Source of the DNA: Escherichia phage wV7
DNA length: 64,000 bases
Sequence record: NC_019505.1
Strand: one strand, 5' to 3'
Made by a program: the position numbers and the translations under genes. The notes under the pieces are model-generated. The model did not search any database. It worked only from the letters and a program-made list of their open reading frames with translations, and was not told where the DNA came from. Position 1 is the first letter of the stretch. The number at the start of each line of letters is the position of its first letter. This document shows positions 1 through 64,000 of the stretch, piece after piece.

Positions 1-1
1 T

Positions 2-1546
2 CCTACTGCAAAAATTATTGCTAAAGCTAAAGAAGTTGGCGAATACCCAACATTAGGTTCTAACTGGACTGCAGAAATTTCTTCATCTTCTTCCGGTTTA
101 GCTGCAGTAATAACTCTTGGAAAAATTATTACTGATTCCGGTATTTTATTAGCTGAAATCGAGAGCGCTGAAACTGCTATGACAGCAGTTGATTTTCAGG
201 CAAATCTTGAAAAATATGGAATTCCAGGAGTAGTAGCTCTCTATCCAGGCGAATTAGGCGATAAAATTGAAATTGAAATCGTATCTAAAGCTGACTATGC
301 GAAAGGCGCTTCTGCATTACTGCCAATTTATCCAGGTGGTGGTACTCGTGCATCTACTGCCAAGGCAGTATTTGGATATGGGCCGCAGACTGACTCACAG
401 TACGCTATTATAGTTCGTCGAAATGATGCTATTGTTCAAAGCGTTGTTCTTTCAACTAAGCGTGGTGAAAAAGATATTTACGATAGTAACATCTATATCG
501 ATGACTTTTTCGCAAAAGGTGGTTCAGAATATATTTTTGCAACTGCACAAAACTGGCCAGAAGGATTCTCTGGAATTTTAACTCTTTCTGGTGGATTATC
601 ATCAAATGCTGAAGTAACAGCAGGAGATTTGATGGAAGCTTGGGACTTCTTTGCTGACCGTGAATCCGTTGATGTTCAACTGTTTATTGCGGGTTCTTGT
701 GCCGGTGAATCTTTGGAAACAGCATCTACTGTCCAAAAACACGTCGTTTCAATTGGTGATGCTCGCCAGGATTGCTTAGTATTGTGCTCACCACCGCGTG
801 AAACTGTAGTTGGAATTCCTGTAACCCGTGCTGTTGACAACTTAGTCAATTGGAGAACTGCCGCAGGTTCATATACTGATAATAACTTTAATATTAGTTC
901 AACCTACGCAGCAATTGATGGTAACTACAAATATCAGTATGACAAATATAATGATGTGAATCGTTGGGTTCCATTAGCAGCTGATATTGCTGGTTTATGC
1001 GCAAGAACTGATAACGTATCTCAGACTTGGATGTCACCAGCTGGTTATAATCGTGGCCAGATTCTTAACGTTATTAAACTTGCTATTGAAACTCGCCAGG
1101 CACAACGTGACCGCTTATATCAAGAAGCTATCAACCCAGTAACTGGTACAGGTGGTGATGGTTACGTATTGTATGGTGATAAAACAGCTACTTCTGTTCC
1201 TTCTCCATTTGATCGTATTAACGTTCGTCGTCTGTTTAATATGTTGAAAACGAATATCGGACGTAGTTCAAAATATCGTTTGTTCGAATTAAACAACGCG
1301 TTTACTCGTTCTTCATTCCGTACAGAAACTGCTCAGTACTTGCAAGGAATTAAAGCTCTTGGCGGAATTTATGAATATCGTGTAGTTTGCGATACAACAA
1401 ATAACACTCCGTCAGTAATTGATAGAAATGAATTTGTTGCAACATTCTACATCCAACCGGCGCGCAGTATAAATTATATCCAGCTTAACTTCGTTGCGAC
1501 TGCTACTGGTGCAGATTTCGATGAGTTAACTGGTCTTGCTGGTTAA
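2..1546 (+). CDS. 18: Tail sheath protein gp18, 5'-truncated at window edge (C-terminal ~515 aa)
   Basis: Frame open from window start; translation matches recalled T4 gp18 C-terminal region; followed by gene 19. Confidence 0.9.
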   Translation, partial: PTAKIIAKAKEVGEYPTLGSNWTAEISSSSSGLAAVITLGKIITDSGILLAEIESAETAMTAVDFQANLEKYGIPGVVALYPGELGDKIEIEIVSKADYAKGASALLPIYPGGGTRASTAKAVFGYGPQTDSQYAIIVRRNDAIVQSVVLSTKRGEKDIYDSNIYIDDFFAKGGSEYIFATAQNWPEGFSGILTLSGGLSSNAEVTAGDLMEAWDFFADRESVDVQLFIAGSCAGESLETASTVQKHVVSIGDARQDCLVLCSPPRETVVGIPVTRAVDNLVNWRTAAGSYTDNNFNISSTYAAIDGNYKYQYDKYNDVNRWVPLAADIAGLCARTDNVSQTWMSPAGYNRGQILNVIKLAIETRQAQRDRLYQEAINPVTGTGGDGYVLYGDKTATSVPSPFDRINVRRLFNMLKTNIGRSSKYRLFELNNAFTRSSFRTETAQYLQGIKALGGIYEYRVVCDTTNNTPSVIDRNEFVATFYIQPARSINYIQLNFVATATGADFDELTGLAG

Positions 1547-1562
1547 TACGGTGCATTCTAAA

Positions 1563-1580
1563 GGCCTGTTTCGACAGGCC
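1563..1580 (+). other. Stable stem-loop (GGCCTGT-TTCG-ACAGGCC) between genes 18 and 19
   Basis: 7-bp GC-rich stem with tetraloop directly after gp18 stop; no U-tract, so more likely an RNA stability or processing element than a terminator. Confidence 0.5.
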
Positions 1581-1640
1581 ATATAAATACACTATATCCT
1601 TAATTCTTTAATTCTATATGCCCTAGGTTAAACATAGGGA

Positions 1641-1648
1641 TATAAATA
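1641..1648 (+). promoter_or_regulatory. T4 late promoter box TATAAATA upstream of gene 19
   Basis: Exact TATAAATA 15 nt upstream of gene 19 ATG, followed by AGAGG; a second copy lies at 1582-1589. Confidence 0.55.
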
Positions 1649-1662
1649 CTACAGAGGCTAAT

Positions 1663-2154
1663 ATGTTTGTAGATGATGTAACACGAGCGTTTGAATCTGG
1701 TGATTTTGCGCGACCTAACTTATTCCAAGTAGAGATTTCTTATCTTGGCCAAAATTTTACGTTCCAATGTAAAGCTACTGCTTTACCAGCTGGTATTGTA
1801 GAAAAAATTCCAGTCGGATTTATGAACCGTAAAATTAATGTAGCAGGAGACCGTACATTCGATGATTGGACTGTTACAGTGATGAATGATGAAGCTCATG
1901 ATGCTCGTCAGAAGTTTGTTGATTGGCAAAGCATTGCTGCTGGTCAAGGAAACGAAATTACTGGTGGAAAACCTGCAGAGTATAAAAAGAGCGCTATTGT
2001 TCGTCAATATGCTCGTGATGCTAAAACAGTAACAAAAGAAATTGAAATTAAAGGTCTATGGCCTACTAACGTGGGTGAACTTCAATTAGATTGGGATTCA
2101 AACAATGAAATCCAAACATTTGAAGTAACTCTTGCTCTCGATTATTGGGAATAA
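1663..2154 (+). CDS. 19: Tail tube protein gp19 (163 aa)
   Basis: ATG start with SD; length and sequence match recalled T4 gp19; synteny after gp18. Confidence 0.9.
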   Translation: MFVDDVTRAFESGDFARPNLFQVEISYLGQNFTFQCKATALPAGIVEKIPVGFMNRKINVAGDRTFDDWTVTVMNDEAHDARQKFVDWQSIAAGQGNEITGGKPAEYKKSAIVRQYARDAKTVTKEIEIKGLWPTNVGELQLDWDSNNEIQTFEVTLALDYWE

Positions 2155-2160
2155 AATGAA

Positions 2161-2176
2161 TGGGGAGAAATCCCCA
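2161..2176 (+). other. Stem-loop with GAAA tetraloop after gene 19
   Basis: TGGGGA-GAAA-TCCCCA immediately after gp19 stop. Confidence 0.45.
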
Positions 2177-2186
2177 TCCTGCTTAA

Positions 2187-3811
<1,625 letters not shown>

Positions 3812-3812
<1 letters not shown>

Positions 3813-4048
3813 TGGAAGGTTTAATTGAAGCTATTAAATCAAACGACCTCGTAGCCGCTCGTAAATTATTTGCTGAAGCCATGGCTGCAAGAACGACTGA
3901 TTTAATCAAAGAAGAAAAAATCACTATCGCTCGTAATTTCTTAATCGAGGGTGAAGAACCTGATGACGAGGATGACGACGAAGATAGCGATGATGATAAA
4001 GACGACAAAAAAGACAAAGACTCTGATGAAGACGAGGATGATGAATAA
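3812..4048 (+). CDS. 67: Prohead core protein gp67 with acidic C-terminal tail
   Basis: 78 aa, D/E-rich low-complexity C-terminus; position between 20 and 68 as in T4. Confidence 0.8.
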
Positions 4049-4473
4049 TGATTCTAATCCCTGAAACTCATGAATTAGTTCTCGAGAATGTCGAAGCACT
4101 TATTCCTGAAGCACAGGGTCGCTTTGACGAGTTGTCTTCTGCTTTAAATAAAGACGATATAAATAAAATTATCGAGAATATGCTTGATGATGAAACTGAT
4201 TTAGCGGTTGCATTAGCTTCTATTAATGAAAATATGCCGTTAAATGAATTTATCGTTAAACATGTTTCTGCCCGTGGTGAAATTACTCGCACTAAAGATC
4301 GCAAAACCCGCGAACGTAATGCATTTCAAACTACCGGGTTGTCTAAAGCAAAACGTAGACAAATTGCTCGTAAAGCTACCAAAACGAAGATTGCCAATCC
4401 AGCAGGTCAATCTCGTGCTCAGCGTAAGCGTAAAAAAGCTCTTAAACGCCGTAAAGCATTAGGATTAAGCTAA
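4048..4473 (+). CDS. 68: Prohead core protein gp68
   Basis: 141 aa, basic C-terminus; start overlaps gp67 stop; T4 synteny. Confidence 0.8.
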
Positions 4474-5111
4474 TGAATGAACCCCAATTGCTAATTGAAA
4501 CTTGGGGTCAACCTGGCGAAATTATTGATGGTGTGCCAATGCTTGAATCCCATGATGGGAAAGACTTAGGTTTAAAACCTGGTTTATACATCGAAGGAAT
4601 ATTCATGCAAGCAGAAGTCGTCAATAGAAATAAACGTCTTTATCCAAAACGTATATTAGAAAAAGCGGTAAAAGACTATATTAATGAGCAAGTTTTAACT
4701 AAACAAGCTCTCGGAGAATTAAATCATCCTCCACGCGCTAATGTTGACCCGATGCAAGCCGCTATCATTATAGAAGATATGTGGTGGAAAGGAAATGACG
4801 TATACGGACGAGCTCGTGTTATTGAAGGTGACCATGGTCCTGGAGATAAATTAGCAGCTAATATTCGTGCCGGATGGATTCCAGGAGTTTCTTCTCGTGG
4901 ATTAGGTTCATTGACTGACACAAATAAAGGTTATCGTATCGTAAACGAAGGATTCAAATTAACTGTAGGTGTTGATGCAGTATGGGGTCCAAGTGCTCCA
5001 GATGCATGGGTAACTCCTAAGGAAATTACAGAATCACAGACGGCGGAAGCCGATACAAGTGCCGATGACGCCTATATGGCTCTCGCAGAGGCCATGAAAA
5101 AAGCGTTATAA
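4473..5111 (+). CDS. 21: Prohead core protease gp21
   Basis: 212 aa; sequence and length match recalled T4 gp21; start overlaps gp68 stop. Confidence 0.9.
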   Translation: MNEPQLLIETWGQPGEIIDGVPMLESHDGKDLGLKPGLYIEGIFMQAEVVNRNKRLYPKRILEKAVKDYINEQVLTKQALGELNHPPRANVDPMQAAIIIEDMWWKGNDVYGRARVIEGDHGPGDKLAANIRAGWIPGVSSRGLGSLTDTNKGYRIVNEGFKLTVGVDAVWGPSAPDAWVTPKEITESQTAEADTSADDAYMALAEAMKKAL

Positions 5112-5114
5112 ATA
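5107..5114 (+). promoter_or_regulatory. T4 late promoter box TATAAATA upstream of gene 22
   Basis: Exact TATAAATA 28 nt upstream of gene 22 ATG, overlapping gp21 stop. Confidence 0.5.
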
Positions 5115-5141
5115 TTATTATCTAAACAACAGGACTACAAA

Positions 5142-5951
5142 ATGCTTAAAGAACAACTGATTGCCGAAGCGCAGAAAATTGATGCTTCCGTTGCTCTTGA
5201 TAGTATTTTCGAATCAGTTAATATTTCTCCGGAAGCAAAAGAAACTTTCGGCACTGTATTCGAAGCTACCGTCAAGCAGCACGCCGTTAAATTAGCTGAA
5301 TCTCATATCGCTAAAATTGCTGAAAAAGCAGAAGAAGAAGTAGAAAAAAATAAAGAAGAAGCAGAAGAAAAAGCTGAGAAGAAAATCGCTGAGCAAGCTT
5401 CTAAATTCCTTGACCATCTTGCAAAAGAATGGCTCACTGAAAATAAATTAGCAGTAGATAAAGGTATCAAAGCCGAACTGTTTGAATCCATGCTTGGTGG
5501 ATTGAAAGAGCTCTTCGTTGAACACAACGTTGTTGTTCCAGAAGAATCAGTTGATGTTGTAGCTGAAATGGAAGAAGAACTGCAAGAACATAAAGAAGAA
5601 TCAGCTCGTCTGTTCGAAGAACTCAATAAGCGTGACGCATATATCAATTATGTGCAGCGTGAAGTGGCATTGAGCGAAAGTACTAAAGATCTGACTGAGT
5701 CTCAAAAAGAAAAAGTCTCTGCTCTGGTCGAAGGTATTGATTATTCAGATGCATTCTCAAGCAAATTGAGTGCCATCGTAGAAATGGTGAAGAAATCTAA
5801 TAAAGATGAAAGCACTATTACTGAGAGTATAAATACTCCTGATACTGAAGCAGCCGGACTGAATTTCGTCACTGAAGCTGTAGAAGATAAATCTGCACAA
5901 GGTGCAGAAGATATTGTAAGTGTATATGCGAAAGTCGCATCTCGTTTCTAA
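5142..5951 (+). CDS. 22: Prohead scaffolding core protein gp22
   Basis: 269 aa, highly charged E/K-rich coiled-coil-like protein; T4 synteny before gene 23. Confidence 0.9.
   Translation: MLKEQLIAEAQKIDASVALDSIFESVNISPEAKETFGTVFEATVKQHAVKLAESHIAKIAEKAEEEVEKNKEEAEEKAEKKIAEQASKFLDHLAKEWLTENKLAVDKGIKAELFESMLGGLKELFVEHNVVVPEESVDVVAEMEEELQEHKEESARLFEELNKRDAYINYVQREVALSESTKDLTESQKEKVSALVEGIDYSDAFSSKLSAIVEMVKKSNKDESTITESINTPDTEAAGLNFVTEAVEDKSAQGAEDIVSVYAKVASRF
5828..5835 (+). promoter_or_regulatory. T4 late promoter box TATAAATA inside 3' end of gene 22 (candidate P23)
   Basis: Exact TATAAATA about 135 nt upstream of gene 23 ATG. Confidence 0.5.
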
Positions 5952-5969
5952 TTTTAAAGGTTAACACAA

Positions 5970-7535
5970 ATGACTATCAAAACTAAAGCTGAACTTTTGA
6001 ACAAATGGAAGCCATTACTGGAAGGTGAAGGTTTACCGGAAATTGCTAATAGCAAACAAGCGATTATCGCTAAAATCTTTGAAAACCAGGAAAAAGATTT
6101 CCAGACAGCTCCGGAATATAAAGACGAAAAAATTGCTCAGGCATTCGGTTCTTTCTTAACAGAAGCTGAAATCGGTGGTGACCACGGTTACAATGCTACC
6201 AACATCGCTGCAGGTCAGACTTCTGGCGCAGTAACTCAGATTGGCCCAGCTGTTATGGGTATGGTACGTCGTGCCATTCCTAACCTGATTGCTTTCGATA
6301 TTTGCGGTGTTCAGCCAATGAACAGCCCGACTGGCCAGGTATTCGCGCTGCGCGCAGTATATGGTAAAGATCCAATCGCTTCCGGCGCTAAAGAAGCATT
6401 CCACCCAATGTATGGTCCAGATGCAATGTTCTCTGGTCAGGGTGCTGCTAAGAAATTCGCTGCTTTGAAAGCAAGTGATACTCTTGAAGTCGGAACTATT
6501 TACACTCACTTCTTCCAGGACACTGGTACTGTGTATCTGCAAGCTACAGAAGTTAAGCAAATTGATACTAGTGCAAATGATGCAGCTAAATTAGATGCTG
6601 AAATCAAGAAACAAATGGAAGCTGGTGTACTGGTAGAAATCGCTGAAGGTATGGCTACTTCTATCGCTGAACTTCAGGAAGGTTTCAATGGTTCTACCGA
6701 TAACCCATGGAATGAAATGGGCTTCCGTATCGATAAACAAGTTATCGAAGCTAAATCTCGCCAGCTGAAAGCTGCTTACTCTATCGAATTAGCACAAGAC
6801 CTCCGCGCTGTTCATGGTATGGATGCTGATGCTGAACTGTCTGGTATTCTGGCTACCGAAATTATGCTGGAAATCAACCGTGAAGTTGTTGATTGGATTA
6901 ACTACTCAGCACAGGTTGGTAAATCTGGTATGACCCTGACTCCGGGTTCTAAAGCTGGTGTATTTGACTTCCAGGACCCAATCGATATTCGTGGTGCTCG
7001 CTGGGCTGGTGAATCCTTTAAAGCTCTGTTGTTCCAGATTGATAAAGAAGCAGTTGAAATCGCTCGTCAGACCGGTCGTGGTGAAGGTAACTTCATTATC
7101 GCTTCCCGTAACGTAGTTAACGTTCTGGCTTCAGTTGATACCGGCATTTCTTATGCTGCACAGGGTCTGGCAACTGGCTTTAACACTGATACTACCAAGT
7201 CAGTATTTGCTGGTGTTCTGGGTGGTAAATACCGTGTATATATCGACCAGTATGCTAAACAGGATTATTTCACTGTAGGTTATAAAGGTCCGAACGAAAT
7301 GGATGCTGGTATTTACTACGCTCCATATGTAGCTCTGACTCCACTGCGTGGTTCTGATCCGAAGAACTTCCAACCAGTAATGGGATTCAAAACTCGTTAC
7401 GGTATCGGTATCAACCCATTTGCAGAATCCGCTGCTCAGGCTCCGGCTTCTCGCATTCAGAGCGGTATGCCTTCTATCCTGAACAGCCTTGGTAAGAACG
7501 CTTACTTCCGCCGTGTATATGTTAAAGGTATCTAA
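5970..7535 (+). CDS. 23: Major capsid protein gp23 (521 aa)
   Basis: Sequence MTIKTKAELLNKWKPLLEGEG... matches recalled T4 gp23; length 521 aa. Confidence 0.95.
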   Translation: MTIKTKAELLNKWKPLLEGEGLPEIANSKQAIIAKIFENQEKDFQTAPEYKDEKIAQAFGSFLTEAEIGGDHGYNATNIAAGQTSGAVTQIGPAVMGMVRRAIPNLIAFDICGVQPMNSPTGQVFALRAVYGKDPIASGAKEAFHPMYGPDAMFSGQGAAKKFAALKASDTLEVGTIYTHFFQDTGTVYLQATEVKQIDTSANDAAKLDAEIKKQMEAGVLVEIAEGMATSIAELQEGFNGSTDNPWNEMGFRIDKQVIEAKSRQLKAAYSIELAQDLRAVHGMDADAELSGILATEIMLEINREVVDWINYSAQVGKSGMTLTPGSKAGVFDFQDPIDIRGARWAGESFKALLFQIDKEAVEIARQTGRGEGNFIIASRNVVNVLASVDTGISYAAQGLATGFNTDTTKSVFAGVLGGKYRVYIDQYAKQDYFTVGYKGPNEMDAGIYYAPYVALTPLRGSDPKNFQPVMGFKTRYGIGINPFAESAAQAPASRIQSGMPSILNSLGKNAYFRRVYVKGI

Positions 7536-7550
7536 TCTTTGACGATTTAA

Positions 7551-7580
7551 GGGACCTTCGGGTCCCTTTAGTTGTTTTTA
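7551..7580 (+). terminator. Rho-independent terminator after gene 23
   Basis: GGGACC-TTCG-GGTCCC hairpin followed by TTTAGTTGTTTTTA. Confidence 0.7.
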
Positions 7581-7583
7581 TGG

Positions 7584-7591
7584 TATAAATA
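7584..7591 (+). promoter_or_regulatory. T4 late promoter box TATAAATA upstream of gene 24
   Basis: Exact TATAAATA 28 nt upstream of gene 24 ATG. Confidence 0.5.
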
Positions 7592-7618
7592 AATCATATA
7601 AACTGAAAGGAAAGCGCA

Positions 7619-8902
7619 ATGGCTAAAATCAACGAACTTCTGCGCGAATCAACCACAACGAATAGCAACTCAATCGGTCGCCCAAATCTCGTTGCTTTGA
7701 CTCGCGCTACCACTAAATTAATATATTCTGACATTGTAGCAACGCAAAGAACTAATCAACCTGTTGCTGCTTTTTATGGTATCAAATACCTTAACCCAGA
7801 CAATGAATTTACATTTAAAACTGGTGCTACTTACGCTGGCGAAGCTGGATATGTAGACCGAGAACAAATCACAGAATTAACAGAAGAGTCTAAATTAACT
7901 CTCAATAAAGGCGATTTATTCAAATATAATAATATCGTTTATAAAGTATTAGAAGATACACCATTTGCTGATATTGAAGAAAGTGATTTAGAATTAGCTC
8001 TTCAGATTGCAATTGTTCTTTTAAAGGTTCGTCTATTTTCTGACGCAGCGTCAACAAGCAAATTTGAAAGCTCTGATAGTGAAATTGCGGATGCTAGATT
8101 CCAGATTAATAAATGGCAAACCGCAGTTAAATCTCGTAAACTTAAAACCGGTATCACAGTTGAATTAGCACAAGATTTAGAAGCAAATGGATTCGATGCT
8201 CCTAATTTCTTGGAAGATTTGCTTGCAACTGAAATGGCAGATGAAATCAATAAAGATATTCTGCAGTCTTTGATTACAGTATCAAAACGTTATAAAGTTA
8301 CAGGAATTACTGATACTGGATTCATTGATTTGAGTTATGCATCTGCACCTGAAGCTGGTCGTTCATTATACCGAATGGTATGTGAAATGGTTTCGCATAT
8401 CCAAAAAGAATCAACTTATACAGCAACGTTTTGTGTTGCTTCAGCTCGTGCCGCTGCGATTCTTGCTGCATCTGGTTGGTTAAAACATAAACCAGAAGAT
8501 GATAAATATCTTTCACAAAATGCCTACGGGTTCTTAGCTAATGGTTTACCGCTTTATTGCGATACTAACAGCCCATTAGATTATGTAATCGTTGGCGTAG
8601 TAGAAAATATCGGTGAAAAAGAAATTGTTGGATCAATTTTCTATGCTCCGTATACAGAAGGTCTCGACTTAGATGACCCTGAACATGTAGGTGCATTTAA
8701 AGTTGTTGTTGATCCAGAAAGCTTACAACCGTCTATCGGTTTATTAGTTAGATATGCTTTATCTGCAAATCCTTATACCGTAGCAAAAGATGAAAAAGAA
8801 GCAAGAGTAATTGATGGTGGAGACATGGATAAAATGGCGGGTCGTTCAGATTTGTCTGTTTTATTAGGTGTTAAATTACCAAAAATTATTATCGATGAAT
8901 AA
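7619..8902 (+). CDS. 24: Capsid vertex protein gp24 (427 aa)
   Basis: Length and sequence match recalled T4 gp24; gp23 paralog directly downstream of 23. Confidence 0.9.
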   Translation: MAKINELLRESTTTNSNSIGRPNLVALTRATTKLIYSDIVATQRTNQPVAAFYGIKYLNPDNEFTFKTGATYAGEAGYVDREQITELTEESKLTLNKGDLFKYNNIVYKVLEDTPFADIEESDLELALQIAIVLLKVRLFSDAASTSKFESSDSEIADARFQINKWQTAVKSRKLKTGITVELAQDLEANGFDAPNFLEDLLATEMADEINKDILQSLITVSKRYKVTGITDTGFIDLSYASAPEAGRSLYRMVCEMVSHIQKESTYTATFCVASARAAAILAASGWLKHKPEDDKYLSQNAYGFLANGLPLYCDTNSPLDYVIVGVVENIGEKEIVGSIFYAPYTEGLDLDDPEHVGAFKVVVDPESLQPSIGLLVRYALSANPYTVAKDEKEARVIDGGDMDKMAGRSDLSVLLGVKLPKIIIDE

Positions 8903-8908
8903 AACAAA

Positions 8909-8933
8909 GGGACCTTTCGGTCCCTTTTTATTT
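8909..8933. terminator. Bidirectional terminator between convergent genes 24 and rnlB
   Basis: GGGACC-TTTC-GGTCCC hairpin flanked by T-runs on both strands; the reverse strand presents a GAAA loop. Confidence 0.65.
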
Positions 8934-9936
8934 AGCTCACCAACTCAATCCAAGCTGGACGAAGTACATCTTGCACCATTTTAACTAATTCCTTTTTAAT
9001 CAAAGAAGGATTATCTGCTTGAGTTAGAGTAATACCTTCACGAGAAGTTTCTTCCAAAATATCTTGGACAGTTAGCCCCATCACCTTTCCAAAATCCTTT
9101 GGACCAATTTCGCCAATTTTAGAAATAACGTTATTTACTCGGTTCAGTGTAACGTAACAAGCTAAAATTCCCACCAATTTGTTATCAGCTTCTGACAATT
9201 CAACTTTAGCTTTAATAGGCTTATCAGACTTTTTCTTTTCACTAAATTTAGAATTCTTGCATTTGATGGCTACACGATTGCGATTAGGCAGCCAAGAAGG
9301 ATAACAAGGTTTCAATACATATCCTTCAGCGGTAAATACTTCGCCTTTGGCTTCGGCATTCCAAACGCATTTATTTGCATCAACTAATCCAGCATGGTCT
9401 ACTGTAAAATTATAATCTTGGACGACAGAATCTAAATCATTTGGCAATTTAATAAGCTCTTCAAATTTACCGCGACCTAAAAGTGGAGCCATTTTAAATT
9501 TAAATGTATTGCAGAATGATTCCATCATATAATCATCGACATAAGTCATGTCACCACTTTCTGTAGTGACAATAATGTCAAATACATAGAAATCTTTATC
9601 ACCATAATCAACATTCTTCTGAATGCCAGGTCCAGCGAATTCGCCAAAAACTTGATAAGATACAACCGCTGAAGTTTCCATAATATCTTGTACTGCTTTA
9701 ATGGAATCAGCGTAATTCTTTAGAATAATTTCATACCCAAAGAAATCTTCAGCAGGAAGAATCGGTCCAGTACGTTTAGCGCAAGTTACTTTATCACGCT
9801 CAATAATCAATGAGAAATTTGTGCCGTGAATCTTTTCACGAGCTACCCATTCGCCGCCAGTCAATCCCAAGCTATAAAGTTTTTCAATAAATTTAGAGTT
9901 GTAATGATTTTCAAGACTGCTATACTTTTTAAACAT
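8932..9936 (-). CDS. rnlB: RNA ligase 2 (334 aa)
   Basis: Nucleotidyltransferase lysine motif K-I-H-G-T-N near N-terminus; sequence and length match recalled T4 Rnl2. Confidence 0.9.
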
Positions 9937-9945
9937 AATTAATCC

Positions 9946-10224
9946 TCAAAATGTAATTTCTAACCAATCACCATCACGCTGATCACTATTGACTTTAAAA
10001 TTAAATCCTTCTTTTCTCAGCCAATCACCAATTTCTTCAGTAATCAATTTATCACGAGCAGTACAATAATAACTAAAATATGTTTTACCTTGTTCAGCTG
10101 CTTTATTAGCAAGTTCTGAAAAATCTTTAATAAAACACTCTAGCTTAAACTGTTTACTTTTTAATGCTTTTTCACGTAATTGATTAGCAAAAGATTCATT
10201 TTCATAAAGATCATACTGTTCCAT
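9946..10224 (-). CDS. Hypothetical protein (92 aa, 24.2-like position)
   Basis: ATG start; intact ORF in the T4 24.x position; no recognisable motif. Confidence 0.6.
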   Translation of the reverse strand: MEQYDLYENESFANQLREKALKSKQFKLECFIKDFSELANKAAEQGKTYFSYYCTARDKLITEEIGDWLRKEGFNFKVNSDQRDGDWLEITF

Positions 10225-10414
10225 TTTTCACCTTTTTATTAATGTGTCTTTTTCTATAGACAACTTTTTCTCGAGTCTCAAATTTATTCTTTGCAGTCAT
10301 AGCTCGAGCCCATAATACAGCCACTTCTTTCGCCTGTAAGTTTAATTCACGAGCAATTTCAATGAATGACTTTCCAGACTCATGAAGTGTAAACACCACA
10401 ACTTCAGTTCTCAT
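10211..10414 (-). CDS. Hypothetical small protein with helix-turn-helix-like segment (24.3-like position)
   Basis: ORF track starts at 10426; the internal ATG at 10414 has a better upstream purine-rich site. Start uncertain. Confidence 0.5.
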   Translation of the reverse strand: MRTEVVVFTLHESGKSFIEIARELNLQAKEVAVLWARAMTAKNKFETREKVVYRKRHINKKVKNGTV

Positions 10415-10480
10415 AATCAATCTCATGTTATCGAGTTGGTGCCATTATATACATCATTTTCTGATTGTGTTTTGTGTGCT

Positions 10481-10510
10481 TTCAAAATGAAGAAAGGGGC
10501 CGAAGCCCCT
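10481..10510 (-). terminator. Terminator-like hairpin after hoc
   Basis: On the transcribed strand GGGGC-TTCG-GCCCC directly after hoc stop, followed by a U-rich tract. Confidence 0.55.
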
Positions 10511-10515
10511 TTCGA

Positions 10516-11940
10516 TTATGGATAAGTATAGATGATACCAGTTTCTAAAGCAGTTTTATGGATGATGTATCCATTACGTGATTCTTGAACATCAACTTCT
10601 GAATAATCTTTCATCATCTTCTGAAGCGTATAACGATGCAAGTAGTACTTACTATCTGGATCTTCAGTTTTCCAATCTTTACCTTCTTCAGTCATTTTTT
10701 GGATTTCATCCATAACCCACCAACCGCACCAGATATAAGCTGAAGTACGATGTGGAAGAGGATGAACATAAGGCAATTCACCTTCTGGTTCCGGAGCAAC
10801 TTTATCAGTTACCTGAACTTGACCTGTTGTTTTAACTGTTTTACTATCATAGTCGGTTGCTGTAACGACAGCAGTAACTTCAATAGTTTGACTTCCAATA
10901 GATGAGGTGTCAACGGTGTATACGTTAGTTGACCCTTCTACAGGAGAAGAATCTTTCTTCCATGAATAAGTAATTTGTGCTGCTTCAGGTGCTCCAGTAA
11001 CATTAGCCGTAAATGTAGCCGAAGCATCTTGCTGAACGTTAATAGAAGGAGGAGTCAATGTAACCTGTGGATTCATTGTCTTCTTATTAACTGTCAATGA
11101 TACTTCATTAGAAGTAACTTCCTTTTCATTGTAATTTTCTGCAGTTACTTGCGCTACACATTTAATTCTTTTTACTCCACTTGTAGTTGGAGTATAGTTA
11201 AATGTAGAGTTAGTTTCTCCACCAATTTGAGAATCATCTACATACCACTTATATGTAGCAGACGCTCCATCAGGTTGAGAAGCTAAGGCAGCAGTAAATT
11301 GAACTGGAGTTCCAATTACTCCAGCTGAAGGACTATTAGGAGTTACAACTAAAGTAGTCGCTTGGGTTTTCTTGTTAACAGTCAGCGACACTTCGTCAGA
11401 AGTAACGGTCTTTGTATCATAATCTGTCGCAGTTACTTGAGCTACACACTTAATTTTTTTAACTCCGCTTGTGGCAGGAGTATAGTTAAATGTAGCGTCA
11501 GTTGCTTCTCCCACAGGAGAACCGTCGACGTGCCATTGATACGTAGCAGATGCACCTGGCGGCTGTGAATCTAAGGCAGCGGTAAATTGAACAGCTGTTC
11601 CGATTACTCCTTCCGAAGGACTATCAGGAGTTACTGTTATTGTAGTAGTCTGTGTCTTATTTTGAACTGTGATAGTTGTCGTAGCTTCTGCTGTTTCAGG
11701 TTCAGATTCAGATTCTGGAACTGTATTTGTTGCAACGACTTTAATAGTCTTTTGACCGGCAGGTCCTTTTAGTACATAACTAAAAGTTGCTTCAGCTCCA
11801 TCCTGTGGAACATTATCTACACTCCAAGCATAGGTAATAGTTCCACCTTCAGTTTGACCACTGGGTGCAGCAGTAAACTGCTTGGTTTCATCAATAACTC
11901 CTGTTGGGGTTTTAGGAGTTATATCAACTGTAAAAGTCAT
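10516..11940 (-). CDS. hoc: Hoc, head outer capsid decoration protein with four Ig-like domains (474 aa)
   Basis: N-terminus matches recalled T4 Hoc; four repeated ~96-aa Ig-like units then a C-terminal capsid-binding region. Confidence 0.85.
   Translation of the reverse strand: MTFTVDITPKTPTGVIDETKQFTAAPSGQTEGGTITYAWSVDNVPQDGAEATFSYVLKGPAGQKTIKVVATNTVPESESEPETAEATTTITVQNKTQTTTITVTPDSPSEGVIGTAVQFTAALDSQPPGASATYQWHVDGSPVGEATDATFNYTPATSGVKKIKCVAQVTATDYDTKTVTSDEVSLTVNKKTQATTLVVTPNSPSAGVIGTPVQFTAALASQPDGASATYKWYVDDSQIGGETNSTFNYTPTTSGVKRIKCVAQVTAENYNEKEVTSNEVSLTVNKKTMNPQVTLTPPSINVQQDASATFTANVTGAPEAAQITYSWKKDSSPVEGSTNVYTVDTSSIGSQTIEVTAVVTATDYDSKTVKTTGQVQVTDKVAPEPEGELPYVHPLPHRTSAYIWCGWWVMDEIQKMTEEGKDWKTEDPDSKYYLHRYTLQKMMKDYSEVDVQESRNGYIIHKTALETGIIYTYP
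11080..11655 (-). repeat. Tandem direct repeat (2 x ~288 bp) inside hoc encoding Ig-like domains 2 and 3
   Basis: Protein units aa 96-191 and 192-287 are near-identical; the nucleotide units are clearly similar by eye. Confidence 0.75.
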
Positions 11941-11949
11941 AAGTTATCC

Positions 11950-12630
11950 TTATTTTAATGTTACGAAAGAAGAATTGCGTGTTTCACGAATTAGAACTGA
12001 TCCGTCACGATTAATGTAGTAAATTAAGCTAAACAAAGTTTGATGCGCAGACGCATGTTCAAAACTGGTTGGGCGAGATTTCCAATCTGGAGTTTCAGCA
12101 ATCCATTGGTAAATCCACCAAGGAACAGTGCAGAATCCTGGATTTTTTCCAATCAGCTGAAGATTCGGGCTAAAGTTTTCCGGAAGAGTAAATACAGACG
12201 GCTTTTCAGATTCAATAATCTTATCTACAGCTTGTTCAAACTTTTCTTCAACAAAAGGAGTGTCTTCAATCAAAACATCAGTATTTTCAGGAATTTTATC
12301 CGTTTCTACCACTTCAATTTTAATATCAGATTTAACTGGAGAATCAATCAGAAGTGCTGCTTCTGGATTAACTTCTTCATCGTCATATTTTAATCCCTCT
12401 GCAGCATCAGCAGCATCAATTAAGTCTTTAATAGATAACCCATCAGTCTCTGGCATAGGTTCACTAGCGAGCTTCTGGAGGGCTTCTTCAATATCAACAA
12501 CGATATTATCAAAAGATTTATTCTTTTTGACCTTTATACCAAATTGCTCAGCATATTCAGCTAATTTAGCTTTAGCTTCTTTATTATCATCAAGAGCCTT
12601 TAACTCTGCAATATAATCTTTATCTATCAT
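11950..12630 (-). CDS. inh: Inh-like protein, inhibitor of prohead protease (226 aa)
   Basis: Length and position (between hoc and uvsW) match T4 inh; assignment from synteny and length. Confidence 0.65.
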   Translation of the reverse strand: MIDKDYIAELKALDDNKEAKAKLAEYAEQFGIKVKKNKSFDNIVVDIEEALQKLASEPMPETDGLSIKDLIDAADAAEGLKYDDEEVNPEAALLIDSPVKSDIKIEVVETDKIPENTDVLIEDTPFVEEKFEQAVDKIIESEKPSVFTLPENFSPNLQLIGKNPGFCTVPWWIYQWIAETPDWKSRPTSFEHASAHQTLFSLIYYINRDGSVLIRETRNSSFVTLK

Positions 12631-12643
12631 AATATTTCCTCAG

Positions 12644-12651
12644 TATAAATA
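12644..12651 (+). promoter_or_regulatory. T4 late promoter box TATAAATA upstream of uvsW
   Basis: Exact TATAAATA 30 nt upstream of uvsW ATG. Confidence 0.5.
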
Positions 12652-12680
12652 TAGATATATTTATTACATGGTATTTAGAC

Positions 12681-14192
12681 ATGACTGACATTAAAGTACA
12701 TTTTTATGATTTTAGTCACGTGAGAATTGATTGTGAAGAAAGTACATTTCATGAACTCCGTGATTTCTTTAGCTTCGAAGCTGATGGGTATCGTTTTAAT
12801 CCGAAATACAAATATGGCCACTGGGATGGACGAATCCGTCTTTTAGATTATAATCGTCTTCTTCCATTCGGCTTAGTCGGGCAAATTAAAAAGTTCTGTG
12901 ATAACTTTGGCTATAAAGCCTGGATTGACCCACAAATTAACGAAAAAGAAGAATTATCAAGAAAAGATTTTGATGAATGGCTTTCTAAATTAGAAATCTA
13001 TTCAGGAAATAAAAGAATTGAACCACACTGGTATCAAAAAGATGCAGTGTTCGAAGGATTAGTTAATCGTCGTAGAATTCTTAATCTTCCAACATCCGCT
13101 GGTAAATCTTTAATTCAGGCTCTGCTCGCTCGGTATTATTTGGAAAATTACGAAGGTAAAATTCTTATCATTGTTCCAACAACTGCTCTAACAACTCAGA
13201 TGGCTGATGACTTCGTTGACTATCGTTTATTCAGTCATGCAATGATAAAGAAAATTGGTGGCGGAGCATCAAAAGATGATAAATATAAAAATGATGCACC
13301 AGTCGTTGTTGGTACATGGCAAACTGTAGTTAAACAACCAAAAGAATGGTTCTCACAGTTTGGAATGATGATGAATGATGAATGTCATCTTGCTACAGGA
13401 AAAAGTATTTCATCTATCATATCAGGTTTAAATAACTGCATGTTCAAATTTGGTCTATCTGGTTCATTACGTGATGGCAAAGCCAATATCATGCAGTATG
13501 TTGGAATGTTTGGTGAAATATTTAAGCCAGTAACGACTTCTAAGTTAATGGAAGATGGACAAGTAACTGAGCTAAAAATTAATAGTATTTTTCTTCGCTA
13601 TCCCGATGAGTTCACTACTAAATTAAAGGGAAAAACTTATCAAGAAGAAATAAAAATTATTACGGGGCTTAGTAAAAGAAATAAATGGATCGCTAAATTA
13701 GCTATTAAGCTTGCGCAAAAAGATGAAAACGCTTTTGTCATGTTTAAACATGTATCACATGGTAAAGCTATTTTCGATTTAATTAAAAATGAATACGATA
13801 AAGTTTATTACGTATCAGGGGAAGTTGATACCGAAACCCGCAATATAATGAAAACCTTAGCTGAAAATGGTAAAGGAATAATTATAGTAGCTAGTTATGG
13901 TGTATTTTCTACTGGTATTTCAGTTAAAAATCTGCATCACGTTGTTTTAGCGCACGGTGTTAAATCAAAAATCATTGTATTACAAACAATCGGTCGTGTA
14001 TTACGTAAGCATGGTTCTAAGACAATAGCAACAGTCTGGGACCTCATAGATGATTGTGGTGTTAAGCCAAAATCTGCTAATACGAAAAAGAAATATGTTC
14101 ATTTGAACTATCTTTTAAAACACGGCATTGATCGTATTCAGCGCTACGCAGATGAAAAATTTAATTACGTAATGAAAACAGTTAATTTATAA
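12681..14192 (+). CDS. uvsW: UvsW DNA/RNA helicase (503 aa)
   Basis: Walker A-like PTSAGKS, DECH box, SF2 helicase motifs; matches recalled T4 UvsW. Confidence 0.9.
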   Translation: MTDIKVHFYDFSHVRIDCEESTFHELRDFFSFEADGYRFNPKYKYGHWDGRIRLLDYNRLLPFGLVGQIKKFCDNFGYKAWIDPQINEKEELSRKDFDEWLSKLEIYSGNKRIEPHWYQKDAVFEGLVNRRRILNLPTSAGKSLIQALLARYYLENYEGKILIIVPTTALTTQMADDFVDYRLFSHAMIKKIGGGASKDDKYKNDAPVVVGTWQTVVKQPKEWFSQFGMMMNDECHLATGKSISSIISGLNNCMFKFGLSGSLRDGKANIMQYVGMFGEIFKPVTTSKLMEDGQVTELKINSIFLRYPDEFTTKLKGKTYQEEIKIITGLSKRNKWIAKLAIKLAQKDENAFVMFKHVSHGKAIFDLIKNEYDKVYYVSGEVDTETRNIMKTLAENGKGIIIVASYGVFSTGISVKNLHHVVLAHGVKSKIIVLQTIGRVLRKHGSKTIATVWDLIDDCGVKPKSANTKKKYVHLNYLLKHGIDRIQRYADEKFNYVMKTVNL

Positions 14193-14217
14193 GGGCTTCG
14201 GCCCTTTGGAGAAAAAG

Positions 14218-14451
14218 ATGTTACTAGAATTTAAACAATTTCTTTATGAAGCTTCTATTGATGAATTTATGGGTAAAATTGCCTCTTGCCAAACGATAGA
14301 AGGTTTAGAAGAACTTGAAGCTTATTATAAGAAAAGAGTTAAAGAAACTGAATTAAAAGATACTGATGACATCTCTGTGAGAGATGCTTTGGCAGGAAAA
14401 AGAGCTGAATTAGAAGATTCAGACGATGATGAAGTAGAAGAAAGCTTTTAA
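14218..14451 (+). CDS. uvsW.1: UvsW.1-like small acidic protein (77 aa)
   Basis: ORF-track start 14206 is TTG; ATG at 14218 is preceded by GGAG; position and size match T4 UvsW.1. Confidence 0.7.
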   Translation: MLLEFKQFLYEASIDEFMGKIASCQTIEGLEELEAYYKKRVKETELKDTDDISVRDALAGKRAELEDSDDDEVEESF

Positions 14452-14506
14452 ATTAAAAAAGGCCCAACCAAAAAGGAAGGGCCAAAACTATAGACTAAAG
14501 GTCACA

Positions 14507-14674
14507 CTATAGCAAAAGTTGTGTTTCATTTAATTGTTCTTCCGAACTTTCTGAAACTGGTAGTTCTTTAATGTAATTATAGCAAGGCCCAGGATGTACA
14601 GGACCTTTGTCTGTTTCAACAACCAATGCAGAATCGATTGGAGTTTTACAGACAACACAAATCTTATCTGACAT
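14507..14674 (-). CDS. Small hypothetical protein (55 aa) with CxxC...C motif, below the ORF-track size cut-off
   Basis: ATG preceded by GAGGAG; translation MSDKICVVCKTPIDSALVVETDKGPVHPGPCYNY...; late-promoter box upstream at 14700-14707. Confidence 0.45.
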   Translation of the reverse strand: MSDKICVVCKTPIDSALVVETDKGPVHPGPCYNYIKELPVSESSEEQLNETQLLL

Positions 14675-14699
14675 GATTGTCTCCTCTGAATTATATATC

Positions 14700-14707
14700 T
14701 ATTTATA
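14700..14707 (-). promoter_or_regulatory. T4 late promoter box TATAAATA (minus strand)
   Basis: Reverse complement reads TATAAATA about 25 nt upstream of the 55-aa ORF start. Confidence 0.4.
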
Positions 14708-14797
14708 ACCCCATCTTAAAGCGCATTTCTTGTACAAGCTTTAAACATGCTTCCATTTCTGCTAAAAGTCTAAATACTTCTTTATAATTTGTCATAT

Positions 14798-15025
14798 TTA
14801 CCCCATATCTCTCATATGCATATCAATGCCCATATCTTTAGAATAAAAATATTCATCAAGATATCCGGCAAATTTTCCTTTAATATAAAGGACATCTTCA
14901 CCACACGGGTGGTCGGCCAGGATACGAATATCCTGACGCTTAAGATTATGCTTTTTCATTAAGAATTGAATTTCCGTTTCAAATTCTTCTTCATAATTAA
15001 AAGCGTCATCAATGTTATATCTCAT
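14798..15025 (-). CDS. Hypothetical protein (75 aa, uvsY.-1-like position)
   Basis: ATG overlaps uvsY stop (TAATG), suggesting translational coupling. Confidence 0.6.
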   Translation of the reverse strand: MRYNIDDAFNYEEEFETEIQFLMKKHNLKRQDIRILADHPCGEDVLYIKGKFAGYLDEYFYSKDMGIDMHMRDMG

Positions 15026-15438
15026 TATTTTCCAGCCTCAAATGCCCGCATGTCTTGAATATGCTTAATAGCAAATCCTCGTGATTTGATAGCATCAAGA
15101 GCTCCGCTACAGAAATCTAATAAAATTCCCCAATATTGTAATGAAGTATCAACCTTTAAAACATCCTTATCAGCTGATAGAACTGTTTTCATTTCTGATT
15201 TCTCGTAACGATCCATACTAAATTCATCACCATCTCCTCGTCCCGAGTAGTAGTCTAATTTAGCTTTAAGAGCAACTTTTTTCTGTGCTTCAATTCTAAG
15301 CATTTCCTTTTTAATACTTGAATGCTTATTAAGCCATTTACTATATAACATCACATTATTAGCTGCTTCATACTGTAATTTAGTCGAATCTATAAACACA
15401 TCTTTCTTCAATTCTTCTTGAAGATCTTCTAATCTCAT
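15025..15438 (-). CDS. uvsY: UvsY recombination mediator (137 aa)
   Basis: Length 137 aa and sequence consistent with recalled T4 UvsY; middle promoter directly upstream. Confidence 0.9.
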   Translation of the reverse strand: MRLEDLQEELKKDVFIDSTKLQYEAANNVMLYSKWLNKHSSIKKEMLRIEAQKKVALKAKLDYYSGRGDGDEFSMDRYEKSEMKTVLSADKDVLKVDTSLQYWGILLDFCSGALDAIKSRGFAIKHIQDMRAFEAGK

Positions 15439-15478
15439 ATTGTTCTCTATTCAATTGTTATTGGATGGACTTAGATTC

Positions 15479-15506
15479 ATTATACCACGTTTATACGTGA
15501 AGCATT
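15479..15506 (-). promoter_or_regulatory. MotA-dependent middle promoter upstream of uvsY (ori(uvsY)/oriF-type)
   Basis: Transcribed strand reads aaTGCTTCA, 13-nt spacer, TATAAT, matching the T4 middle promoter architecture. Confidence 0.65.
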
Positions 15507-15903
15507 ATACTCTATTACTGGAAGCCAGTTGTAGTTTTATCTGCTCAATATCATCAGGGTTATCGATGACTGAAAAGCGTATTTCTACTATCAAAGTATA
15601 ATCATCATAAACCGGTATTACATTAACTGCTAATTTATCAATACGTGGCTCATAGTTTCTTACTGCGCTTTCGATATTACGCTCAACCGTGTCAGCAGTA
15701 AGAGGAGTCATATTCTCAAAAAGTTGGTCAGATAAATCGCATCCAAATTCAGGGTCAAACGGTCTTGAACCTTTTCTTGTTGTAATAATTCCTAAAAGAC
15801 TATTTTTAATTGACCTTAATCCAAGTGATCTTGAAACGTCTTTGTTCCAATCCATTTTCATCTCTGGGTCAATATCAGAATAAAGCTTATTAATATTTGC
15901 CAT
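15505..15903 (-). CDS. 25: Baseplate wedge protein gp25 (132 aa)
   Basis: Length and sequence consistent with T4 gp25; synteny with 26/51. Confidence 0.9.
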   Translation of the reverse strand: MANINKLYSDIDPEMKMDWNKDVSRSLGLRSIKNSLLGIITTRKGSRPFDPEFGCDLSDQLFENMTPLTADTVERNIESAVRNYEPRIDKLAVNVIPVYDDYTLIVEIRFSVIDNPDDIEQIKLQLASSNRV

Positions 15904-16529
15904 TACAATAGCTCAAAGAATTCTTTGAGTCCTCTTATTACATGAGCGTGGGTTTTTCCACACTCTGGGCACTTAATTGGAACAGCCAAATAAACAGTAG
16001 GCTTTAAAAGCATATCTTTTATAGCTACAATATCTGACTCTGTGATGATAGAATATAAATCTTCCAATTCTTTTTCATTTAAGTCTTCAACTGGAATGCT
16101 TTCACCGTTAGCATGAATCGTTTCTATACATGATACTATCATGTGGGCTATATTTTTATCATCAAAAATTTTAGGGTAATGGAATTTAATTTTAATGTCA
16201 CCCAGTGTATACCAGAGGTCTTCTGGTGCATCTATTTGTGTATGTAATAGATTTATATGGGTTGGTATTTCAGTTCCACAGGTGCACTTCCAGGAGTTTT
16301 CGTGATTAACTTCTCCAAGAGAATGCGCCCATAAATGAATCAGTAATAGTTCTGATTCTTGGCGGTTTAAATCTTTTGCATTTGTGCAGTCTTTGATTAG
16401 CTTTTTAACAATTACTTCTACGGAACCATTATTTTTGGCAGTAATAAGTTCTAGATATTCTTTAAGAGTAAATGCGCGACAGTTGATTATTTTAGAACCA
16501 ACTCTCACGTCAAATTTGTATTCATACAT
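15903..16529 (-). CDS. 26: Baseplate hub protein gp26 (208 aa)
   Basis: Length 208 aa as T4 gp26; Cys/His-rich segments; stop overlaps gp25 start. Confidence 0.85.
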
Positions 16530-16550
16530 ATTTAGCTCCTTTATTTATCA

Positions 16551-16562
16551 TATTTATAAATA
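16551..16562. promoter_or_regulatory. Overlapping divergent late promoters for genes 26 and 51
   Basis: Palindromic TATTTATAAATA reads TATAAATA on both strands between the divergent 26 and 51 starts. Confidence 0.55.
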
Positions 16563-16579
16563 GAATAAAAGGAGCATCT

Positions 16580-17332
16580 ATGGCAAACATTATTCGTTGT
16601 AAATTACCTGATGGTGTTCATCGTTTTAAACCATTTACGGTAGAAGATTATCGAGATTTTTTGTTAGTTCGAAACGATATAGAACATCGGTCACCACAAG
16701 AACAAAAAGAAGTAATTGCTGATTTAATTGCTGATTATTTTGGAGACTATCCAAAGACTTGGCAACCATTTATATTTTTGCAGGTATTTGTAGGGTCAAT
16801 AGGTAAAACTAAAGTACCAGTCACATTTGTATGTCCAAAATGTAAAAAAGAAAAGACAGTTCCATTTGAAATATATCAAAAAGAATTAAAGGAACCTATT
16901 TTTGATGTAGCTAATGTTAAAATTAAATTAAATTTTCCTTCTGAGTTTTATGAAAATAAAGCAAAGATGATTACTGAAAATATTCATTCTGTTCAAGTCG
17001 ATGAAATGTGGTATGATTGGAAGGAAATTAGTGAATCAAGTCAAATAGAACTTGTTGACGCCATCGAGATAGAAACATTAGAAAAAATTCTCGATGCAAT
17101 GAATCCTATTAATTTAACATTGCACATGTCGTGTTGTGATAAGTACATTAAAAAATACACTGATATAGTAGATGTGTTTAAGCTATTAGTTAATCCAGAT
17201 GAGATATTTACTTTTTATCAAATTAATCACACGCTTGTAAAAAGTAATTATAGCTTAAATTCAATAATGAAAATGATTCCTGCCGAGCGCGGATTCGTAT
17301 TAAAACTGATTGAGAAGGATAAACATCAATGA
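16580..17332 (+). CDS. 51: Baseplate hub assembly catalyst gp51 (250 aa)
   Basis: GGAG SD then ATG; length matches T4 gp51; divergent from gene 26. Confidence 0.85.
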
Positions 17333-18501
17333 GTATGTTACAACGTCCTGGATATCCAAATCTCAGCGTTAAATTATTTGAGAGTTATGACGCTTGGAGT
17401 AATAATAGATTTGTTGAATTAGCTGCTACTATTACCACATTAACTATGCGTGACTCTCTTTATGGTCGAAATGAAGGAATGCTACAATTTTATGATTCTA
17501 AAAACATTCATACAAAAATGGATGGAAATGAAATAATTCAGATTTCTGTAGCTAATGCAAACGATATTAATAATGTTAAAACCCGAATTTATGGATGCAA
17601 GCATTTTTCCGTGTCAGTAGATTCAAAAGGCGATAACATCATTGCTATTGAATTAGGAACTATTCATTCTATAGAAAATCTTAAATTTGGTAGACCATTT
17701 TTCCCTGATGCCGGTGAATCTATAAAGGAAATGCTTGGCGTAATTTATCAAGATCGTACATTATTAACTCCAGCGATAAATGCTATTAATGCTTATGTTC
17801 CTGATATTCCATGGACTAGCACATTTGAAAACTATTTGTCATATGTAAGAGAAGTTGCTCTAGCGGTAGGAAGCGATAAGTTCGTATTTGTATGGCAAGA
17901 CATCATGGGAGTTAACATGATGGACTATGATATGATGATAAATCAAGAACCATATCCAATGATTGTAGGTGAGCCAACTTTAATAGGTCAATTCGTCCAA
18001 GAATTGAAATATCCATTAGCATATGATTTTGTTTGGTTGACTAAATCAAACCCGCATAAACGCGATCCAATGAAAAATGCTACTATCTATGCTCATTCAT
18101 TTTTAGATTCTTCATTACCAATGATTACTACAGGAAAGGGTGAAAACTCTATTGTAGTGTCAAGGTCAGGTGCTTATTCTGAAATGACTTATAGAAATGG
18201 ATATGAAGAAGCTATTCGTCTTCAGACTATGGCGCAGTATGATGGTTACGCTAAATGTTCTACTGTCGGTAATTTTAACTTGACTCCTGGCGTTAAAATT
18301 ATTTTTAATGATAGTAAAAACCAATTTAAAACAGAATTTTACGTTGATGAAGTTATTCACGAATTATCAAATAATAATTCCGTAACTCATCTTTATATGT
18401 TCACTAATGCAACGAAACTGGAAACAATCGACCCAGTTAAGGTTAAAAATGAATTTAAAACTGATACTACCACTGAAGAAAGTAGTTCTTCCGATAAGTA
18501 A
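17329..18501 (+). CDS. 27: Baseplate hub protein gp27 (390 aa)
   Basis: Start overlaps gp51 stop (ATGA); length as T4 gp27. Confidence 0.9.
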
Positions 18502-18982
18502 TAAAGAGGTTTCTATTCCTAAGATGGGTCTTAAACATTATAACATTTTAAAAGATGTTAAAGGTCCTGATGAAAATTTAAAGCTTCTTATTGATTCTAT
18601 TTGTCCAAATTTATCACCGGCAGAAGTTGATTTCGTTTCTATTCATTTGCTAGAATTTAATGGAAAGATTAAATCTCGTAAAGAAATAGATGGTTATACT
18701 TATGATATTAATGACGTTTATGTATGCCAAAGATTGGAATTTCAATACCAAGGAAATACATTTTATTTTAGACCTCCTGGAAAATTTGAACAATTTTTAA
18801 CTGTAAGCGATATGTTATCCAAATGCTTGCTTAAGGTCAATGATGAAGTTAAAGAAATTAATTTTCTTGAGATGCCAGCATTTGTTTTAAAATGGGCAAA
18901 TGATATTTCTACAACTTTAGCAATTCCTGGCCCTAATGGTCCAATAACCGGAATTGGCAATATTATTGGATTATTTGAATGA
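18449..18982 (+). CDS. 28: Baseplate hub distal protein gp28 (177 aa if started at 18449)
   Basis: In-frame ATGs at 18407, 18449 and 18524; 18449 reproduces the 177-aa length I recall for T4 gp28 but overlaps gp27 by 53 nt. Start uncertain. Confidence 0.7.
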
Positions 18983-20751
18983 AAAAGCCACAAGAAATGC
19001 AAACGATGCGTAGAAAAGTTATTTCAGATAATAAACCAACACAGGAAGCGGCTAAATCCGCTTCTAATACTTTATCTGGTCTTAATGACATTTCTACAAA
19101 ATTAGATGATGCTCAAGCTGCTTCTGAATTAATAGCTCAGACTGTTGAAGAAAAATCAAATGAAATAGTTGGAGCAATTGATAACGTTGAAAGCGCAGTA
19201 AGTGATACTACTGCCGGTTCTGAGTTAATTGCTGAAACTGTTGAAATTGGAAACAATATTAATAAAGAAATCGGTGAATCGCTCGGAAGCAAATTAGATA
19301 AATTAACAAGTTTACTGGAACAAAAAATTCAGACAGCTGGAATTCAGCAAACTGGAACGAGTTTAGCAGTAGTCGAAAATGCTATTCCTGTTAAAGTCGT
19401 CGAGGATGATACAGCTGAATCTGTGGGTCCTTTATTACCGGCTCCTGAAGCAGTTAATAATGATCCTGATGCTGATTTTTTCCCTACTCCTCAGCCAATT
19501 GAACCAAAACAAGAGTCTCCAGAAGAGAAGCAAAAAAGAGACGCATTTAACTTAAAATTATCTCAAGCTTTAGATAAATTAACAAAGACAGTTGATTTCG
19601 GATTTAAGAAATCTATTTCAATTACTGATAAAATATCTAGTATGCTATTTAAGTATACCGTCAGTGCTGCTATTGAAGCTGCTAAAATGGTTGCATTGAT
19701 AATGGCTGTTGTTATTGGAATAGACCTGCTGATGGTTCATTTTAAATACTGGTCAGATAAATTTTCAAAAGCCTGGGATTTATTTAGCACTGATTTTACT
19801 AAATTCTCTAGCGAAACCGGAACATGGGGTCCTTTATTACAGAGCATCTTTGATTCTATTGATGAAATTAAAAAGTTCTGGGAAGCTGGAGATTGGGGCG
19901 GATTAACAGTAGCTATTATTGAAGGGCTTGGAAGTGTTCTTTATAATTTAGGAGAGCTTATTCAATTAGGTATGGCTAAATTATCTGCAGCAATTCTTCG
20001 AGTCATTCCTGGCATGAAGGATACTGCTGATGAAGTAGAAGGAAGAGCATTAGAAAATTTCCAAAATTCTACTGGAGCATCTCTTAATAAAGAAGACCAA
20101 GAAAAAGTAGCAAATTATCAAGATAAACGAATGAATGATGATCTTGGCCCAATAGCAAAAGGATTAGACAAAATTGCGAACTGGAAAACTCGTGCATCTA
20201 ACTGGATTCGTGGTGTAGATAATAAAGAAGCATTGACTACTGACGAAGAACGTGCAGCAGAAGAAGAAAAATTAAAACAACTTTCACCGGAAGAAAGAAA
20301 AAATGCTTTAATGAAAGCTAATGAAGCTCGTGCTGCGATGATTCGTTTTGAAAAATACGCTGATTCAGCTGATATGAGCAAAGACTCGACAGTTAAATCA
20401 ATTGAAGCTGCTCATGAAGACCTTAAAAAACGAATGAATGATCCGGATTTAAATAATTCACCAGCAGTTAAAAAAGAACTTGCTTCTAGATTTGCTAAAA
20501 TTGATGCCACTTATCAAGAGCTCAAGAAAAATCAACCTGAAGCAAAACCTGAAACTTCTGCTAAATCACCAGAAGCAAAACAGGTCCAGGTGATTGAAAA
20601 GAACAAAGCACAACAAGCTCCTGTTCAACAAGCATCTCCTTCAATCAATAATACTAATAATGTTATTAAGAAAAATACTGTCGTTCATAATATGACACCT
20701 GTCACAAGCACAACTGCTCCTGGTGTATTTGGTGCGACGGGAGTTAATTAA
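18979..20751 (+). CDS. 29: Tail tube tape-measure protein gp29 (590 aa)
   Basis: Length 590 aa as T4 gp29; start overlaps gp28 stop. Confidence 0.9.
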   Translation: MKKPQEMQTMRRKVISDNKPTQEAAKSASNTLSGLNDISTKLDDAQAASELIAQTVEEKSNEIVGAIDNVESAVSDTTAGSELIAETVEIGNNINKEIGESLGSKLDKLTSLLEQKIQTAGIQQTGTSLAVVENAIPVKVVEDDTAESVGPLLPAPEAVNNDPDADFFPTPQPIEPKQESPEEKQKRDAFNLKLSQALDKLTKTVDFGFKKSISITDKISSMLFKYTVSAAIEAAKMVALIMAVVIGIDLLMVHFKYWSDKFSKAWDLFSTDFTKFSSETGTWGPLLQSIFDSIDEIKKFWEAGDWGGLTVAIIEGLGSVLYNLGELIQLGMAKLSAAILRVIPGMKDTADEVEGRALENFQNSTGASLNKEDQEKVANYQDKRMNDDLGPIAKGLDKIANWKTRASNWIRGVDNKEALTTDEERAAEEEKLKQLSPEERKNALMKANEARAAMIRFEKYADSADMSKDSTVKSIEAAHEDLKKRMNDPDLNNSPAVKKELASRFAKIDATYQELKKNQPEAKPETSAKSPEAKQVQVIEKNKAQQAPVQQASPSINNTNNVIKKNTVVHNMTPVTSTTAPGVFGATGVN

Positions 20752-20759
20752 GGAATAAT

Positions 20760-21854
20760 ATGGCAATTGTTAAAGAAATAACTGCTGATTTAATTAAAAA
20801 GTCCGGTGAAACAATTTCAGCCGGACAGAGTACTAAATCAGAAGTAGGAACTAAAACATACACAGCCCAGTTTCCAACTGGGCGTGCTAGTGGTAATGAC
20901 ACTACAGGGGACTTCCAGGTAACAGATCTATATAAGAATGGATTATTATTTACTGCATACAATATGTCATCTAGGGATTCTGGAAGTCTTAGAACGATGA
21001 GATCTAACTACTCTTCTTCATCTTCGAGTATTTTACGTACAGCCAGAAACACTATCAGTAATACAGTATCAAAACTATCAAATGGACTAATATCAGATAA
21101 TAATTCAGGAACAATAAGTAAAGTTCCTGTTGCAAATATTCTTTTACCTAGATCTAAATCTGACGTCGATACGTCATCACATAGATTTAATGATGTTCAA
21201 GATAGTCTTATTACAAAAGGCGGAGGTACTGCTACTGGTGTGCTAAGTAATATGGCTTCAACTGCAGTATTTGGTGCGCTTGAAAGTATAACACAAGGAA
21301 TAATGGCTGATAATAATGAACAGATCTATACAACAGCTAGAAGTATGTATGGCGGTGCTGAAAATAGAACAAAAGTGTTCACCTGGGATTTGACTCCGCG
21401 CTCAACAGAAGATTTAATGGCTATTATTAATATCTATCAGTATTTTAACTATTTTTCTTACGGTGAAACTGGTAAATCTCAATATGCTGCTGAAATAAAA
21501 GGATATTTAGATGAGTGGTATCGTTCTACATTTATTGAACCATTAACGCCAGAAGACGCGATTAAAAACAAGACGTTATTTGAAAAAATGACATCGAGTT
21601 TAACGAACGTTCTTGTAGTTTCAAACCCGACAATTTGGATGGTGAAAAACTTTGGTGCAACTTCTAAATTTGATGGAAAGACTGAAGTATTCGGTCCATG
21701 CCAAATACAGAGTATTAGATTTGATAAAACACCAAATGGTAACTTTAATGGATTAGCTATTGCTCCTAACCTTCCAAGTTCTTTTACACTCGAGATTACT
21801 ATGAGAGAGATTATTACGTTAAACCGTGCTTCTTTATATACGGGGACTTTCTAA
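20760..21854 (+). CDS. 48: Baseplate tail tube cap gp48 (364 aa)
   Basis: Length 364 aa as T4 gp48; synteny. Confidence 0.9.
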   Translation: MAIVKEITADLIKKSGETISAGQSTKSEVGTKTYTAQFPTGRASGNDTTGDFQVTDLYKNGLLFTAYNMSSRDSGSLRTMRSNYSSSSSSILRTARNTISNTVSKLSNGLISDNNSGTISKVPVANILLPRSKSDVDTSSHRFNDVQDSLITKGGGTATGVLSNMASTAVFGALESITQGIMADNNEQIYTTARSMYGGAENRTKVFTWDLTPRSTEDLMAIINIYQYFNYFSYGETGKSQYAAEIKGYLDEWYRSTFIEPLTPEDAIKNKTLFEKMTSSLTNVLVVSNPTIWMVKNFGATSKFDGKTEVFGPCQIQSIRFDKTPNGNFNGLAIAPNLPSSFTLEITMREIITLNRASLYTGTF

Positions 21855-22819
21855 TGTATTCTTTAGAGGAATTTAATAATCAAGCAATAAACGCAGACTT
21901 CCAACGTAATAATATGTTCAGCTGTGTTTTTGCTACAACTCCATCAACTAAAAGCTCATCGTTAATAAGCTCAATTAGTAACTTTGCTTATAATAACTTG
22001 GGTCTAAATTCAGATTGGTTGGGATTAACTCAAGGTGATATTAATCAGGGAATTACTACGCTAATTACCGCTGGCACACAAAAACTGATAAGAAAATCAG
22101 GGGTTAGTAAATATCTTATTGGTGCCATGAGTCAACGTACAGTTCAAAGTTTATTAGGCTCATTTACAGTTGGTACATATTTAATTGACTTCTTTAACAT
22201 GGCATATAACTCATCTGGATTGATGATATATTCTGTAAAAATGCCAGAGAATAGATTATCCTATGAAACTGACTGGAACTATAATTCTCCTAATATTCGT
22301 ATAACTGGAAGAGAATTAGACCCTTTGGTTATTTCATTTAGAATGGATTCAGAAGCTTGTAACTATCGTGCAATGCAAGACTGGGTTAACGCTGTTCAAG
22401 ACCCAGTAACTGGATTGCGTGCTTTACCGCAAGATGTCGAGGCAGATATTCAGGTCAATCTTCATTCTCGCAATGGATTACCACATACTGCGGTGATGTT
22501 CACTGGCTGTATTCCAATATCTGTGAGTGCTCCTGAGTTATCATATGATGGAGATAACCAAATAACTACATTTGATGTTACTTTCGCTTATAGAGTCATG
22601 CAGGCTGGAGCAGTTGATAGACAAGCTGCCCTTGAATGGCTTGAATCTGCTACTATAAATGGTATTCAAAGCGTTCTCGGAAATAGTGGAGGTGTTACTG
22701 GACTATCTAATTCGCTTTCACGACTTAGTAGATTAGGGGGAACTGCAGGAAGCATTTCAAATATTAATACTATGACAGGAATTGTCAATTCGCAAAGTAA
22801 AATATTAGGAGCAATATAA
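21854..22819 (+). CDS. 54: Baseplate tail tube initiator gp54 (321 aa)
   Basis: Length as T4 gp54; start overlaps gp48 stop. Confidence 0.9.
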   Translation: MYSLEEFNNQAINADFQRNNMFSCVFATTPSTKSSSLISSISNFAYNNLGLNSDWLGLTQGDINQGITTLITAGTQKLIRKSGVSKYLIGAMSQRTVQSLLGSFTVGTYLIDFFNMAYNSSGLMIYSVKMPENRLSYETDWNYNSPNIRITGRELDPLVISFRMDSEACNYRAMQDWVNAVQDPVTGLRALPQDVEADIQVNLHSRNGLPHTAVMFTGCIPISVSAPELSYDGDNQITTFDVTFAYRVMQAGAVDRQAALEWLESATINGIQSVLGNSGGVTGLSNSLSRLSRLGGTAGSISNINTMTGIVNSQSKILGAI

Positions 22820-22823
22820 CAAT

Positions 22824-22852
22824 GGGGACCGAAAGGTCCCCATATTTTTATT
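22824..22852 (+). terminator. Rho-independent terminator after gene 54
   Basis: GGGGACC-GAAA-GGTCCCC hairpin followed by ATATTTTTATTT. Confidence 0.7.
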
Positions 22853-23138
22853 TACGGAATGAAATAAAAGCAGCAACTGAAGCAACAGAGGTTTCTTCAA
22901 TATAAACCTCAATTTTTACCGGAGCTTCTGACTCAAATTTACCTGTTACTACACCTTGGAAAATACTTTCAGTCTGTTCTGGCTTTGAAAAATTTTCAGA
23001 AGGAAAAATTCCGAACTTTTTATCTGTTCCAAAAATTTTGATAAATTCATCGTAAACTGCTTCATTGAAAGCGTTATCAGCGGGAATAACGCCTTCAACG
23101 ACGAGTTCTTGACCTAAAAAGCGCAAAGAAGATTTCAT
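22848..23138 (-). CDS. Hypothetical protein (96 aa) downstream of the alt paralogs
   Basis: ATG start; intact ORF; no recognisable motif. Confidence 0.6.
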   Translation of the reverse strand: MKSSLRFLGQELVVEGVIPADNAFNEAVYDEFIKIFGTDKKFGIFPSENFSKPEQTESIFQGVVTGKFESEAPVKIEVYIEETSVASVAAFISFRK

Positions 23139-23198
23139 TTTGTGTTCCTCATGTTATGTCAGTAAGACTACTATAACACAACATGAGGGACTTGTAAA

Positions 23199-25256
23199 CT
23201 ACATTTTGAACTTTTTAGACATTCCGTTGATGTTAACCAAAGAAGCTAAGATTTGAGAAACTTCGTTTTCCTCTTCTTTTGATTCTTCTACAAGGAATTG
23301 ATTAAATCCAGCCATTGGACGAACTTCACCAGTTTCCATTAGATGGTCGCCATCATATACTGATTCTTCTAATTGTTCAGAAGGAGGAACGATTGTACCT
23401 TCGATTAGATACTTGTTATAAGCAGTTTCTTTCATAAAGTAAGTACTTACTTTATTAATCTTCAGTAAAATTCCACGTGGTAGAATAACTTCAGCTTCTG
23501 ATGGAAATCCTGACAAATGACCTGGAACGATAACTTTAACTCGTTCAGCTCCTTTAATTACCATACCCACGCTAGTTTCAGCATCTTCATTAGCATATGT
23601 AGAATGACTACCCATATGCATCAAATCTTCTGCATCAACGGAACCTTCTCCTTCACCAGAAAATACTGCTCCGGAATTATCTAAGGCCATATAATTTTTA
23701 CCATACTCACCAAAGATATTTGGTTTAAGTGATGTCGATACGAAGTTCTTGAAATAGAACATTTTATTTTCAATGTTATGACGCAAAGTTTTAAAAGTAA
23801 CTTCTTGTCCACGGTAAAGTGTAGTTCCTGGAGGAAGAACTGAACCTTTAGCGAATGCAGAATCCAGCGTCTCAATATGTTTAATAGCTCGTTCCATATA
23901 TTCTTCACGTGTAGAATCAGGTTTACCTAAAAGGAATGAGTTCATTTCAACATACGAATCTGCGCAATAATCTTCAATTACATCAGACTCAGCCTGAGTC
24001 AATCCTTTTGGAGTTACTTCAGTGCTTGCATATTCATACGCCTGAGCAGCGGATTCATCAATTAATTTATAAATGCCATTCATGACAAATTGAATAATAG
24101 CTGTCTTTTCATCTGGCGTAGCTTTAGAACCTTTAACTAAATCATTGACAATTTTCTTAATAACATCAAAGCTATTAGAAATATTAATGTCAGCAAGATC
24201 GCTTAAAATTTTATCAGTTTTATAATCAAAAAATTCTTTATTCTTTAAATATTCTTGAGAACTTTGATATGTTATATCGCTCTGCAACTTGATAGATGGA
24301 TCACGTAAACGTGCATGGGCTAATGCAATATGATTTCGGAAGCTTTCTAGTTCATAATCGTTAGATTTAAAACGAGAAGCACTTCTCATACCACCGATAG
24401 CTCCTTTGCTGAAGTTTGAACCAATCTGAATAACGCCAGAGTTCATTGGTCCTTCTGCTTTATATACCGGAACTTTAGATTCAAACTCTTGATATTTCTT
24501 AGCAGCGAAGCTATCACCCTGAAGTGAAGCATCAACAGTAGAATATTGAGCTTGTGCTGCTAATCGACGGCTAATTTTAGTTTTCTGAATAACAGCTTGA
24601 TCCGTACGCTTATCATTTTCTAAAGCAATAGAAGCAGCAACTGCGACAGCTTTAGGAACAGCATTACCTGTTTTAACGTCTACATAAACATCACCAACCT
24701 TTGATTCAACTTTTGTGAATAACTCAGTTGAAATAGGAGGTACACCTGGAATGTCTTCTAAATTGGCATTTTTACGGTAAACCATAATATATGCATATTT
24801 CTTATCATAGTCCCAGATTTCCTTTAAAAGAACATATCGACCTGCTCCTTTAGTACGTACTAAACGGTCAGCAATAACTTGCATTTGACGAGCAGCGCCG
24901 TTTGTTTTACTTTTTAGTACGCGGAATAGGCATGCATCAATTTTATACTGTTTCATTGTTTGAAGAGCAGTATCAAAAACCGCATTAATGACGCCAATTG
25001 GATTTCCACCCAAGTTTTTAAGCTTAACTAACGATAATTTCTCGTTGACGCCTATCATTACGATATGCATCATTTTGTCGCCTGGCTTAACGTTTTTATT
25101 CGTATCACCGCCAGAGGTGTATGTACAAAATCTAAATCCAGGAAGCACGCTTTCTTCACCGGCTTGAATAGCAAAAATTTGTGGTATTTTATGCTTAGGA
25201 TTTAAGTTAACAACCGGCGCCGAAGCGCCGTCAAATAATTCTGTAATAAGTTCCAT
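23199..25256 (-). CDS. Alt-like ADP-ribosyltransferase paralog (685 aa)
   Basis: N-terminal ~225 aa nearly identical to the upstream paralog; R-S-E ART motifs (YRGQ, FVSTSL, EAEVILPRG); start 3 nt after the upstream stop with AAGGA SD. Confidence 0.85.
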   Translation of the reverse strand: MELITELFDGASAPVVNLNPKHKIPQIFAIQAGEESVLPGFRFCTYTSGGDTNKNVKPGDKMMHIVMIGVNEKLSLVKLKNLGGNPIGVINAVFDTALQTMKQYKIDACLFRVLKSKTNGAARQMQVIADRLVRTKGAGRYVLLKEIWDYDKKYAYIMVYRKNANLEDIPGVPPISTELFTKVESKVGDVYVDVKTGNAVPKAVAVAASIALENDKRTDQAVIQKTKISRRLAAQAQYSTVDASLQGDSFAAKKYQEFESKVPVYKAEGPMNSGVIQIGSNFSKGAIGGMRSASRFKSNDYELESFRNHIALAHARLRDPSIKLQSDITYQSSQEYLKNKEFFDYKTDKILSDLADINISNSFDVIKKIVNDLVKGSKATPDEKTAIIQFVMNGIYKLIDESAAQAYEYASTEVTPKGLTQAESDVIEDYCADSYVEMNSFLLGKPDSTREEYMERAIKHIETLDSAFAKGSVLPPGTTLYRGQEVTFKTLRHNIENKMFYFKNFVSTSLKPNIFGEYGKNYMALDNSGAVFSGEGEGSVDAEDLMHMGSHSTYANEDAETSVGMVIKGAERVKVIVPGHLSGFPSEAEVILPRGILLKINKVSTYFMKETAYNKYLIEGTIVPPSEQLEESVYDGDHLMETGEVRPMAGFNQFLVEESKEEENEVSQILASLVNINGMSKKFKM

Positions 25257-25259
25257 GAT

Positions 25260-27353
25260 TTATCCTTGAACGAACTTGTAAGGCATGTTTGTAATATCTA
25301 TGCAAGACGCAATAATTCCAAGAGATGATTCTACTTTCTGTTTAACATTTGATGAAACAAATGATGCAAAGTCAACTCTGTCTTCTATTTCAATATCACC
25401 TGTCATTGCAACCAATTCACCAGTTTCCATTAAATGGTCTCCGTCATAGATTACCGATTCGGTGAGCTCTTCCGTGGTCATAACTTCAGCTTGAATGAGT
25501 TTTGTATTATTAGATGTTGTTCCGTCATTATTAGAAGCATCAGTTATTTTATTAACTTTGACCATCAATCCACGCGGTAGAATAACTTCAGCTTCTGTTG
25601 CTATTCCGAGACTTCCTGGATATACAACATTAACTTTATGAGCTCCATCAATTGCCCATCCTATTTGAACTTTAACGTATTCAGGATTTTCTTTATACGC
25701 TCTTATTTCGTTTGGATTAATAGTTATTCCTTCTTCATTTTTATCAACTGTTAATTCATTGCGAGCTTCTGGTTCTAAAAGACCAATACCAGCATGTGTG
25801 ATTCCAAAACGTCCAAAAATGATAGGAGTTAAAGAAGTAGATACAAAATTTCTGAAGTAGAACACTTTATTTTTAACTAACGCTTCATATATAGGAGCAG
25901 TCATACTTTGAGCACGATAAACTGTGATGCCTTCCGGTATGCGGTCACCATTTTCAAAAGCTGAATCTAAGTTATTTATAGCAGATTCAATTTCTTTTTC
26001 ACTCATTACATCATATCGTTCTGGATTGTAACGACCTAAAAGAAGATTATTGATGTCAGTATATCCTGAACCGCAATATTCTCTAATGCCACGCTTTTGT
26101 GATGGAGTATATTTAGAACCATCGCGGGCAATAGTAATATCAATCATTGGACCAGCACCAATTCCAGAAAAACTGTAAATCATTCGTTTGAGGAATTTAG
26201 TTTTTGCTGCGTTCCAGGAATTTTTAGTTATTTCTTCCCAGACTTCATCTGGTTGTCCTTTACGATTTTTATTATGATTAGCAAGCCATTTATCTTTATA
26301 ATCTTCAAAGAATTGATTTACAGCTGCTGCGTATTTCTCTAAACATTTTATTGAAGTAGTTGGTTCATTTTTAATTGCATTAAAAATTACTTCTTTAATT
26401 TTTTCTGAAACTTCACCGACTTGACTCATTGGAAAGAATTTATAATCATAGTGAAGTTCATCTGCCGTTCCTTCAGCAATAATTTTTGCTGCCTTTGTTT
26501 TAGAAGCTAATGAATTAATTCCAATTTTCATTTCTTCTGCTTCGGGAATTAAAGGTGCAGTAGCTGGTTTATTAAAATTAGCTGCTGTAGATTCATACTT
26601 CTGGAATAATTCACTTTCAAATCTAGAAGATTCCAATGACTGACTTTGTGCAATTGCTCTACGGGAAATTTTAACTTTAACGATTACGGCTTGGTCAGAA
26701 CGTTTATCATTTTCTTGTGCAATAGATGCAGCAATTGCCTCATTTTTGGTTACTTGAGCTCCAGTATCTTTATTGATATAAACATCACCGACCTTCGATT
26801 CAACTTTAGTAAAGAGCTCGGTGCTAATTTCTGGAACTCCTGGAATGTCTTCTAGTGATACATTTTTACGATGTATAAGAATATATGCATACTTTTTATC
26901 GTAATCCCAGAGTTCCTTAAGAAGGACGTATCTGCCACCTGAACGACTACGGATAAGTCTATCAGCAATAACTTGAATTTGTCGAGCTTGGCCAGCAGTT
27001 TTAGACTTAAGAATACGAAGCATACAAGCATCAATTTTATATTGACGCATTGTTTGCATTGCAACAGTAAAAACTGAATTGATATAATTAATTGGGCTTG
27101 GACCAAGACCTTTTAATTTAGCAATTGAACCTTTAGCAGTTAATGTAAAAGGAACAATGTGCATCATTTTGTCGCCCATTTTTAAATCGCGATTAGTATC
27201 ACCTCCAGATGTATATGTACATAAACGAAAGCCTGGTTGTTCAATTGCATCATCAACATGAACTGAAAAAATTTGTGGTATTTTCTTCTTTGGATTTAAG
27301 TTTGTAATCGGAAGAGTAGTATCTTCGTCAAATAATTCTGTAATAAGTTCCAT
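25260..27353 (-). CDS. alt: Alt ADP-ribosyltransferase (697-698 aa)
   Basis: MMELITELFDEDTTLPI... matches recalled T4 Alt N-terminus; R-S-E motifs (YRAQ, FVSTSL, EAEVILPRG); second ATG (27353) has better SD spacing. Confidence 0.85.
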   Translation of the reverse strand: MELITELFDEDTTLPITNLNPKKKIPQIFSVHVDDAIEQPGFRLCTYTSGGDTNRDLKMGDKMMHIVPFTLTAKGSIAKLKGLGPSPINYINSVFTVAMQTMRQYKIDACMLRILKSKTAGQARQIQVIADRLIRSRSGGRYVLLKELWDYDKKYAYILIHRKNVSLEDIPGVPEISTELFTKVESKVGDVYINKDTGAQVTKNEAIAASIAQENDKRSDQAVIVKVKISRRAIAQSQSLESSRFESELFQKYESTAANFNKPATAPLIPEAEEMKIGINSLASKTKAAKIIAEGTADELHYDYKFFPMSQVGEVSEKIKEVIFNAIKNEPTTSIKCLEKYAAAVNQFFEDYKDKWLANHNKNRKGQPDEVWEEITKNSWNAAKTKFLKRMIYSFSGIGAGPMIDITIARDGSKYTPSQKRGIREYCGSGYTDINNLLLGRYNPERYDVMSEKEIESAINNLDSAFENGDRIPEGITVYRAQSMTAPIYEALVKNKVFYFRNFVSTSLTPIIFGRFGITHAGIGLLEPEARNELTVDKNEEGITINPNEIRAYKENPEYVKVQIGWAIDGAHKVNVVYPGSLGIATEAEVILPRGLMVKVNKITDASNNDGTTSNNTKLIQAEVMTTEELTESVIYDGDHLMETGELVAMTGDIEIEDRVDFASFVSSNVKQKVESSLGIIASCIDITNMPYKFVQG

Positions 27354-27376
27354 CATAGCCTCTCTAGTGTTTATTC

Positions 27377-27384
27377 TATTTATA
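27377..27384 (-). promoter_or_regulatory. T4 late promoter box TATAAATA upstream of alt
   Basis: Reverse complement reads TATAAATA about 20 nt upstream of alt start. Confidence 0.5.
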
Positions 27385-27389
27385 AAATT

Positions 27390-27407
27390 AAAGGCCCGAA
27401 GGCCTTT
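27390..27407 (-). terminator. Hairpin after the 62-aa ORF, upstream of alt
   Basis: Transcribed strand AAAGGCC-TTCG-GGCCTTT followed by AATTTTAT. Confidence 0.5.
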
Positions 27408-27594
27408 AGTAATCTAGTGGTAAGAGAGTACGATATATTTCAAACTTTGGTCCTTTTTCATAGGCATCAAATGTTTCTGTAAATTTATTGTAAGCATATG
27501 CATCTACAAATTCGAGAATGACTTGTGATACAGAAGTAGAAACATCTCCACCTTCTTTTTGAGCAATGACAATTGTTTCTAAGTAAGCTTTCAT
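27406..27594 (-). CDS. Hypothetical protein (62 aa) between gene 30 and alt
   Basis: ATG overlaps ligase stop (ATGA); acidic small protein. Confidence 0.55.
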   Translation of the reverse strand: MKAYLETIVIAQKEGGDVSTSVSQVILEFVDAYAYNKFTETFDAYEKGPKFEIYRTLLPLDY

Positions 27595-29054
27595 AAACCA
27601 GTTACCTCATGAAAATCGCCAAATACATCCTCGAATGTATTAGCTTTAGTTTTATCTTCACGTAAACGAATCGCAATCGGAAGAAATAATTTAACGTAAT
27701 CAGTGCGGCCATCAGATTTTAACCAACCGTTGCATTCGCACTCTAGAATTTTTCCAATATAATAATTTTGGTTTTCCATAATGCGAGTACGGTCAAGTTC
27801 ATGCGATTTTACACCAGCTTTATCTTTTAAGCCTGAACCAGCATTTACTTTAATTTTTCCACACTCTGACTCAAGAATAAATCCACCCGCTTTAGTAGGG
27901 TCTTTACGGTGAGGATAAATTCCTACAATTTTTAAATCAACATCAATTACTTCTTTAAATTTATAAAGATTTTTTGAACGAGCATTTTCCCATAATCCAT
28001 CGATATTTTTGAGAATAATACCTTCAAGACCTTGGTCAATATACTTTTTATAAATTACCTTAGCTTCATCTAGGTTATTTACTACCTGGTTTTCAATTAA
28101 AATTACTTTATCATAACCTGATGTCATTTGTTCTAGTTTAGAAAAACGTACATCATATTTCAAACGAAATGCAGGAAGACCGTATATTTCTACCAACGGG
28201 ACATAATCCCAGACCTGAAACTTCATGCATTGAGCTTCTTTTTCAGAAATGGTTCCCTTTAAAGATTTATTAGCGATTCCATTAGAAGTAGTACGTGATT
28301 CAGCTACTTCGGCGAATTCTTTAGCTTTACTAATTTCAGGATAAGCATCAAAAAGAAAATCTAGGCCTTCTGGTTCCTTTTCAACTTGCTCATGGTATAC
28401 CAATTCGCCATCAATTAACACACCTTCTGGATGAATCTGGCGAGCTTCTGCAGTCATTTTGATTAACTCTTCCTTGAGAAGATCTAATCCTAGATATTCA
28501 TTACCAGCTCGTGATAAAAGACGAACATCATCTAATTCATCACCTCTGACTTCAGCAAAGCACCGAGCTCCATCAGCTTTTAACTGCGCAAAAGCTGGAA
28601 ACTTGATATTCTTACTAATGCCTTTTTCATCATAAGAACTTGCCAGCATTTGAGGTTGTTCAGGAATTAAACCTGGCCAAACTTTGTTTGCAATAGATAC
28701 TGAAGCACCGCATTCAAGGTCTCGCATCATCACCCGACGCAAAACTTCAACATCATCTTTTTTACCGTCAGCAATATATCCAGTTAATTCCTCAATTGCC
28801 GCATTTCCGGTCAATTTCCGAGTAGCTAACGTGAATTCAATGAAGTCAAGCATATCGGTAAGAGTCAACATTCCAAAACTCTGGGTAGCAATACCAGGTT
28901 TAGGCCATTTCTTGATATAATACTGTAACCCACGAGAATAAGTCAGACGATATACTCGTTTAAGCAATTCATTATCTTTATTCTTTTCAAGAATTGCTTG
29001 CTTCTGCTTAGTTGAACCAATAGATGCTATTTCGTTCAGAATTTTAAGAATCAT
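27591..29054 (-). CDS. 30: DNA ligase gp30 (487 aa)
   Basis: Length 487 aa as T4 DNA ligase; adenylation lysine motif region K-A-D-G; synteny next to alt. Confidence 0.9.
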   Translation of the reverse strand: MILKILNEIASIGSTKQKQAILEKNKDNELLKRVYRLTYSRGLQYYIKKWPKPGIATQSFGMLTLTDMLDFIEFTLATRKLTGNAAIEELTGYIADGKKDDVEVLRRVMMRDLECGASVSIANKVWPGLIPEQPQMLASSYDEKGISKNIKFPAFAQLKADGARCFAEVRGDELDDVRLLSRAGNEYLGLDLLKEELIKMTAEARQIHPEGVLIDGELVYHEQVEKEPEGLDFLFDAYPEISKAKEFAEVAESRTTSNGIANKSLKGTISEKEAQCMKFQVWDYVPLVEIYGLPAFRLKYDVRFSKLEQMTSGYDKVILIENQVVNNLDEAKVIYKKYIDQGLEGIILKNIDGLWENARSKNLYKFKEVIDVDLKIVGIYPHRKDPTKAGGFILESECGKIKVNAGSGLKDKAGVKSHELDRTRIMENQNYYIGKILECECNGWLKSDGRTDYVKLFLPIAIRLREDKTKANTFEDVFGDFHEVTGL

Positions 29055-29320
29055 TGTTCATCCTTTAGAGTTTGGTTTACAGCTCTATTATAAATCAATT
29101 CATCATTAAGCTCAGTCAAAGACTTGTGGTACGTGGTTCTAACTTTATTTCCTTGCATCCAGTGCTTGACGTAAATGAAACCTTGCTCTACACATTTTTT
29201 AAAAATTCGTTCGTCTTTTTGAGCTCGGAATTCTGGATTGCATCTAAAAAATTGATTTACGTGACCGTAATCACGTGTAGTATTACCTTCATTTTCATAA
29301 ATAGTATGAACAACAAACAT
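29051..29320 (-). CDS. Hypothetical protein (89 aa, 30.1-like position)
   Basis: ATG start overlapping upstream stop; no motif recognised. Confidence 0.6.
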   Translation of the reverse strand: MFVVHTIYENEGNTTRDYGHVNQFFRCNPEFRAQKDERIFKKCVEQGFIYVKHWMQGNKVRTTYHKSLTELNDELIYNRAVNQTLKDEQ

Positions 29321-30156
29321 TAGAATGCTCCTTGGAAAATATTATCACCACTAGTAGGTCTATTATACAAATACTCTATGCCACCGGGTTTAATATAGTT
29401 CCATGTCTGAAACGGATGCGTCTGATATGGATGATATAGATTATAAGGATTAAATCCAGGAGTTCTCCAGGTAGTGTTCCAAGGAAAAGAATCGTTTTTA
29501 ATCATCTTTTCAATTACATCTTTTATAGCTTTTTCACTATCAAAACTTTCTTTATTTTCCTTCGATGGAAAAAGCTTATTCTCTACATCATTCCATGTAT
29601 AAACTCGCTGCGCAGTTTTTGGAATACTGTCACGCTCCCCTCGAGCCATCCAATAAACAGGAACATTTAATATTTCACTCGCGTGATCGCAGTGGTGAGC
29701 GAGATCGTCAATATAACAAATTACGTTATATTTCTCTTTTGCCTTTTTGAACAACTCTTCTTTTGAAGAATCATGACCACACATCAATACTTCTGAGAAG
29801 GCACCAGGAAAAAGAGCATTCAAATTAAATTGACGATTTAGCAGAGCGTCAATAGAATCACCCAATGCTGTAACAGCTACAAAATTATAATCTTCTTTTA
29901 ATTTGTTAATTACACACAGGGCATCTTTATACGGAGACAAGTAACGAATAAAATCTGAACGATTATACTTTTCGATTAATTTAACACCAAGTTCTTCATC
30001 GCAATTAAAGAGCTTACCAGGAGAAATAAATTTTTCGTCCTGAATCATTTTTAAAATATGTTCCAACGGAAGATTATATTTTTGGGCAAAATAAGGAAGG
30101 CCCGATTGCCAGCTTAAACACACCCCGTCAATATCAGTCAAAATAGTAGGCTTCAT
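29320..30156 (-). CDS. HAD-superfamily hydrolase-like protein (278 aa, 30.2-like position)
   Basis: HAD motif I LTDIDGV near N-terminus and a YIDD motif later. Confidence 0.6.
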   Translation of the reverse strand: MKPTILTDIDGVCLSWQSGLPYFAQKYNLPLEHILKMIQDEKFISPGKLFNCDEELGVKLIEKYNRSDFIRYLSPYKDALCVINKLKEDYNFVAVTALGDSIDALLNRQFNLNALFPGAFSEVLMCGHDSSKEELFKKAKEKYNVICYIDDLAHHCDHASEILNVPVYWMARGERDSIPKTAQRVYTWNDVENKLFPSKENKESFDSEKAIKDVIEKMIKNDSFPWNTTWRTPGFNPYNLYHPYQTHPFQTWNYIKPGGIEYLYNRPTSGDNIFQGAF

Positions 30157-30611
30157 AGAGAGTCTCTTAATAGGTTTAACACATCAATAAATTCAGCTTC
30201 GGTTAGTATTGTATCATCTTTTGTTAGACCACTAGCCATGCTATGCTTCAAAACTTTTCCTTTCGAGGCTAGTAATGCATCACGAAAGCCCTTGTTTTGA
30301 ATCGCTGCTTCAAAATATGCATTTGTGTACAACTCTTTCCACGCTGGTGAGTATCTTGAAAACGGAACTCCAAGCCAGAAGAGGGTCCCACGGTCCTGAG
30401 CTCTTGCATAAGACCTTCCAGCTTGTTGGGCGGCAAGTCCGGATAACCCAAATATACGTCTTTGCTGCTCAACATTTTTCACCTTGCACCCTTGGAGAAA
30501 TCCTTCAAGACCTCCAAATTGGATACCATCCATAACAAAAGGCCATTGAGCGAAATTACTTAATGCACACGATGGCCATCTAAAATTGCTTCTAATCTCT
30601 AACTCAGGCAT
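30153..30611 (-). CDS. NADAR (YbiA/DUF1768)-like protein (~152 aa, 30.3-like position)
   Basis: LSNFAQWPF...DG...F..GLEGFLQGCK resembles the YbiA/NADAR core; ORF-track start 30617 is TTG, ATG at 30611. Confidence 0.6.
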   Translation of the reverse strand: MPELEIRSNFRWPSCALSNFAQWPFVMDGIQFGGLEGFLQGCKVKNVEQQRRIFGLSGLAAQQAGRSYARAQDRGTLFWLGVPFSRYSPAWKELYTNAYFEAAIQNKGFRDALLASKGKVLKHSMASGLTKDDTILTEAEFIDVLNLLRDSL

Positions 30612-30810
30612 TTTCAATGCTTATAATTTCAACATCAGCCCAATGACCATAGCAAGGAAGACGAAATTCAACTGGCCAGTTAGGGTCCTTTTCTAATATA
30701 ATAGACTTAACTTGTGGTTCTTCATGTTCATCAGTATATGGATTTTTATCTGTTACTTTATATGTGACCTTAATGTACTGAATTCCAAAAATCTTATTAA
30801 TTATATTCAT
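30604..30810 (-). CDS. Hypothetical protein (68 aa)
   Basis: ATG start; tightly packed with neighbours. Confidence 0.5.
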   Translation of the reverse strand: MNIINKIFGIQYIKVTYKVTDKNPYTDEHEEPQVKSIILEKDPNWPVEFRLPCYGHWADVEIISIENA

Positions 30811-31004
30811 ACTAATTCCTTTAATCCGTAAATAGGAGATAATTCATCACCCATACGAAGGTCTTCATTTCCATCTACCCAGGAAACAATATAAGCCTCT
30901 TTTATTTGAACACCACTCCATTTAAATGGAGGTAGAACCTTAGAAATTAATCCAGGTATACCAACTCCCTTTAATTCAACAGTTTGACCTAAAAAGAATT
31001 TCAT
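30807..31004 (-). CDS. Hypothetical protein (65 aa)
   Basis: ATG start overlapping upstream stop. Confidence 0.5.
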   Translation of the reverse strand: MKFFLGQTVELKGVGIPGLISKVLPPFKWSGVQIKEAYIVSWVDGNEDLRMGDELSPIYGLKELV

Positions 31005-31291
31005 CAGAACCTCATCTGAAAGCCATGTGATTTAACATTACCGCCGCCAATATCAGAAATATTAATTTCACGCGCAATTGAAGGGTCAATGTCAATTTCA
31101 CGATTAAGTTTAGCGATAGCTAAAGTATCACGCCCATTTACTGTACGGAATTCTAAAGGACAAACCACATCAACATAATTTTTAATCGATTCACTGGTAG
31201 GTTGCAAATGAGCAGGAAGGTCTTTAGGCGCCTTAGAGAAAACAACTTCACAGAAATTTTTGCGGGTATCAAAATAAGTAGTCATAAACAT
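31004..31291 (-). CDS. Hypothetical protein (95 aa)
   Basis: ORF track extends to 31342; ATG at 31291 is preceded by GAGGAAAA. Start moved. Confidence 0.5.
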   Translation of the reverse strand: MFMTTYFDTRKNFCEVVFSKAPKDLPAHLQPTSESIKNYVDVVCPLEFRTVNGRDTLAIAKLNREIDIDPSIAREINISDIGGGNVKSHGFQMRF

Positions 31292-31307
31292 AGTATTTTC
31301 CTCAGTA

Positions 31308-31321
31308 AGGGGCCGAAGCCC
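31308..31321 (-). other. Intergenic C(UUCG)G hairpin
   Basis: Transcribed strand GGGGC-TTCG-GCCCC between two minus-strand ORFs. Confidence 0.45.
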
Positions 31322-31331
31322 CTGTTTTATT

Positions 31332-31697
31332 TTAAATATCAAATTCGTTAAGAACTACATCAAAGATTGCTTCAAGATGCTCAGGTTTAGCTCTGTTACT
31401 CAGAATATGACGAATCCAAGTTTTAACCAAAAGCTTGCGATTATCACCATTCCAGCAAGGATGAGTCCCTAAATCGCGTTGACGAAAATCATCATCCAGA
31501 GCGATTTTGAAGTTTGAACCTTCCATTGTGATTGAAACCGTGATGCCATTTTCAAATCGCATATAAACGTAGTTAGGAGTCATATACTGTTCAATTTCGC
31601 ATACTGATCCATTTTGATGTTTCCAAAGGCAGATAGTATCAATAGAACCTGCAATACCATTAGAAACATATTTACGTTCAAAGTTGATGTAGTTCAT
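31332..31697 (-). CDS. Hypothetical protein (121 aa)
   Basis: ATG start; intact ORF. Confidence 0.55.
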   Translation of the reverse strand: MNYINFERKYVSNGIAGSIDTICLWKHQNGSVCEIEQYMTPNYVYMRFENGITVSITMEGSNFKIALDDDFRQRDLGTHPCWNGDNRKLLVKTWIRHILSNRAKPEHLEAIFDVVLNEFDI

Positions 31698-31765
31698 TTT
31701 TATTCTCCGAGATGTTTAATTGCGGTACAGGTATATAATATCATATCCTGTACCAAAGTAAACAA

Positions 31766-32098
31766 TTATTTTACTACTTTCCAGTGCTTCATGTCAAGTT
31801 TACCAACTTTTTTCATCTTCTCAATCAAACGTTCGGCACGTTGGCGAGCTGTAACATAATACCATTCGCCTAATTCATTTTGTTCAATTTTTCCAACGAT
31901 TACTGTATTCAATTCATAAATCCAACCAGTAAAGAAATTATGAACTTGAATTGTAAAGGTGAAATCTGTTCCCATACCTTCTGTTGTTTCTACTTCAATA
32001 ATATCACCTTCAACTGCCATTAAGAACCACATAGTTTCATCATATTTACCATTGAAGCATTTAGTTTTAACTGCAGCGTTCAGATTAATCGTTTTCAT
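31766..32098 (-). CDS. Hypothetical protein (110 aa)
   Basis: ATG start; intact ORF. Confidence 0.55.
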   Translation of the reverse strand: MKTINLNAAVKTKCFNGKYDETMWFLMAVEGDIIEVETTEGMGTDFTFTIQVHNFFTGWIYELNTVIVGKIEQNELGEWYYVTARQRAERLIEKMKKVGKLDMKHWKVVK

Positions 32099-32172
32099 TT
32101 TATTCTCCTTTGTTTGTGTAAGATAATACTATCACAAAGGAACCATACTGTAAACAACTTTGTGCAATCTTT

Positions 32173-32203
32173 GGAAAATAAAAAAGGACTCCCGAAGGAG
32201 TCC
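32173..32203 (-). terminator. Rho-independent terminator (minus strand)
   Basis: Transcribed strand GGACTCC-TTCG-GGAGTCC followed by TTTTTTATTTTCC, 5 nt after the 58-aa ORF stop. Confidence 0.7.
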
Positions 32204-32208
32204 TCAAC

Positions 32209-32385
32209 TTATGCTTTCTGCTTACCAAAACGAGAAGCATCATCTCGAAGAACCGCACGTGCTCGGCGCATGATCTTCTCAACAGTTTGATTGATACGAG
32301 AGTTCGACCCACGCTTGTAACCAGCGCGTTTAGAATCACCAACTTTCTTTTCAACTGCTTTCTTTGCTTTAACTTGTTTTGCCAT
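32209..32385 (-). CDS. Small highly basic protein (58 aa; MAKQVKAKKAVEKK...)
   Basis: ORF track starts at 32427; internal ATG at 32385 preceded by AAAAGAG; K/R-rich, terminator follows. Confidence 0.5.
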   Translation of the reverse strand: MAKQVKAKKAVEKKVGDSKRAGYKRGSNSRINQTVEKIMRRARAVLRDDASRFGKQKA

Positions 32386-32674
32386 TATAAATTCTCTTTT
32401 AAATGAAAATGCAGGACTTATTGGCATTGCCTGCGCAAGCCCTCAAGGGGGAACATAGGTTTTGTATATTTACCGACAGGATAACCATAAACCTCGTCAA
32501 CATACCACCAAGACTTACACAGATAACACTTTTCTGACGCATGATAGTAACATTCAAGAGGTACACCATAAAACTGCCGGGGTCTTAAAACTATAATGAT
32601 TCGCAAATCATTAATCAGACAGTTCGATGGCTCCTCGATTTTAGCTCACACTAAGGCAGTGAATCTCCAATAAA

Positions 32675-32923
32675 TTACTTCAGTGTTACCACAAAGTGAC
32701 GAACTGCTTTTCGTGCAGCAGAAGCCAGAGGCTTAGCATACTTAAGTTCATCTTTTTCCTGAAGCTCAGCAGCTAATGCAGTTTGAGCAGGATTTAGATG
32801 TTTGAAATAACGCAGGATTTCAAGAGCTTCGGCTTCAACATCAATAGATGCGCCATAGTTTTCGTGACCATTATTCCATGCGTTTCGTTGCAGTTCAAGA
32901 GCGTGTTGTAATTGTTTAATCAT
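32675..32923 (-). CDS. rIII: RIII lysis-inhibition accessory protein (82 aa)
   Basis: Length 82 aa and position next to gene 31 as in T4. Confidence 0.75.
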   Translation of the reverse strand: MIKQLQHALELQRNAWNNGHENYGASIDVEAEALEILRYFKHLNPAQTALAAELQEKDELKYAKPLASAARKAVRHFVVTLK

Positions 32924-33062
32924 TTAAAAATTCTCGTTAGAGATTAAAACTCGGTAGTCACGTTCTTCTGAATTTCATCTTCTTTCGACAGATCTCTCAG
33001 TTGTAGACTACCACATAGAATTGTTCGGTTAACTTATTATTCCGACACCCAATTCATATTAT

Positions 33063-33070
33063 TATTTATA
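33063..33070 (-). promoter_or_regulatory. T4 late promoter box TATAAATA (minus strand) between 31 and rIII
   Basis: Reverse complement reads TATAAATA immediately after gene 31 stop. Confidence 0.4.
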
Positions 33071-33406
33071 TCACTTATAAAGACACGGAATAGCTTTATA
33101 GTGACAGGTAACGAATTTTTGTTTAATTTCTTTTGGCTGCTTAAGACCCAGAGCTACAAAAGGATGCGGAACGTTTCGAATTTGACCAACTGGAAGAGAA
33201 GTCAAATCACCAACTTCGCAGAAACCTTCAGGAACATCAGGACCGACAGAGTGAACTACACATAGTTCAGGAACTTCACCTTGAACACGTTTACCGATAA
33301 TAAGTCCTGATTCTGTAACTTCTTCATCACCGGCTTGTGCAGGTTCAGAAACTAAAATAACATATTCACCGACAGCACGAATTGGTAGCTGTTGTACTTC
33401 AGACAT
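33071..33406 (-). CDS. 31: gp31 co-chaperonin (GroES-like, 111 aa)
   Basis: Length 111 aa; sequence consistent with recalled T4 gp31. Confidence 0.9.
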
Positions 33407-33462
33407 CGTTTTTCCTTTTTGTTAACAGATGAATTAATAATAACAAATAATTCTTAAAGCAT

Positions 33463-33771
33463 TTATTTACCAATAAATTGGAGTAAATGCTCAACTTTCA
33501 TACCATTAACAGAAATCAATTTGTCAATAGAAAAACCTCGCCACTCGCCAAGCTCAACATCAAATACTGGAATCATATCAGTAGATTCTTTCCGAGCAGA
33601 TTCAGTCAATTTACCAGTTTGCATGGTTGGCATAAAGTCAGCATCGCGAGTACCTTTCATAGTACGAATAGTACCATCAGACTTTTCAAAAACTACGTTT
33701 GAAATACCCATGGACAATTTAGTTTTCAAAATTTCACGAATTGCTACTTTCTGTTCAGTTATCAGTTTCAT
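33463..33771 (-). CDS. Hypothetical protein (102 aa, 31.1-like position)
   Basis: ATG start; intact ORF. Confidence 0.6.
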   Translation of the reverse strand: MKLITEQKVAIREILKTKLSMGISNVVFEKSDGTIRTMKGTRDADFMPTMQTGKLTESARKESTDMIPVFDVELGEWRGFSIDKLISVNGMKVEHLLQFIGK

Positions 33772-34008
33772 TTATTTACCTATTACAGTTTTAATATGAG
33801 TTATTCCACGTTCTTTAAGGGTGGAAAGTAATTTTTGACATTTTTCTAAATCAGATTTCCAACTATATGGTCTATCTATACTAGTCCAATCAGTTTTATA
33901 ATACTGTTTCCATTTAGAGAAAAAATATTTCTTATACTCTACAGCAAACGAGATGTTCTCGTTAGAATAAGAACTAATTGCTGTAAGCTTTACCAAACGA
34001 AATTTCAT
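33772..34008 (-). CDS. Hypothetical protein (78 aa, 31.2-like position)
   Basis: ATG start; K/Y/W-rich. Confidence 0.55.
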   Translation of the reverse strand: MKFRLVKLTAISSYSNENISFAVEYKKYFFSKWKQYYKTDWTSIDRPYSWKSDLEKCQKLLSTLKERGITHIKTVIGK

Positions 34009-34589
34009 TATTCACCACAGAATTCGTTGATATTTTCCCAGTTTAACTTATTCAAGTTTTTCTTAGGAACATTAAACACTTCAATACCTGCATTTCGCAG
34101 AATATCATCCCAGCCAGGTTTATTTTTATCGTATGTTTCGCAATAAACCAGTTTTTTAATACCAGATTGAGCTATCGCTTTTGCACAATCTGGACAAGGA
34201 GAAAGTGTTACATACATAGTAGCACCTTCAATAGAAGAACCATTTCGTGCAGCAAACAAAATTGCATTTAGTTCAGCATGAATTTCATTTTTAGACGACC
34301 ATTCAGAGTGAGCGCTCCGGTGTTCTTTTGCCAAGACAAAACGATCAGTTGAACCAAATGATACACATTCGGGCTTATGACCTTGGATGATAGTATGTTT
34401 AGGCTTATTCAGCAACCAACCTTGCTCAGCAGCATAATCACAACAGTTCACACCACCAGCAGGTGAACCATTATATCCGGTAGAAATAATACGTCCATTC
34501 TTTTCAATTACTGCTCCTACCTTCCAGGAGCAACATTTTGATTCCTGCGATACTAAATATGCAATTTGAAGTACTGTACTCGCTTTCAT
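34008..34589 (-). CDS. cd: dCMP deaminase (193 aa)
   Basis: Zinc-binding deaminase motifs H-A-E (HAELNAI) and P-C-x-x-C (PCPDCAKAI); length as T4 Cd. Confidence 0.9.
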   Translation of the reverse strand: MKASTVLQIAYLVSQESKCCSWKVGAVIEKNGRIISTGYNGSPAGGVNCCDYAAEQGWLLNKPKHTIIQGHKPECVSFGSTDRFVLAKEHRSAHSEWSSKNEIHAELNAILFAARNGSSIEGATMYVTLSPCPDCAKAIAQSGIKKLVYCETYDKNKPGWDDILRNAGIEVFNVPKKNLNKLNWENINEFCGE

Positions 34590-34924
34590 TTCATAATCAC
34601 CAGATAAGCAGATTTAGCAGTTTCAACACGATAAATTTCGTGACGAAGTTTAGTTATACTTTTAATAACAGAACTAATTATATTCTGCCCATCTTTAAAG
34701 CGGTTTTTCTTATCAATAAAAATTGCGCCAACCATCTTTTTGTGAAGCTCAACTGGATACTTCGTCACAATAATAGCATCATATACGGAAGGATGAATAC
34801 TATTTACTAGAGTGTCATTCATTAAAGTTATTCTAATGAACTGTGCTGTTTCAGAGTCAAGCGCTCTATGATCGCCAGTATCATTTTCAAGACAATTATC
34901 AATTATATCAGTTAAATTCATCAT
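34586..34924 (-). CDS. Hypothetical protein (112 aa, cd.1-like)
   Basis: ATG start overlapping neighbour. Confidence 0.55.
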   Translation of the reverse strand: MMNLTDIIDNCLENDTGDHRALDSETAQFIRITLMNDTLVNSIHPSVYDAIIVTKYPVELHKKMVGAIFIDKKNRFKDGQNIISSVIKSITKLRHEIYRVETAKSAYLVIMK

Positions 34925-35160
34925 AGTACGCCATACACCCTTTGTGCTTCAACTAATCCATCAAAATCTAATTTAAGATGCGATATTTGATCGCCATCAC
35001 CTGGATTCACAATTACTAATACTGAACGAGGAGTTTCAGTAATAACACGAACCGATGTTTCAGGAAATCGTTCAGAAACCTTATTTACCAATTCCTGTGC
35101 AAATAGCTTAACTTTTTCTTGGAATTCTTTAACAGTAATCGGTTTTTCACTTAGCAGCAT
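34921..35160 (-). CDS. Hypothetical protein (79 aa, cd.2-like)
   Basis: ATG start; intact ORF. Confidence 0.55.
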   Translation of the reverse strand: MLLSEKPITVKEFQEKVKLFAQELVNKVSERFPETSVRVITETPRSVLVIVNPGDGDQISHLKLDFDGLVEAQRVYGVL

Positions 35161-35222
35161 TTTGTTTTCCTCATTTGTTTTGGTAGAGCTATAATATCAC
35201 AACTCTACCGTAAAGTAAACTA

Positions 35223-35498
35223 TTAAATTGCTTTGAATTCTGATGTCTGTGATTCAAAACGAATGTCGCCTTTGATAACTAGCTCAGCATCAAGACCGAA
35301 TACAACAATGATATGCGCGGAACCTGGATACAACGTGATGGCAACAGAATCCACCTGGTCTGGAAGCAAAGTGTTCAATACATGAGTCACTTGAGCATGA
35401 ATTCGAAGCTCGGCTGCGTTATCAAGCTTTTCAAACATATTATTAGCGATAATTTGACTAAACACTACTTCTACAATTTTAGAATAAGTCGGAAACAT
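35223..35498 (-). CDS. Hypothetical protein (91 aa, cd.3-like)
   Basis: ORF-track start 35528 is TTG; ATG at 35498 is preceded by GAGG. Confidence 0.5.
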   Translation of the reverse strand: MFPTYSKIVEVVFSQIIANNMFEKLDNAAELRIHAQVTHVLNTLLPDQVDSVAITLYPGSAHIIVVFGLDAELVIKGDIRFESQTSEFKAI

Positions 35499-35500
35499 AT

Positions 35501-35701
35501 TTACCTCACATAATTTTCTTCGAGCCAATCAATAACATCCAACGCATTATCAAAAGTTGAACCATCTACTTTGTCTTCTGTTTCATAATCAAGAACATCT
35601 AAACCTACTCTTCCATCAACAATAGGCCATAAACAAAATAGATATTTCTTTTCTTTTTCAATTTTATCACAAAGACGATAAATCTTTTCTATGTTATTCA
35701 T
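35501..35701 (-). CDS. Hypothetical protein (66 aa, cd.4-like)
   Basis: ATG start; intact ORF. Confidence 0.5.
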   Translation of the reverse strand: MNNIEKIYRLCDKIEKEKKYLFCLWPIVDGRVGLDVLDYETEDKVDGSTFDNALDVIDWLEENYVR

Positions 35702-35890
35702 AAGTTTTCCATGGTAAAGGCAGTTTAGTTTTCTTTACTGTTAGTTCAACATCAGGATTCTTTTCTCTTAATTTAAGGCATTCCTCCCAAGCTCTGATTT
35801 CACTAGTGAATACACAAAATTGCCCATTACTAGTACCGACTAAACCACTATTTACAATAATAATAGCCCAAGTTTCATGATGCCACGCCA

Positions 35891-35891
<1 letters not shown>
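35694..35891 (-). CDS. Hypothetical protein (65 aa, cd.5-like)
   Basis: ATG at 35891 overlaps pseT stop (TAATG); alternative start at 35921 lies inside pseT. Confidence 0.5.
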
Positions 35892-37091
<1,200 letters not shown>

Positions 37092-37095
<4 letters not shown>

Positions 37096-37322
37096 TTATT
37101 TTTCTCAACCAATGATTGAATATAATCATGCAGGTCTTTAGATGCTTTACCCCACTTATTTTGATATTCATTTTTGAGATTAGCGCGTGATTGAGCTAAT
37201 AAAACATCATTAGTTGGAGGTAAAGATTCTAATCGTTGAATCTGTCGTCCATAAATCATTGCAGCCATCTCGGATTCATAAATTAATCCTTTTAGATGTT
37301 CAAATTGATACCATGAAATCAT
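37092..37322 (-). CDS. Hypothetical protein (76 aa)
   Basis: ATG start; intact ORF. Confidence 0.5.
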
Positions 37323-37618
37323 TTACATTTATCCTCTTTTAGCTCTTGACGATAATAACATATCATAGTTTTCTGGTCATGTACATATCGTTTTACATCA
37401 TTAAGCCAAATACGAAATTCCTGAGAATCTTCAAATGGCATACCTACCCAAGCTTTACCATCAATAACTTTAACTTGCCAAGATAGTTTAGCTTCGTCAT
37501 ATGACTTTATTTGCACAGGCCAATTAGGATGAACTGTTTCTTTCTTTACTTCTAGAGGCTTTGTCGAACAACCAACTAGAAGACCAATAGATAATATTAC
37601 TGCAGATAATTTAATCAT
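37319..37618 (-). CDS. pseT.2: Putative o-spanin (Rz1-like outer-membrane lipoprotein, 99 aa)
   Basis: N-terminal signal with lipobox L-V-G-C (MIKLSAVILSIGLLVGCS); sits directly downstream of the i-spanin candidate; the T4 pseT.2/pseT.3 spanin pair is recalled from the literature. Confidence 0.6.
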   Translation of the reverse strand: MIKLSAVILSIGLLVGCSTKPLEVKKETVHPNWPVQIKSYDEAKLSWQVKVIDGKAWVGMPFEDSQEFRIWLNDVKRYVHDQKTMICYYRQELKEDKCK

Positions 37619-37968
37619 TTAGAAAGGTCCTGGATGTCTTCTGCGAACTTGTTGAAGGAGTTGTTGATTTGTTTTTCAACCAATCCTGGCTTACGAGCCA
37701 CCACATCCGCCTTCTTTGCATCTTTGCGCAGTTTTTCATTTTCACGCTCAATAGCAGCAATCGCCTCACGATTTTTATTATTCATCGCATCAATATAATT
37801 ATACTGAATTCGCAAATTATTTAATGCTAAGGCGTTTTCATTGGCCGTTTTTGTAATTTCTACAACAGACGTTTCTAATCTTTCTACCTTATTTTTTAAA
37901 ATAATAGATGTTCCGCCAAATGCTATTACAAGTAATAGCAATCCAGCTGTAAAATTACTTACATGCAT
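37615..37968 (-). CDS. pseT.3: Putative i-spanin (Rz-like, N-terminal TM helix plus coiled coil, 117 aa)
   Basis: Hydrophobic N-terminal segment FTAGLLLLVIAFGGTSIIL followed by a charged, coiled-coil-like region. Confidence 0.55.
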   Translation of the reverse strand: MHVSNFTAGLLLLVIAFGGTSIILKNKVERLETSVVEITKTANENALALNNLRIQYNYIDAMNNKNREAIAAIERENEKLRKDAKKADVVARKPGLVEKQINNSFNKFAEDIQDLSK

Positions 37969-38465
37969 AAAGTTTTAATAACCTCTATAATATCGTCTTG
38001 AGAAAGACCGTTAATTAAAATATGATGTTCAGCCGGAGATTTAGAAATTTTAAAGCACGCCGCAACATCTTCTGCCATATCCGATGCGCTACGATTTGGA
38101 TTACTAATTCCAAGACGATGCTTTCCTGTCAAAGGATTAACGATGATATAGCATTTGCAGCTATTGATATGAACATTAGGTTGAGTCTGATTAATAAACA
38201 CTTCACAATCATACTTAGCGAGTTGATTTTCTAAAAAGACTTTCATCTCCTCAACCGCATCAGGAAGCATATCACGGGCTTGCTCAAGACGACGATTTCG
38301 ATATTCTTTAATGGTCGTTTTCCGCTTGACTTGCTTAGCTAAATCTTTCTTAAGATCGGTGATATATCCAACTCGACGATTTCCTTTGAATACAGAAATC
38401 CCATCTGTAGTATCACCGTATGCTTCAACGACCATTTCAGTAGTAATAAGCTGCAAATCCATCAT
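37959..38465 (-). CDS. alc: Alc-like protein (168 aa)
   Basis: Length (~167 aa) and position between the pseT cluster and rnlA as in T4; assigned by synteny. Confidence 0.65.
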   Translation of the reverse strand: MMDLQLITTEMVVEAYGDTTDGISVFKGNRRVGYITDLKKDLAKQVKRKTTIKEYRNRRLEQARDMLPDAVEEMKVFLENQLAKYDCEVFINQTQPNVHINSCKCYIIVNPLTGKHRLGISNPNRSASDMAEDVAACFKISKSPAEHHILINGLSQDDIIEVIKTLCM

Positions 38466-38526
38466 AAAGTCCTCATGTTATGTCAGTAAGATTACTATAA
38501 CACAACACGAGGGACTTGTAAACAGC

Positions 38527-40114
<1,588 letters not shown>

Positions 40115-40125
40115 AATAAAATGGG

Positions 40126-40139
40126 CCTTGCGGCCCACT
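40126..40139 (-). other. Hairpin between nrdB stop and denA start
   Basis: GGGCC-TTGC-GGCCC (GCAA loop on the transcribed strand). Confidence 0.4.
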
Positions 40140-40141
40140 CC

Positions 40142-41320
40142 TTAAAAGTATTTTTTAAAACTCATCATAACTTTATCATCAACATCATTATCAATCTGTG
40201 CAACAAGATAAGATGACAGTTCTACTTCTTGCGGCGCGGATTGAACATTATCAGAATTAAGGTATTCACGAATCCAAGGATATGGATGTTTAACCGGAGC
40301 ATCGGTAATCGGGCATGGAAGACCACACTGTTTCATACGAGATACAGTTAAGTAATCAATAAAGCTCCACATGCTATTTGTATTTAATCCAGGAACATCG
40401 CCATCTTTAAATAAATGAACTGCCCAATCTTTTTCTTGGCGGTTAACTTCCATGAAAATATCAACTGCTTCTTGTTCACACTCTTTGGCAATTTTAACCC
40501 ATTCATCACCATCAGTGCCAAGTTGAAGTTGACGAATAATATATTGTGTACCTTTAAGATGAAGCTGCTCATCACGTGCAATGAACTTCATAATCTTGGC
40601 ATTACCTTCCATGATTTCCATGTTTTTATGGAAGTTAAAGGTACACGCAAATGATACATAAAAACGAATAGCTTCTAATGCATTAATAACGTGCAGACAG
40701 AGATAAAGCGACTTCATCAGGTCTCGTTTACATTCTTCCAAATGAGTGAGACTGTTTGAATATGCTTCTAAATCATATTCATTTTCAGCAAAATAACTAA
40801 AGTTTTCTTTGGCGTTTTCCCAAATACGTGTCTTGTCCAGAACATCATCATAATAACGACCAATAGATTCAGCACGTTTCATGATAGCTTTATCTAATAC
40901 AATCTCATCAAATACCTTTGACGGATCAGCATAAAGATTTCGCATAATATGAGTGTATGAACGACTGTGAATAGTTTCACTAAAAGTCCATGTAGCAACC
41001 CATGTATCAAGGCTTGGGTCTGAAATCAATGACATAAGTACAGCAGACGGTGCACGACCCTGAATGCTATCTAGAAGTGATTGATACTTCAGATTATTAG
41101 TAAAAATATTCTGCTGATATTGAGGAAGCTTATTAAACTGTGCAGCATCCATCATTAAGTTTACTTCTTCAGGACGCCAGAAAAATGACAACTGCTTTTC
41201 GGTTAAATCTTCAAAAACTTTATGACGTTGAATATCATAACGCGCAATACCAAGACCTGAACCAAAAAACATAGGTTCTTTTAAAACATCAACTGGATTT
41301 GTATTAAAAACTGTGCTCAT
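40142..41320 (-). CDS. nrdB: Ribonucleotide reductase small subunit, uninterrupted (392 aa)
   Basis: Single continuous ORF with R2 features; no intron interruption visible. Confidence 0.9.
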   Translation of the reverse strand: MSTVFNTNPVDVLKEPMFFGSGLGIARYDIQRHKVFEDLTEKQLSFFWRPEEVNLMMDAAQFNKLPQYQQNIFTNNLKYQSLLDSIQGRAPSAVLMSLISDPSLDTWVATWTFSETIHSRSYTHIMRNLYADPSKVFDEIVLDKAIMKRAESIGRYYDDVLDKTRIWENAKENFSYFAENEYDLEAYSNSLTHLEECKRDLMKSLYLCLHVINALEAIRFYVSFACTFNFHKNMEIMEGNAKIMKFIARDEQLHLKGTQYIIRQLQLGTDGDEWVKIAKECEQEAVDIFMEVNRQEKDWAVHLFKDGDVPGLNTNSMWSFIDYLTVSRMKQCGLPCPITDAPVKHPYPWIREYLNSDNVQSAPQEVELSSYLVAQIDNDVDDKVMMSFKKYF

Positions 41321-41348
41321 AAATTTTCCGCTTAGTTAATAGTTTGGT

Positions 41349-41366
41349 GACTCGTCCGTGAGTCAA
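41349..41366 (-). other. Intergenic hairpin between nrdA and nrdB
   Basis: TGACTC-GTCCGT-GAGTCA inverted repeat. Confidence 0.4.
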
Positions 41367-41372
41367 ATTATA

Positions 41373-43637
41373 TCATAATTTACAGGATGAACAATCTTCA
41401 GCTTTTGGAGTTTCTATTTCATAATCATCAGTACCAGAACCATCACGGGTATTATGATAATAGAAATTTTTTCCGCCAAAATACCAAAAATACAAAAGGT
41501 CATCAATCATTATTGACATTGGAACCTTTCCTTTTGGAAAAATCTGCGGGTCATAATATGTATTCGCTGAAGCTGATTGACATACCCATTTCAGCATAAT
41601 AGCTACCTGCGTAAGATAAGGTTTATTACCTTTCTTAGCTAATTTCCATGTATAATCATATAGGTCTATGTTATGTTCAATATTGGGCACGACTTGATTA
41701 AAGGAACCCTCTTTTGATTCTTTAACAGAGACTGGTCCACGTGGAGGCTCGATACCGTTTGTACTGTTAGAAACTTGGGAAGATGACTCACATGGCATAA
41801 GTGCTGATAATGTGCTATTACGGATGCCAAAGAGCTTAAGGTCTTCCCGCAGCGACGACCAGTCACAAACGTATTTTGGAGATGCGATTTGGTCAATCTT
41901 TTTATTGTACCAGTCGATAGGTAATTCGCCTCGAGACCAACGAGTGTCTGAATAATATTCACAAGGTCCTTTTTCTTTGGCGAGTTTAATGGATGCTTTA
42001 ATGAGTCCATACTGTAATCTCTCAAATAGTTCATGTGTTAAATCGTTAGCATCTTCATAAGAAGCAAAGTTACTTGCCAACCAAGCTGCATAGTTAGTAA
42101 CACCTACACCGAGGTTACGACGCTTTTTAGCTTTTTCTGCTTCAGGAACTGGATATCCTTGGTAATCCAAAAGATTATCAAGAGCACGAACCTGGACTTC
42201 TGCCAATTCATTAATTTTATCTTGGTCTTGCCAGTCAAAATTATCCAGTACGAATGCAGAGAGAGTACACAATCCAATTTCAGCATCAGGACTATTCACA
42301 TCATTTGTTGGAATAGCAATTTCACAGCACAAGTTACTCTGACGAATAGGTGCCTTTTCACGAATAAACGGAGTATAGTTATTCGTATTATCAATGAACT
42401 GTACATAAATCCTTGCTGTTCCTGAGCGTTCAGTCATGAGCAATTCAAATAGTTCACGAGCTTTAATACGCTTTTTACGAATATTAGGGTCTTTTTCTGC
42501 GGCTTCATACAATTCACGGAAACGGTCTTGGTCTTTAAAATAAGAATAATAAAGCTCTCCGCCCATTTCATGGGGACTGAACAAAGTAATGTAATCGTTC
42601 TTTCCAAAACGTTCCATCATCAAATCATTCAGTTGAACACCATAATCCATATGACGAATGCGGTTTTCTTCTACGCCTTTGTTATTTTTCAAAACAAGAA
42701 GATTTTCAACTTCCAAATGCCAAATAGGATAATAAGCAGTAGCAGCGCCGCCACGAATTCCACCCTGTGAGCATGATTTAACAGCAGTCTGAAAATGTTT
42801 CCAAAAAGGAATAACACCAGTATGGCGTACTTCACCCATGCCAATCTTAGAACCTTCAGCACGAATCATACCAACGTTAATACCAATTCCAGCGCGTTTA
42901 GAGATATATTCAACAATTGAAGCGGAAGCCTTATTGATAGACTTTAATGAATCACCTGCCTCAATAACAACGCATGAACTAAACTGCCGGGTTGGAGTAC
43001 GGCAACCAGCCATAATAGGAGTTGGCAATGAAATCTGTCGAGTAGATACTGCTTCATAAAAACGGATAACGTGTTTTAATCTATCAACAGGTTCATCTTG
43101 ATGCAATGCCATTCCAATAGTCATAAATGCAAACTGTGGAGTTTCATAAATTTGACCAGTGGTTTTATCTTTAACTAGATATTTTTCTTTTAATTGCATC
43201 GCCCCGGAATAAGTAAATTCCATATCCCGCTCGTGCTTAATTTTTGATTCTAAAAATGTAATTTCTTCTGCAGAATATTTTGACAACAATTCAGGGTCGT
43301 ATTTACCTTCATTTACACAGTAAGAAATATGGTCAATAAATGAACGTGGTTCATACTGCCCATAAACATGCTTACGAAGAGCAAACATTAAACAGCGTGC
43401 AGCTACATATTGATAATCAGGTTCTTCAACCGAAATAGAATTCGCAGCGGCCTTAATGACAATAGTCTGAATATCATCAGTTGTCATTCCATCACGGAGA
43501 TAAGATTTAATATTTTCATATAATTCATAAGGATCTACTGATGTTCCTTCAGCTGCCCAAGATAAAACTTTAATAATTTTTTGTGGGTCAAAGCTCTGAG
43601 AAACACCACTACTTTTGATAACATTAATTAATTGCAT
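41373..43637 (-). CDS. nrdA: Ribonucleotide reductase large subunit (754 aa)
   Basis: Length 754 aa as T4 NrdA; class Ia RNR active-site cysteines and C-terminal CxxC tail. Confidence 0.95.
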   Translation of the reverse strand: MQLINVIKSSGVSQSFDPQKIIKVLSWAAEGTSVDPYELYENIKSYLRDGMTTDDIQTIVIKAAANSISVEEPDYQYVAARCLMFALRKHVYGQYEPRSFIDHISYCVNEGKYDPELLSKYSAEEITFLESKIKHERDMEFTYSGAMQLKEKYLVKDKTTGQIYETPQFAFMTIGMALHQDEPVDRLKHVIRFYEAVSTRQISLPTPIMAGCRTPTRQFSSCVVIEAGDSLKSINKASASIVEYISKRAGIGINVGMIRAEGSKIGMGEVRHTGVIPFWKHFQTAVKSCSQGGIRGGAATAYYPIWHLEVENLLVLKNNKGVEENRIRHMDYGVQLNDLMMERFGKNDYITLFSPHEMGGELYYSYFKDQDRFRELYEAAEKDPNIRKKRIKARELFELLMTERSGTARIYVQFIDNTNNYTPFIREKAPIRQSNLCCEIAIPTNDVNSPDAEIGLCTLSAFVLDNFDWQDQDKINELAEVQVRALDNLLDYQGYPVPEAEKAKKRRNLGVGVTNYAAWLASNFASYEDANDLTHELFERLQYGLIKASIKLAKEKGPCEYYSDTRWSRGELPIDWYNKKIDQIASPKYVCDWSSLREDLKLFGIRNSTLSALMPCESSSQVSNSTNGIEPPRGPVSVKESKEGSFNQVVPNIEHNIDLYDYTWKLAKKGNKPYLTQVAIMLKWVCQSASANTYYDPQIFPKGKVPMSIMIDDLLYFWYFGGKNFYYHNTRDGSGTDDYEIETPKAEDCSSCKL

Positions 43638-43954
43638 AAGTCCTCAACTTGAAAATCGTCTTTAAACAATCGGTTAACTATATGAGCTATTATATCACCA
43701 TGACACGGCTTTGGTTTACATGTGCATCCTAGCCTCATTCCACGTAAAGGCTCTAAATGTGCTTTAGTTATTTCTCCGGATTTAATTCGACGTATAAAAT
43801 CTTTTTTGAATAATTCAATGGCAGCCTCCCGGCTGCCAGCATCTTTACCGACGTAATTTCCCCAAAATGTACCACGGTGAATATTAACATCAAAGTCGGA
43901 TTTATATTTATTCACTACTCGGCATATACGGCCTGCGCGGTTGTAAGTGTTCAT
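43628..43954 (-). CDS. Small protein with GN(Y/P)(V/F) and C-x-C-x-P-x-P-C-H-G-D motifs (DUF4326-like, 108 aa)
   Basis: [10 protein letters not shown] and [13 protein letters not shown] motifs; the family assignment is from memory. Confidence 0.55.
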
Positions 43955-44171
43955 ATTGTTCTTCCGTTAAAACAGTAATATCGTAGTAACAGTCAGAAGA
44001 AGTTTTAACTGTGGAAATTTTATTATCAAAATACTCACGAGTCATTTTATGAGTATAATATTTTTTGCCATAAATGATAATAGGCTGATTTGGTCCTGGA
44101 ACTTCTAACTCACTTGGATTAGGAAGTGTAAAAAGAACTACACCAGAAGTATCTTTAAATCGTAAAATCAT
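43908..44171 (-). CDS. Hypothetical protein (87 aa, nrdA.2-like position)
   Basis: ORF-track start 44183 is TTG; ATG at 44171 preceded by GAGGA. Confidence 0.5.
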
Positions 44172-44191
44172 ATATCCTCGCAATAATAAAA

Positions 44192-45052
44192 TTACACCGC
44201 CATCTTTCCTTTAATAGGAGGATGTGATTCATAGTTGTTAAGAACAAAATTATGAGGCTTTGCAAATTGACTCAACCAAAATACCTGCGATTCTGTGTCC
44301 CATTCATCAAATTCATCTGGAAATTTTAATTGTAATTCGCATAAATCCATAGGTTCACGACATAAAATTTCTTTACATTGTTCTACGTGATTCATATAGA
44401 TATGAGTATTACCACCAGAAAATATCAAATCTCCCGGAATAAGATTACACATCTTAGCTACAATATGAACTAACGTAGCATATGATGCAATATTAAATGG
44501 AAGACCGAGGAAAACATCTACCGAACGTTGATACCACTGAAGGTCAAGGTATCCATTACGCACATTAAACTGATAGAACATATGACAAGGCGGTAATGCC
44601 ATATATTTAAGTTCAGCTGGATTCCACGCAGAAACAATTTGACGCCTATCATTTGGCAGTTTTTTAATACGATCAATAACTTCTATAATTTGATCTACAC
44701 CGCCAAAATCACGCCACTGTTTTCCATAAATTGGACCAAGTTCACCGCTATGGTATCCTAAATCTTTTGCTTGATTTTCGTAATTTTCATCCCAGACTGT
44801 TTTGCCTTGAATTAATGAATCATGTTGAATTAATCGCAAATCATTGACATTTGTGCTTCCTGATAAAAACCATATTAGCTCAGCAATGCATGCATTCCAG
44901 GCGAGCTTTTTAGTTGTTACTGCAGGAAAACCTTTGGTTAAATCCCAACGCAATTTAGTACCGAACAAAGCAATTGTTCCTGTGCCCGTTCGGTCATCGG
45001 TTTCATAGCCATTTTCAAAAATGTCTTTAATTAAATCTTGGTATTGTTTCAT
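44192..45052 (-). CDS. td: Thymidylate synthase, uninterrupted (286 aa)
   Basis: [31 protein letters not shown]...; active-site region PPCH present; continuous ORF through the position where T4 td carries its group I intron. Confidence 0.95.
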
Positions 45053-45097
45053 TTAGTACCTTATATAAATTATAATACATTTTATGAAGCTAAATAA

Positions 45098-45445
45098 TCA
45101 ATACGGTTTAGCATCAAATTTTCTCTCAATTTCAGGCGTGAAATATAATTCTTTACCGCGTTTGGAAAAGCGACCAATAATATGATAATTATTCTCATCA
45201 AACGTGATATTACCAATATCCATAGCTTTCAACCAAATATCGATATTTCTATCCAGCTTTATGTCAAAATTCCAATACGGAGAACTATTACCGAAAATAC
45301 TACAAGCGGATTCAGTGAAACAACTGCTATAAATCTTGTCTTTAGGAACTACTAATTGATAGACACCTTTAATAAACTGAGGACCCTGCCACTTTGGCTG
45401 TTTCTCATCTTTTTCTAATAGAATAGGGTAATAATTAAAATTCAT
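45098..45445 (-). CDS. Hypothetical protein (115 aa) inserted between frd and td
   Basis: Intact ATG-initiated ORF occupying the ~400-bp gap between the frd stop and td start. Confidence 0.55.
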   Translation of the reverse strand: MNFNYYPILLEKDEKQPKWQGPQFIKGVYQLVVPKDKIYSSCFTESACSIFGNSSPYWNFDIKLDRNIDIWLKAMDIGNITFDENNYHIIGRFSKRGKELYFTPEIERKFDAKPY

Positions 45446-45464
45446 ATTTCCGCCGCGCGTTATT

Positions 45465-46384
<920 letters not shown>

Positions 46385-46476
46385 TATATTTTCCTCAAAT
46401 TCATTTAAATCAAGACTATGCAATTTTTAAAGCATTGCATAATAGAATTCATCATTCATAAACTCAAATACAAAAA

Positions 46477-46836
46477 TTATATTATCTCCCATCGAAAAGG
46501 GTCAGGAGCATATCCGATAGAGTTAATCATTTTAACTAAAGTTACCATTCCTTTGTTAACTGCTTGTGCGATTTCATCAAAAACTTCATCGCTATCATCA
46601 TAAAGGTCATTAAAAAGTTCTAACACGTTCTTCTGAACTTTTAATTTATGACCAACAATCTCGCCTACAGTAAATTCGTTTCCGCCGATTCCAGTGTAAA
46701 ACGTAATTACACCAGTTAACAGACTTTCGCGAGAATCTAGGTCATGTGATAAATTAATATAAGCCATCCCGGGTGCAGTTTTAAGTTGGCAACGAATTCT
46801 TACTTGGGTAATTCCGGTTACATGAATGTCGGACAT
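46477..46836 (-). CDS. Hypothetical protein (119 aa)
   Basis: ORF track extends to 47001; ATG at 46836 preceded by GAGGAAAA. Confidence 0.5.
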   Translation of the reverse strand: MSDIHVTGITQVRIRCQLKTAPGMAYINLSHDLDSRESLLTGVITFYTGIGGNEFTVGEIVGHKLKVQKNVLELFNDLYDDSDEVFDEIAQAVNKGMVTLVKMINSIGYAPDPFRWEII

Positions 46837-46846
46837 ATTATTTTCC

Positions 46847-47086
46847 TCACGCTTTCTTAGCGACTTTCCAGTCAGCTTTAAATTGGTCAACGTCAGAGTG
46901 ATGAATCCAGAAACCAGATGAGCTACCATCTTCATAAAGAGGACAACCATCACACTCATCTTCCCATCCCATATCACGTAAAAGATGTTCAGCTTTTTCA
47001 ATGAGTTCAGAATCTTTACCGATGATATTAAAATACCATTTACCTCTAACTTCTGAATCTTTGATGCTCTGGCGTTGTAATCTCAT
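46847..47086 (-). CDS. Hypothetical protein (79 aa)
   Basis: ORF track extends to 47176; ATG at 47086 preceded by GAGGAGAA. Confidence 0.5.
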   Translation of the reverse strand: MRLQRQSIKDSEVRGKWYFNIIGKDSELIEKAEHLLRDMGWEDECDGCPLYEDGSSSGFWIHHSDVDQFKADWKVAKKA

Positions 47087-47144
47087 TTTATTCTCCTCAA
47101 GTTGATAGGGTAATAGTATCACACTACTACCCTGTTGTAAACAA

Positions 47145-47405
47145 TTATTTTTGAATTTTATCGAGCCACTTACCAAGCTTAATCATTTCTTTAGTAGCCT
47201 TTTCCATACTTCTGAACTTAACCAATAGAGGATAGGTATCGACACCCATAACTAAACTGGTTACAAGACTGTGTTCACCCACAAGCCATAACGAATACGT
47301 TTGAATATCGAGTCCGTAATTTCTGTCTTTATGGACCCGTACACCCATCACTTCAAATTTCTCACTAGCTTTTTCTACCGCATCCAGGAAATCATCTTTA
47401 GTCAT
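47145..47405 (-). CDS. Hypothetical protein (87 aa)
   Basis: ATG at 47405 lies directly after the upstream ORF stop; the ORF-track start 47447 is inside the neighbour. Confidence 0.5.
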   Translation of the reverse strand: MTKDDFLDAVEKASEKFEVMGVRVHKDRNYGLDIQTYSLWLVGEHSLVTSLVMGVDTYPLLVKFRSMEKATKEMIKLGKWLDKIQK

Positions 47406-47406
47406 A

Positions 47407-47793
47407 TTAGGCCTTAAAAGTTTTTCGCAAAAGTTCAATGATTTCATCTACATTGTTTTCGTCAACAATGCAGTGAATTTTTGTTACGCCAGAAACTATA
47501 CCTTCATTAGCGGATTGAGGCTTTTCTAAAGTTACCTCAGTAAAGTATTTGAATTCTTCAGAGTAAATCTCAAAATACGTCTCAAGTGGGCCACCCGCCA
47601 TGTATTCAGTGCCGTCTTCCATAGTTACACGTACCACACAGTCACCAGCACAATCATCACTTTCCATTTCATCTACAACAAAACTAGGTCCGTGCTTCTC
47701 TATTAAATTTAGCATCATTACATTGCAACGGCACTCGTTAGCAAAGTCATTTTTAAATAAAGGGTTAATGATATAAGTTTTTCCAACTTCCAC
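47407..47793 (-). CDS. Hypothetical protein (128 aa), apparent GTG start
   Basis: Start codon at 47793 is GTG with GAGGAAA upstream; Cys-rich N-terminal segment. Confidence 0.45.
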   Translation of the reverse strand: MEVGKTYIINPLFKNDFANECRCNVMMLNLIEKHGPSFVVDEMESDDCAGDCVVRVTMEDGTEYMAGGPLETYFEIYSEEFKYFTEVTLEKPQSANEGIVSGVTKIHCIVDENNVDEIIELLRKTFKA

Positions 47794-47839
47794 TTTGATT
47801 TCCTCATTTTAACGGGGCTATCAAATAGCCCCTTGATAA

Positions 47840-48070
47840 TTATTGTTCAATCAGTCCCATGTAAAATTCTGCGTCTTCAGAATCCATGCCATCGCAATAT
47901 TCATTAGCCATAAAGCGGGTAAGGTCTTCAAGAGGACCTTCAATGACAATAGAAAAATTGCAATAATTGGGATCATCATGAATACTTGTGATACTAAGTT
48001 CAGGATAACGATTACGAATAATCTCTTCAATATATTCAAAATCAACGATGTCAATATCAACTTTAGCCAT
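47840..48070 (-). CDS. Hypothetical acidic protein (76 aa)
   Basis: ORF track extends to 48196; ATG at 48070 preceded by AGAGGAAA. Confidence 0.5.
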
Positions 48071-48113
48071 ATTATTTTCCTCTTTAATCATCAGCAGTAT
48101 TGCCGATAGTTGT

Positions 48114-48142
48114 ATAGTACCATGGAAGGACAAGGATGTAAA
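48114..48142 (-). promoter_or_regulatory. Putative sigma70-type early promoter (TTTACA-17 nt-TACTAT)
   Basis: On the minus strand, -35-like TTTACA and -10-like TACTAT with 17-nt spacing upstream of the 76-aa ORF; speculative. Confidence 0.3.
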
Positions 48143-48159
48143 CAGTTTTGTGAAAAAAT

Positions 48160-48194
48160 TTTTGAAAATAAAAAAGGGGACCTCTAGGGTCCCC
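48160..48194 (-). terminator. Rho-independent terminator after gene 32
   Basis: Transcribed strand GGGGACC-CTAGA-GGTCCCC followed by TTTTTTATTTTC. Confidence 0.7.
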
Positions 48195-48217
48195 AATTAA
48201 TTAGTAATTATAATCTA

Positions 48218-49126
48218 TTAAAGGTCATTCAAAAGGTCATCCAGGTCCGTGTCATCAGCACTAGATGAACTACCAGAGCTTGAGCTCATAAAATCATCTT
48301 CAGTTTTTGTATTGAAGTCATCAACATTGAATGCATCCAAATCATCAGCAACTTTATCAGCTTTCTTAGCAGCAGTTGCAGCGGCACCGCCCATCACAGC
48401 AGTTCCCATAACTTGACCGAATTTAGTATTCAGTTCTTCAAACGATTTGAATTTATCTTTAGAAGTCATTTCAGAAAGGTCAACCATTTGTTCGAACAGT
48501 TCTTTCTGGAAAGATTCATCGTCAATGTTTGGAATCGCAGATTGATTCAGGAATTTAGATTCGTCGTAGTTACTAAAACCAGAAACTTGTTTAACTTTCA
48601 GTACAAAGTTAGCACCTTCCCACGGACAAGTTACATCAACCGGAGTTTCACCCATTTCAACATCAACTGCAATCATTGCATTGATTTTATCCCAGATTTT
48701 CTTACCGAAACGGTATTTAAATACTTTACCTTCATTTTCTGGAGCAGCTGGGTCTTTTACTACAAGAATGTTAGCCCAGTAAGAAGTTTTACGTTTAACA
48801 AGACCGTACTCTTTATTGTCAGTGTTGTATAAATCATTTTTACTGATGTATTGACATACTGGGCAAGAATCGTAATCACCGTGGGTAGATGAACAGTTTT
48901 CAATATACCATTTACCATTTTTCTTGAAACCGTGATTTACAAGAATTGCGAATGGTGCTTGTTCATCATTTTTAGACGGAAGAAAACGAATTACTGCTTG
49001 ACCGTTACCCGCATTGTCGAGTTTCAGTTTCCACTCGCCTTTATCTTCAGAAGAAAAACCACCTTTATTTCCAGCCAGTTTAGCCATTTGTGCAGCGAGT
49101 TCAGCAGTAGATTTACGTTTAAACAT
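48218..49126 (-). CDS. 32: gp32 single-stranded DNA-binding protein (302 aa)
   Basis: [17 protein letters not shown]...; acidic Ser-rich C-terminus; matches recalled T4 gp32. Confidence 0.95.
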
Positions 49127-49183
49127 TTTTATTTCCTTTTTAATTTAATTAACAGTTGGTGCTATGACGATGTATGACCTCAT
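49127..49183 (-). promoter_or_regulatory. Gene 32 translational operator: leader pseudoknot plus A/U-rich gp32-binding region
   Basis: Leader reads ...CUGACCAGCUAUGAGGUCAUACAUCGUCAUAGCACC... (two interleaved stems) then AACUGUUAAUUAAAUUAAAAAGGAAAUAA-AUG, as recalled for T4 gene 32. Confidence 0.6.
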
Positions 49184-49199
49184 AGCTGGTCAGTGAGAT

Positions 49200-49207
49200 A
49201 ATTATAA
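49200..49207 (-). promoter_or_regulatory. Late promoter box TATAAATA upstream of gene 32, overlapping a MotA-box-like TTGCTTA
   Basis: Minus strand reads aTTGCTTAttaTAAATAgatTATAAT, consistent with stacked middle and late promoters. Confidence 0.45.
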
Positions 49208-49225
49208 TCTATTTATAATAAGCAA

Positions 49226-49879
49226 TTAATACTTGCAAGATTTCACAGTTTCAATGAAAACATTTTTAGCTTTCTGTGAATCAATATTTAAAATTTTTCT
49301 ATAAGCCTTTAACTTTATAGAATAATTATTCCAGACTAAATTATCAGTCTGTTCATCATGTTTATCAATTATATTTAAAAATGAATCAAGCAAGATAAAC
49401 GTTTCAAACGAAATTATGTTCGACTGAAGCAGTTTAAAAATATAACTTGATTGAACCTTTGGATTATATTCAAAGATTTCTTTAAAAGCAGAAACTTCAA
49501 CTTTTTTACTAAAATAATAAATGTTGCGAATATCTTCTTCAAACTTAAATTTAATTTGCTTTAAGCGTCCGATATATTCACGATAAAACACAAGTGCATC
49601 AGCGTCAGAGATGTCACCAATCCAAGCATCTTGGTTAGCAACCAAATTGCTTATAAAGATTAAAGCAAGTTCCTTTAATTTATATTTTTCTGATAACTTC
49701 TGGAAAAAATACTTATCCCTTCGCTTTTGATAAGCGGCATCAGACACCCGCATGCACCAATTATACTTAATAACATCATACTTTCCATTCATATGTTGTT
49801 TTATCATTAAGTATAATTTATAAACTGATTTACCATCAATGTATCTTTCACCACCAGCAGGCATGCGGAGTTTAATCAT
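49226..49879 (-). CDS. 59: gp59 helicase loader (217 aa)
   Basis: Length 217 aa and sequence consistent with recalled T4 gp59; synteny 32-59-33. Confidence 0.85.
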   Translation of the reverse strand: MIKLRMPAGGERYIDGKSVYKLYLMIKQHMNGKYDVIKYNWCMRVSDAAYQKRRDKYFFQKLSEKYKLKELALIFISNLVANQDAWIGDISDADALVFYREYIGRLKQIKFKFEEDIRNIYYFSKKVEVSAFKEIFEYNPKVQSSYIFKLLQSNIISFETFILLDSFLNIIDKHDEQTDNLVWNNYSIKLKAYRKILNIDSQKAKNVFIETVKSCKY

Positions 49880-50214
49880 AGTAGAAAATCTAATGTATTA
49901 GTTTTTTCACAACGAACAACAGAAGGACGTAAAAGATTTTCGTCAATAGCTTCTGACTGAATTTTTTCAATTATACCCGAAGGAATAAATTTAGCAAATT
50001 GAGTTTCAGGAATAGAATTTTCTTCCAAGAATGCTGTCGTAGCTTCAAGATAACTCATTCCAAACTCTTCTACCATTTTTTCAATAATAAATCCATTTTC
50101 TTGGCGGTCAAGAAGCTTTGCAATTTCATCCTTTTCTTTCTTAATTGAAAGTTCTTTTTCTGAAAGCCCGGCCTCATCGACCGGGCGAATATCATTTAGA
50201 GAAAACTGTGTCAT
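49876..50214 (-). CDS. 33: gp33 late transcription co-activator (112 aa)
   Basis: ORF track starts 3 codons upstream; ATG at 50214 gives MTQFSLNDIRPVDE... and 112 aa as T4 gp33. Confidence 0.8.
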   Translation of the reverse strand: MTQFSLNDIRPVDEAGLSEKELSIKKEKDEIAKLLDRQENGFIIEKMVEEFGMSYLEATTAFLEENSIPETQFAKFIPSGIIEKIQSEAIDENLLRPSVVRCEKTNTLDFLL

Positions 50215-50461
50215 AAAGTTCAACTACCTCTTCAGTTTCAGCTTCAAACACATCACGGTTATCTTTATGATATAGAGCCAAAAGACGATTAAACATCTTG
50301 CCATCAACACCAAGTTCATCTTTGGCACGAATTCGAATATCTTTAATCAATTCATTATAACCGGAAATTTTCAGTTTATGATCAGATGCTTCTTTAATAA
50401 ATTTAGCCAAGTCTTCGCCGTGGATAGCTTCATCAAATTCAACCATTTCTTTTTTAGCCAT
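50192..50461 (-). CDS. dsbA: DsbA, double-stranded DNA-binding protein (89 aa)
   Basis: Length 89 aa; sequence consistent with recalled T4 DsbA. Confidence 0.8.
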   Translation of the reverse strand: MAKKEMVEFDEAIHGEDLAKFIKEASDHKLKISGYNELIKDIRIRAKDELGVDGKMFNRLLALYHKDNRDVFEAETEEVVELYDTVFSK

Positions 50462-50469
50462 TATTCACC

Positions 50470-51387
50470 TCAAAATTCATTAATGCTATTAGTTAATTTA
50501 GAAAGACCCGCTTTTACAAAATATGAATAAATTTTGCCACGCGGTGGTAATTTATATGAATTATAGTAATTCACAATGTTTGAAGCAATATTATCAGGAA
50601 TATAATCAAAATCAATTAGAACTAAATTTTCTTTATAACGATTATATTCAGATTCTGTTAGAAGCACCTTAGCTTGCTCACGGTCATTAGCAATAGCTTC
50701 AACGATTGAAGTTTTCATTGAAGGGGTTCGTTCACCTTCAACTTTGGTAAACCAAAAGTCAGATCGTACTTTAACTGAAGCAACGTTATCCTTTTTGTCG
50801 CCTTTAAGGATTTTAGTCATACAGTCAATTTCAGCAGAACCGCTTTTAATTTTAACCCATTTCTTGTGCATCGGTGACCATTGCTTAACATTTGGATATT
50901 TGTGAAGTTGAGTAAAGTCACCATCAGATGAAATGATTAAAATCTTGTGTCCTTCTAAAGAGAACTTTTTAACAAGAACAGCAATGTGGTCATCTGCTTC
51001 ATACTTATCGATATCCATAACAATGTATGGCATATAAGCTTTCAATTCATCTATAACTTTATGACTGGATTCAAAATAACCTTCCCAGTCCCAAGTAGAT
51101 TCTTCTCGTGCTTTTCCACGGTTTTTCTTATAATAATACGCGAAATCACGACGCCAATATCCAGATTTCGCATTATCAATACACAGTACAATTTTAGTGT
51201 ATCCAAGAGTTTTTGCTTTTTTGACATTAAACTTAATTGAGTTCAATATCAAATGACGAACCATTGATAAATTAATTTTTTCTTTATCTGGAAAGTTTAC
51301 CAAAGCAGTTGAAAGCGCAATTTGACTAAAGTCAATAAAGCAAATTCCTTCTTTGTAATCTTCATCCAGCATCATTTCTAAATCCAT
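50470..51387 (-). CDS. rnh: RNase H, 5'-3' exonuclease (FEN family, 305 aa)
   Basis: ATG at 51387 (GAGG SD) gives MDLEMMLDEDYKEG... and 305 aa as T4 RNase H; ORF track starts 5 codons upstream. Confidence 0.9.
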   Translation of the reverse strand: MDLEMMLDEDYKEGICFIDFSQIALSTALVNFPDKEKINLSMVRHLILNSIKFNVKKAKTLGYTKIVLCIDNAKSGYWRRDFAYYYKKNRGKAREESTWDWEGYFESSHKVIDELKAYMPYIVMDIDKYEADDHIAVLVKKFSLEGHKILIISSDGDFTQLHKYPNVKQWSPMHKKWVKIKSGSAEIDCMTKILKGDKKDNVASVKVRSDFWFTKVEGERTPSMKTSIVEAIANDREQAKVLLTESEYNRYKENLVLIDFDYIPDNIASNIVNYYNSYKLPPRGKIYSYFVKAGLSKLTNSINEF

Positions 51388-51449
51388 ATGAACCTCGTTC
51401 AATTAGTGAGATTTCTATTATATACCATCCAAATCTTAAAGTAAACAAG

Positions 51450-51457
51450 TATAAATA
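51450..51457 (+). promoter_or_regulatory. T4 late promoter box TATAAATA upstream of gene 34
   Basis: Exact TATAAATA 35 nt upstream of gene 34 ATG. Confidence 0.5.
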
Positions 51458-51491
51458 CTTATTATTGAAAACACAATAGGAGCCCGGGAGA

Positions 51492-54400
51492 ATGGCCGAG
51501 ATTAAAAGAAAGTTCAGAGCAGAAGACGGTCTGGACGCAGGTGGTGATAAAATAATCAACGTAGCTTTAGCTGATCGTACCGTAGGAACTGACGGTGTAA
51601 ACGTTGATTACTTAATTCAAGAAAACACAGTTCAACAATATGATCCAACTCGTGGATATTTAAAAGATTTTGTAATCATTTATGATAACCGCTTTTGGGC
51701 TGCTATAAATGATATTCCAAAACCAGCAGGAGCTTTTAATAGCGTACGATGGAGAGCGTTACGCACTGATGCAAACTGGACAACTGTTTCGTCAGGACCC
51801 TATCAATTAAAATCAGGCGAATCGATTTCAGTTAACACCGCAGCGGGTAATGACATTACATTTACTTTGCCATCTTCTCCAATTGATGGTGATACTATCG
51901 TTCTCCAAGATATTGGAGGAAAACCTGGAGTTAACCAGGTTTTAATTACAGCTCCGGTACAAAGCATTGTAAACTTTAGAGGTCAACAAGTACGCTCAGT
52001 ACTAATGACTCATCCAAAATCACAGATAGTTTTAATTTTTAGTAATCGTCTGTGGCAAATGTATGTTGCTGATTATAGCAGAGAAGCGGCAGTTGTAACA
52101 CCGGCAAGTCTTTATCAAGCGCAATCAAACGATTTTATCGTGCGTAGATTTACTTCTGCTTCAGCAATTAATATTAAACTTCCTAGATTTGCTAATCATG
52201 GGGATATTATTAATTTTGTTGATTTAGATAAATTAAATCCGTTATATCATACTATCGTTACTACATACGATGAAACTACTTCTGTACAAGAAGTTGGAAC
52301 TCATTCCATTGAAGGTCGTACATCTATTGATGGTTTCTTGATGTTTGATGATAATGAGAAATTGTGGAGATTGTTTGACGGGGATAGTAAAGCACGTTTA
52401 CGCATTATAACGACTAATTCTAATATTCGTCCAAATGAAGAAGTCATGGTATTTGGCGCGAATAATGGAACAACCCAAACAATTGAACTTCAGCTTCCAA
52501 CTGATATTTCTATCGGTGATACTGTTAAGATTTCCATGAATTATATGAGAAAAGGACAAACAGTTAAAATCAAAGCTGCCGGTGAAGATAAAATTGCTTC
52601 TTCAGTTCAATTGCTGCAATTTCCAAAACGTTCAGAATACCCACCTGAAACTAAATGGGTGACTGTTCAAGAATTAGTTTTTAATGGCGAAACCAATTAT
52701 GTTCCAGTTTTACAGCTTGCTTATATCGAAGATTCTGACGGAAAATATTGGGTTGTACAGCAAAACGTTCCAACTGTAGAAAGAGTAGACTCTTTAAATA
52801 ATTCTACTAGAGCAAGATTAGGGGTAATTGCTTTAGCTACACAAGCTCAAGCTAATGCTGATTTAGAAAATTCTCCACAAAAAGAATTGGCAATTACTCC
52901 AGAAACGTTAGCTAATCGTACTGCTACAGAAACTCGTAGAGGTATTGCAAGAATAGCAACTACTGCTCAAGTTAACCAGGATACTACATTCTCTTTTGCT
53001 GATGATATTATCATCACTCCTAAAAAGCTGAATGAAAGAACAGCTACTGAAACTCGTAGGGGTGTCGCTGAAATTGCTACGCAACAGGAAACTAATACAG
53101 GTACTGATGATACGACAATCATCACTCCTAAAAAGCTTCAAGCTCGCCAAGGTTCTGAATCATTATCTGGTATTGTAACTTTTGTATCTACTGCAGGTGC
53201 TACTCCAGCTTCTAGCCGTGAATTAAATGGTACGAATGTTTATAATAAAAACACTAATAATTTAGTTGTTTCACCTAAAGCTTTGGATCAGTATAAAGCT
53301 ACTCCAACACAGCAAGGTGCAGTAATTTTAGCAGTTGAAAGTGAAGTAATTGCTGGTCAAAGTCAAGAAGGATGGGCAAATGCTGTTGTAACTCCAGAAA
53401 CGTTACACAAAAAGACATCAACTGATGGAAGAATTGGATTAATTGAAATTGCTACGCAAAGTGAAGTTAATACAGGAACTGATTATACTCGTGCAGTCAC
53501 TCCTAAAACTTTAAATGACCGTAGAGCAACTGAAAGTTTAAGTGGTATAGCTGAAATTGCTACACAAGTTGAATTCGACGCGGGCGTCGACGATACTCGT
53601 ATCTCTACACCATTAAAAATTAAAACCAGATTTAATAGTACTGATCGTACTTCTGTTGTTGCTCTATCTGGATTAGTTGAATCAGGAACTCTCTGGGACC
53701 ATTATACCCTTAATATTCTTGAAGCAAACGAGACACAACGTGGTACACTTCGTGTAGCTACACAAGTCGAAGCTGCTGCAGGAACATTAGATAATGTTTT
53801 AATAACTCCTAAAAAGCTTTTAGGTACTAAATCTACTGAAGCGCAAGAAGGTGTTATTAAAGTTGCAACACAAACCGAAACTGTTGCTGGTACATCATCT
53901 AATACTGCTGTATCTCCAAAGAATTTAAAATGGATCGTGCAGAGTGAACCTACTTGGGCAGCTACTACTACAGTAAGAGGCTTTGTTAAAACTTCATCTG
54001 GTTCAATTACATTCGTTGGTAATGATACAGCCGGTTCTACTCAGGACTTAGAGCTATACGAGAAAAATAGCTATGCAGTATCACCATACGAATTAAACCG
54101 TGTATTAGCAAATTATTTGCCATTAAAAGCAAAAGCTGCAGATAGTAATTTATTGGATGGTCTAGATTCATCTCAGTTCATTCGTAGGGATATTGCACAG
54201 ACGGTTAATGGTTCACTAACCTTAACCCAACAAACGAATCTGAGTGCCCCTCTTGTATCATCTAGTACTGCTACGTTTGGTGGATCAGTTTCGGCAAATA
54301 GTACATTAACTATTTCTAATACTGGAACGGCAACTCGTCTGATTTTTGAGAAAGGACCTCAAACTGGAACAAACCCAGCCCAAACGATGACTGTTAGAGT

Positions 54401-55361
54401 GTGGGGAAATCAATTTAGTGGGGAATTAGATACAACACGTTCTACCGTATTTGAAGTTAGTGATGAAACATCTAGTCATTTTTATTCTCAGCGCAATAAA
54501 GCTGGAAATATAACATTTAATATCAACGGTACAGTAACACCTATAAATGTTAATGCTTCAGGAACATTGAATGCAAATGGTGTAGCAACATTTGGTAATT
54601 CAGTCACTGCAACTGGTGAAATTATTTCTCGAAGCGCAAATGCTTTCCGTGCTATTAACGGAAATTACGGTTTCATTGTTCGCAATGATGGATCAGTAAC
54701 GAATTTTATGCTTACTGCATCGGGTGATCAGACTGGTGGATTTAATGGATTACGCCCATTAGCTATTAATAATGCATCTGGCCAAGTAACGATTGGTGAA
54801 AGCTTAATCATTGCCAAAGGTGCTACTATAAATTCAGGTGGTTTGACTGTTAACTCGAGAATTCGTTCTCAAGGTACTAAAACATCTGACTTATATACAC
54901 GTGCGCCAACATCTGATACTGTAGGATTCTGGTCAATTGATATTAACGATTCAGCTACTTATAACCAGTTCCCAGGTTATTTTAAAATGGTTGAAAAAAC
55001 TAATGAAGTGACTGGTCTTCCATATTTAGAACGTGGCGAAGAAGTTAAATCTCCTGGTACACTGACTCAGTTTGGTAACACACTTGATTCGCTTTACCAA
55101 GATTGGATTACTTATCCAACGACACCAGAAGCGCGTACCACTCGCTGGACACGTACATGGCAGAAAACCAAAAACTCTTGGTCAAGTTTTGTTCAGGTAT
55201 TTGATGGAGGTAACCCTCCTCAGCCATCTGATATTGGTGCTTTACCATCTGATAATGCTATAATGGGGAATCTTACTATTCGTGATTTCTTACGAATTGG
55301 TAATGTTCGCATTATTCCTGACCCAGTGAATAAAACTGTTAAATTTGAATGGGTTGAATAA
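51492..55361 (+). CDS. 34: Long tail fibre proximal subunit gp34 (1289 aa)
   Basis: Length 1289 aa as T4 gp34; internal fibre repeats. Confidence 0.95.
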   Translation: MAEIKRKFRAEDGLDAGGDKIINVALADRTVGTDGVNVDYLIQENTVQQYDPTRGYLKDFVIIYDNRFWAAINDIPKPAGAFNSVRWRALRTDANWTTVSSGPYQLKSGESISVNTAAGNDITFTLPSSPIDGDTIVLQDIGGKPGVNQVLITAPVQSIVNFRGQQVRSVLMTHPKSQIVLIFSNRLWQMYVADYSREAAVVTPASLYQAQSNDFIVRRFTSASAINIKLPRFANHGDIINFVDLDKLNPLYHTIVTTYDETTSVQEVGTHSIEGRTSIDGFLMFDDNEKLWRLFDGDSKARLRIITTNSNIRPNEEVMVFGANNGTTQTIELQLPTDISIGDTVKISMNYMRKGQTVKIKAAGEDKIASSVQLLQFPKRSEYPPETKWVTVQELVFNGETNYVPVLQLAYIEDSDGKYWVVQQNVPTVERVDSLNNSTRARLGVIALATQAQANADLENSPQKELAITPETLANRTATETRRGIARIATTAQVNQDTTFSFADDIIITPKKLNERTATETRRGVAEIATQQETNTGTDDTTIITPKKLQARQGSESLSGIVTFVSTAGATPASSRELNGTNVYNKNTNNLVVSPKALDQYKATPTQQGAVILAVESEVIAGQSQEGWANAVVTPETLHKKTSTDGRIGLIEIATQSEVNTGTDYTRAVTPKTLNDRRATESLSGIAEIATQVEFDAGVDDTRISTPLKIKTRFNSTDRTSVVALSGLVESGTLWDHYTLNILEANETQRGTLRVATQVEAAAGTLDNVLITPKKLLGTKSTEAQEGVIKVATQTETVAGTSSNTAVSPKNLKWIVQSEPTWAATTTVRGFVKTSSGSITFVGNDTAGSTQDLELYEKNSYAVSPYELNRVLANYLPLKAKAADSNLLDGLDSSQFIRRDIAQTVNGSLTLTQQTNLSAPLVSSSTATFGGSVSANSTLTISNTGTATRLIFEKGPQTGTNPAQTMTVRVWGNQFSGELDTTRSTVFEVSDETSSHFYSQRNKAGNITFNINGTVTPINVNASGTLNANGVATFGNSVTATGEIISRSANAFRAINGNYGFIVRNDGSVTNFMLTASGDQTGGFNGLRPLAINNASGQVTIGESLIIAKGATINSGGLTVNSRIRSQGTKTSDLYTRAPTSDTVGFWSIDINDSATYNQFPGYFKMVEKTNEVTGLPYLERGEEVKSPGTLTQFGNTLDSLYQDWITYPTTPEARTTRWTRTWQKTKNSWSSFVQVFDGGNPPQPSDIGALPSDNAIMGNLTIRDFLRIGNVRIIPDPVNKTVKFEWVE
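52810..53940 (+). repeat. Array of degenerate ~35-40-aa fibre repeats within gene 34
   Basis: Repeated motif T-E-T-R-R-G-(V/I)-A-x-I-A-T ... (I/V)-T-P-K-K-L at least 6 times; nucleotide repeats of ATCACTCCTAAAAAGCT. Confidence 0.7.
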
Positions 55362-55369
55362 GAGGTATT

Positions 55370-56485
55370 ATGGAAAAATTTATGGCAAAGTTTGGACAAG
55401 GATATGTCCAAACGCCATTTTTATCGGAAAGTAATTCAGTAAGATATAAAATAAGTATAGCGGGTTCTTGCCCGCTTTCTACAGCAGGACCATATGTCAA
55501 ATTTCAGGATAATCCTATCGGAAGTCAAACATTTAACGCAGGTCTTCATTTAAGAGTTTTTGACCCTTCTACAGGAGCATTGGTTGATAGTAAGTCATAT
55601 GTTTTTTCTACTTCAAATGATACAACATCTGCTGCTTTTGTTAGTTTCATGAACTCTTTGACGAATAATAGACTTGTTGCTATATTAACTAGCGGAAAGG
55701 TTAATTTTCCTCCTGAGGTAGTATCTTGGCTAAGAGTTGCGGGAACGTCTGCTTTTCCATCTGATTCTATATTGTCAAGATTTGACGTATCATATGCTGC
55801 CTTTTATACTTCTTCTAAAAGAGCTATTGCATTAGAACATGTTAAACTGAGTAATAGAAAAAGCACAGATGATTATCAAACTATTTTAGATGTTGTATTT
55901 GACAGTTTAGAAGACGTTGGAGCTACCGGGTTTCCAAGAAGAACATATGAAAGCGTTGAGCAGTTTATGTCAGCGGTTGGTGGAACTAATAACGAAATTG
56001 CACGTCTACCAACTTCATCCGCGATAAGTAAACTTTCTGACTACAATTTAATTCCTGGCGATGTTCTTTATCTTAAAGCACAACTATATGCTGATGCCGA
56101 TTTACTTGCTCTTGGAACTACAAATATATCCATCCGTTTTTATGATGAATCGGATGGATATATTTCTTCAACACATGCTGAGTTTACTGGACAAGCTGAG
56201 TCATGGGAATTAAAGGAAGACTATGTAGTTGTTCCTGAAAATGCAGTAGGATTTACGATATATGCACAAAGAACTGCACAAGCAGGTCAAGGTGGCATGA
56301 GGAATTTAAGTTTTTCTGAAGTATCAAGAAATGGCGGAATTTCAAAACCTGCAGAATTTGGCGTCAATGGTATTCGAGTTAATTATGTCTGTGAATCTGC
56401 TTCACCTCCAGATATAATGGTATTTCCTACACAAGCATCGTCTAAAACTGGTAAAGTGTTTGGACAAGAATTTAGAGAAGTTTAA
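55370..56485 (+). CDS. 35: Long tail fibre hinge protein gp35 (371 aa)
   Basis: AGAGG SD then ATG; length as T4 gp35. Confidence 0.85.
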   Translation: MEKFMAKFGQGYVQTPFLSESNSVRYKISIAGSCPLSTAGPYVKFQDNPIGSQTFNAGLHLRVFDPSTGALVDSKSYVFSTSNDTTSAAFVSFMNSLTNNRLVAILTSGKVNFPPEVVSWLRVAGTSAFPSDSILSRFDVSYAAFYTSSKRAIALEHVKLSNRKSTDDYQTILDVVFDSLEDVGATGFPRRTYESVEQFMSAVGGTNNEIARLPTSSAISKLSDYNLIPGDVLYLKAQLYADADLLALGTTNISIRFYDESDGYISSTHAEFTGQAESWELKEDYVVVPENAVGFTIYAQRTAQAGQGGMRNLSFSEVSRNGGISKPAEFGVNGIRVNYVCESASPPDIMVFPTQASSKTGKVFGQEFREV

Positions 56486-56490
56486 ATTGA

Positions 56491-56518
56491 GGGAGCCTTC
56501 GGGTTCCCTTTTTCTTTA
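56491..56518 (+). terminator. Rho-independent terminator after gene 35
   Basis: GGGAGCC-TTCG-GGTTCCC hairpin followed by TTTTTCTTTAT. Confidence 0.65.
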
Positions 56519-56524
56519 TAAATA
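56517..56524 (+). promoter_or_regulatory. T4 late promoter box TATAAATA upstream of gene 36
   Basis: Exact TATAAATA 24 nt upstream of gene 36 ATG. Confidence 0.5.
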
Positions 56525-56547
56525 CTATTAAAATAAAGGGGCATACA

Positions 56548-57204
56548 ATGGCTGATTTAAAAGTAGGTTCAACAACCGGAGGCTCTGTCATTTGGCATCA
56601 AGGAAATTTTCCATTGAATCCAGCCGGTGACGATGTACTCTATAAATCATTTAAAATATATTCAGAATATAATAAACCACAAGCTGCTGATAACGATTTC
56701 GTTTCTAAAGCTAATGGCGGTACTTATTTAAATAAAGTAATTTTTAATAAAGGAATGACTGTTCCTGGCGCAGGGTCAGGTGATAATGGTATTTTTGCTG
56801 GTCCTGGTGATAGTGCCACGTATGATACTACAAATATGGATATTGTTTCGTGGTATGGTATTGGTTTTAAATCATCACAAGGAACAGCAGGTAGAACTGT
56901 AGTAATTAACACACGAAATGGAGATATTAGCTCAAAGGGCGTAATTGAAGCATCACAAATCCGTGTAACTTCGTTATCACCAGTAAATAATTATGACCTT
57001 ACGCGGAAAGATTATGTTGATGGAGCAATAAATATTGTTACAGCAAACGCAAACTCTAGGGTATTACGCTCTGGAGACACTATGACAGGAAATTTAACTG
57101 CGCCAAACCTTTTTTCACAGAATCCTGCATCTCAACCCTCGCATGTTCCACGATTTGACCAAATTGTTATTAAGGATTCTGTTCAAGATTTCGGCTATTA
57201 TTAA
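56548..57204 (+). CDS. 36: Long tail fibre distal connector gp36 (218 aa)
   Basis: Length and position as T4 gp36. Confidence 0.85.
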   Translation: MADLKVGSTTGGSVIWHQGNFPLNPAGDDVLYKSFKIYSEYNKPQAADNDFVSKANGGTYLNKVIFNKGMTVPGAGSGDNGIFAGPGDSATYDTTNMDIVSWYGIGFKSSQGTAGRTVVINTRNGDISSKGVIEASQIRVTSLSPVNNYDLTRKDYVDGAINIVTANANSRVLRSGDTMTGNLTAPNLFSQNPASQPSHVPRFDQIVIKDSVQDFGYY

Positions 57205-57212
57205 GAGGACTT

Positions 57213-60200
57213 ATGGCTACTTTAAAACAAATACAATTTAAAAGAAGCAAAACTGCAGGAGCACGTCCTGCCGCTTCAGTATTAGCCGAAGGTGAATTGG
57301 CTATAAACTTAAAAGACCGTGTACTTTTTACTAAAGATGACCAAGGAAATATTATTGATCTGGGTTTTGCTAAAGGCGGTAGTATTGACGGGAATGTTAT
57401 TCATACAGGCAATTATAACCAAACTGGCGATTATACTTTAAATGGCACATTCACTCAGACAGGTAATTTTAATTTAACTGGTATTGCTCGAGTAACTCGT
57501 GATATTATTGCCGCCGGGCAGATTATGACTGAAGGCGGAGAACTTATTACAAAAAGTTCAGGTACAGCGCATGTTCGTTTTTTCGATGGCAATAGTCGCG
57601 AACGTGGAATCATTTATGCCCCGGCTAATGATGGTTTAACTACACAAGTACTTAATATCAGGGTTCAAGACTACGCCGCTGGTAGCGAAAGCACTTATGC
57701 ATTTTCAGGCAGTGGCCTATTTACTTCACCTGAAGTATCAGCATGGAAATCTATTTCGTCTCCACAAATTCTGACCGATAAAGTTATTACAAATGGGAAG
57801 AAGACAGGCGATTATGACATCTATTCATTAGCAAATAACACCCCATTATCTGAAAGCACTACTGCTATTAATCATCTTCGTGTCATGCGTAATGCCGTTG
57901 GTTCTGGTATTTTCCATGAAGTTAAAGATAATGATGGGATAACCTGGTATGCCGGTGACGGGTTGGAGGCTTATCTTTGGTCGTTTACGTGGTCCGGTGG
58001 GTTGAAAGCGGGTCATTCTATTTCTATAGGTACCCCAGGCGGTCCAAAAGGATATTCTGAATTAGGAACTGCTTCGATTGCTCTTGGTGATAATGACACC
58101 GGGTTAAAATGGCACCATGATGGATATTATTTCAGCGTCAATAATGGAACGAAAACATTTTTATTTAGTCCTAGCGAAACAACTAGCCTAAGAAAATTTG
58201 TAGCTGGATATTCTACTAACGGAACCGATTTAACTACTCCTCCGACTGAAAACTATGCTCTTGCTACTGTCGTGACATATCACGATAATAACGCGTTTGG
58301 AGATGGTCAAACTCTTTTAGGATATTATCAAGGCGGTAACTATCATCACTATTTCCGCGGTAAGGGTACCACAAACATTAATACTCATGGCGGTTTGTTA
58401 GTTACTCCAGGTAATATTGACGTTATTGGTGGTTCTGTTAATATCGATGGTAGAAATAATTCTTCTACACTGATGTTTAGAGGTAACACAACTGGTAGTA
58501 GTTCAGTTGATAATATGACAATTTCCGTTTGGGGCAATACGTTTACTAATCCTAGTGAAGGTACCCGTAAAAATGTTATGGAAATTTCTGATGCAACTAG
58601 CTGGATGAGCTATATTCAACGAACAACTGCAGGTAAAGTTGAATCGGTTATAAATGGCACCCAGATTGTTAATGAAAACTTGACCGTAGTAAAAAATGCT
58701 ACATTTGATGGTACAATCAGCGCAGCAGGTGAAATTTCATCTGGTGCAGTGAATGCGCTTCGCATTTGGAACGCAGATTATGGAGCCATTTTTAGACGTT
58801 CAGAAGGTAGTCTTCATATTATTCCAACTGCTTATGGTGAAGGCAAAAATGGTGATATCGGTCCACTTCGCCCGTTTAGTATGGCTTTAGATACTGGTAA
58901 AGTTACTATTCCAGATTTACAATCAAGTTACAATACGTTTGCTGCTAACGGTTATATTAAATTTGTTGGTCATGGAGCGGGTGCAGGTGGTTATGATATT
59001 CAGTATTCACAAGCTGCTCCTATTTTCCAAGAAATCGATGATGCTGCTGTAAGCAAATATTATCCTATTGTTAAACAGAAGTTTTTAAATGGTAAAGCTG
59101 TCTGGTCTTTGGGTACTGAAATTAATTCAGGTACATTTGTTTTACATCATTTGAAAGAAGATGGTTCACAAGGCCATACATCAAGATTTAATGCTGATGG
59201 TACAGTTAATTTCCCCGATAATGTTCAAGTCGGCGGCGGTGAAGCTACTATTGCTAGAAACGGTAATATCTTCTCTGATATTTGGAAAACATTTACTTCT
59301 GCCGGAGATACTACAAATATTCACGATGCGATAGCTACTCGTGTTGCCAAAGAAGGCGATACGATGACTGGCAAATTAATCGTTAGAAGAGGCTCTGACG
59401 CTATTAACATTGCTGCCGATGAAAATGATTCTTGCTATTTACTTGGAACATCGGGTGGAGCGAATTCATGGTACATCGGTAAAGGAGGAGCAGATGACAC
59501 TGCTTCATTTTATAATTTCAAAACTACCGCAGGAATTACTCTTAATAGTGTTGGTGATATTGATTTTAACGTCAAAAATCAAGCTACTGCAGCTTCATTA
59601 AATTTTTATCGTTTATATTTAAATGGAAGACAATGGACAGCTACACAAGGTCACGGCTATAATAATCAATGGCAAACAGAAGCCCCATTCTTCGTTGACT
59701 TTGGTGAATCTGTTCCGAAAGATAGTTATATGCCTATAATTAAAGGAAGAAGCCAAATCATTAACGAAGGATATGCCACAAAGGCAGATTTTGGTATTAT
59801 TCGATTGGGTGGAAATGCTACTTGGGGAAATGCAGTAATTCGTGTTGGTTCTGCGGAAAGCGGAGATAGCAGTCATCCTAATGCAATATTTGTGTTTCAG
59901 GCTAATGGTGATTTTAAAGCTCCGGTTGGCCTTCGTGCTGGTGTTAACTTGGGCGTCGGCACAATTCCAGTATGGGGCGGAGCATCTATCGCCATCGGGG
60001 ATGATGATACCGGTTTAGTTCATGGCGGCGATGGTCGAATTAATATGTATGCTAACTCGCAGCATATAGCATCATGGGGCACGATGTATCAATCTCATCC
60101 AGGCCTTTGGGATTCAAATGGAGCTTTTTGGACAGAAGTTGGCAAAGCAATTATTTCTCATGGCCATTTAGTTCAGGCGAATGACAGCTATTCAACGTAT

Positions 60201-60557
60201 GTCCGCGATGTTTATGTCCGCTCTGATATTCGTGTTAAAAAGGACCTAGTTAAATTTGAAAATGCTTCTGAGAAGCTTTCAAAAATTAATGGTTACACTT
60301 ATATGCAGAAGCGAGGCCTAGATGAAGAAGGTAATCAGAAATGGGAACCAAACGCTGGGTTAATTGCTCAAGAAGTTCAAGCTATTTTACCTGAATTGGT
60401 TGAAGGCGATCAGGATAGTGAAGCTTTACTTCGTTTGAACTATAACGGTGTAATTGGTTTAAATACAGCTGCAATCAATGAGCATACTGCAGAAATTGCA
60501 GAACTTAAGTCAGAGATTGAAGAGCTTAAAAAATTAGTTAAATCATTGTTAAAATAA
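57213..60557 (+). CDS. 37: Long tail fibre distal subunit gp37 (1114 aa) with C-terminal intramolecular-chaperone domain
   Basis: Conserved N-terminal region [22 protein letters not shown]...; C-terminal ~110 aa has an S-D-I-R-V-K-K motif and coiled-coil tail typical of self-cleaving S74-type chaperone domains. Confidence 0.9.
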
Positions 60558-60562
60558 AATGA

Positions 60563-60576
60563 GGGGCTTCGGCCCC
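60563..60576 (+). other. C(UUCG)G hairpin between genes 37 and 38
   Basis: GGGGC-TTCG-GCCCC immediately upstream of the gp38 GGAGG SD. Confidence 0.5.
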
Positions 60577-60588
60577 TTGGAGGTTTAT

Positions 60589-61383
60589 ATGGCAGTTGAA
60601 GGACCGTGGGTAGGATGGTCTGCGAGGGTACAAACTGGAGACCCTTGGATGGGTGGTGCCGCGCTGAGATTGAGAATGGGAATTCCGTTTTGGATGAGTA
60701 ATATGATAGGTCGATCTGTTGAAGTAATTCACACCCTTGGAGCGGACCATAACTTCAATGGTCAATGGTTCCGAGATAGATGTTTTGAGGCAGGTAGTGC
60801 ACCTATAGTGTTTAATATTACCGGAAATTTGGTATCATATTCTAGAGACGTTCCTTTATTCTTCATGTACGGAGATACACCTAATGAATATGTTCAGTTG
60901 AATATTGGTGGCGGCGTCCATATGTGGGGTAGAGGTGGACAAGGTGGATGGACTCATTCCGGCGGAGATGGTAATGGTCAACAAGGTGGTCATTGTATTC
61001 AAAATGACATCGGTGGACGATTAAGAATTAATAACGGTGGAGTAATTTGTGGTGGAGGTGGAGGTGGAGGTGGTATCGCTTATCGTCCTCACTCTGGTGC
61101 AAAATGGCAAGATATTGGTGGTGGTGGAGGAAGACCATTTGGCCCAGGAGGAGGCGGAGGTTATTCCGGCGGCGCAGCTTCTTATGATGGCCCAGGAGGT
61201 GGTTATAATTATGGTAATGCTCACTCTGGCCAGGGTGGTGATGCTGGCGCAAATGGACAAAATGCCTGGCATGATGGCGGTAAAGTTCTAAAAGTTGGAG
61301 CTGGTGGCGCTGCCGGATATGCTGTTATAGGATCAGCTCCAACATGGCAAAATGTTGGAGTAATATATGGTCCAAGGGTATAA
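60589..61383 (+). CDS. 38: gp38 receptor-recognising adhesin, T2-type with glycine-rich motifs (264 aa)
   Basis: ATG at 60589 is preceded by GGAGG; the ORF-track ATG at 60559 overlaps the hairpin and lacks SD. Runs of GGGGGGGG and GPGGGGG separate variable segments. Confidence 0.85.
61051..61270 (+). repeat. Glycine-codon microsatellite-like repeats (GGTGGA)n inside gene 38
   Basis: ggtggaggtggaggtggaggtggt at 61051-61074 and further GGN runs; produces spurious overlapping ORFs in other frames. Confidence 0.7.
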
Positions 61384-61414
61384 TTTTGAATAAATATCCT
61401 TAAAAGGAGGGTCT

Positions 61415-62077
61415 ATGGCAGCACCTAGAATATCATTTTCGCCCTCTGATATTCTATTTGGTGTTCTAGATCGCTTGTTCAAAGATAACGCTACCGGGAA
61501 AGTTCTTGCTTCCCGGGTAGCTGTCGTAATTCTTTTATTTATGATGGCGATTGTTTGGTATAGGGGAGATAGTTTCTTTGAGTACTATAAGCAATCAAAG
61601 TATGAAACATACAGTGAAATTATTGAAAAGGAAAGAAACGCACGCTTTGAATCTGTCGCCCTGGAACAACTCCAGATAGTTCACATATCATCTGAGGCAG
61701 ACTTTAGTGCGGTGTATTCTTTCCGCCCTAAAAACTTAAACTATTTTGTTGATATTATAGCATATGAAGGAAAATTACCTTCAACAATAAGTGAAAAATC
61801 ACTTGGAGGATATCCTGTTGATAAAACTATGGATGAATATACAGTTCATTTAAATGGACGTCATTATTATTCCAACTCAAAATTTGCTTTTTTACCAACT
61901 AAAAAGCCTACTCCCGAAATAAACTACATGTACAGTTGTCCATATTTTAATTTGGATAACATCTATGCTGGAACAATAACCATGTACTGGTATAGAAATG
62001 ATCATATAAGTAATGACCGCCTTGAATCAATATGTTCTCAATTCGTCGATGAGGGTTTTCTTATCTTCTTGGGTTAA
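61415..62077 (+). CDS. t: Holin T (220 aa)
   Basis: GGAGG SD; single N-terminal TM segment (VAVVILLFMMAIVWY) then large periplasmic domain; matches T4 T organisation. Confidence 0.85.
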   Translation: MAAPRISFSPSDILFGVLDRLFKDNATGKVLASRVAVVILLFMMAIVWYRGDSFFEYYKQSKYETYSEIIEKERNARFESVALEQLQIVHISSEADFSAVYSFRPKNLNYFVDIIAYEGKLPSTISEKSLGGYPVDKTMDEYTVHLNGRHYYSNSKFAFLPTKKPTPEINYMYSCPYFNLDNIYAGTITMYWYRNDHISNDRLESICSQFVDEGFLIFLG

Positions 62078-62257
62078 TTCAGAAACAATTTTACGGAATG
62101 AATTCTGATTTAATTTTCTACCTTCATGCGTTACTCCAATCTCATTCAGAAATGCAATAAAATTAGCACGATTCTCAACAATATCTTCTCTGGAAAATTT
62201 AATCAAAATAGACGCAACAGTAATAATTTCACGAACTGTATCAATATTTTTATTCAT
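62027..62257 (-). CDS. asiA: AsiA anti-sigma70 factor, 76 aa with divergent/short C-terminus
   Basis: First ~72 residues match recalled T4 AsiA (MNKNIDTVREIITVASILIKFSREDIVENRANF...); ends as ...LIDELRTY and overlaps the 3' end of t by 51 nt. Confidence 0.8.
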   Translation of the reverse strand: MNKNIDTVREIITVASILIKFSREDIVENRANFIAFLNEIGVTHEGRKLNQNSFRKIVSELTQEDKKTLIDELRTY

Positions 62258-62269
62258 TAACTATACCAC

Positions 62270-62422
62270 TCAATTAGTTGACTTTGTTATAATATCATCA
62301 GACGCTTGATTTGTAAACTGGTCTGTGTTATTTTCTTCAAAAATTTTTTCTACGAATTCCTTGAACGACTCACGTTCCTGAGCTACATTATGCTCGATTA
62401 CCATTTCAAGATTATGACTCAT
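62270..62422 (-). CDS. Possible small ORF (50 aa) coupled to arn stop
   Basis: ATG overlaps arn stop (ATGA); below the ORF-track cut-off; acidic; no SD assessed. Confidence 0.3.
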   Translation of the reverse strand: MSHNLEMVIEHNVAQERESFKEFVEKIFEENNTDQFTNQASDDIITKSTN

Positions 62423-62697
62423 TCGAAATAATCTTCAATTTCGTAATCATGGACGTAAATCATTATAGTTTTTAATACATCATCAATACTTTTTCCTGGA
62501 GCTGGAATTACATAAAAATATCCTGCTTTTGAGAGGTCTTTATAAGTTCCAACCAAGAAATCGTTATTCTCAAGATGTAGTTCTTCAACTAATTCATTGA
62601 CAATTGAGTGGTATAAATTTGGTAGAAACTTATATAGCTTTTCTAGAATATCAATTTTGATTGTATATTGAACCACGGATTGAGAATCAATAATCAT
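62419..62697 (-). CDS. arn: Arn anti-restriction (anti-McrBC) protein (92 aa)
   Basis: Length 92 aa and sequence MIIDSQSVVQYT... consistent with recalled T4 Arn. Confidence 0.8.
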   Translation of the reverse strand: MIIDSQSVVQYTIKIDILEKLYKFLPNLYHSIVNELVEELHLENNDFLVGTYKDLSKAGYFYVIPAPGKSIDDVLKTIMIYVHDYEIEDYFE

Positions 62698-62780
62698 AGA
62701 CCTTCCCCTTATGTTTCTGTTTGCGATTAGATTCTTTAAACGCTTTCTTCTTATCCTTATGAACAGAAGCTTTATTAAAA

Positions 62781-62999
62781 TTATGTTTTGCGACTAAATT
62801 GTTCATAGTGCTGAATTACCTCTCTTAAACATTTGCATGTGAATGAAAACTTTTTAGCTACACCACATTCAAATATATGTTCTCTTAAATCACGTGTATC
62901 GGTATATCCCATCTCAACAATAAAATGCCGTATTAAATTTTTATCTTTATCATTGAGAGAATTAAAATAGTCAGATTTTGAATTAATTTCCCTGGCCAA
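62781..62999 (-). CDS. Hypothetical Cys-containing small protein (start uncertain; TTG at 62999 or ATG giving 44 aa)
   Basis: No ATG at the ORF-track start; first in-frame ATG is 28 codons downstream. Confidence 0.35.
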   Translation of the reverse strand: MAREINSKSDYFNSLNDKDKNLIRHFIVEMGYTDTRDLREHIFECGVAKKFSFTCKCLREVIQHYEQFSRKT

Positions 63000-63279
63000 A
63001 TTGAATCACCTTCAGTTGACGTTTTAATTCTTTTATCATTTCTTCGTTCATCGCAATATAAAGATCGCGTAAAGCAGGTTTTAGCATTCCATTTATTGGA
63101 GAACTAAATGGACATACATAATCTTTTCCTACGAGCTTTTTGGTGAATTCCATATCACAGAACTTAAATCCCGGCTCATTGGTATAAATTCCCCAATTAG
63201 TTGACATCATTTTATTAGCATATTCCAGTGCCTGGATTTGATTCATAATTCCATCAATTTGAAACTTTTTAATATTCAT
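62983..63279 (-). CDS. Hypothetical protein (98 aa)
   Basis: ATG start overlapping upstream stop. Confidence 0.5.
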   Translation of the reverse strand: MNIKKFQIDGIMNQIQALEYANKMMSTNWGIYTNEPGFKFCDMEFTKKLVGKDYVCPFSSPINGMLKPALRDLYIAMNEEMIKELKRQLKVIQFGQGN

Positions 63280-63740
63280 TAGTAAAGGTCCTCAGAGTAA
63301 AGTTCTTTTTCACTACCACCACGTTCAATACGTACTTGTCCAGCGTAAGTTGCAATAATCATTGCTTCTTCACGTGTCCAATAATTACTATATTGGTCAA
63401 TAAACCCTTGGTCATCATCACAAACTTGCTGAGTAACTAATTGAGGTTTAACTACATCTAAAACTTCTGCCATATCTTTAGAATAATGACGAGCACCTGG
63501 AATAACAAGAGTTCGTCCATCTTTTAATTTAAAACGATTAGCTGCACAGACAATTCGTCGTTGATACTTTTGGTTTTCATCCCAGTACGCAGTCTGCCAA
63601 CAGATTTCAGGAACTTCTTTCAGAATATCTTCTTCTGTGCATTTATAACCATGCGCTTTAAATTTTTGAACAAGACTCTCCGGAGTCTCACGAGATAAAG
63701 GCACATTCAGCATTTTTAAACGATTAATAAATGGGTTCAT
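63279..63740 (-). CDS. Hypothetical protein (153 aa)
   Basis: ATG start; intact ORF in the arn.x region. Confidence 0.55.
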
Positions 63741-64000
63741 TTAAACCATCCTTTAATACGTTGCCACAAAGTTTTCTGCTGAGCTTTGTTAACACCAATT
63801 GAACGAATAACCGGTTGAGATTCCTGGAATTCTTTATAATCGGCAAGGTAAATTTCGTAAGCTGCATCCGTAAATGAACTTATCGCTGCCATAAAATTAT
63901 TGCGAATACCTACTGGAGCATCTTTACTTTCACGAATAATCATGTATTTACCAGTCTTAATCTTTACAATAGTTCCAAGATAAGCTCCATGGTACCAAAT
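63737..64000 (-). CDS. Hypothetical protein, possibly 5'-truncated by window end
   Basis: ORF track starts at ATG 63943, but the frame stays open upstream to the window edge. Confidence 0.45.

Follow-up and report, generated by a model that had tools for sequence, protein, structure and literature searches.

What are the six small ORFs that lie between a NADAR-like gene and rIII in Escherichia phage wV7, and what might be the role of the very basic 58-aa protein that one of them encodes? The window (the whole stretch analyzed, 64,000 nt of NC_019505.1) belongs to a Tequatrovirus: the region matches 812 T4-like records and, over 3 kb, E. coli O157 typing phage 7 with 100% identity. As an earlier note on this sequence described, the six ORFs occupy 30604–32385, between the NADAR-like gene and rIII; all are on the minus strand, as are the other features of the locus given below. 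The comparison with T4 genes 30.4 to 30.9 that the note proposed answers the first part of the question, since the products are 95.6 to 98.5% identical to T4 gp30.4 to gp30.9 at the protein level, and 30.4 to 30.8 are collinear with T4 in both order and spacing. By these sequence matches, the six ORFs are orthologues of T4 30.4, 30.5, 30.6, 30.7, 30.8, and 30.9. Clear orthology to characterized T4 30.x proteins was to have counted against the earlier note; the orthology is clear, but "characterized" applies to 30.5 only. Genes 30.4 to 30.9 are long annotated in T4 and mostly uncharacterized, and the observation as originally posed adds little alone because those annotations were made decades ago.

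The 30.4 orthologue (30604–30810; 68 aa; 95.6% identical to T4 gp30.4; phrog_2042, E = 7e-35) shares 8 nt at its 3′ end with the start of 30.3/adfN, and is preceded by the 30.5 orthologue (30807–31004; 65 aa; 98.5% identical; phrog_1690). The 30.6 orthologue (31004–31291; 95 aa; 97.9% identical; phrog_2153) begins at an ATG with GAGG before it; the TTG at 31342 from the mechanical ORF call was rejected, as it is not the T4 start. Further upstream lie the orthologues of 30.7 (31332–31697; 121 aa; 98.3% identical; Pfam PF06919, E = 5e-53; phrog_1582) and 30.8 (31766–32098; 110 aa; 98.2% identical; Pfam PF06019, E = 7e-59; PHROG 1507). Across 30.4 to 30.8, the E-values of the PHROG matches range from 1e-33 to 7e-66, and the two Pfam matches exceed their gathering thresholds. 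The 30.9 orthologue (32209–32385; 58 aa; 98.3% identical; phrog_1427, E = 3.5e-31 over residues 1 to 58) is followed in the upstream direction by rIII, the lysis-inhibition accessory gene (32675–32923), whose product is 100% identical to T4 rIII (phrog_1457).

For none of the six proteins does a match in Pfam, PHROG, NCBIfam, or PDB indicate a function, and their earlier description as being of unknown function is essentially right, save that 30.5 alone has published biochemistry: the T4 protein copurifies with the host polyphosphate kinase Ppk and activates the defense protein bNACHT11 (bioRxiv 10.1101/2024.12.17.629029). These interactions are T4 data, and the wV7 protein differs at one residue (V32I). 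The neighboring 30.3 is the anti-DarTG NADAR protein AdfN, which reverses DNA ADP-ribosylation and is needed only against DarTG1. The block is thus part of a stretch of the T4 genome whose functions are only now being assigned, and the findings on 30.3 and 30.5 make the remaining five small proteins reasonable candidates for host takeover or counter-defense; by analogy with these neighbors, the 30.4 to 30.9 products are most likely small effectors of that kind. In the supplements of PMC9697503, T4 30.4 to 30.8 are classed as early in both RNA and protein, and 30.9 as early in RNA; in a supplement of PMC11879866, CRISPRi-ART knockdown scores all six T4 genes as "Not Fit" except 30.6, which is borderline ("Semi-Fit"; score 0.72, p = 0.067). 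Taken with the present comparison, these published results define the block as dispensable, early-expressed accessory genes between 30.3/adfN and rIII.

How are these genes transcribed? Because all six lie on the minus strand, the 58-aa ORF, which had been described as the last of the run, is instead the first to be transcribed, immediately downstream of rIII. The description of the ORFs as tightly packed holds for 30.6/30.5/30.4/30.3, the only ones that abut or overlap, but fails at three junctions: a 110-nt spacer with a terminator and a promoter between 30.9 and 30.8, a 68-nt spacer with a promoter and a hairpin between 30.8 and 30.7, and a 40-nt spacer with a hairpin between 30.7 and 30.6. 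Instead of a single run, these signals suggest a block split into about four transcription units by cassettes of the PeSL (promoter-early stem-loop) type known from T4-type hyperplastic regions (Arbiol et al. 2010, PMC2839356; Comeau et al. 2014, PMC4122927). The first unit would comprise 31, rIII, and 30.9 and be closed by a terminator; the second would run from an early promoter into 30.8; the third, from an early promoter and hairpin through 30.7 to a further hairpin; and the fourth would contain 30.6, 30.5, 30.4, 30.3, and beyond. By its predicted signals, 30.9 belongs to the 31/rIII transcription unit and not with the other five genes.

PeSL cassettes, whose recombination and mini-circle formation have been studied by inverse PCR (PMC2839356), combine intergenic stem-loops able to end upstream transcription with promoters of the TTTACW-N17-TAYWAT type (the early-promoter consensus in the T4/PST group; PMC4122927) and flank small nonessential ORFs. 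An intergenic stem-loop together with a sigma70-like early promoter directly before the SD and ATG of such an ORF occurs twice here, at 32123–32205 before 30.8 and at 31713–31764 before 30.7, both composites being recognized from sequence features alone. The former joins the 30.9 terminator to a predicted T4-type early promoter at 32123–32154 (GTTTACA ... TAGTATTAT), which would start the 30.8 unit; the annotation of phage ASO78A has an early promoter at this site, and most T4-like lineages have a GTTTAC box downstream of the 30.9 terminator. In the latter, a predicted early promoter (GTTTAC-N17-TATTAT, 31735–31763) lies within a strong hairpin (−20.1 kcal/mol, z-score −4.8, with 0 of 200 shuffles as stable). 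The 30.7/30.6 intercistronic hairpin (31308–31323; GGGGC-UUCG-GCCCC) has no U-run on the coding strand and folds at −12.1 kcal/mol (z-score −1.6); it is annotated as a terminator in phage ASO78A, and a second identical copy occurs at 10495–10510. From its sequence, it is probably an mRNA-stability or processing element rather than an efficient terminator. Where 30.8 is present in T4-like loci, its distance from 30.9 is mostly 101 to 137 nt, with some loci at about 305 to 327 nt.

The terminator of the 31/rIII/30.9 unit (32175–32205) had been placed 5 nt after 30.9; a strong and conserved terminator does follow the gene, but its stem starts 3 nt past the stop codon. It consists of a 9-bp stem with a UUCG loop (GAGGACUCC-UUCG-GGAGUCCUU) followed by U6AU4, that is, a stable GC-rich hairpin and a U-run on the transcribed strand at a gene end, and folds at −16.4 kcal/mol (z-score −3.95), a value matched by none of 200 shuffles. 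A generic scan of the 5-kb region finds 3 terminator-like sites against 3.2 expected, a number not above chance. Evidence from relatives is stronger: a terminator lies right after the 30.9 stop in all T4-like lineages examined except Pseudomonas phage PspYZU05 (L007), even as its stem differs among lineages (GGGACUCC, GGGAGAC, GGGAACC, GGCGGUGGUU, GGGGCUCC). We regard it as a genuine, evolutionarily conserved, predicted intrinsic terminator; it carries a canonical U-run, and besides being part of a PeSL-type cassette it is therefore also a plain intrinsic terminator. Early transcription of 30.9 would result from read-through initiated at upstream promoters, and late transcription probably also occurs, from a late-promoter consensus (TATAAATA, 33063–33070; a sequence match only) that abuts the gene 31 stop codon and would yield a late rIII-30.9 transcript. 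Every 30.9 transcript would then be stopped at the gene's own conserved terminator.

Is the basic ORF a gene at all? The T4 counterpart (NP_049823; UniProt P17310; PHROG 1427) shares 57 of 58 residues with the wV7 protein, with one V5A substitution; the two genes also share their place downstream of rIII, their terminator, and the early promoter that comes next. UniProt P17310 formerly bore the name [quoted passage not shown] By listed organism, the family spans T4-like enterobacterial phages and Pseudomonas phage PspYZU05 (997 phage records); among 1.84 billion proteins, it has 15 representatives and none from a recognizably cellular (nonphage) source. The gene stands directly after rIII (or after gene 31 where rIII is absent) and before 30.8/30.7, and the order rIII-30.9 is kept in Tequatro-, Gapriver-, Karam-, and Jiaodavirus and in metagenomic relatives; in the distant lineages L007, L008, and L011, 30.9 forms a self-contained promoter-ORF-terminator unit.

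That the ORF might go untranslated, the conserved entity being an RNA or DNA signal, is hardly credible. The wV7 gene does have a weak SD (GAGA), and the T4 proteome supplement (PMC9697503) lists 30.9, like the tRNAs, as "NA, early," presumably because no protein class was assigned; this missing class is weak evidence either way, since a protein with 33% K/R would yield few usable tryptic peptides. Against it, dN/dS is 0.12 to 0.55 while dS reaches 0.5 to 1.4, i.e., purifying selection with synonymous sites near saturation; 66 protein clusters, and distant lineages with strong SDs (e.g., AAGGAG in L011), keep the same frame, start, and stop; and indels are always multiples of three and confined to the Lys/Ala tail. 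All relatives retain the MAKQ start, and an upstream in-frame ATG at 32427 (giving 72 aa) was rejected because the extension is not conserved. On this comparative sequence evidence, gp30.9 is a genuine, conserved protein translated from the MAKQ start; with its terminator conserved as well, the finding is to that extent largely ordinary. It is nevertheless far more conserved than most accessory ORFs, though dispensable in the laboratory, and a defined ligand would explain its retention in nearly a thousand T4-like genomes.

What might that ligand be? The Lys/Arg content, put at about 30% in the earlier note, is 19 of 58 residues (32.8%), with a net charge of +14 and a pI of 11.4; this fraction is the highest among the 137 ATG-initiated ORFs of at least 50 aa in the window (the next is 29%, and the 99th percentile 21.9%). 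The protein is laid out as a disordered Lys/Ala-rich tail (residues 1 to 18), the motif SKRAGYKRxSN(x)RI, an amphipathic helix (residues 29 to 53), and an FGKxKA end. Columns of the SKRAGYKRxSNxRI motif and of the RARAV(L)R helix are invariant or nearly so among 32 sequences, and the core motif is retained in the distant homologues P0067 to P0076; extra Lys/Ala/Pro-rich tails occur in distant homologues (e.g., ...APKKAKSRKPSATKAAKAAKKI and ...SSSKPKAKKA). AF2 predicts the helix at a pLDDT of about 90 and the tail below 50; the hydrophobic moment of the helix, 0.59, is reached by 0.8% of shuffles.

The account of the locus toward which we lean, if with reserve, is that the six genes are T4 30.4 to 30.9 orthologues in about four units with effector-like products, and that gp30.9 is a polyanion binder expressed from a structured leader. 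Its helix would bury the hydrophobic stripe by self-association or docking, and the basic arm and motif would bind a polyanion, most probably RNA and possibly DNA. Nucleic acid binding is plausible on sequence grounds; the earlier label, "histone-like / nucleic-acid-binding," is a statement about composition only. The wV7 protein has no Pfam hit at E ≤ 0.1, and its family (32 members, Pfam E ≤ 10) gives only scattered hits to unrelated families; the best result of a profile search against PDB, a helix of SlmA (E = 0.29), is not significant. Small basic ribosomal or ribosome-associated proteins (bS21, bL34 to bL36, Sra, phage S21) resemble gp30.9 in size (about 6.5 kDa), in a pI above 11, and in joining a disordered basic arm to a helix, but searches of Pfam, NCBIfam, and PDB return no match to these or other ribosomal protein families. 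Nor does Pfam or PDB reveal homology to HU/IHF, H-NS, Hc1, or histone H1. A late virion-internal or DNA-condensing "histone-like" protein, for which the composition and the late transcripts expected from the consensus before rIII would speak, is therefore very improbable, given this want of homology to HU, H1, or IP proteins and the early class of the T4 transcript. To our knowledge, gp30.9 is not among the T4 head proteins, and we know of no capsid-targeting N terminus, as in the T4 internal proteins, in its sequence.

The single amphipathic helix of the model would equally fit binding to a host protein, and gp30.9 could accordingly be an inhibitor or adaptor whose helix docks while the basic arm meets an acidic surface, the ligand not being a nucleic acid. 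We judge this somewhat unlikely, though it deserves to be taken seriously: the neighboring T4 30.5 acts on a host protein (Ppk), the helix is strongly amphipathic with a conserved hydrophobic stripe, the invariant SKRAGYKR resembles a specific interface more than generic charge, and dispensability on laboratory E. coli is usual for accessory and counter-defense genes. The extreme net charge for 58 residues argues the other way, as do the low-complexity Lys/Ala/Pro-rich tails gained repeatedly in distant homologues, which are typical of polyanion binders.

The noncoding rIII-30.9 spacer (32386–32674; 289 nt), which forms the 30.9 leader, is a mosaic of conserved RNA modules: B (32629–32668), C (32579–32618), D (32512–32540), E (an H-type pseudoknot, 32453–32506), and F (32411–32451), followed by a weak anti-SD/SD hairpin (32391–32410) that is AU-rich in the window. 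A spacer of 120 to 416 nt is found in all 47 loci with both genes, in a genome about 93% covered by ORFs, and its modules have been shuffled from genus to genus. Over its last 121 nt, identity to Gaprivervirus/Mosigvirus-type loci is 90%, compared with 70 to 71% for the 30.9 CDS and 83% for the rIII CDS; by this measure the spacer is, unexpectedly, more conserved than either flanking gene. Such a structured leader may, we tentatively suggest, set the processing, stability, or translation of the 30.9 cistron.

Module E comprises P1, GAC(G)/(U)GUC, and P2, in which UUxxxGGU inside the P1 loop pairs with ACCxxxAA, located after a conserved GUUAAAUAUCCAAA. In 18 distinct sequences, 83% of cells are paired (35 to 58% in slid controls), with 39 double-change cells against at most 9 in the controls, and the score is reached by 0 of 500 shuffles; the leader thus contains an H-type pseudoknot with covariation, its support coming from relatives. 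Searched with a covariance model, the window yields one copy of module E (61 bits), in which P1 is preserved and P2 weak, pairing as either GGU/ACC or a shifted UAUGG/CUAUG. In wV7, the three-tier hairpin of module G (32953–33012) precedes the rIII start codon by 69 nt; in Jiaodavirus/Karamvirus-type phages, module G precedes that of 30.9 by 66 to 68 nt. For module G, RNAalifold gives 16 pairs in 6 sequences, 7 with compensatory changes and 0 broken. Relatives also carry module A, a 140-nt multihelix structure. The fold of the whole 30.9 leader is not better than that of shuffles (z-score −1.5). No spacer module has an Rfam hit at gathering score in the window, six related loci carrying modules A, E, F, and G give no relevant Rfam hit at E ≤ 1, and we found no description of the structured modules around rIII in Rfam or in the papers searched.

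Could gp30.9 bind this adjacent RNA (modules E, F, and G), as a translational autorepressor in the manner of T4 gp32 or the ribosomal proteins S15 and S4, or as a partner or chaperone of small RNAs cut from this spacer? The conserved spacer, present wherever rIII accompanies 30.9, would fit such a role, as would the covariation in the pseudoknot and hairpins, which includes G-U pairs that work on the sense strand only. There is precedent in the T4 gene 32 mRNA leader, whose pseudoknot, 67 nt before the start codon, mediates translational autoregulation by gp32 (PMC3014915). The likeness to that leader lies in an H-type pseudoknot tens of nucleotides upstream of the start of a nucleic-acid-binding-type protein and in an A/U-rich stretch containing UUAAA after it; module E shares no sequence similarity with the gene 32 leader and is portable, and gp30.9 is unrelated to gp32. 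We consider such binding improbable, since modules are shuffled, lost, or replaced among lineages while the RNA-facing motif of gp30.9 stays invariant, and in L007, L008, and L011 only a promoter and a short leader precede 30.9. In the window module G belongs to rIII, elsewhere to 30.9, and module E also occurs inside the tRNA array of an unrelated viral contig that lacks a 30.9 gene, which argues against module E as a 30.9-specific operator. In the window, moreover, P2 is weak, and among 95 translation-initiation regions that of 30.9 ranks as average in predicted accessibility (0.49; 55th percentile).

It is doubtful that the 31-rIII and rIII-30.9 spacers form a portable structured-RNA field with gp30.9 as its RNA-binding partner (autoregulator or chaperone), which would amount to an unrecognized RNA-protein regulatory unit of T4-like phages. 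Irrespective of gp30.9, the conserved, covarying modules around rIII are a more interesting by-product of the analysis than the six genes themselves and, if functional, would add new RNAs, acting in cis as regulators or standing alone, to the best-studied phage family. In the field reading, modules sit at a set distance before a start codon or lie between tRNAs. In wV7, the rIII-30.9 spacer is 45 nt longer than that of T4 because T4 has deleted module D.

All six small ORFs described in the earlier note are present, and all are encoded on the minus strand: 30.4 (30604–30810, 68 aa), 30.5 (30807–31004, 65 aa), 30.6 (31004–31291, 95 aa), 30.7 (31332–31697, 121 aa), 30.8 (31766–32098, 110 aa), and 30.9 (32209–32385, 58 aa). 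Because of this orientation, the 58-aa basic ORF, which the earlier note placed last, is transcribed ahead of the other five, directly downstream of rIII (32675–32923, minus strand). The tight packing ascribed to the run holds for three junctions, which are the only ones to overlap (30.6/30.5, 30.5/30.4, and 30.4/30.3), but not for the remaining three, which have spacers of 110, 68, and 40 nt. The surrounding 3-kb region is 100% identical to Escherichia coli O157 typing phage 7 and matches 812 records of T4-like phages. Comparison with T4 genes 30.4 to 30.9, as the earlier note had proposed, identifies the six ORFs as T4 orthologues (95.6 to 98.5% identity between products and the T4 reference proteins; 100% for the flanking rIII and 98% for 30.3). 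The six genes are real but already annotated in T4; the earlier note had weighed its reading against orthology to characterized T4 proteins, and here the orthology is clear, whereas published biochemistry exists for 30.5 alone. The six ORFs each fall into a single PHROG of unknown function, and in Pfam, 30.7 and 30.8 match families bearing their names, as 30.3 matches PF08010. An NCBIfam search returned no matches, and PDB sequence searches with all six proteins found no chain below an E value of 0.18. For gp30.8, six homologues were retrieved, and an AlphaFold2 model from three sequences was unusable (pLDDT 55). Within the adjacent 30.3 (adfN), an out-of-frame internal ORF of 68 aa (30269–30475, minus strand) corresponds to the annotated T4 30.3' ("internal translation in a different reading frame").

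The strong terminator that had been attributed to the basic ORF is present as a sequence feature, 3 nt (rather than 5 nt) past the stop codon: GAGGACUCC-UUCG-GGAGUCCUU followed by U6AU4, with a fold of −16.4 kcal/mol (z = −3.95) that none of 200 shuffles equaled in stability. A terminator follows the 30.9 stop codon in all T4-like lineages examined except Pseudomonas phage PspYZU05, although its stem varies by lineage (GGGACUCC, GGGAGAC, GGGAACC, GGCGGUGGUU, and GGGGCUCC). Beyond the terminator lies a predicted T4-type early promoter (GTTTACA...TAGTATTAT; 32123–32154, minus strand), also annotated at the same site in phage ASO78A. A second predicted early promoter (GTTTAC-N17-TATTAT; 31735–31763, minus strand) precedes 30.7 and sits within a strong hairpin, which folds at −20.1 kcal/mol (z = −4.8). 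These stem-loop and early-promoter composites match the published description of the promoter-early stem-loop (PeSL) cassette of T4-type phages, in which a stem-loop and a sigma70-like early promoter flank nonessential ORFs in hyperplastic regions (PMC2839356, PMC4122927); for the T4/PST group, the consensus reads TTTACW-N17-TAYWAT (PMC4122927). The 30.7–30.6 junction carries a GGGGC-UUCG-GCCCC hairpin that lacks a U-run. As a 16-nt hairpin with a C(UUCG)G tetraloop, AGGGGCUUCGGCCCCU, it occurs in two identical copies in the window (10495–10510 and 31308–31323, minus strand).

Upstream of rIII, a late-promoter consensus, TATAAATA (33063–33070, minus strand), directly abuts the stop codon of gene 31 and would yield late transcripts of rIII and possibly 30.9. 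A MotA-box-like middle promoter site (~33461) stands in front of gene 31, and an early promoter lies further upstream (~35219). Within the rIII–30.9 spacer, a search for a 30.9 promoter of sigma70, early, MotA-box, or late type gave no consensus match. From this layout, 30.9 is taken to be the final cistron of a unit containing 31 and rIII, and the five other ORFs would fall into about three further transcription units, with the activity of promoters and terminators deduced from their sequences. Distant lineages, unlike the window, have a spacer promoter for 30.9: in PspYZU05, the 30.9-like gene is immediately preceded by an early promoter, and in two metagenomic loci (L008 and L011), 30.9 is a self-contained promoter–ORF–terminator cassette.

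The feature most worth following is a set of conserved structured-RNA modules around rIII, just outside the reported run of ORFs. The rIII–30.9 spacer (32386–32674, minus strand) spans 289 nt and holds modules B, C, D, E, and F; in all 47 loci having both genes, it is 120 to 416 nt long. ORFs of at least 70 aa cover ~93% of the window, leaving only a handful of ORF-free gaps longer than 150 nt. Although the spacer is noncoding, its conservation exceeds that of both flanking genes: between the window and Gaprivervirus/Mosigvirus-type loci, its final 121 nt are 90% identical, as against 70 to 71% for the 30.9 coding sequence and 83% for rIII. The spacer is a mosaic, with the order and presence of modules varying between T4-like genera. 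A peptide-like block within it (...YVDEVYGYPVGKY...KPMFPL...), present in a 62-aa TTG-initiated ORF of the window, in the old 97-aa T4 annotation, and in protein P0059, was rejected as coding because the frame is not maintained between relatives, 45 nt are deleted in T4, and there is no Shine-Dalgarno (SD) sequence or start codon; its conservation is instead accounted for by an RNA pseudoknot.

This pseudoknot, module E (32453–32506, minus strand), is of the H type and is supported by covariation. Across 18 distinct sequences, 83% of cells pair, versus 35 to 58% with slid partners; double-change cells number 39, versus at most 9 in the slid controls; and the covariation score is 0.518, versus at most 0.156 in controls, a value reached by none of 500 shuffles, although all of these statistics are somewhat inflated since the structure was derived from the same 18 sequences. 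G-U pairs assign the structure to the sense transcript. In the window, the first stem (P1) is intact and the second (P2) is weak, and a covariance model detects a single copy in the 64 kb. An exact-core scan of IMG/VR returned 19 sites, 16 of which lie between rIII and 30.9. A full-length copy scoring 52 bits (6798–6852, minus strand, in locus L053) exactly fits the 58-nt gap separating tRNA-Asp from tRNA-Pro, within a 12-tRNA array on an unrelated 55-kb viral contig, of which the 12.5 kb examined contain no homologue of 30.9, rIII, 31, or 30.8. This tRNA-array copy suggests that module E is a free-standing RNA unit. The possibilities that it is T4 rnaC or rnaD, or that it has copies in the T4 tRNA region, were dismissed, as the covariance model found no match there.

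Module G (32953–33012, minus strand) is a three-tier hairpin located 69 nt upstream of the rIII start codon, with 16 pairs, of which 7 are compensatory and none broken. In Jiaodavirus/Karamvirus-type phages, it is found 66 to 68 nt upstream of the 30.9 start codon; its occurrence before rIII here and before 30.9 elsewhere is the behavior of a portable 5'-leader element. Module A, a multihelix RNA of ~140 nt, occupies the rIII–30.9 spacer of many T4-like phages (e.g., L006 2206–2339, L009 3688–3822, L036 1246–1379, and L022 1207–1349) but is found neither in the window nor in T4. Of the 42 pairs that RNAalifold predicts for it, 21 show compensatory changes; the place of the module within the spacer differs between genera. 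On sequence inspection, it bears no resemblance to T4 rnaC/rnaD or the T4 tRNA region. None of the modules, in the window or in related loci, matched Rfam, and weak hits to the S15 leader and tsr31 (E ~0.9) were dismissed as chance.

A structured leader of this kind would affect processing, stability, or translation. Autoregulation of 30.9 through the leader pseudoknot is an attractive idea by analogy with gene 32, which according to a review may be the sole case of a viral pseudoknot used in translational autoregulation (PMC3014915), but the portable nature of the modules and the tRNA-array copy speak against it. Folding of the whole leader was no better than that of shuffles (z −1.5). A strong switch sequestering the 30.9 SD in the window is not supported thermodynamically: despite an AU-rich anti-SD/SD hairpin, the predicted accessibility of the initiation region is average. 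Other stretches of at least 150 nt without an ATG-initiated ORF of 70 aa or more on either strand occur at 14452–14797, 27357–27590, 35499–35693, 62258–62418, and 62698–62982, and may hold small genes or other noncoding elements.

The composition claimed for the basic protein, about 30% Lys/Arg, is borne out: gp30.9 has 19 such residues out of 58 (32.8%), the highest fraction among the 137 ATG-initiated ORFs of at least 50 aa in the window, with a net charge of +14 and a pI of 11.4. Homologues were found only in T4-like phages (66 clusters from 5.8 billion proteins searched, and 997 phage genome records); a full HMM scan of 1.84 billion proteins yielded 15 representatives, one of which, a repetitive 617-aa sequence, is evidently spurious. 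The gene order 31–rIII–30.9–30.8–30.7 is kept across Tequatro-, Gapriver-, Karam-, and Jiaodavirus and metagenomic relatives. The MAKQ start is conserved, unlike the upstream in-frame extensions (72, 97, or 102 aa) that some annotators adopted. Compared pairwise with 14 relatives, 30.9 gives dN/dS values of 0.12 to 0.55 (dS 0.5 to 1.4, the near-identical T4 excepted), which places it under purifying selection as a protein; by these sequence criteria, 30.9 is a coding gene.

Invariant or nearly invariant positions make up a motif (S18-K-R-A-G-Y-K-R25, S27-N28, R30-I31, and Q33) followed by R41-A-R-A-V-L-R47 and F53-G-K55, all preceded by a Lys/Ala-rich N terminus of variable length. AlphaFold2, given a 32-sequence alignment, predicts a disordered tail at residues 4 to 18 (pLDDT below 50) and a single helix at 29 to 53 (pLDDT about 90). 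This helix is strongly amphipathic (hydrophobic moment 0.59, equaled by 0.8% of shuffles), with a conserved hydrophobic stripe of I31, V35, I38, M39, A42, V45, L46, and F53; distant homologues retain the motif along with the beginning of the helix and add Lys/Ala/Pro-rich C-terminal tails. A PDB match to a SlmA helix (E = 0.29) and Pfam matches of family members to Arc_C and T3SS_ATPase_C were treated as chance. The nucleic-acid-binding reading in the earlier note is plausible from composition, while its histone-like reading has no homology support. We propose that the basic arm and motif would bind a polyanion, most probably RNA, and that the amphipathic helix would self-associate or dock; the leading alternative is a host protein as the ligand of gp30.9.

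In T4, time-resolved omics place 30.4 to 30.8 in the early class for both RNA and protein, and the 30.9 row reads "NA, early," as tRNA rows do (PMC9697503 supplements). We read this as an early transcript without protein classification; since a protein with 33% K/R gives few usable tryptic peptides, the entry does not argue against translation. In a genome-wide CRISPRi-ART screen, fitness was unaffected by knockdown of 30.4, 30.5, 30.7, 30.8, or 30.9; the result for 30.6 was borderline ("Semi-Fit," P = 0.067), and gene 31 scored strongly (PMC11879866 supplement). Host polyphosphate kinase copurifies with T4 30.5, which is one of three T4 activators of the defense protein bNACHT11 (bioRxiv 10.1101/2024.12.17.629029), and the neighboring 30.3 encodes the NADAR enzyme AdfN, required only when DarTG1 is present (bioRxiv 10.1101/2025.11.20.689424). 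Literature searches by gene name and accession for gp30.4 to gp30.9, for rIII/30.9 intergenic elements, and for T4 sRNAs returned only the bNACHT11 preprint and genome-annotation tables, with nothing on the function of 30.4, 30.6, 30.7, 30.8, or 30.9. The block would encode accessory host-directed effectors.

Several database entries for gp30.9 are anomalous. Orthologues in several GenBank phage records (e.g., hits H14, H20, H41, H51, H52, and H57; protein P0018) and in one UniRef entry are labeled "1,4-alpha-glucan (glycogen) branching enzyme, GH-13-type," an obvious annotation artifact propagating between records. Protein P0024, from a contig of 570 nt, has the C-terminal 48 residues of gp30.9 fused to a fragment of an E1-E2 ATPase and is probably an assembly chimera. 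A frameshifted gp30.9 (P0039) comes from a 166.6-kb contig labeled Shigella flexneri, evidently the genome of a T4-like phage that was deposited under the name of its host.

Follow-up and report, generated by a model that had tools for sequence, protein, structure and literature searches.

The small gene between frd and td in Escherichia phage wV7 is the T-even gene td.1, which T4 has most likely lost

The literature on the dNTP synthetase complex rests on T4 as its model, and T-even phages carry many small, variably present early genes with host-takeover or anti-defence roles. In T4 (strain GT7), the genes for dihydrofolate reductase (frd) and thymidylate synthase (td) meet at the junction GTATATAAATGAAACAATACC, where the frd stop codon TGA overlaps the td start codon (ATGA), as an earlier sequence-only reading of the DNA analyzed here had stated. 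Other members of the group are organized differently. T6 has a 348-bp ORF (EcT6_00235) between frd and td whose product is 99% identical to that of a wV7 ORF, and an older T6 record, AY262134.2 (ABI48938.1), gives this gene the name td.1. In T2 the corresponding protein (EcT2_00240) is identical in 114 of 115 residues, and its position between frd and an intronless td reproduces the wV7 layout exactly. NCBI likewise already contains the exact wV7 protein sequence (e.g. AKE46243.1). Wilson and Edgell 2009 (PMC2790892) used record AY262134.2 and did not discuss td.1, and neither td.1 nor RB32ORF229c is mentioned in any paper of the searchable literature library.

We examined this interval in the window, a 64,000-nt stretch of wV7 DNA (NC_019505.1), in which the genes concerned lie on the minus strand. 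The ORF list places frd (193 aa) at 45465-46046 (minus), and record KP869105, which is 100% identical, annotates it as dfrD/frd. A 19-nt spacer read from the sequence (AATAACGCGCGGCGGAAAT, 45446-45464, minus), which includes the Shine-Dalgarno-like GGCGGA and forms the mini-frame ATGAAATAA together with the frd stop, separates frd from td.1 (45098-45445, minus). The latter is an ATG-initiated ORF of 348 nt and 115 aa, identified by homology with RB32ORF229c and PHROG 1928. It is followed by a 45-nt spacer (45053-45097, minus), read from the sequence and identical in T6, and by td (44192-45052, minus), a single intronless ORF of 286 aa. The gap between the frd stop and the td start measures 412 nt, made up of the two spacers and the 348-nt ORF. 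The intact ORF, the gap of about 400 bp and the uninterrupted td had all been described from the sequence alone, and all three descriptions proved accurate. The 19-nt spacer is conserved in PHB12, Shf125875 and T6; in T6 the gene has the same position as in wV7, with spacers of 20 nt (19 in wV7) and 45 nt. Beyond td, on the same strand, come nrdA.2 (DUF5496), nrdA.1 (DUF4326) and nrdA, and the 801 bp surrounding td.1 match the Tequatrovirus E. coli O157 typing phage 7 at 100% identity. td.1 is a member of an early/middle nucleotide-precursor cluster with the order gene 32, frd.3/.2/.1, frd, td.1, td, nrdA.2/.1, nrdA and nrdB.

The frd-td slot of close T4 relatives exists in three states. In state A, seen in wV7, T2 and T6, td.1 is present; RB32 (RB32ORF229c, 97% identical), RB51, RB68, RB6, RB10 and RB27 also carry it, and 361 phage records hold it at a DNA identity of 88-100%. 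In state B, the slot holds an unrelated 68-aa ORF that overlaps both neighbours, fPS-2 g231c, G3G7_149 and JS10 being examples; at 90% identity or more this ORF was found in 135 records from Tequatrovirus and Dhakavirus. The B ORF was located at 2305-2511 of locus L005, 3148-3354 of L011 and 6670-6879 of L012. In the empty state, 0, frd directly overlaps td, as in T4, G28 and RB69. About two thirds of the close T4 relatives show A only and about a quarter B only, which leaves a small empty remainder when the A and B records are set against the 531 records with an frd match; this remainder is an estimate, as the record sets for frd, A and B differ. td.1 already carries an annotation in T2, T6 and hundreds of relatives and is ordinary as a finding; every named member of its 90% cluster is called 'hypothetical protein'. 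Several other records mislabel it: BW-1 calls it a 'putative glucose-1-phosphate adenylyltransferase', the JLBYU phages a 'putative dihydrofolate reductase' and the BASEL phages a 'putative homing endonuclease'. Clearly wrong GenBank labels occur nearby too: the I-TevI of T6 is named 'RNA polymerase sigma factor for late transcription' and the nrdA of T2 'single stranded DNA-binding protein'.

The sequence-only reading had proposed that mobile or accessory cargo was inserted into a normally overlapping junction, and had suggested comparing T4, T2 and T6 there. In that comparison the T4 genes overlap, and T2 and T6 both carry an orthologue at the same position and at matching spacing, so the insertion into a normally overlapping junction is unsupported. 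The word accessory stands, since td.1 is absent from close relatives such as T4, G28 and RB69 and about 135 phages carry the 68-aa ORF instead; the mobile insertion does not. T4, and not wV7, is the outlier, and the locus seemed anomalous because T4, an atypical member, had served as the reference. T4 is thus an unsafe guide to normal T-even gene order at frd-td. A link between td.1 and the td intron was considered and rejected: td.1 occurs with an intron-containing td in T6 and G8 and with an intronless td in wV7 and T2. The T6 td downstream of td.1 carries a group I intron with I-TevI, unlike that of wV7 and T2; the intron is present in T6, T4, fPS-2 and G3G7, and both the empty and the B states are found with it.

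Deeper relatives were then considered. A tblastn search returned 219 more records below 60% identity, from T4-like phages of Klebsiella, Enterobacter, Erwinia, Citrobacter, Serratia and Salmonella, and relatives with 25-66% identity occur in at least 8 other Tevenvirinae genera. When 1.84 billion representatives were searched exhaustively with HMMER, only 19 hits and no cellular homologue emerged; one hit, the 838-aa TPR-repeat protein P0021, was dismissed as spurious. Profile searching contributed nothing beyond unnamed proteins, whose contigs reach ~177 kb, as long as a T4-like genome. In every locus examined, namely Kanagawavirus, Jiaodavirus, Roskildevirus, Moonvirus-like, Winklervirus-like, Edwardsiella phage PEi20, 2 metagenomic contigs and 15 IMG/VR contigs, the td.1 homologue sits between the dihydrofolate reductase (DHFR) and thymidylate synthase genes. 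These outgroups usually have the layout frd-A-A'-td or frd-A-A'-B-td, in which stop codons overlap the start codons that follow; A is the td.1 homologue, and A' is its tandem paralogue, extended by ~20 residues that are inserted behind the conserved W19 (hhalign probability 99.6%, E = 7e-24). Klebsiella KPV15 gp188, Enterobacter Q7622 genes 264/263, Erwinia Cronus gp171/gp170 and Edwardsiella PEi20 share the protein family and the slot with wV7; their genera usually have A' and sometimes B, with overlapping codons, whereas wV7 has A alone with a non-coding spacer on either side. Searching the rest of the 64-kb window with hmmsearch and the A1 and A3 profiles found no further td.1 paralogue. 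The family is restricted to enterobacterial T4-like phages (Tevenvirinae), always between frd and td. Because homologues fill the interval in every locus examined, the frd-td interval is an old, occupied slot, of which Tequatrovirus, Mosigvirus and Dhakavirus have reduced versions.

The B gene of the cassette is 66-79% identical to Tequatrovirus B, with a value of 78% in T4-like phages of Klebsiella. The 68-aa ORF has no Pfam or NCBIfam match. Homologues at 40-43% identity also occur among the small early gene arrays of unrelated Phapecoctavirus phages (for example at 2992-3225 of locus L037), which makes B a more promiscuous small gene than td.1.

td.1 is a real protein-coding gene under strong purifying selection. 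Its dN/dS is 0.04-0.06 (pairwise Nei-Gojobori, dS 0.6-1.0), and the more distant pairs differ at 27-35 synonymous and 9-12 non-synonymous positions. This constraint is tighter than that on frd (dN/dS 0.17-0.19) and comparable to that on td. The conservation in 361 records together with this dN/dS places the ORF above chance.

The protein has no match in Pfam (to E 1), NCBIfam or PADLOC (to E 10) or by PDB sequence search, and 21 family members searched against Pfam to E 5 gave no consistent hit; its sole family match is PHROG 1928 (E = 3.1e-36, residues 4-111). An AlphaFold2 model built on a 21-sequence alignment (pLDDT 90.9, pTM 0.84) places strands at residues 6-12, 27-34 and 62-64, then a helix (68-77), and more strands at 80-82, 86-96 and 99-104. 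Accordingly, td.1 is predicted to be a small beta-barrel with the strand-strand-strand-helix-strand-strand order of an OB fold. Its likeness to known OB-fold domains (RPA, SSB, Cdc13/Teb1, the RecO N-domain, S1 and HIN) is topological only, without a significant neighbour: a Foldseek search of the model against the PDB gave nothing below E = 0.3, and the structural matches in BFVD are uncharacterized proteins of T4-like phages. W19, G27, G91, K95 and G97 are invariant in A and A', and Q16, Y29 and F93 nearly so, as are R92 and F102 within the A group; the pattern kept across genera comprises Q16, W19, (H)G27-x-Y29 and a G-R-F-x-K-x-G hairpin. The family is aromatic-rich and neutral to mildly basic (pI 6.8-9.4), which sets its members apart from acidic DNA mimics. 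Conserved W, Y, R, F and K residues hint that the b2-b3/L12/L45 face may bind ssDNA, RNA or oligosaccharide.

Flanking direct repeats, which the earlier reading had suggested looking for, were found at the ends of the segment. The 9-bp repeat TAAATGAAA occurs in two copies 416 bp apart, with 9 positions exact and 11/12 matching. On the minus strand, a repeat scan and the junction comparison place copy 1, TAAATGAAATAA, across the frd Lys-stop codons (45460-45471, read from 45471 to 45460), and the repeat scan places copy 2, TAAATGAAACAA, across the td Met-Lys codons (45044-45055, read from 45055 to 45044). By the junction comparison, the 416-bp segment missing in T4, G28 and RB69 corresponds to 45056-45471 (minus), its register being arbitrary within the 9-bp repeat, and the junctions of these three phages contain exactly one repeat copy. 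The same flanking repeat is present in T6, PHB12 and Shf125875. The repeat falls on the frd stop and the td start; it would fit a microhomology deletion as well as a target-site duplication.

The direction of the change was judged from the alleles on either side. The frd allele of T4 is 95-97% identical to frd of td.1-bearing phages and falls among their alleles, so the empty state is nested within td.1-bearing diversity. The td.1-bearing phages ZN18, PHB12 and Shf125875 have frd alleles only ~85% identical to the T4-like group, and between the two groups the dS of td.1 (0.63-0.67) matches that of frd (0.47-0.56), which makes td.1 older than the divergence of the frd alleles. A recent sweep of td.1 across genomes was rejected on the same ground, its synonymous divergence being as large as that of frd. 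Most likely, a deletion between the short repeats removed the segment from T4 and RB69, or these phages received the deleted allele through recombination. A 416-bp deletion between the TAAATGAAA copies would join the frd stop directly with the td start, giving the T4 state. Homologous recombination shuffles the reduced slot versions of close T4 relatives among backgrounds. Sorting of the td exon-1 alleles follows neither the frd alleles nor the slot state, so recombination has frequent breakpoints here. The slot can be viewed as a compact three-state polymorphism (A, B and empty) shuffled by recombination across backgrounds.

Other origins of the ORF were weighed against this loss. That it is an unexpressed chance frame in AT-rich intergenic DNA has a negligible probability given its dN/dS, a frame kept intact in 361 records and in remote homologues, and a confident structure prediction. 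A free-standing homing endonuclease, or the decayed remnant of one, is very unlikely, although the BASEL records MZ501046, MZ501106 and MZ501067 carry that label, and td.1 varies in presence between conserved neighbours, in a part of the genome where homing elements (I-TevI, mobE and segG) abound. T-even seg/mob genes such as mobE, between nrdA and nrdB, are likewise optional ORFs between conserved genes of nucleotide metabolism; td.1 differs in having no nuclease domain, in being half the Seg/Mob size at 115 aa, in its deeply vertical history at one locus and in its purifying selection, which shows no decay. As the earlier reading had said, there is no GIY-YIG or HNH motif: Pfam finds neither of these nor any other domain, GIY-YIG, HNH, LAGLIDADG and other nuclease domains are absent from td.1 and 21 family members, and NCBIfam has no match. 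The predicted beta-barrel is not nuclease-like, with no nuclease among its structural hits, and the distribution is not sporadic or decoupled from the flanks, since the gene occupies the same slot in all sampled genera (at least 8) and its divergence is in step with its flanks, its dS tracking that of frd. The BASEL label was therefore rejected, the Pfam, NCBIfam, PDB-sequence and fold searches showing no nuclease. We also rejected a transposon insertion, since a transposase and convincing terminal inverted repeats are both absent: the 416-bp unit encodes td.1 alone, and near its ends a single inverted repeat occurs, a 9-nt match of A and T only (TATATAAAT/ATTTATATA). Neither the sequence nor the predicted fold of td.1 resembles a homing endonuclease or a transposon. 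A more serious competitor is a gain, in which an ancestor of the T4/RB69 group had the overlap and received the 416-bp segment, with its promoter-like spacer, from a T4-like phage by illegitimate (microhomology) recombination that duplicated TAAATGAAA, followed by spread through homologous recombination. It would explain why the frd-side copy ATGAAATAA reads as the first two td codons and then a stop, as if the td start had been duplicated, why the 19-nt and 45-nt spacers are missing from the outgroup genera, where the genes overlap, and why the nearest outgroup td.1 reaches 63-66% identity when Frd in the same contigs reaches 48%. Against it, all outgroup genera examined already hold the family at this slot, td.1 accompanies two frd allele groups that are 85% identical and its dS is matched to frd, which does not fit a recent arrival, and frd of T4 falls within the diversity of td.1-bearing alleles. 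We therefore regard the gain as improbable and prefer the loss from T4. The explanation as a whole, a real td.1 gene in an old Tevenvirinae slot that T4 lost, seems probable to us.

For the role of td.1 the proposals are more tentative. The reading we favour, with low confidence, is that td.1 is a non-enzymatic OB-like beta-barrel co-made with Frd and Td that binds single-stranded nucleic acid or a partner in nucleotide or DNA synthesis. The protein would be produced together with Frd and Td from the frd-td block and would act by binding, without enzymatic activity. td.1 is transcribed in one direction within this block, with stop/start overlaps and tandem duplication in most genera, and its loss in T4, as in RB69 and the B-type phages, marks it as useful but dispensable. 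Slightly less probable is a host-takeover or anti-defence protein whose position between frd and td is a historical accident, as might be expected of a dispensable gene that is polymorphic within a genus, small, located in an early operon and phage-restricted, with no cellular homologue among the 1.84 billion representatives, and whose alternative occupant B is found among small early genes of Phapecoctavirus as well. Counter-defence genes tend to turn over fast and to sit in hyperplastic regions. Against such a role for td.1 speak its strict synteny across deeply diverged phages and its close packing with frd and td, as does the lack of acidic DNA mimicry in its proteins. The PADLOC defence-system models gave no match to td.1 at E values up to 10. 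A narrower form of the binding proposal, that td.1/A' is an unrecognized non-catalytic partner of DHFR and thymidylate synthase, for example an OB-like adaptor to ssDNA/gp32 at the fork, is unlikely in our estimation; if it were true, most T-even phages would use such a partner and T4 would be a natural knockout. td.1 matters little as a discovery, since hundreds of genomes list it as a hypothetical protein and AY262134.2 already names it. Together with its paralogue it forms a strongly constrained phage-only family, with no characterized relative, inside a classic metabolic operon, and is a reasonable, if not urgent, target for functional work.

The 45-nt spacer between td.1 and td contains the sigma-70-like hexamers TTGATT-18-TATTAT, a perfect TATAAT and the AAGG ribosome-binding site of td itself. 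This candidate promoter could serve td alone in the td.1-bearing Tequatroviruses; in a generic promoter scan, sigma-70-like matches were not enriched over shuffles (22 found vs 21.1 expected). In the Mosigvirus versions (PHB12 and Shf125875) the spacer has shrunk to 13-15 nt. An AGCTTCA lies only 10 nt from the TATAAT, and known MotA promoters have a spacing of 11-13 nt, so a MotA-type middle promoter is not claimed.

Variation is not confined to the slot. The last ~150 nt of td (44192-44350, minus) are a divergent allele: in 60-nt windows against T4 and T2, identity goes from 0.85-1.0 through 0.80-0.82 to 0.28 and 0.67-0.72, and residues 184-286 of Td are 68-75% identical to those of T4, G28, fPS-2 and G3G7, compared with 92-99% for residues 1-183. 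Downstream of the point where the intron inserts, td is thus a recombinational mosaic, and the I-TevI homing-site region of wV7 td itself shows a few differences from T4. Directly upstream of frd, a 126-aa ORF (46043-46423, minus) overlaps the frd start; it is annotated as 113 aa in KP869105 and belongs to PHROG 8592, with no Pfam match. In T6, T2, fPS-2 and G28 its place is taken by a 246-bp ORF, which makes this another variable slot. On the other side of td, within the nrdB-nrdA region (40142-43637), nrdB (40142-41320) is an uninterrupted 392-aa ORF 52 nt from nrdA, so wV7 lacks the nrdB intron and mobE as it lacks the td intron, in which it is like T2 and unlike T4 and T6.

Follow-up and report, generated by a model that had tools for sequence, protein, structure and literature searches.

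The question raised by the end of gene 37 in Escherichia phage wV7 (NC_019505.1) is which protein, gp37 or gp38, forms the receptor-binding tip of the long tail fibre. In phage T4, gp37 itself bears the receptor-binding tip, and the T4 gp38 is an unrelated protein which is not present in the virion. In T2, T6 and many other T-even phages, the C-terminus of gp37 is cleaved and gp38 then forms the cap, according to reviews (PMC3157838), which for the C-terminal removal of T2 gp37 cite Drexler, Riede and Henning 1986 (J Mol Biol 191:267). An autocleaving chaperone that unmasks the docking site of gp38 was described for phage S16 by Dunne et al. 2018, as summarised in PMC7917993. The idea of a self-cleaving chaperone in gp37 is already known, having been published for T2/T6 and S16, and the family, its fold and its Ser-Lys mechanism have likewise been established. 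For the present phage, a first-pass annotation made from the sequence had claimed that the last ~110 residues of gp37, from SDIRVKKD through a coiled-coil tail, resemble the auto-proteolytic chaperone domains of other phage fibres, that Ser1004 is the candidate cleavage residue, and that maturation follows T2, with a gp38 cap, and not the T4 arrangement; a lack of similarity to Peptidase_S74 profiles was named as one finding that would speak against it. In this study, we analysed the window, that is, the whole stretch of 64,000 nucleotides, and report that the C-terminus of gp37 is very probably an S74 chaperone which, by homology with studied relatives, would be cleaved off, so that gp38 would cap the tip.

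Gene 37 and the tail-fibre locus

The long-tail-fibre genes were found in the order gp34-gp35-gp36-gp37-gp38-holin t, as follows.

51492..55361, plus strand: gp34, 1289 aa, intact in the window
55370..56485: gp35, the fibre hinge protein
56548..57204: gp36, between gp35 and gp37 in the canonical order
57213..60557, plus strand: gene 37, open reading frame of the long tail fibre distal subunit precursor, 1114 aa, 119.6 kDa

The translated gp37 begins with the conserved T-even gp37 start, and its reading frame is closed by a TAA stop codon at 60555-60557. Pfam recognised Gp34_trimer, gp37_trimer and Peptidase_S74 domains in gp37, and no match to Collar or Phage_fiber was obtained for this protein. 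No NCBIfam model matches gp37 or gp38. In the GenBank annotation of the nearly identical E. coli O157 typing phage 7 (KP869105.1), gp37 is merely labelled 'hypothetical protein'.

A Peptidase_S74 domain at the C-terminus of gp37

The domain in question and its Pfam core occupy the following positions.

60222..60554, plus strand: C-terminal intramolecular chaperone domain, residues 1004-1114, 111 aa, 12.4 kDa
60222-60401, plus strand: Pfam Peptidase_S74 core, residues 1004-1063, within the chaperone domain

When searched as an isolated segment, these residues matched PF13884 Peptidase_S74 ('Chaperone of endosialidase') with 54.1 bits (E 2e-14), the gathering score being 22; the full-length gp37 scored 48.3 bits. 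The match covers profile positions 1-57 of 58, with Ser1004 at position 1. When the last 211 residues were compared with the whole set of PDB sequences using phmmer, S16 gp37 (6F45) was matched at E 4e-45 and the ICA domain of MyRF (7DC3) at E 0.037. A profile of the domain, built from five sequences, retrieved 6F45 at 3.5e-50 and 7DC3 at 9e-10 from the PDB sequences, as well as the 8JOV tail fibre (4e-4) and the GA-1 neck-appendage chaperone 3GUD (0.027). Neither endoNF (3GW6) nor T5 (4UW8) was retrieved with this profile at E <= 0.1, and the links to these two proteins therefore rest on Pfam and on fold comparison.

The segment singled out by the first-pass annotation was exact in its coordinates and sequence and measures 111 aa. 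Its likeness to auto-proteolytic chaperones is, by the Pfam and phmmer scores, far beyond chance, and the S74 profile similarity on which the proposal had been staked was found well above the gathering score. The domain occupies the extreme C-terminus of gp37, as expected for the family. Its 111 residues matched 27 PHROG families, mostly of tail-fibre, tail-spike or baseplate proteins, and 24 of the 25 listed have a match that stops no more than ~12 positions short of the C-terminus of the profile, a pattern which, at the level of sequence, is the signature of a mobile C-terminal module. A second S74 domain elsewhere in the window was considered and rejected, as the SD.R.K motif occurs a single time across all six frames of the 64 kb.

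Catalytic dyad and predicted cleavage site

Three features define the predicted active site.

60222..60224, plus strand: Ser1004 (codon TCT), predicted nucleophile of the Ser-Lys dyad
60237..60239, plus strand: Lys1009, predicted general base, at Ser +5
60219..60224, plus strand: predicted scissile bond Arg1003-Ser1004, in the context DVYVR^SDIRVKK

Ser1004 is followed by D-I-R-V-K-K-D. When this protein was aligned with its counterparts from RB69, an S16-like Gelderlandvirus, T2 and a T5-like phage (alignments A2 and A3), S1004, D1005, R1007 and K1009 proved invariant. Among 29 database homologues (alignment A4), the S, D and K of the motif are nearly invariant, and the rows without these residues (P0027 and P0031) have nothing aligned at the motif. 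The Lys stands five residues after the Ser, as it does in endoNF (S911/K916) and MyRF (S587/K592); in both of these proteins the two residues are indispensable, the Lys acts as the general base, and the chain is cut immediately N-terminal of the Ser (PMC3828593, PMC8326128). The context of the site in the window aligns with DLNVS^SDRRIKK of S16 gp37, the last 113 residues of which are released by autocleavage according to PMC7917993, and with DVYIR^SDGRLKI, the gp37 site of the fPS phages (PMC7917993). The crystallised chain of the GA-1 chaperone (3GUD) begins at the aligned Ser (SDERHK). By homology with the S16, fPS and endoNF sites, R1003-S1004 is the predicted scissile bond, and Ser1004 the predicted nucleophile and first residue of the released fragment. 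The candidate cleavage residue first put forward is indeed Ser at codon 1004, and its role is refined to that of predicted nucleophile by its invariance, its place at the first profile position and its equivalence to S911 of endoNF and S587 of MyRF. A cut at this bond would split the precursor of 119.6 kDa into a mature gp37 of 107.2 kDa and a fragment of 12.4 kDa.

The site also bears on two other accounts of the domain. A genuine S74 chaperone might stay uncleaved in this lineage and be retained as the structural tip, with gp38 attached elsewhere or acting transiently. Some functional plasticity does exist within the family, since the domain of MyRF stays on the membrane after cleavage, unlike in the phage cases. 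However, none of the four motif residues of SDxRxK, that is, the catalytic Ser and Lys together with the conserved Asp and Arg, is altered or varies, and the sequence DVYVR^SD around the site agrees with the fPS phages and closely resembles S16, so that an uncleaved domain appears improbable. Alternatively, the C-terminus could be removed by a host protease or another phage protease, the S74 likeness then reflecting the chaperone function only. Reviews on the original T2 work leave room for this, as they present the processing as established and, in the passages concerned, leave the mechanism unstated. Yet the Ser-Lys dyad was needed for cleavage in every studied member of the family (endoNF, MrfA and MyRF), the cleavage of S16 gp37 is described as auto-cleavage (PMC7917993), and the dyad is conserved in the gp37 of the window; we consider an external protease very unlikely. 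Self-cleavage at Arg1003-Ser1004 is the preferred reading in what follows.

Predicted fold and C-terminal helix

Residues 964-1114 were modelled as a monomer using AlphaFold2 with the 29-sequence alignment of database homologues. Block-mean pLDDT was ~79-98 over the chaperone part, and below 50 for the 40 residues of the fibre tip preceding it. In the model, a short helix comes first, then a long beta-hairpin and another short helix, and the chain continues through two short strands into a terminal helix of 37 residues. This agrees with the fold of the family, in which a long C-terminal helix comes after short helices and a beta-hairpin 'tentacle'. Foldseek comparison of the monomer model with the PDB returned the MyRF ICA (7DC3) with probability 1.0 and E 4e-6, and the endoNF 'Intramolecular Chaperone' (3GW6) with probability 0.97. 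The terminal helix was delimited using DSSP.

60441..60551, plus strand: long C-terminal helix, residues 1077-1113 (model residues 114-150), predicted trimerising coiled coil

In the best register, the heptad a/d positions of this helix read Y-I-N-I-H-I-L-I-L-V-L, with L, I, V or M at 8 of 11, a count that was reached in 123 of 20,000 shuffles. The homologous alpha4 helix of MyRF and endoNF is a trimeric coiled coil which drives trimerisation (PMC8326128), and the heptad pattern of the gp37 helix agrees with it. The coiled-coil tail claimed from the letters alone thus appears in the model as one continuous predicted helix with a heptad pattern. The identification of residues 1004-1114 as a Peptidase_S74 intramolecular chaperone is supported by sequence, by the predicted fold and by the conserved Ser-Lys dyad.

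gp38 and the type of tail-fibre tip

The gene downstream of gene 37 and the parts of both proteins that are predicted to meet are listed below.

57213..60221, plus strand: predicted mature gp37, residues 1-1003, 107.2 kDa, from the S74 start and the S16 and fPS cleavage sites
59973..60221, plus strand: distal tip of mature gp37, ~residues 921-1003, homologous to the gp38-docking fragment of S16 gp37
60589..61383, plus strand: gene 38, T2-type glycine-rich tail-fibre adhesin, 264 aa, with GGAGG at 60579-60583
60589-60708, plus strand: N-terminal gp37-attachment domain of gp38, residues 1-40 (Pfam Gp38_N)

gp38 matched Pfam GP38 'phage tail fibre adhesin' at 1.1e-68 and Gp38_N at 2.5e-19, and PHROG 2056 'tail fiber protein; host specificity' at 3e-109. 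By BLASTP it is 68% identical to RB69 gp38 and 40% identical to T2 gp38, and T4 gp38 showed no significant BLASTP similarity to it. As described for S16 gp38, the protein has poly-glycine motifs and tryptophans near the N-terminus, the latter at positions 7, 10, 20 and 35. In S16, the N-terminal Trp residues of gp38 dock on the gp37 surface bared by release of the chaperone (PMC7917993), and the gp37 tip carries this docking surface (PMC7917993 and PMC9608196). The gp37 tip at ~921-1003 aligns with residues 23-92 of 6F45 chain A, within the phmmer match to S16 gp37. The presence of Gp38_N speaks further against an uncleaved chaperone, as in S16 this domain docks on the surface that chaperone release exposes. 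A longer gp38 reading frame from the ATG at 60559 (10 more codons) was rejected, as this codon lies just upstream of the 37/38 hairpin and lacks a Shine-Dalgarno sequence. In the longer mechanical frame, Gp38_N begins to match at residue 11, which is the Met at 60589, and the gp38 CDS in GenBank starts at the same ATG.

BLASTP aligned T4 gp37 to residues 1-646 only of the window gp37, a homologous N-terminal part with 35% identity, and the gene order in T4 is that of the window. According to Pfam, T4 gp37 has Collar and Phage_fiber domains and no S74 domain, and the gp37 proteins of T2, RB69 and the S16-like phage each carry S74 at the C-terminus. On this domain content, the T2-type rather than the T4-type arrangement is well supported, and the T2-type maturation with a gp38 cap that had been proposed is upheld, on sequence grounds, by the T2-type gp38 and by the lack of S74 in T4 gp37. 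The opposite case, in which the likeness would be due to chance or to a generic coiled coil, gp37 would be the receptor-binding tip and gp38 an assembly chaperone as in T4, is refuted by Pfam, the searches of PDB sequences, BLASTP, the domain content of T4 gp37 and the fold comparison, and we assign it a negligible probability. 'T2-type' refers here to the mode of maturation; judged by its sequence, the lineage of this gp37 is RB69-type.

Proposed maturation of gp37

Cleavage, the exact bond and the order of events we infer from homology only; identity of the chaperone domain to T-even cases with reported processing is 56% for S16 and 35-38% for T2. On this basis, the heptad helices at the C-terminus (1077-1113) would bring three nascent gp37 chains into register as a trimeric coiled coil, and the beta-hairpin part of the chaperone would act as the template on which the trimeric fibre tip upstream of it folds. 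After this folding step, Lys1009 would deprotonate Ser1004 in each chain, and Ser1004 would attack the Arg1003-Ser1004 peptide bond and free the 12.4-kDa fragment. Release of the fragment would bare the distal surface of mature gp37 (1-1003, 107.2 kDa), on which the N-terminal domain of gp38 would dock, and the receptor-binding loops would then be borne by gp38 and not by gp37.

Comparison with related and remoter systems

The closest named relative is RB69 (NC_004928.1). RB69 is a Mosigvirus, the window genome a Tequatrovirus. RB69 gp37, with S74 at residues 993-1052, shares 82% identity with the window gp37 over the full length and 97% in the chaperone domain, and for gp38 the two phages agree in all of the first 25 residues shown. 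No report on the processing of RB69 gp37 was found in the literature examined.

S16 shares the gene order 37 then 38, the C-terminal S74 domain (56% identity over 111 aa) with the SDxRxKKD motif, and a homologous gp37 tip and gp38 N-terminal attachment domain. It differs in the residue before the cut, which is Ser in S16 and Arg in the window gp37, and the window gp37 tip has an insertion of 11 residues relative to S16. The protein is also longer, with 1114 aa as compared to 749 aa in the S16-like phage examined.

With T2, the phage shares the maturation logic, in which a C-terminal piece of gp37 is removed and a gp38 adhesin sits on the tip. The S74 domain of T2 gp37 lies at 1243-1300 of 1341 aa; the T2 chaperone domain has 99 aa, lacks most of the long heptad tail and is 35-38% identical, and over the full length the two gp37 proteins are 29-34% identical by BLASTP. 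That the domain might be T2-like in sequence was rejected, as it is RB69-like by BLASTP.

The endoNF chaperone of phage K1F (3GW6; Schwarzer 2007, Schulz 2010) is the founder of Peptidase_S74 and is ~13-15% identical to the gp37 domain. It is carried by a tailspike enzyme instead of a fibre, has a longer 'tentacle' hairpin and R897 as an upstream activating residue, and leaves a tip which stays uncapped after release. No separate adhesin is involved in the L-shaped tail fibre pb1 of T5 (4UW8), of which the exposed tip itself binds the receptor, and none is added in the case of Bacillus phage GA-1 gp12 (3GUD), a related chaperone. The ICA of MYRF/MrfA (7DC3) is part of a transcription factor tethered to a membrane; there it is the N-terminal part that is set free, and the domain itself remains on the ER membrane.

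Distribution and lineages of the chaperone domain

A tblastn search with the 111 aa found matches in 1221 phage records, with at least 90% identity in 177 of them, including RB69, RB68 and vB_EcoM_112; T2 was matched with 38% identity over 68 aa. Judged by sequence, the T-evens carry at least two diverged lineages of gp37 chaperone, namely an RB69/S16 lineage of 111-113 aa with the long heptad tail and a T2 lineage of 99 aa, and the domain of the window is a near-identical copy of a widespread variant. The N-terminus of gp38 tracks the C-terminus of gp37, being identical to that of RB69 and divergent from that of T2.

The junction between the two genes contains a further conserved element.

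60562..60577, plus strand: intercistronic hairpin AGGGGC-UUCG-GCCCCU, after the stop codon of gene 37 and before the Shine-Dalgarno sequence of gene 38

RNA folding gave an 8-bp stem with a UUCG tetraloop, -18.5 kcal/mol and z = -2.7. A C(UUCG)G hairpin is also present at the 37/38 junction of RB69, T2 and T4, in the last of which the coding DNA around it is unrelated to that of the window, and the junction of the S16-like phage has GAGCC-UACG-GGCUC instead. The hairpin lacks a T-run after it and so differs from typical intrinsic terminators; it may serve to stabilise the mRNA, to provide a conserved patch for module exchange, or both. A further GGGC-TTCG-GCCC was noted at window position 14193.

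It is possible, and we put it forward tentatively, that each chaperone type travels as one cassette with the gp37 tip and the gp38 N-terminal domain, bounded by the C(UUCG)G hairpin downstream of gene 37. If so, the type of cassette would set which gp38 adhesins a fibre accepts. T2 gp37 is reported to be incompatible with PP01 gp38 (PMC12892980), indicating that variants are not freely interchangeable. A cassette of this kind would extend the known mosaicism of tail fibres and calls for no new mechanism.

Consequences for annotation and fibre engineering

The analysis settles the annotation of a gp37 listed as 'hypothetical protein', and it points to gp38, not gp37, as the receptor-binding determinant in an O157-typing phage. 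Mature gp37 in the virion is expected to be ~107 kDa and to end at Arg1003. For folding, fibre engineering or recombinant expression would have to keep the C-terminal 111 residues including Ser1004 and Lys1009, and tags or fusions placed after residue 1003 would be lost. Beyond these points of annotation and engineering, nothing new for phage biology follows.

Comparison with E. coli O157 typing phage 7

The gp37-gp38 region showed 100.0% megablast identity to typing phage 7 (KP869105.1, Tequatrovirus). A base-by-base comparison found two substitutions in this region, both outside the chaperone domain; that differences from KP869105.1 might touch this domain was examined and rejected, as none does. 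In the ~57 kb compared, there are three substitutions, all nonsynonymous and all in long-tail-fibre genes.

51763: gp34 codon 91 substitution versus KP869105.1
59926: gp37 codon 905, V versus A in KP869105.1
61104: gp38 codon 172, K versus N in KP869105.1, in the 'SGAKWQD' loop between poly-glycine motifs

The matching stretch of KP869105.1 annotates thyA (td), nrdA and nrdB. No tRNA genes and no Rfam families at gathering threshold were found in the whole window (1-64000), and hence no group I intron of the T4 td/nrdB kind was detected.

At the convergent junction of t (holin) and asiA, 87 bp are missing relative to KP869105.1 (window 62039-62041), altering both reading frames.

61415..62077, plus strand: holin t open reading frame, 220 aa versus 218, with the last ~9 codons lost and a new tail ...SQFVDEGFLIFLG
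62027..62257, minus strand: AsiA open reading frame, 76 aa, down from 90, ending ...LIDELRTY

After the loss, the two frames overlap antisense by 51 bp. In all, 571 phage records match the junction, and each one listed contains the extra 87 bp within its match; among complete E. coli genomes there was no match. The deletion may represent a true variant of the lysis-timing or rapid-lysis type, or an artefact of assembly or editing.

KP869105.1 is described as a 'partial genome' and is broken inside gene 34, with the N-terminal fragment at the end of the record and the rest at its start, and 316 bp of it (record positions 166599-166914) are absent from the window. The intact gp34 indicates that the window comes from another, or a better, assembly of an almost identical phage. 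The pattern of the three substitutions looks like host-range adaptation of a typing phage 7 derivative, as far as the sequences suggest.

Residues 58-112 of gp35 matched Pfam ILEI (PF15711, 'Interleukin-like EMT inducer') with 32.3 bits against a threshold of 27 (E 1.4e-7), which we take to be the known 'GG domain' common to phage gp35 and the FAM3/ILEI proteins.

Follow-up and report, generated by a model that had tools for sequence, protein, structure and literature searches.

The gene at 60589..61383 of the window – the whole 64,000-nucleotide stretch of Escherichia phage wV7 (NC_019505.1) that was analysed – is gene 38, and its 264-residue product is a tail-fibre adhesin (receptor-recognising protein) of the T2/S16 type. 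Pfam, PDB and fold matches, together with the g37-g38-t context, carry this identification and bear out the glycine-rich adhesin of the original prediction. With high confidence we place the gene in a Tequatrovirus with long tail fibres of the T2/T6/S16 type, whose receptor would be OmpA and whose host range would change by way of loops and modules, not through the length of a glycine tract. That gp38 is an adhesin is already known: two homologues have crystal structures, the family has been studied by domain swaps and in large-scale screens for receptors, and the exact protein is in public databases. Features lie on the plus strand of the window unless marked otherwise.

The literature on related phages suggests how the protein may work. 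A single gp38 monomer would cap the tip of the gp37 trimer, its N-terminal bundle (residues 1-46) plugging W7, W20 and W35 into pockets of the gp37 tip, presumably once the gp37 chaperone domain has come off. Residues 47-113, with the C-terminal strands, would make a small beta-helix, and the glycine motifs of residues 114-243 would pack as polyglycine-II (PGII) helices into a three-layer sandwich with G155-G162 as the central helix; the segments between motifs would emerge as five distal loops contacting the outer-membrane protein. Host range could shift when single residues of loops B, D and E are replaced, or when entire modules are traded, either gp37 along with the N-terminal part of gp38 or the set of C-terminal loops. 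The (GGTGGA)n periodicity of the central tract would be incidental, arising from the choice among synonymous codons within a poly-Gly helix that the structure holds fixed.

Reading frame, family and predicted fold

The ORF at 60589..61383 (+) runs from ATG to TAA, and the 264 residues that it encodes are exactly identical to the database gp38 of Escherichia phage wV7; its DNA is 99.9% identical at the nucleotide level to that of O157 typing phage 7, where the product is annotated 'tail fiber adhesin'. The tail-fibre genes are ordered g34-g35-g36-g37-g38-t, with g37 at 57213-60557, g38 at 60589-61383 and t at 61415-62077. A Shine-Dalgarno sequence, GGAGG, lies at 60579-60583, and the ATG of g38 follows 5 nt further on. 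We rejected a 274-residue version beginning at the ATG at 60559, which has no ribosome-binding site and starts 1 nt past the g37 stop, and which the annotated relatives forgo, all of them taking the 264-residue start. Spurious ORFs in other frames over the GGN-rich part of the gene had been anticipated, and there are four: 61047..61187 (+, 46 aa), 61049..61291 (+, 80 aa), 61021..61272 (-, 83 aa) and 61028..61252 (-, 74 aa), all with low-complexity translations such as WWRWRWRW and VEVEVEV.

Some features of the surroundings deserve mention in their own right. Just after the g37 stop codon, sequence and RNA folding reveal a C(UUCG)G hairpin (60560-60579) that abuts the GGAGG of the g38 ribosome-binding site, the two together occupying 60560..60583; the fold of 60545-60600, across the g37-g38 gap, has a minimum free energy of -17.1 kcal/mol (z = -2.1). 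Scans for sigma-70 promoters and terminators around g38 returned sites no more numerous than in shuffled sequence. Compared with typing phage 7 the window is missing 87 bp at ~62040, so that t and asiA, which converge there, both lose their 3' ends; those 87 bp are present in all 12 best-matching phage records. Further upstream, gp35 gives an above-threshold match to the Pfam ILEI family.

Family membership is plain. The protein matches Pfam PF05268 (GP38) over the full profile (1-218; E=9.7e-69, 232 bits against a cut-off of 25) and PF21721 (Gp38_N) over residues 1-40 (E=2.3e-19, 69.5 bits against a cut-off of 25). In the PDB, sequence matches were found to the receptor-binding domain of PP01 gp38 (9V85; E=1e-73) and, over the full length, to S16 gp38 (6F45 chain D; E=3e-48). 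An AlphaFold2 model built from 55 homologues (mean pLDDT 86.6) recovered the same two structures when compared with the PDB by Foldseek – 9v85 with E=7e-27 and TM 0.84, 6f45_D with E=4e-22 and TM 0.82 – and beyond them the next match reached only E=0.65. The model thus predicts a beta-helix plus a polyglycine-II sandwich with a long central glycine helix. Glycine motifs alternate with hypervariable segments, the arrangement characteristic of the adhesin family.

Three regions can be distinguished. Residues 1-46 (60589..60726) correspond to the gp37-attachment domain, a three-helix bundle recognised from Gp38_N, the model and the conservation of its Trp anchors, which are kept among 98 homologues at W7 in 89, at W20 in 88 and at W35 in 92; in S16 gp38 three such Trp serve in attachment to gp37 (PMC6851490). 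AlphaFold2 places helices here at 10-16, 19-27 and 36-39 with low pLDDT, as expected for a model made without gp37. Residues 47-113 (60727..60927) form the central beta-helix domain, which aligns to the PP01 gp38 receptor-binding domain and to S16 gp38, is modelled as beta strands with pLDDT 81-95, and is 85-94% identical to the gp38 of T6, M1, PP01-like phages and Ac3. Residues 114-243 (60928..61317) comprise the polyglycine-II sandwich and receptor-recognition loops, as judged from Foldseek, glycine content and identities, the last of which fall to only 43-48% against adhesins with other loop sets, namely PP01-like (OmpC), T6 (Tsx) and M1, whose beta-helix part is 85-93% identical to ours.

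The partner protein is of the matching type. Gene 37 (57213..60557) encodes the distal long-tail-fibre subunit of 1114 aa, which would form the trimer capped by gp38. Residues 921-1114 of gp37 match the S16 gp37 tip (chain 6f45_A) with E=2e-45, and its C-terminus gave no match to the T4 gp37 tip structure. The last part, residues ~1004-1114 (60222..60557), is a Peptidase_S74 intramolecular chaperone domain with a coiled coil; it aligns with the C-terminus of S16 gp37 and has PF13884 at residues 1004-1063 (E=1.2e-12); from what is known of the family, this domain is presumably cleaved off.

These observations bear directly on whether gp38 might instead be the T4-type protein, a non-structural chaperone for the assembly of gp37. 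'Distal long tail fiber assembly catalyst' does stand in some records as the name of the identical or a near-identical protein, but it is inherited from T4 and is wrong for the present gp38. Its 264 residues, poly-Gly runs, adhesin Pfam families and adhesin crystal-structure folds all speak against such a role, as do the chaperone domain that gp37 carries for itself and its S16-type tip; alignment with the T4-type chaperone, named at the outset as the result that would overturn the adhesin assignment, was not seen, the matches being to adhesin families and structures only. We give the chaperone reading practically no credence, and proceed with gp38 as an adhesin.

The central glycine tract

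Glycine makes up 71 of the 264 residues (27%), and 37% of residues 115-264. Only three runs reach five or more, so that the 'runs of 5-8 glycines' expected of the protein hold for three motifs and slightly overstate the rest, which are GG or GGG. The longest is the 8-Gly tract G155-G162 (61051..61074). The 5-Gly motif G177-G181 (61117..61131) belongs to a conserved GGGGGRPFG, in which G180, G181 and P183 are invariant in the homologue alignment and the run of five is present in 89 of 98 homologues. The second 5-Gly run, G187-G191 (61147..61161), is lineage-specific – five glycines are found there in only 34 of 98 homologues – and by alignment to PP01 L181-W189 lies partly at the position of PP01 loop C.

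The DNA of the 8-Gly tract, GGT GGA GGT GGA GGT GGA GGT GGT, that is (GGTGGA)x3 + GGTGGT, is undeniably repetitive. Tandem Repeats Finder reports 61051-61073 as a period-6 repeat of 3.8 copies with 100% match over 23 nt, and at a minimum score of 40 the 64-kb window holds just two perfect repeats, of which this is the sole short-period one. Given the Gly codon usage of the gene (GGT 33, GGA 26, GGC 12), hexamer periodicity over eight Gly codons would arise by chance in ~0.5-1% of cases. The periodicity is therefore mildly unusual, yet it is short and inherited within one lineage.

A central issue is whether this repeat is a source of variation. The original prediction saw in it a slippage-prone coding microsatellite, whose in-frame expansion and contraction would diversify the adhesin and make the tract a hotspot of host range. 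The perfection of the repeat stood up to analysis; the slippage did not. Among 98 homologues (36-100% identity) we found no indel confined to the tract and no insertion column inside it. Positions 156-160 hold glycine in 95-96 of the 98, and the apparent run length of 6-9 reflects substitutions at the flanks alone (G155 to S or A, G162 to A). In the close relatives – 26 cluster representatives at least 91% identical – all eight positions are retained without exception, with a single G156V substitution. Nor is the repeat itself conserved: HY03 and L001 encode the same eight glycines as GGC GGT GGT GGC GGT GGT GGC GGT, F1, AV119, FL08 and others use further synonymous patterns at constant length, and the GGTGGA alternation is common, among the relatives compared, only to the window, typing phage 7, CE1 and RB32. 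Relatives with proteins 95-97% identical to the present one are without hexamer periodicity, which marks it as a lineage-specific synonymous pattern. (The codon comparison drew on 13 related viral-contig loci, too few for population statistics, to which six phage records were added.) Two hallmarks of a contingency locus were thus looked for and not seen: neither the 98 homologues nor the 26 of them at 91% identity or more showed a length polymorphism limited to the tract, and the repeat unit is not kept up at the level of DNA.

Structure points in the same direction. The tract aligns residue for residue with S16 GGGGGGGG and PP01 GGGGGGGG, and in S16 gp38 this segment is the long helix 3 (151-GGGGGGGG-158), one of ten polyglycine-II helices in a three-layer sandwich whose central glycine-rich motif, GRM 3, has a saturating network of main-chain hydrogen bonds to its neighbours (PMC6851490). 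In T6, viable phage could not be recovered after deletion of GRM2, GRM3 or GRM4, and deletion of the hypervariable segment HVS2 was likewise non-viable (PMC3157838). Taken together, the PGII alignment, the fixed length, the synonymous codons and the T6 deletions argue for a length-constrained structural element in which the repeat-like DNA is incidental, and indicate that the 8-Gly tract is a fixed helix rather than a variable microsatellite.

What can be said in favour of slippage, apart from the repeat being perfect, periodic and unique of its kind in the window, comes from two metagenomic homologues, P0049 and P0088. Both lack the whole stretch that separates the 8-Gly tract from the 5-Gly tract after it, and with it loop B, as misalignment between tracts is expected to produce; these are the only length changes that touch the tract. 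But the lost segment is HVS2, essential in T6, and both sequences come from assemblies and may be artefacts, so that the deletions could reflect either misalignment or assembly collapse. GGN tracts have also been proposed as sites of recombination between adhesin genes (PMC3157838, PMC12032242). On this point we considered, and rejected, the ends of tblastn HSPs at ~146-149 and ~176 as recombination breakpoints: the low-complexity filter of BLAST masks Gly runs, and alignments end there in any case. With 3.8 copies, the hexamer is a short substrate for slippage. All told, a slippage-driven hotspot seems very unlikely. Rare, counter-selected variants of ±6 nt may nonetheless arise inside a phage population, beyond the reach of a between-species comparison. 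One might even speculate that in the RB32/typing-phage-7/wV7 lineage the periodicity yields low-frequency variants of ±2 Gly or, more plausibly, 8-Gly/5-Gly misalignments that delete loop B, some of them viable and altered in receptor use; this would give the lineage a built-in source of adhesin length variants, and we regard it as a decided long shot. The tract is best read as a structural helix and not as a mutational hotspot.

Loops, modules and the receptor

If the glycine tract is constant, where does variation sit? The loops were mapped by hand from an alignment of gp38 with PP01 onto the PP01 loop definitions (PMC12892980), and their boundaries are approximate. The equivalent of loop A (PP01 W119-I124) is at residues ~121-127 (WTHSGGD; 60949..60969), loop B or HVS2 (PP01 Q161-V170) at 163-176 (61075..61116), the equivalent of loop D (PP01 N204-Y209) at ~206-212 (YNYGNAH; 61204..61224) and that of loop E (PP01 N225-S231) at ~228-234 (HDGGKVL; 61270..61290). 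In the 26 close relatives the variable positions cluster at residues 4-46, 107-110, 167-174 (loop B), 200-210 (around loop D) and 221-228 (loop E). Within loop B positions 167, 168, 172 and 174 vary, with K172N in 21 of 26; within loop D the variable positions are 207, 208 and 210; and position 228 in loop E is H, Y, S or N, K172N and H228Y being common polymorphisms. Across the wider set of homologues, indels and substitutions concentrate in 121-132, 163-176 and 186-242, with none in GRM1 (114-120) or in 133-154; only P0049 and P0088, with their large deletions, show gaps in the Gly tracts 155-162 and 177-185. Close relatives vary, then, not in the length of the glycine tract but in the N-terminal attachment module and at loops B, D and E.

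That segments between glycine motifs set porin specificity, as was assumed from the start, is well documented (PMC3157838, PMC12032242, PMC12892980, bioRxiv 10.64898/2026.04.02.716166). A single loop substitution is able to switch the receptor of a gp38 adhesin, as with Q206L in RB68, and in PP01 loop E governs recognition of OmpC (PMC12892980). Near relatives carrying K172N or H228Y consequently need not behave alike.

A second kind of variation involves whole modules. The 98% DNA match to RB32 starts at 60669, at about codon 27 of g38; most of g37 upstream is unrelated, and gp37 past its first 67 residues is either unrelated to RB32 gp37 or only 37% identical to it. Exchange thus involves two modules, one made up of gp37 together with the attachment domain of gp38 and the other of the receptor-binding part, a division that fits the structural role of the gp38 N-terminal domain. 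It also qualifies the view of the gp37-attachment region as conserved: the family and its three Trp anchors are indeed retained, but among near relatives this is the most mosaic part of gp38, exchanged together with gp37.

The receptor itself can be narrowed from the OmpA/OmpC/FadL types initially proposed. Every one of the 23 differences between this gp38 and that of RB32 falls in residues 1-46, and residues 47-264 are 100% identical. Infection by RB32 requires OmpA and is also affected by LPS composition (Trojet et al., PMC3157838), and chimeras of RB5 with the 400-bp HVS segment of RB32 gain RB32 specificity (PMC3157838). AV119 and FL08, whose gp38 is respectively 95% and 92% identical to ours and 94-95% identical for both in the PGII/loop region, have 'type 1' adhesins, which depend on OmpA and accept a wide range of its variants (Lutz et al. 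2025, PMC12032242); the two phages infect hosts that carry all the OmpA variants tested (PMC12032242). The loop set (HVS1-4) matches that of adhesins with experimentally shown OmpA dependence. On the strength of the identity to RB32 over residues 47-264, we infer OmpA as the receptor and, as for RB32, a sensitivity to the composition of LPS.

This assignment has to be weighed against the possibility that on natural O157:H7 or Salmonella hosts the adhesin uses another receptor, for example OmpC as PP01 does. The phages with the nearest genomes had E. coli O157:H7 or Salmonella as their isolation hosts; for O157 typing phage 7 and KIT03, which carry this or a near-identical adhesin, the host was O157:H7, whose O-antigen and OmpA variants could alter the receptor actually used. 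The beta-helix is 91% identical to PP01-like gp38, and single substitutions can switch the porin. A further counterpoint is that gp37 and the N-terminal module differ here from those of RB32, the N-terminus of gp38 having been suggested to influence recognition in phage PST (Trojet et al., PMC3157838). The literature library searched yielded no receptor data specific to wV7, typing phage 7 or KIT03. Against this, the PGII/loop region is just 46% identical to PP01-like gp38 while the whole of residues 47-264 is that of RB32; the C-terminal segment alone suffices to transfer OmpA/LPS specificity (PMC3157838); and AV119 and FL08, of the same loop set, depend on ompA (PMC12032242). A receptor other than OmpA is accordingly unlikely. 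The OmpA reading makes OmpA dependence and sensitivity to LPS composition predictable from the RB32 identity, and for host-range engineering it would recommend mutating or swapping loops B, D and E, or moving residues 47-264 as a block, with the N-terminal 46 residues matched to the resident gp37.

Comparison with known systems

With T4 gp38 the present protein shares the gene number and a position downstream of g37, but T4 gp38 is an unrelated chaperone absent from the virion (PMC6851490) and gives neither a sequence nor a fold match here. The S16 tip complex (6F45) offers the full-length counterpart – gp38, the gp37 tip and chaperone domain, the three Trp anchors and the 8-Gly helix 3 – whereas overall identity to S16 gp38 is ~44%, and the loops and host differ. 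PP01 gp38 (9V85) has the same fold, a beta-helix 91% identical and the 8-Gly central tract; the PGII/loop region, 46% identical, sets it apart, with loops A-E unlike ours in sequence and length and with OmpC of O157 as the receptor.

Closer in loop set and in the lengths of the glycine tracts are the gp38 proteins of AV119 and FL08. They differ by 12-14 substitutions, several of which (P167V, K172N, D200V, G201A, N207Q, A221G and H228S) fall in loops B, D and E, by one residue fewer at 107/108, and by other codons in the tract. Typing phage 7 gp38 departs by K172N alone and that of KIT03 by K172N and H228Y, the flanking genes being the same. With the gp38 of RB32 and RB33, residues 47-264 are identical, the DNA is 98% matched from 60669 and the GGTGGA codon pattern is shared; residues 1-46 carry 23 differences and a two-residue change in length, and the adjoining gp37 gene of RB32, 3084 nt (1027 codons) long, is a different allele from the one that here encodes 1114 residues.

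Sequence missing at the t/asiA junction and from gp38 homologues

Over 55000-64000 the window is 99.97-100% identical to O157 typing phage 7 apart from a gap: 87 bp are absent at ~62040, at the junction between the convergent genes t (holin; 61415-62077, + strand) and asiA (62027-62257, - strand). This loss leaves the 3′ ends of the two ORFs sharing 51 nt in a tail-to-tail overlap. In comparison with typing phage 7, the holin – 220 aa in the window – has an altered C-terminus (...ICSQFVDEGFLIFLG), while AsiA is reduced from 90 to 76 aa and ends ...KKTLIDELRTY. The gap may be a genuine deletion affecting two important genes, or it may be an assembly error. No obvious direct repeat was seen at the junction, and the 87 bp are kept in all 12 of the 12 best-matching phage records.

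Two metagenomic gp38 homologues (P0049 and P0088) each lack the entire segment from the 8-Gly tract to the following GGGGG tract (loop B, or HVS2). The pattern is as if these two GGN tracts had recombined; alternatively, it is as if the tracts had been collapsed by a short-read assembler. A T6 phage with the equivalent HVS2 deletion is non-viable.

A hairpin and repeats in and beyond the tail-fibre genes

Three nucleotides past the stop codon of g37 lies a stably folding hairpin (AGGGGC-TTCG-GCCCCT; 60560-60579, + strand) whose tetraloop is C(UUCG)G and whose 3′ end adjoins the Shine-Dalgarno sequence of g38. Its 56-nt context has an MFE of -17.1 kcal/mol (z = -2.1). There is no T run 3′ of the hairpin on the + strand, and a terminator scan returned a terminator-like call on the - strand only. 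Its candidate roles lie in the stability of the RNA or in coupling or occluding translation.

Within the 3′ end of g37 itself, a 21-nt unit repeated 1.9 times (60490-60529; 84% match) codes for a heptad-like segment in the coiled coil of the gp37 C-terminal chaperone domain. Elsewhere, an imperfect GAA trinucleotide array (5322-5383; 17 copies, 71% match) probably codes for a poly-Glu/Lys run in a gene with no relation to these.

Names and domain matches

Among the database homologues P0001, HY03, Bp7 and SA21RB, adhesins identical or near-identical to the window's gp38 carry various names: 'distal long tail fiber assembly catalyst' (a legacy of T4 gp38), 'tail protein and peptidase' and 'hypothetical protein'. 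All three names mislead for the T2/S16-type gp38 adhesin family. In the tail-fibre hinge protein gp35 (55370-56485), residues 58-112 match Pfam PF15711, 'ILEI, interleukin-like EMT inducer', at 32.3 bits (E=1.4e-7), above the gathering score of 27 bits; a small beta domain may be what the two have in common.

A mosaic boundary within g38

Comparison with the RB32 locus (L021) places a recombination boundary inside g38, at 60669 (~codon 27). From this point through t the window is 98% identical to RB32 at the DNA level, whereas 5′ of it almost the whole of g37 – 1114 aa in the window, 1027 codons in RB32 – is unrelated, as are the opening ~27-46 codons of g38. That identity to RB32 should begin inside g38, with unrelated sequence upstream, argues that gp37 and the gp38 attachment domain act as a single exchangeable module.

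Follow-up and report, generated by a model that had tools for sequence, protein, structure and literature searches.

[quoted passage not shown] AsiA Δ74–90 (Pal et al. 2003, reviewed in PMC2988021) exhibited wild-type toxicity to Escherichia coli and normal co-activation of PuvsX, and AsiA Δ47–90 retained some activity and still bound σ70 region 4 (PMC2988021). Cryo-EM (Shi et al. 2019, PMC6755090) revealed that A6 swings into the RNA exit channel, with R82 contacting β D1310, M86 contacting Y1305, and N74 bonded to the flap residue E898; in the same work, ΔA6 AsiA still yielded a notable level of complex. A truncation of this kind has also been recovered in a phage. In the Serratia T4-family phage PhiCHI14, AsiA E71stop arose as a spontaneous ToxIN escape mutation and the mutant is viable, with an efficiency of plating on ToxIN-bearing cells of 0.15 versus 1.6e-8 for the wild type (PMC5449768, PMC5772629); ToxIN-escape asiA alleles have been read as preventing full shutoff of host transcription (PMC10853763). 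For the holin T, the deletion constructs Δ19C, Δ70C, and Δ125C still lyse, with Δ19C causing only a slight delay, and the globular periplasmic domain of the protein is regulatory (PMC12162936). The same study reported that C-terminal fusions to T lower holin function and that the periplasmic protease DegP prefers hydrophobic C-termini. The functionally mapped RI interface on T involves R104, Y110, and F111, not the tail (PMC11413866).

The window analyzed here is a stretch of 64,000 nt from Escherichia phage wV7 (NC_019505.1). Judged by its sequence, it is a near-clone of E. coli O157 typing phage 7 (KP869105), a T4-like phage of the genus Tequatrovirus. Base-by-base comparison of the two showed that 87 bp are absent from the window (positions 10194–10280 of the KP869105 record, equivalent to L001 2142–2228), and in KP869105 the missing segment reads GGCGGCCAGAATATTAGGAAGGGCTAAATAATTATTTGTTTGTATACATCTCTAGATATCGATATACACCCTCAAAACCCTCGTTGA. 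It holds t codons 210–218 with the stop (AARILGRAK in translation), asiA codons 74–90 with the stop, and the final two bases of asiA codon 73. The flanks of the junction are 100% identical to KP869105, the microhomology at the breakpoints amounts to 1 nt, and there is no flanking repeat. The event is a clean 87-bp deletion that gives AsiA Δ73–90 plus LRTY, T Δ210–218 plus 11 amino acids, and the loss of a hairpin (Table 1).

Several other origins for this junction were eliminated. The 87 bp and the lost peptide were sought elsewhere in the 64-kb window, which yielded only chance matches of ≤11 nt, so that translocation within the window is ruled out. A frameshift is likewise ruled out because the bases are simply absent, and, as originally predicted, reading in another frame does not recover a T4-like AsiA tail. 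Repeat-mediated slippage is ruled out by a microhomology of only 1 nt. The breakpoints coincide with the edges of two predicted hairpin arms, which is suggestive only. The original prediction had spoken of a rearrangement at the t/asiA junction, a term that does not fit the event: compared with every relative examined, the window has undergone a simple deletion, with nothing inserted, inverted, or relocated within it.

Comparison with the corresponding T4 junction (NC_000866 160221..160877 and complement 160878..161150), which had been proposed as a check, revealed the same genes in the same order and convergent orientation, with asiA followed by asiA.1 and arn in both phages. In T4, T has 218 aa, AsiA has 90 aa, the two stops abut, and the hairpin is intact, whereas the window has 87 bp fewer, a 51-nt overlap, and a destroyed hairpin. 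The t and asiA stops abut without an intergenic base in T4 (160877/160878), in KP869105 (10224/10225), and in CCU7 (844/845); they are separated by 3 nt in STML-198, and the range among relatives is 0–3 nt. Because the deletion crosses two abutting stops, each gene runs into the antisense of the other, and the overlap is a passive consequence. The two frames share the same codon register within the overlap. As originally described, the asiA stop codon (TGA, 62027–62029) lies inside t and the two reading frames have 51 nt in common.

Table 1. Features of the t/asiA region of the window, with positions numbered from its first nucleotide.
Feature	Position	Strand	Remarks
t (holin T), variant of 220 aa (218 in relatives)	61415..62077	+	residues 1–209 native, 210–220 new
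New 11-codon T tail, FVDEGFLIFLG	62042..62074	+	codon-for-codon antisense of asiA codons 72 to 62
asiA, truncated variant of 76 aa	62027..62257	-	residues 1–72 native, then LRTY; helix A6 (73–90) absent
Four new codons of asiA (L R T Y), the antisense of t codons 209–206	62030..62041	-	direct reading and breakpoint mapping
Convergent t/asiA reading-frame overlap, 51 nt	62027..62077	.	from the ORF list; made by the deletion
Deletion junction	62040..62041	.	prefix identity ends at 62040, suffix identity begins at 62040; a single A is common to both edges
Hairpin remnant, loop ATTCG and right arm TCGATGAGGGTTTT	62041..62059	+	14-nt left arm deleted

The truncated AsiA has the sequence MNKNIDTVREIITVASILIKFSREDIVENRANFIAFLNEIGVTHEGRKLNQNSFRKIVSELTQEDKKTLIDELRTY and ends in KKTLIDELRTY, which bears out the earlier description of a protein shortened to 76 aa with a diverged C-terminus and a T4-like stretch of about 72 residues. 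A PDB sequence search aligned residues 1–73 with T4 AsiA (1JR5 and 6K4Y; 90 aa), and residues 1–72 were identical, with L in place of the T4 F at position 73. The window protein matched the Pfam AsiA family (PF09010) with 131.2 bits (cut-off 25) over profile positions 1–73 of 85; the full-length relative matched over 1–85 of 85. All eight of the AsiA residues listed in PMC2988021 as contacts to σ70 region 4 (E10, V14, I17, L18, K20, F21, F36, and I40) are kept. By contrast, the residues through which the family makes its A6 contacts are gone, 73–90 being replaced by LRTY, and with helix A6 the C-terminal surface is lost, a region where an alteration had been anticipated. An AF2 model of the 76-aa protein (mean pLDDT 88) contained helices at residues 4–20, 24–28, 30–39, 51–59, and 63–75. 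The model hints that helices A1–A5 are kept, but such models are insensitive to stability and for that reason the support it gives is weak.

The same deletion altered the holin, a change overlooked in the first reading of the sequence. The last nine residues of T, the conserved AARILGRAK, are swapped for eleven unrelated ones, so the family tail QA[AV]R[IT]LGRA[KR] is absent from the window protein. The net charge of the tail shifts from +3 to -2 and its mean hydropathy from 0.04 to 1.54, and the new tail ends in the hydrophobic FLIFLG. The periplasmic residues Cys175 and Cys207 are both kept. Window T matched PF11031 with 374.8 bits (cut-off 22.2) over positions 1–225 of 233, whereas T of KP869105 matched over 1–233.

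The third element affected is a terminator-like hairpin that is intact in KP869105 (L001 2215–2247). It consists of 14 pairs, AAAACCCTCGTTGA-ATTCG-TCGATGAGGGTTTT, and is followed by CTTATCTTCT. In KP869105 and T4 (positions 161,0xx) it lies 43 nt past the t stop, within asiA codons 67–77. The hairpin dominates the predicted fold (z-score -3.6) and is the sole terminator-like site in the 1.3-kb region scanned around t and asiA. The deletion edge falls exactly at the loop, and the whole left arm is gone, which the first reading also overlooked; a search for a terminator-like site in the window found none. As a separate observation, the hairpin, which would serve late t transcripts, is embedded at the A5/A6 hinge of AsiA, with the segment encoding KTLIDE pairing with that encoding FNEGF. 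The idea of a conserved bidirectional terminator was unsupported, as the hairpin occurs in T4 and KP869105 and is absent from CCU7, HX01 (Mosigvirus), and STML-198 (Gelderlandvirus). Because of these absences, we give the function of the hairpin little weight.

The junction was not encountered outside the window in the collections searched. Megablast with 61400–62500 returned 579 phage records, and the listed ones all matched as two pieces covering 1188 nt versus the 1101-nt query. Across 50,697 phage records, a 131-nt probe always matched as two pieces spanning 218 nt, and a 46-nt junction probe had no match. A wild-type 187-nt probe was at least 80% covered in 513 phage records and matched as a single piece in 60/60 rows sampled across the ranking. 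Searches for the junction in IMG/VR, in GTDB genomes, and in E. coli genomes and plasmids gave no match, and the only JGI metagenome match (L002) was dismissed as a chance match with unrelated flanks. Exact-protein look-ups for the 76-aa AsiA and the 220-aa T indicated that neither is on record.

Both lost segments are conserved among relatives. Full-length AsiA homologues down to ∼55% identity have 88–91 aa, apart from one that is extended at the C-terminus to 132 aa; the motif EFNEG[FY]..[VI]YR[HY][LM].M is preserved in all, and F73, N74, E75, G76, R82, and M86 are invariant among them. In IMG/VR, AsiA has 90 aa in each of 14 loci, and the T tail IC.QA[AV]R[IT]LGRA[KR] is present in all 13 loci with a readable tail, even at AsiA identities of 56–59%. 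Conservation of the T tail extends across several genera. This conservation indicates that both segments are under purifying selection and that the state of the window is derived; it also implies that their loss should cost fitness. A different disruption of the region was observed in an 880-bp ENA metagenome contig (P0010), whose predicted 71-aa protein fuses AsiA residues 1–28 to the last 43 residues of the 62781..62999 ORF. The two parts relate to window positions 62174–62257 and 62781–62999 and meet at an IVE motif that both contain. Either the contig is chimeric or it bears another deletion, far larger than the one described here, which would take away most of asiA, asiA.1, and arn.

We also compared the full window (1–64000) with KP869105. 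Besides the 87 bp, there were two reliable substitutions, one contig-end mismatch, and the N-gaps of that record in gp34. The substitutions, at 59926 (gp37 A905V) and 61104 (gp38 N172K), are both nonsynonymous and affect receptor-binding tail-fibre proteins; the chance that 2/2 reliable substitutions would be nonsynonymous and fall in gp37/gp38 is ∼0.004. Sa45lw and KIT03 carry the KP869105 allele at both sites, so the window alleles are derived. N172K sits between glycine-rich motifs of the gp38 adhesin, a region that determines host range. In gp34 (window 51763–52285), KP869105 is scaffolded with runs of 10–100 N and overlapping contig ends. The mismatch at 51763 corresponds to a contig end of KP869105, where the overlapping copy in that record matches the window. 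Because the window runs unbroken through the gp34 gaps, it represents a different and cleaner assembly than KP869105. These features suggest a genuine sister lineage, replicating under host-range selection and sequenced independently of KP869105, a pattern that makes the deletion more believable as real without proving it.

Two annotation details of the window were noted in the course of this comparison. A 72-aa ORF on the minus strand (62781–62999), with a TTG start and overlapping its neighbours, is annotated in Sa45lw (Sa45lw_265) and not in KP869105 or KIT03; as Sa45lw is alone among the three in this respect, annotation is inconsistent among close relatives. The mechanically derived gp38 ORF (274 aa) begins 30 nt upstream (60559–60588) of the start used in relatives (264 aa, ATG at 60589) and overlaps the gp37 stop; the annotated start at 60589 is probably the real one.

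The altered AsiA resembles the laboratory proteins Δ74–90 and ΔA6 in that the same helix is removed and the σ70-binding N-terminal half is intact, with residues 1–73 or similar kept in those constructs and 1–72 in the window. Those constructs were studied on plasmids or in vitro, whereas the window variant is encoded in a phage genome, carries the four foreign residues LRTY, and is linked to a change in the holin. The asiA alleles of PhiCHI14 and PhiCBH8 are alike in having the AsiA C-terminal domain removed or scrambled, and those phages are known to be viable. PhiCHI14 E71 aligns with T4 D71, two residues ahead of the break in the window (after E72), so the E71stop product corresponds to AsiA 1–70 versus 1–72 here. 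The window thus has the sequence hallmark of the ToxIN-escape alleles, namely loss of the AsiA C-terminal domain near residue 71 in a T4-family phage. PhiCHI14 and PhiCBH8 differ in belonging to Winklervirus, in having another host, and in carrying a point mutation or small frameshift obtained under known selection. Furthermore, t and asiA are 17 nt apart in PhiCHI14 and its holin is unaffected, whereas in the window the holin is changed too. Window T lacks its native end, just as T Δ19C through Δ125C lost the C-terminal surface helix of the periplasmic domain and kept hole formation. It possesses ten more native residues than Δ19C, Cys207 included, and has a hydrophobic tail, whereas the deletion constructs bore mEGFP and a charged FLAG tag. 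What is new is the joint and natural occurrence of both truncations through one deletion in a T4-type coliphage genome, each kind being already known from the laboratory.

We consider it probable that the phage truly carries the deletion and can grow with it, with AsiA weakened and the holin working. The most serious competing account, which we judge unlikely though still deserving of attention, is that the deletion is not in the phage and stems from an assembly or consensus error or a post-assembly edit, the real genome encoding a 218-aa T and a 90-aa AsiA. The junction is unique among ∼500 Tequatrovirus genomes and absent from all other collections searched, the loss falls on strongly conserved stretches of two genes required by T4, and an isolated 87-bp difference is conspicuous in a window that otherwise matches KP869105 almost perfectly. 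Against an error, assemblers skip sequence between repeats, whereas the edges here have a single base in common; the flanks are perfect, and the assembly is the cleaner of the two and contiguous where KP869105 has gaps in gp34. Moreover, both frames stop after just 4 and 11 extra codons, yielding truncations that are tolerated in experiments, and the remaining differences from KP869105 resemble genuine selected mutations.

Two further accounts accept the deletion and place it differently. It might reside in a defective or minority genome that would not grow alone and is propagated in a mixed lysate with the help of wild-type phage infecting the same cells. The strong purifying selection on both lost segments favours this account, and P0010 with its grossly deleted asiA indicates that broken variants of the region do get assembled; however, consensus assembly normally gives the majority allele, and variants closely equivalent to the two truncations have proved functional in experiments, one of them in a plaque-forming phage. 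We regard this account as quite improbable. The smallest chance of all is given to selection through the holin, in which the changed T tail would alter lysis timing or inhibition to produce a large-plaque, rapid-lysis-like phenotype and the loss from AsiA would be collateral. The rV mutations that cause rapid lysis map to t, and the tail of T, which is conserved across genera, has gone from basic to acidic and hydrophobic in the window. The regulatory role of the globular periplasmic domain (PMC12162936) also fits such selection, but the slight delay caused by Δ19C in that study does not, the mapped RI interface lies at R104, Y110, and F111 and not in the tail (PMC11413866), and a literature search for experiments on T residues 210–218 found none.

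Returning to a real deletion in a growing phage as the preferred reading, the published truncations suggest that both shortened proteins would still work. By analogy with those constructs, the truncated AsiA should still bind and remodel σ70 and support MotA-dependent middle transcription. With the A6 contacts to the β C-terminal region (R82 and M86) and the contact of N74 with the flap tip lost, the σ-appropriation complex should lose stability, and host promoters that depend on the -35 element would be expected to be inhibited less strongly. The altered T retains its cytoplasmic, transmembrane, and bridge helices, its RI interface (R104, Y110, and F111), and the Cys175–Cys207 pair; it should still make holes, perhaps with changed timing or stability. 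Such a phage would be viable and weakened in AsiA and holin functions. The deletion might have been selected, or a bottleneck, for instance plaque purification, might have fixed it. One possible selection is for evading an abortive-infection system of the toxin-antitoxin kind that responds to the shutoff of host transcription. More speculatively, and in our estimation doubtful, the deletion could be an adaptive counter-defence allele in a typing-phage-7 lineage adapting to a new E. coli host. Host adaptation would then show in gp37 A905V and gp38 N172K, with A6 lost alongside, and the loss of A6 would blunt σ70-dependent host shutoff and leave labile-antitoxin defences (ToxIN-like type III) untriggered.

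The significance of these results depends on which account holds, as an artefact would leave the finding without biological meaning. If the deletion is real, a T4-type coliphage able to form plaques without A6 would provide an in vivo answer on the AsiA C-terminal region, and wV7 would be the first Tequatrovirus phage known to live without this helix. It would also extend the only known biological use of such alleles, ToxIN escape in Serratia phages, to phages of E. coli. The same deletion would also offer a direct way to probe the basic tail of T, which is highly conserved but unexplained.
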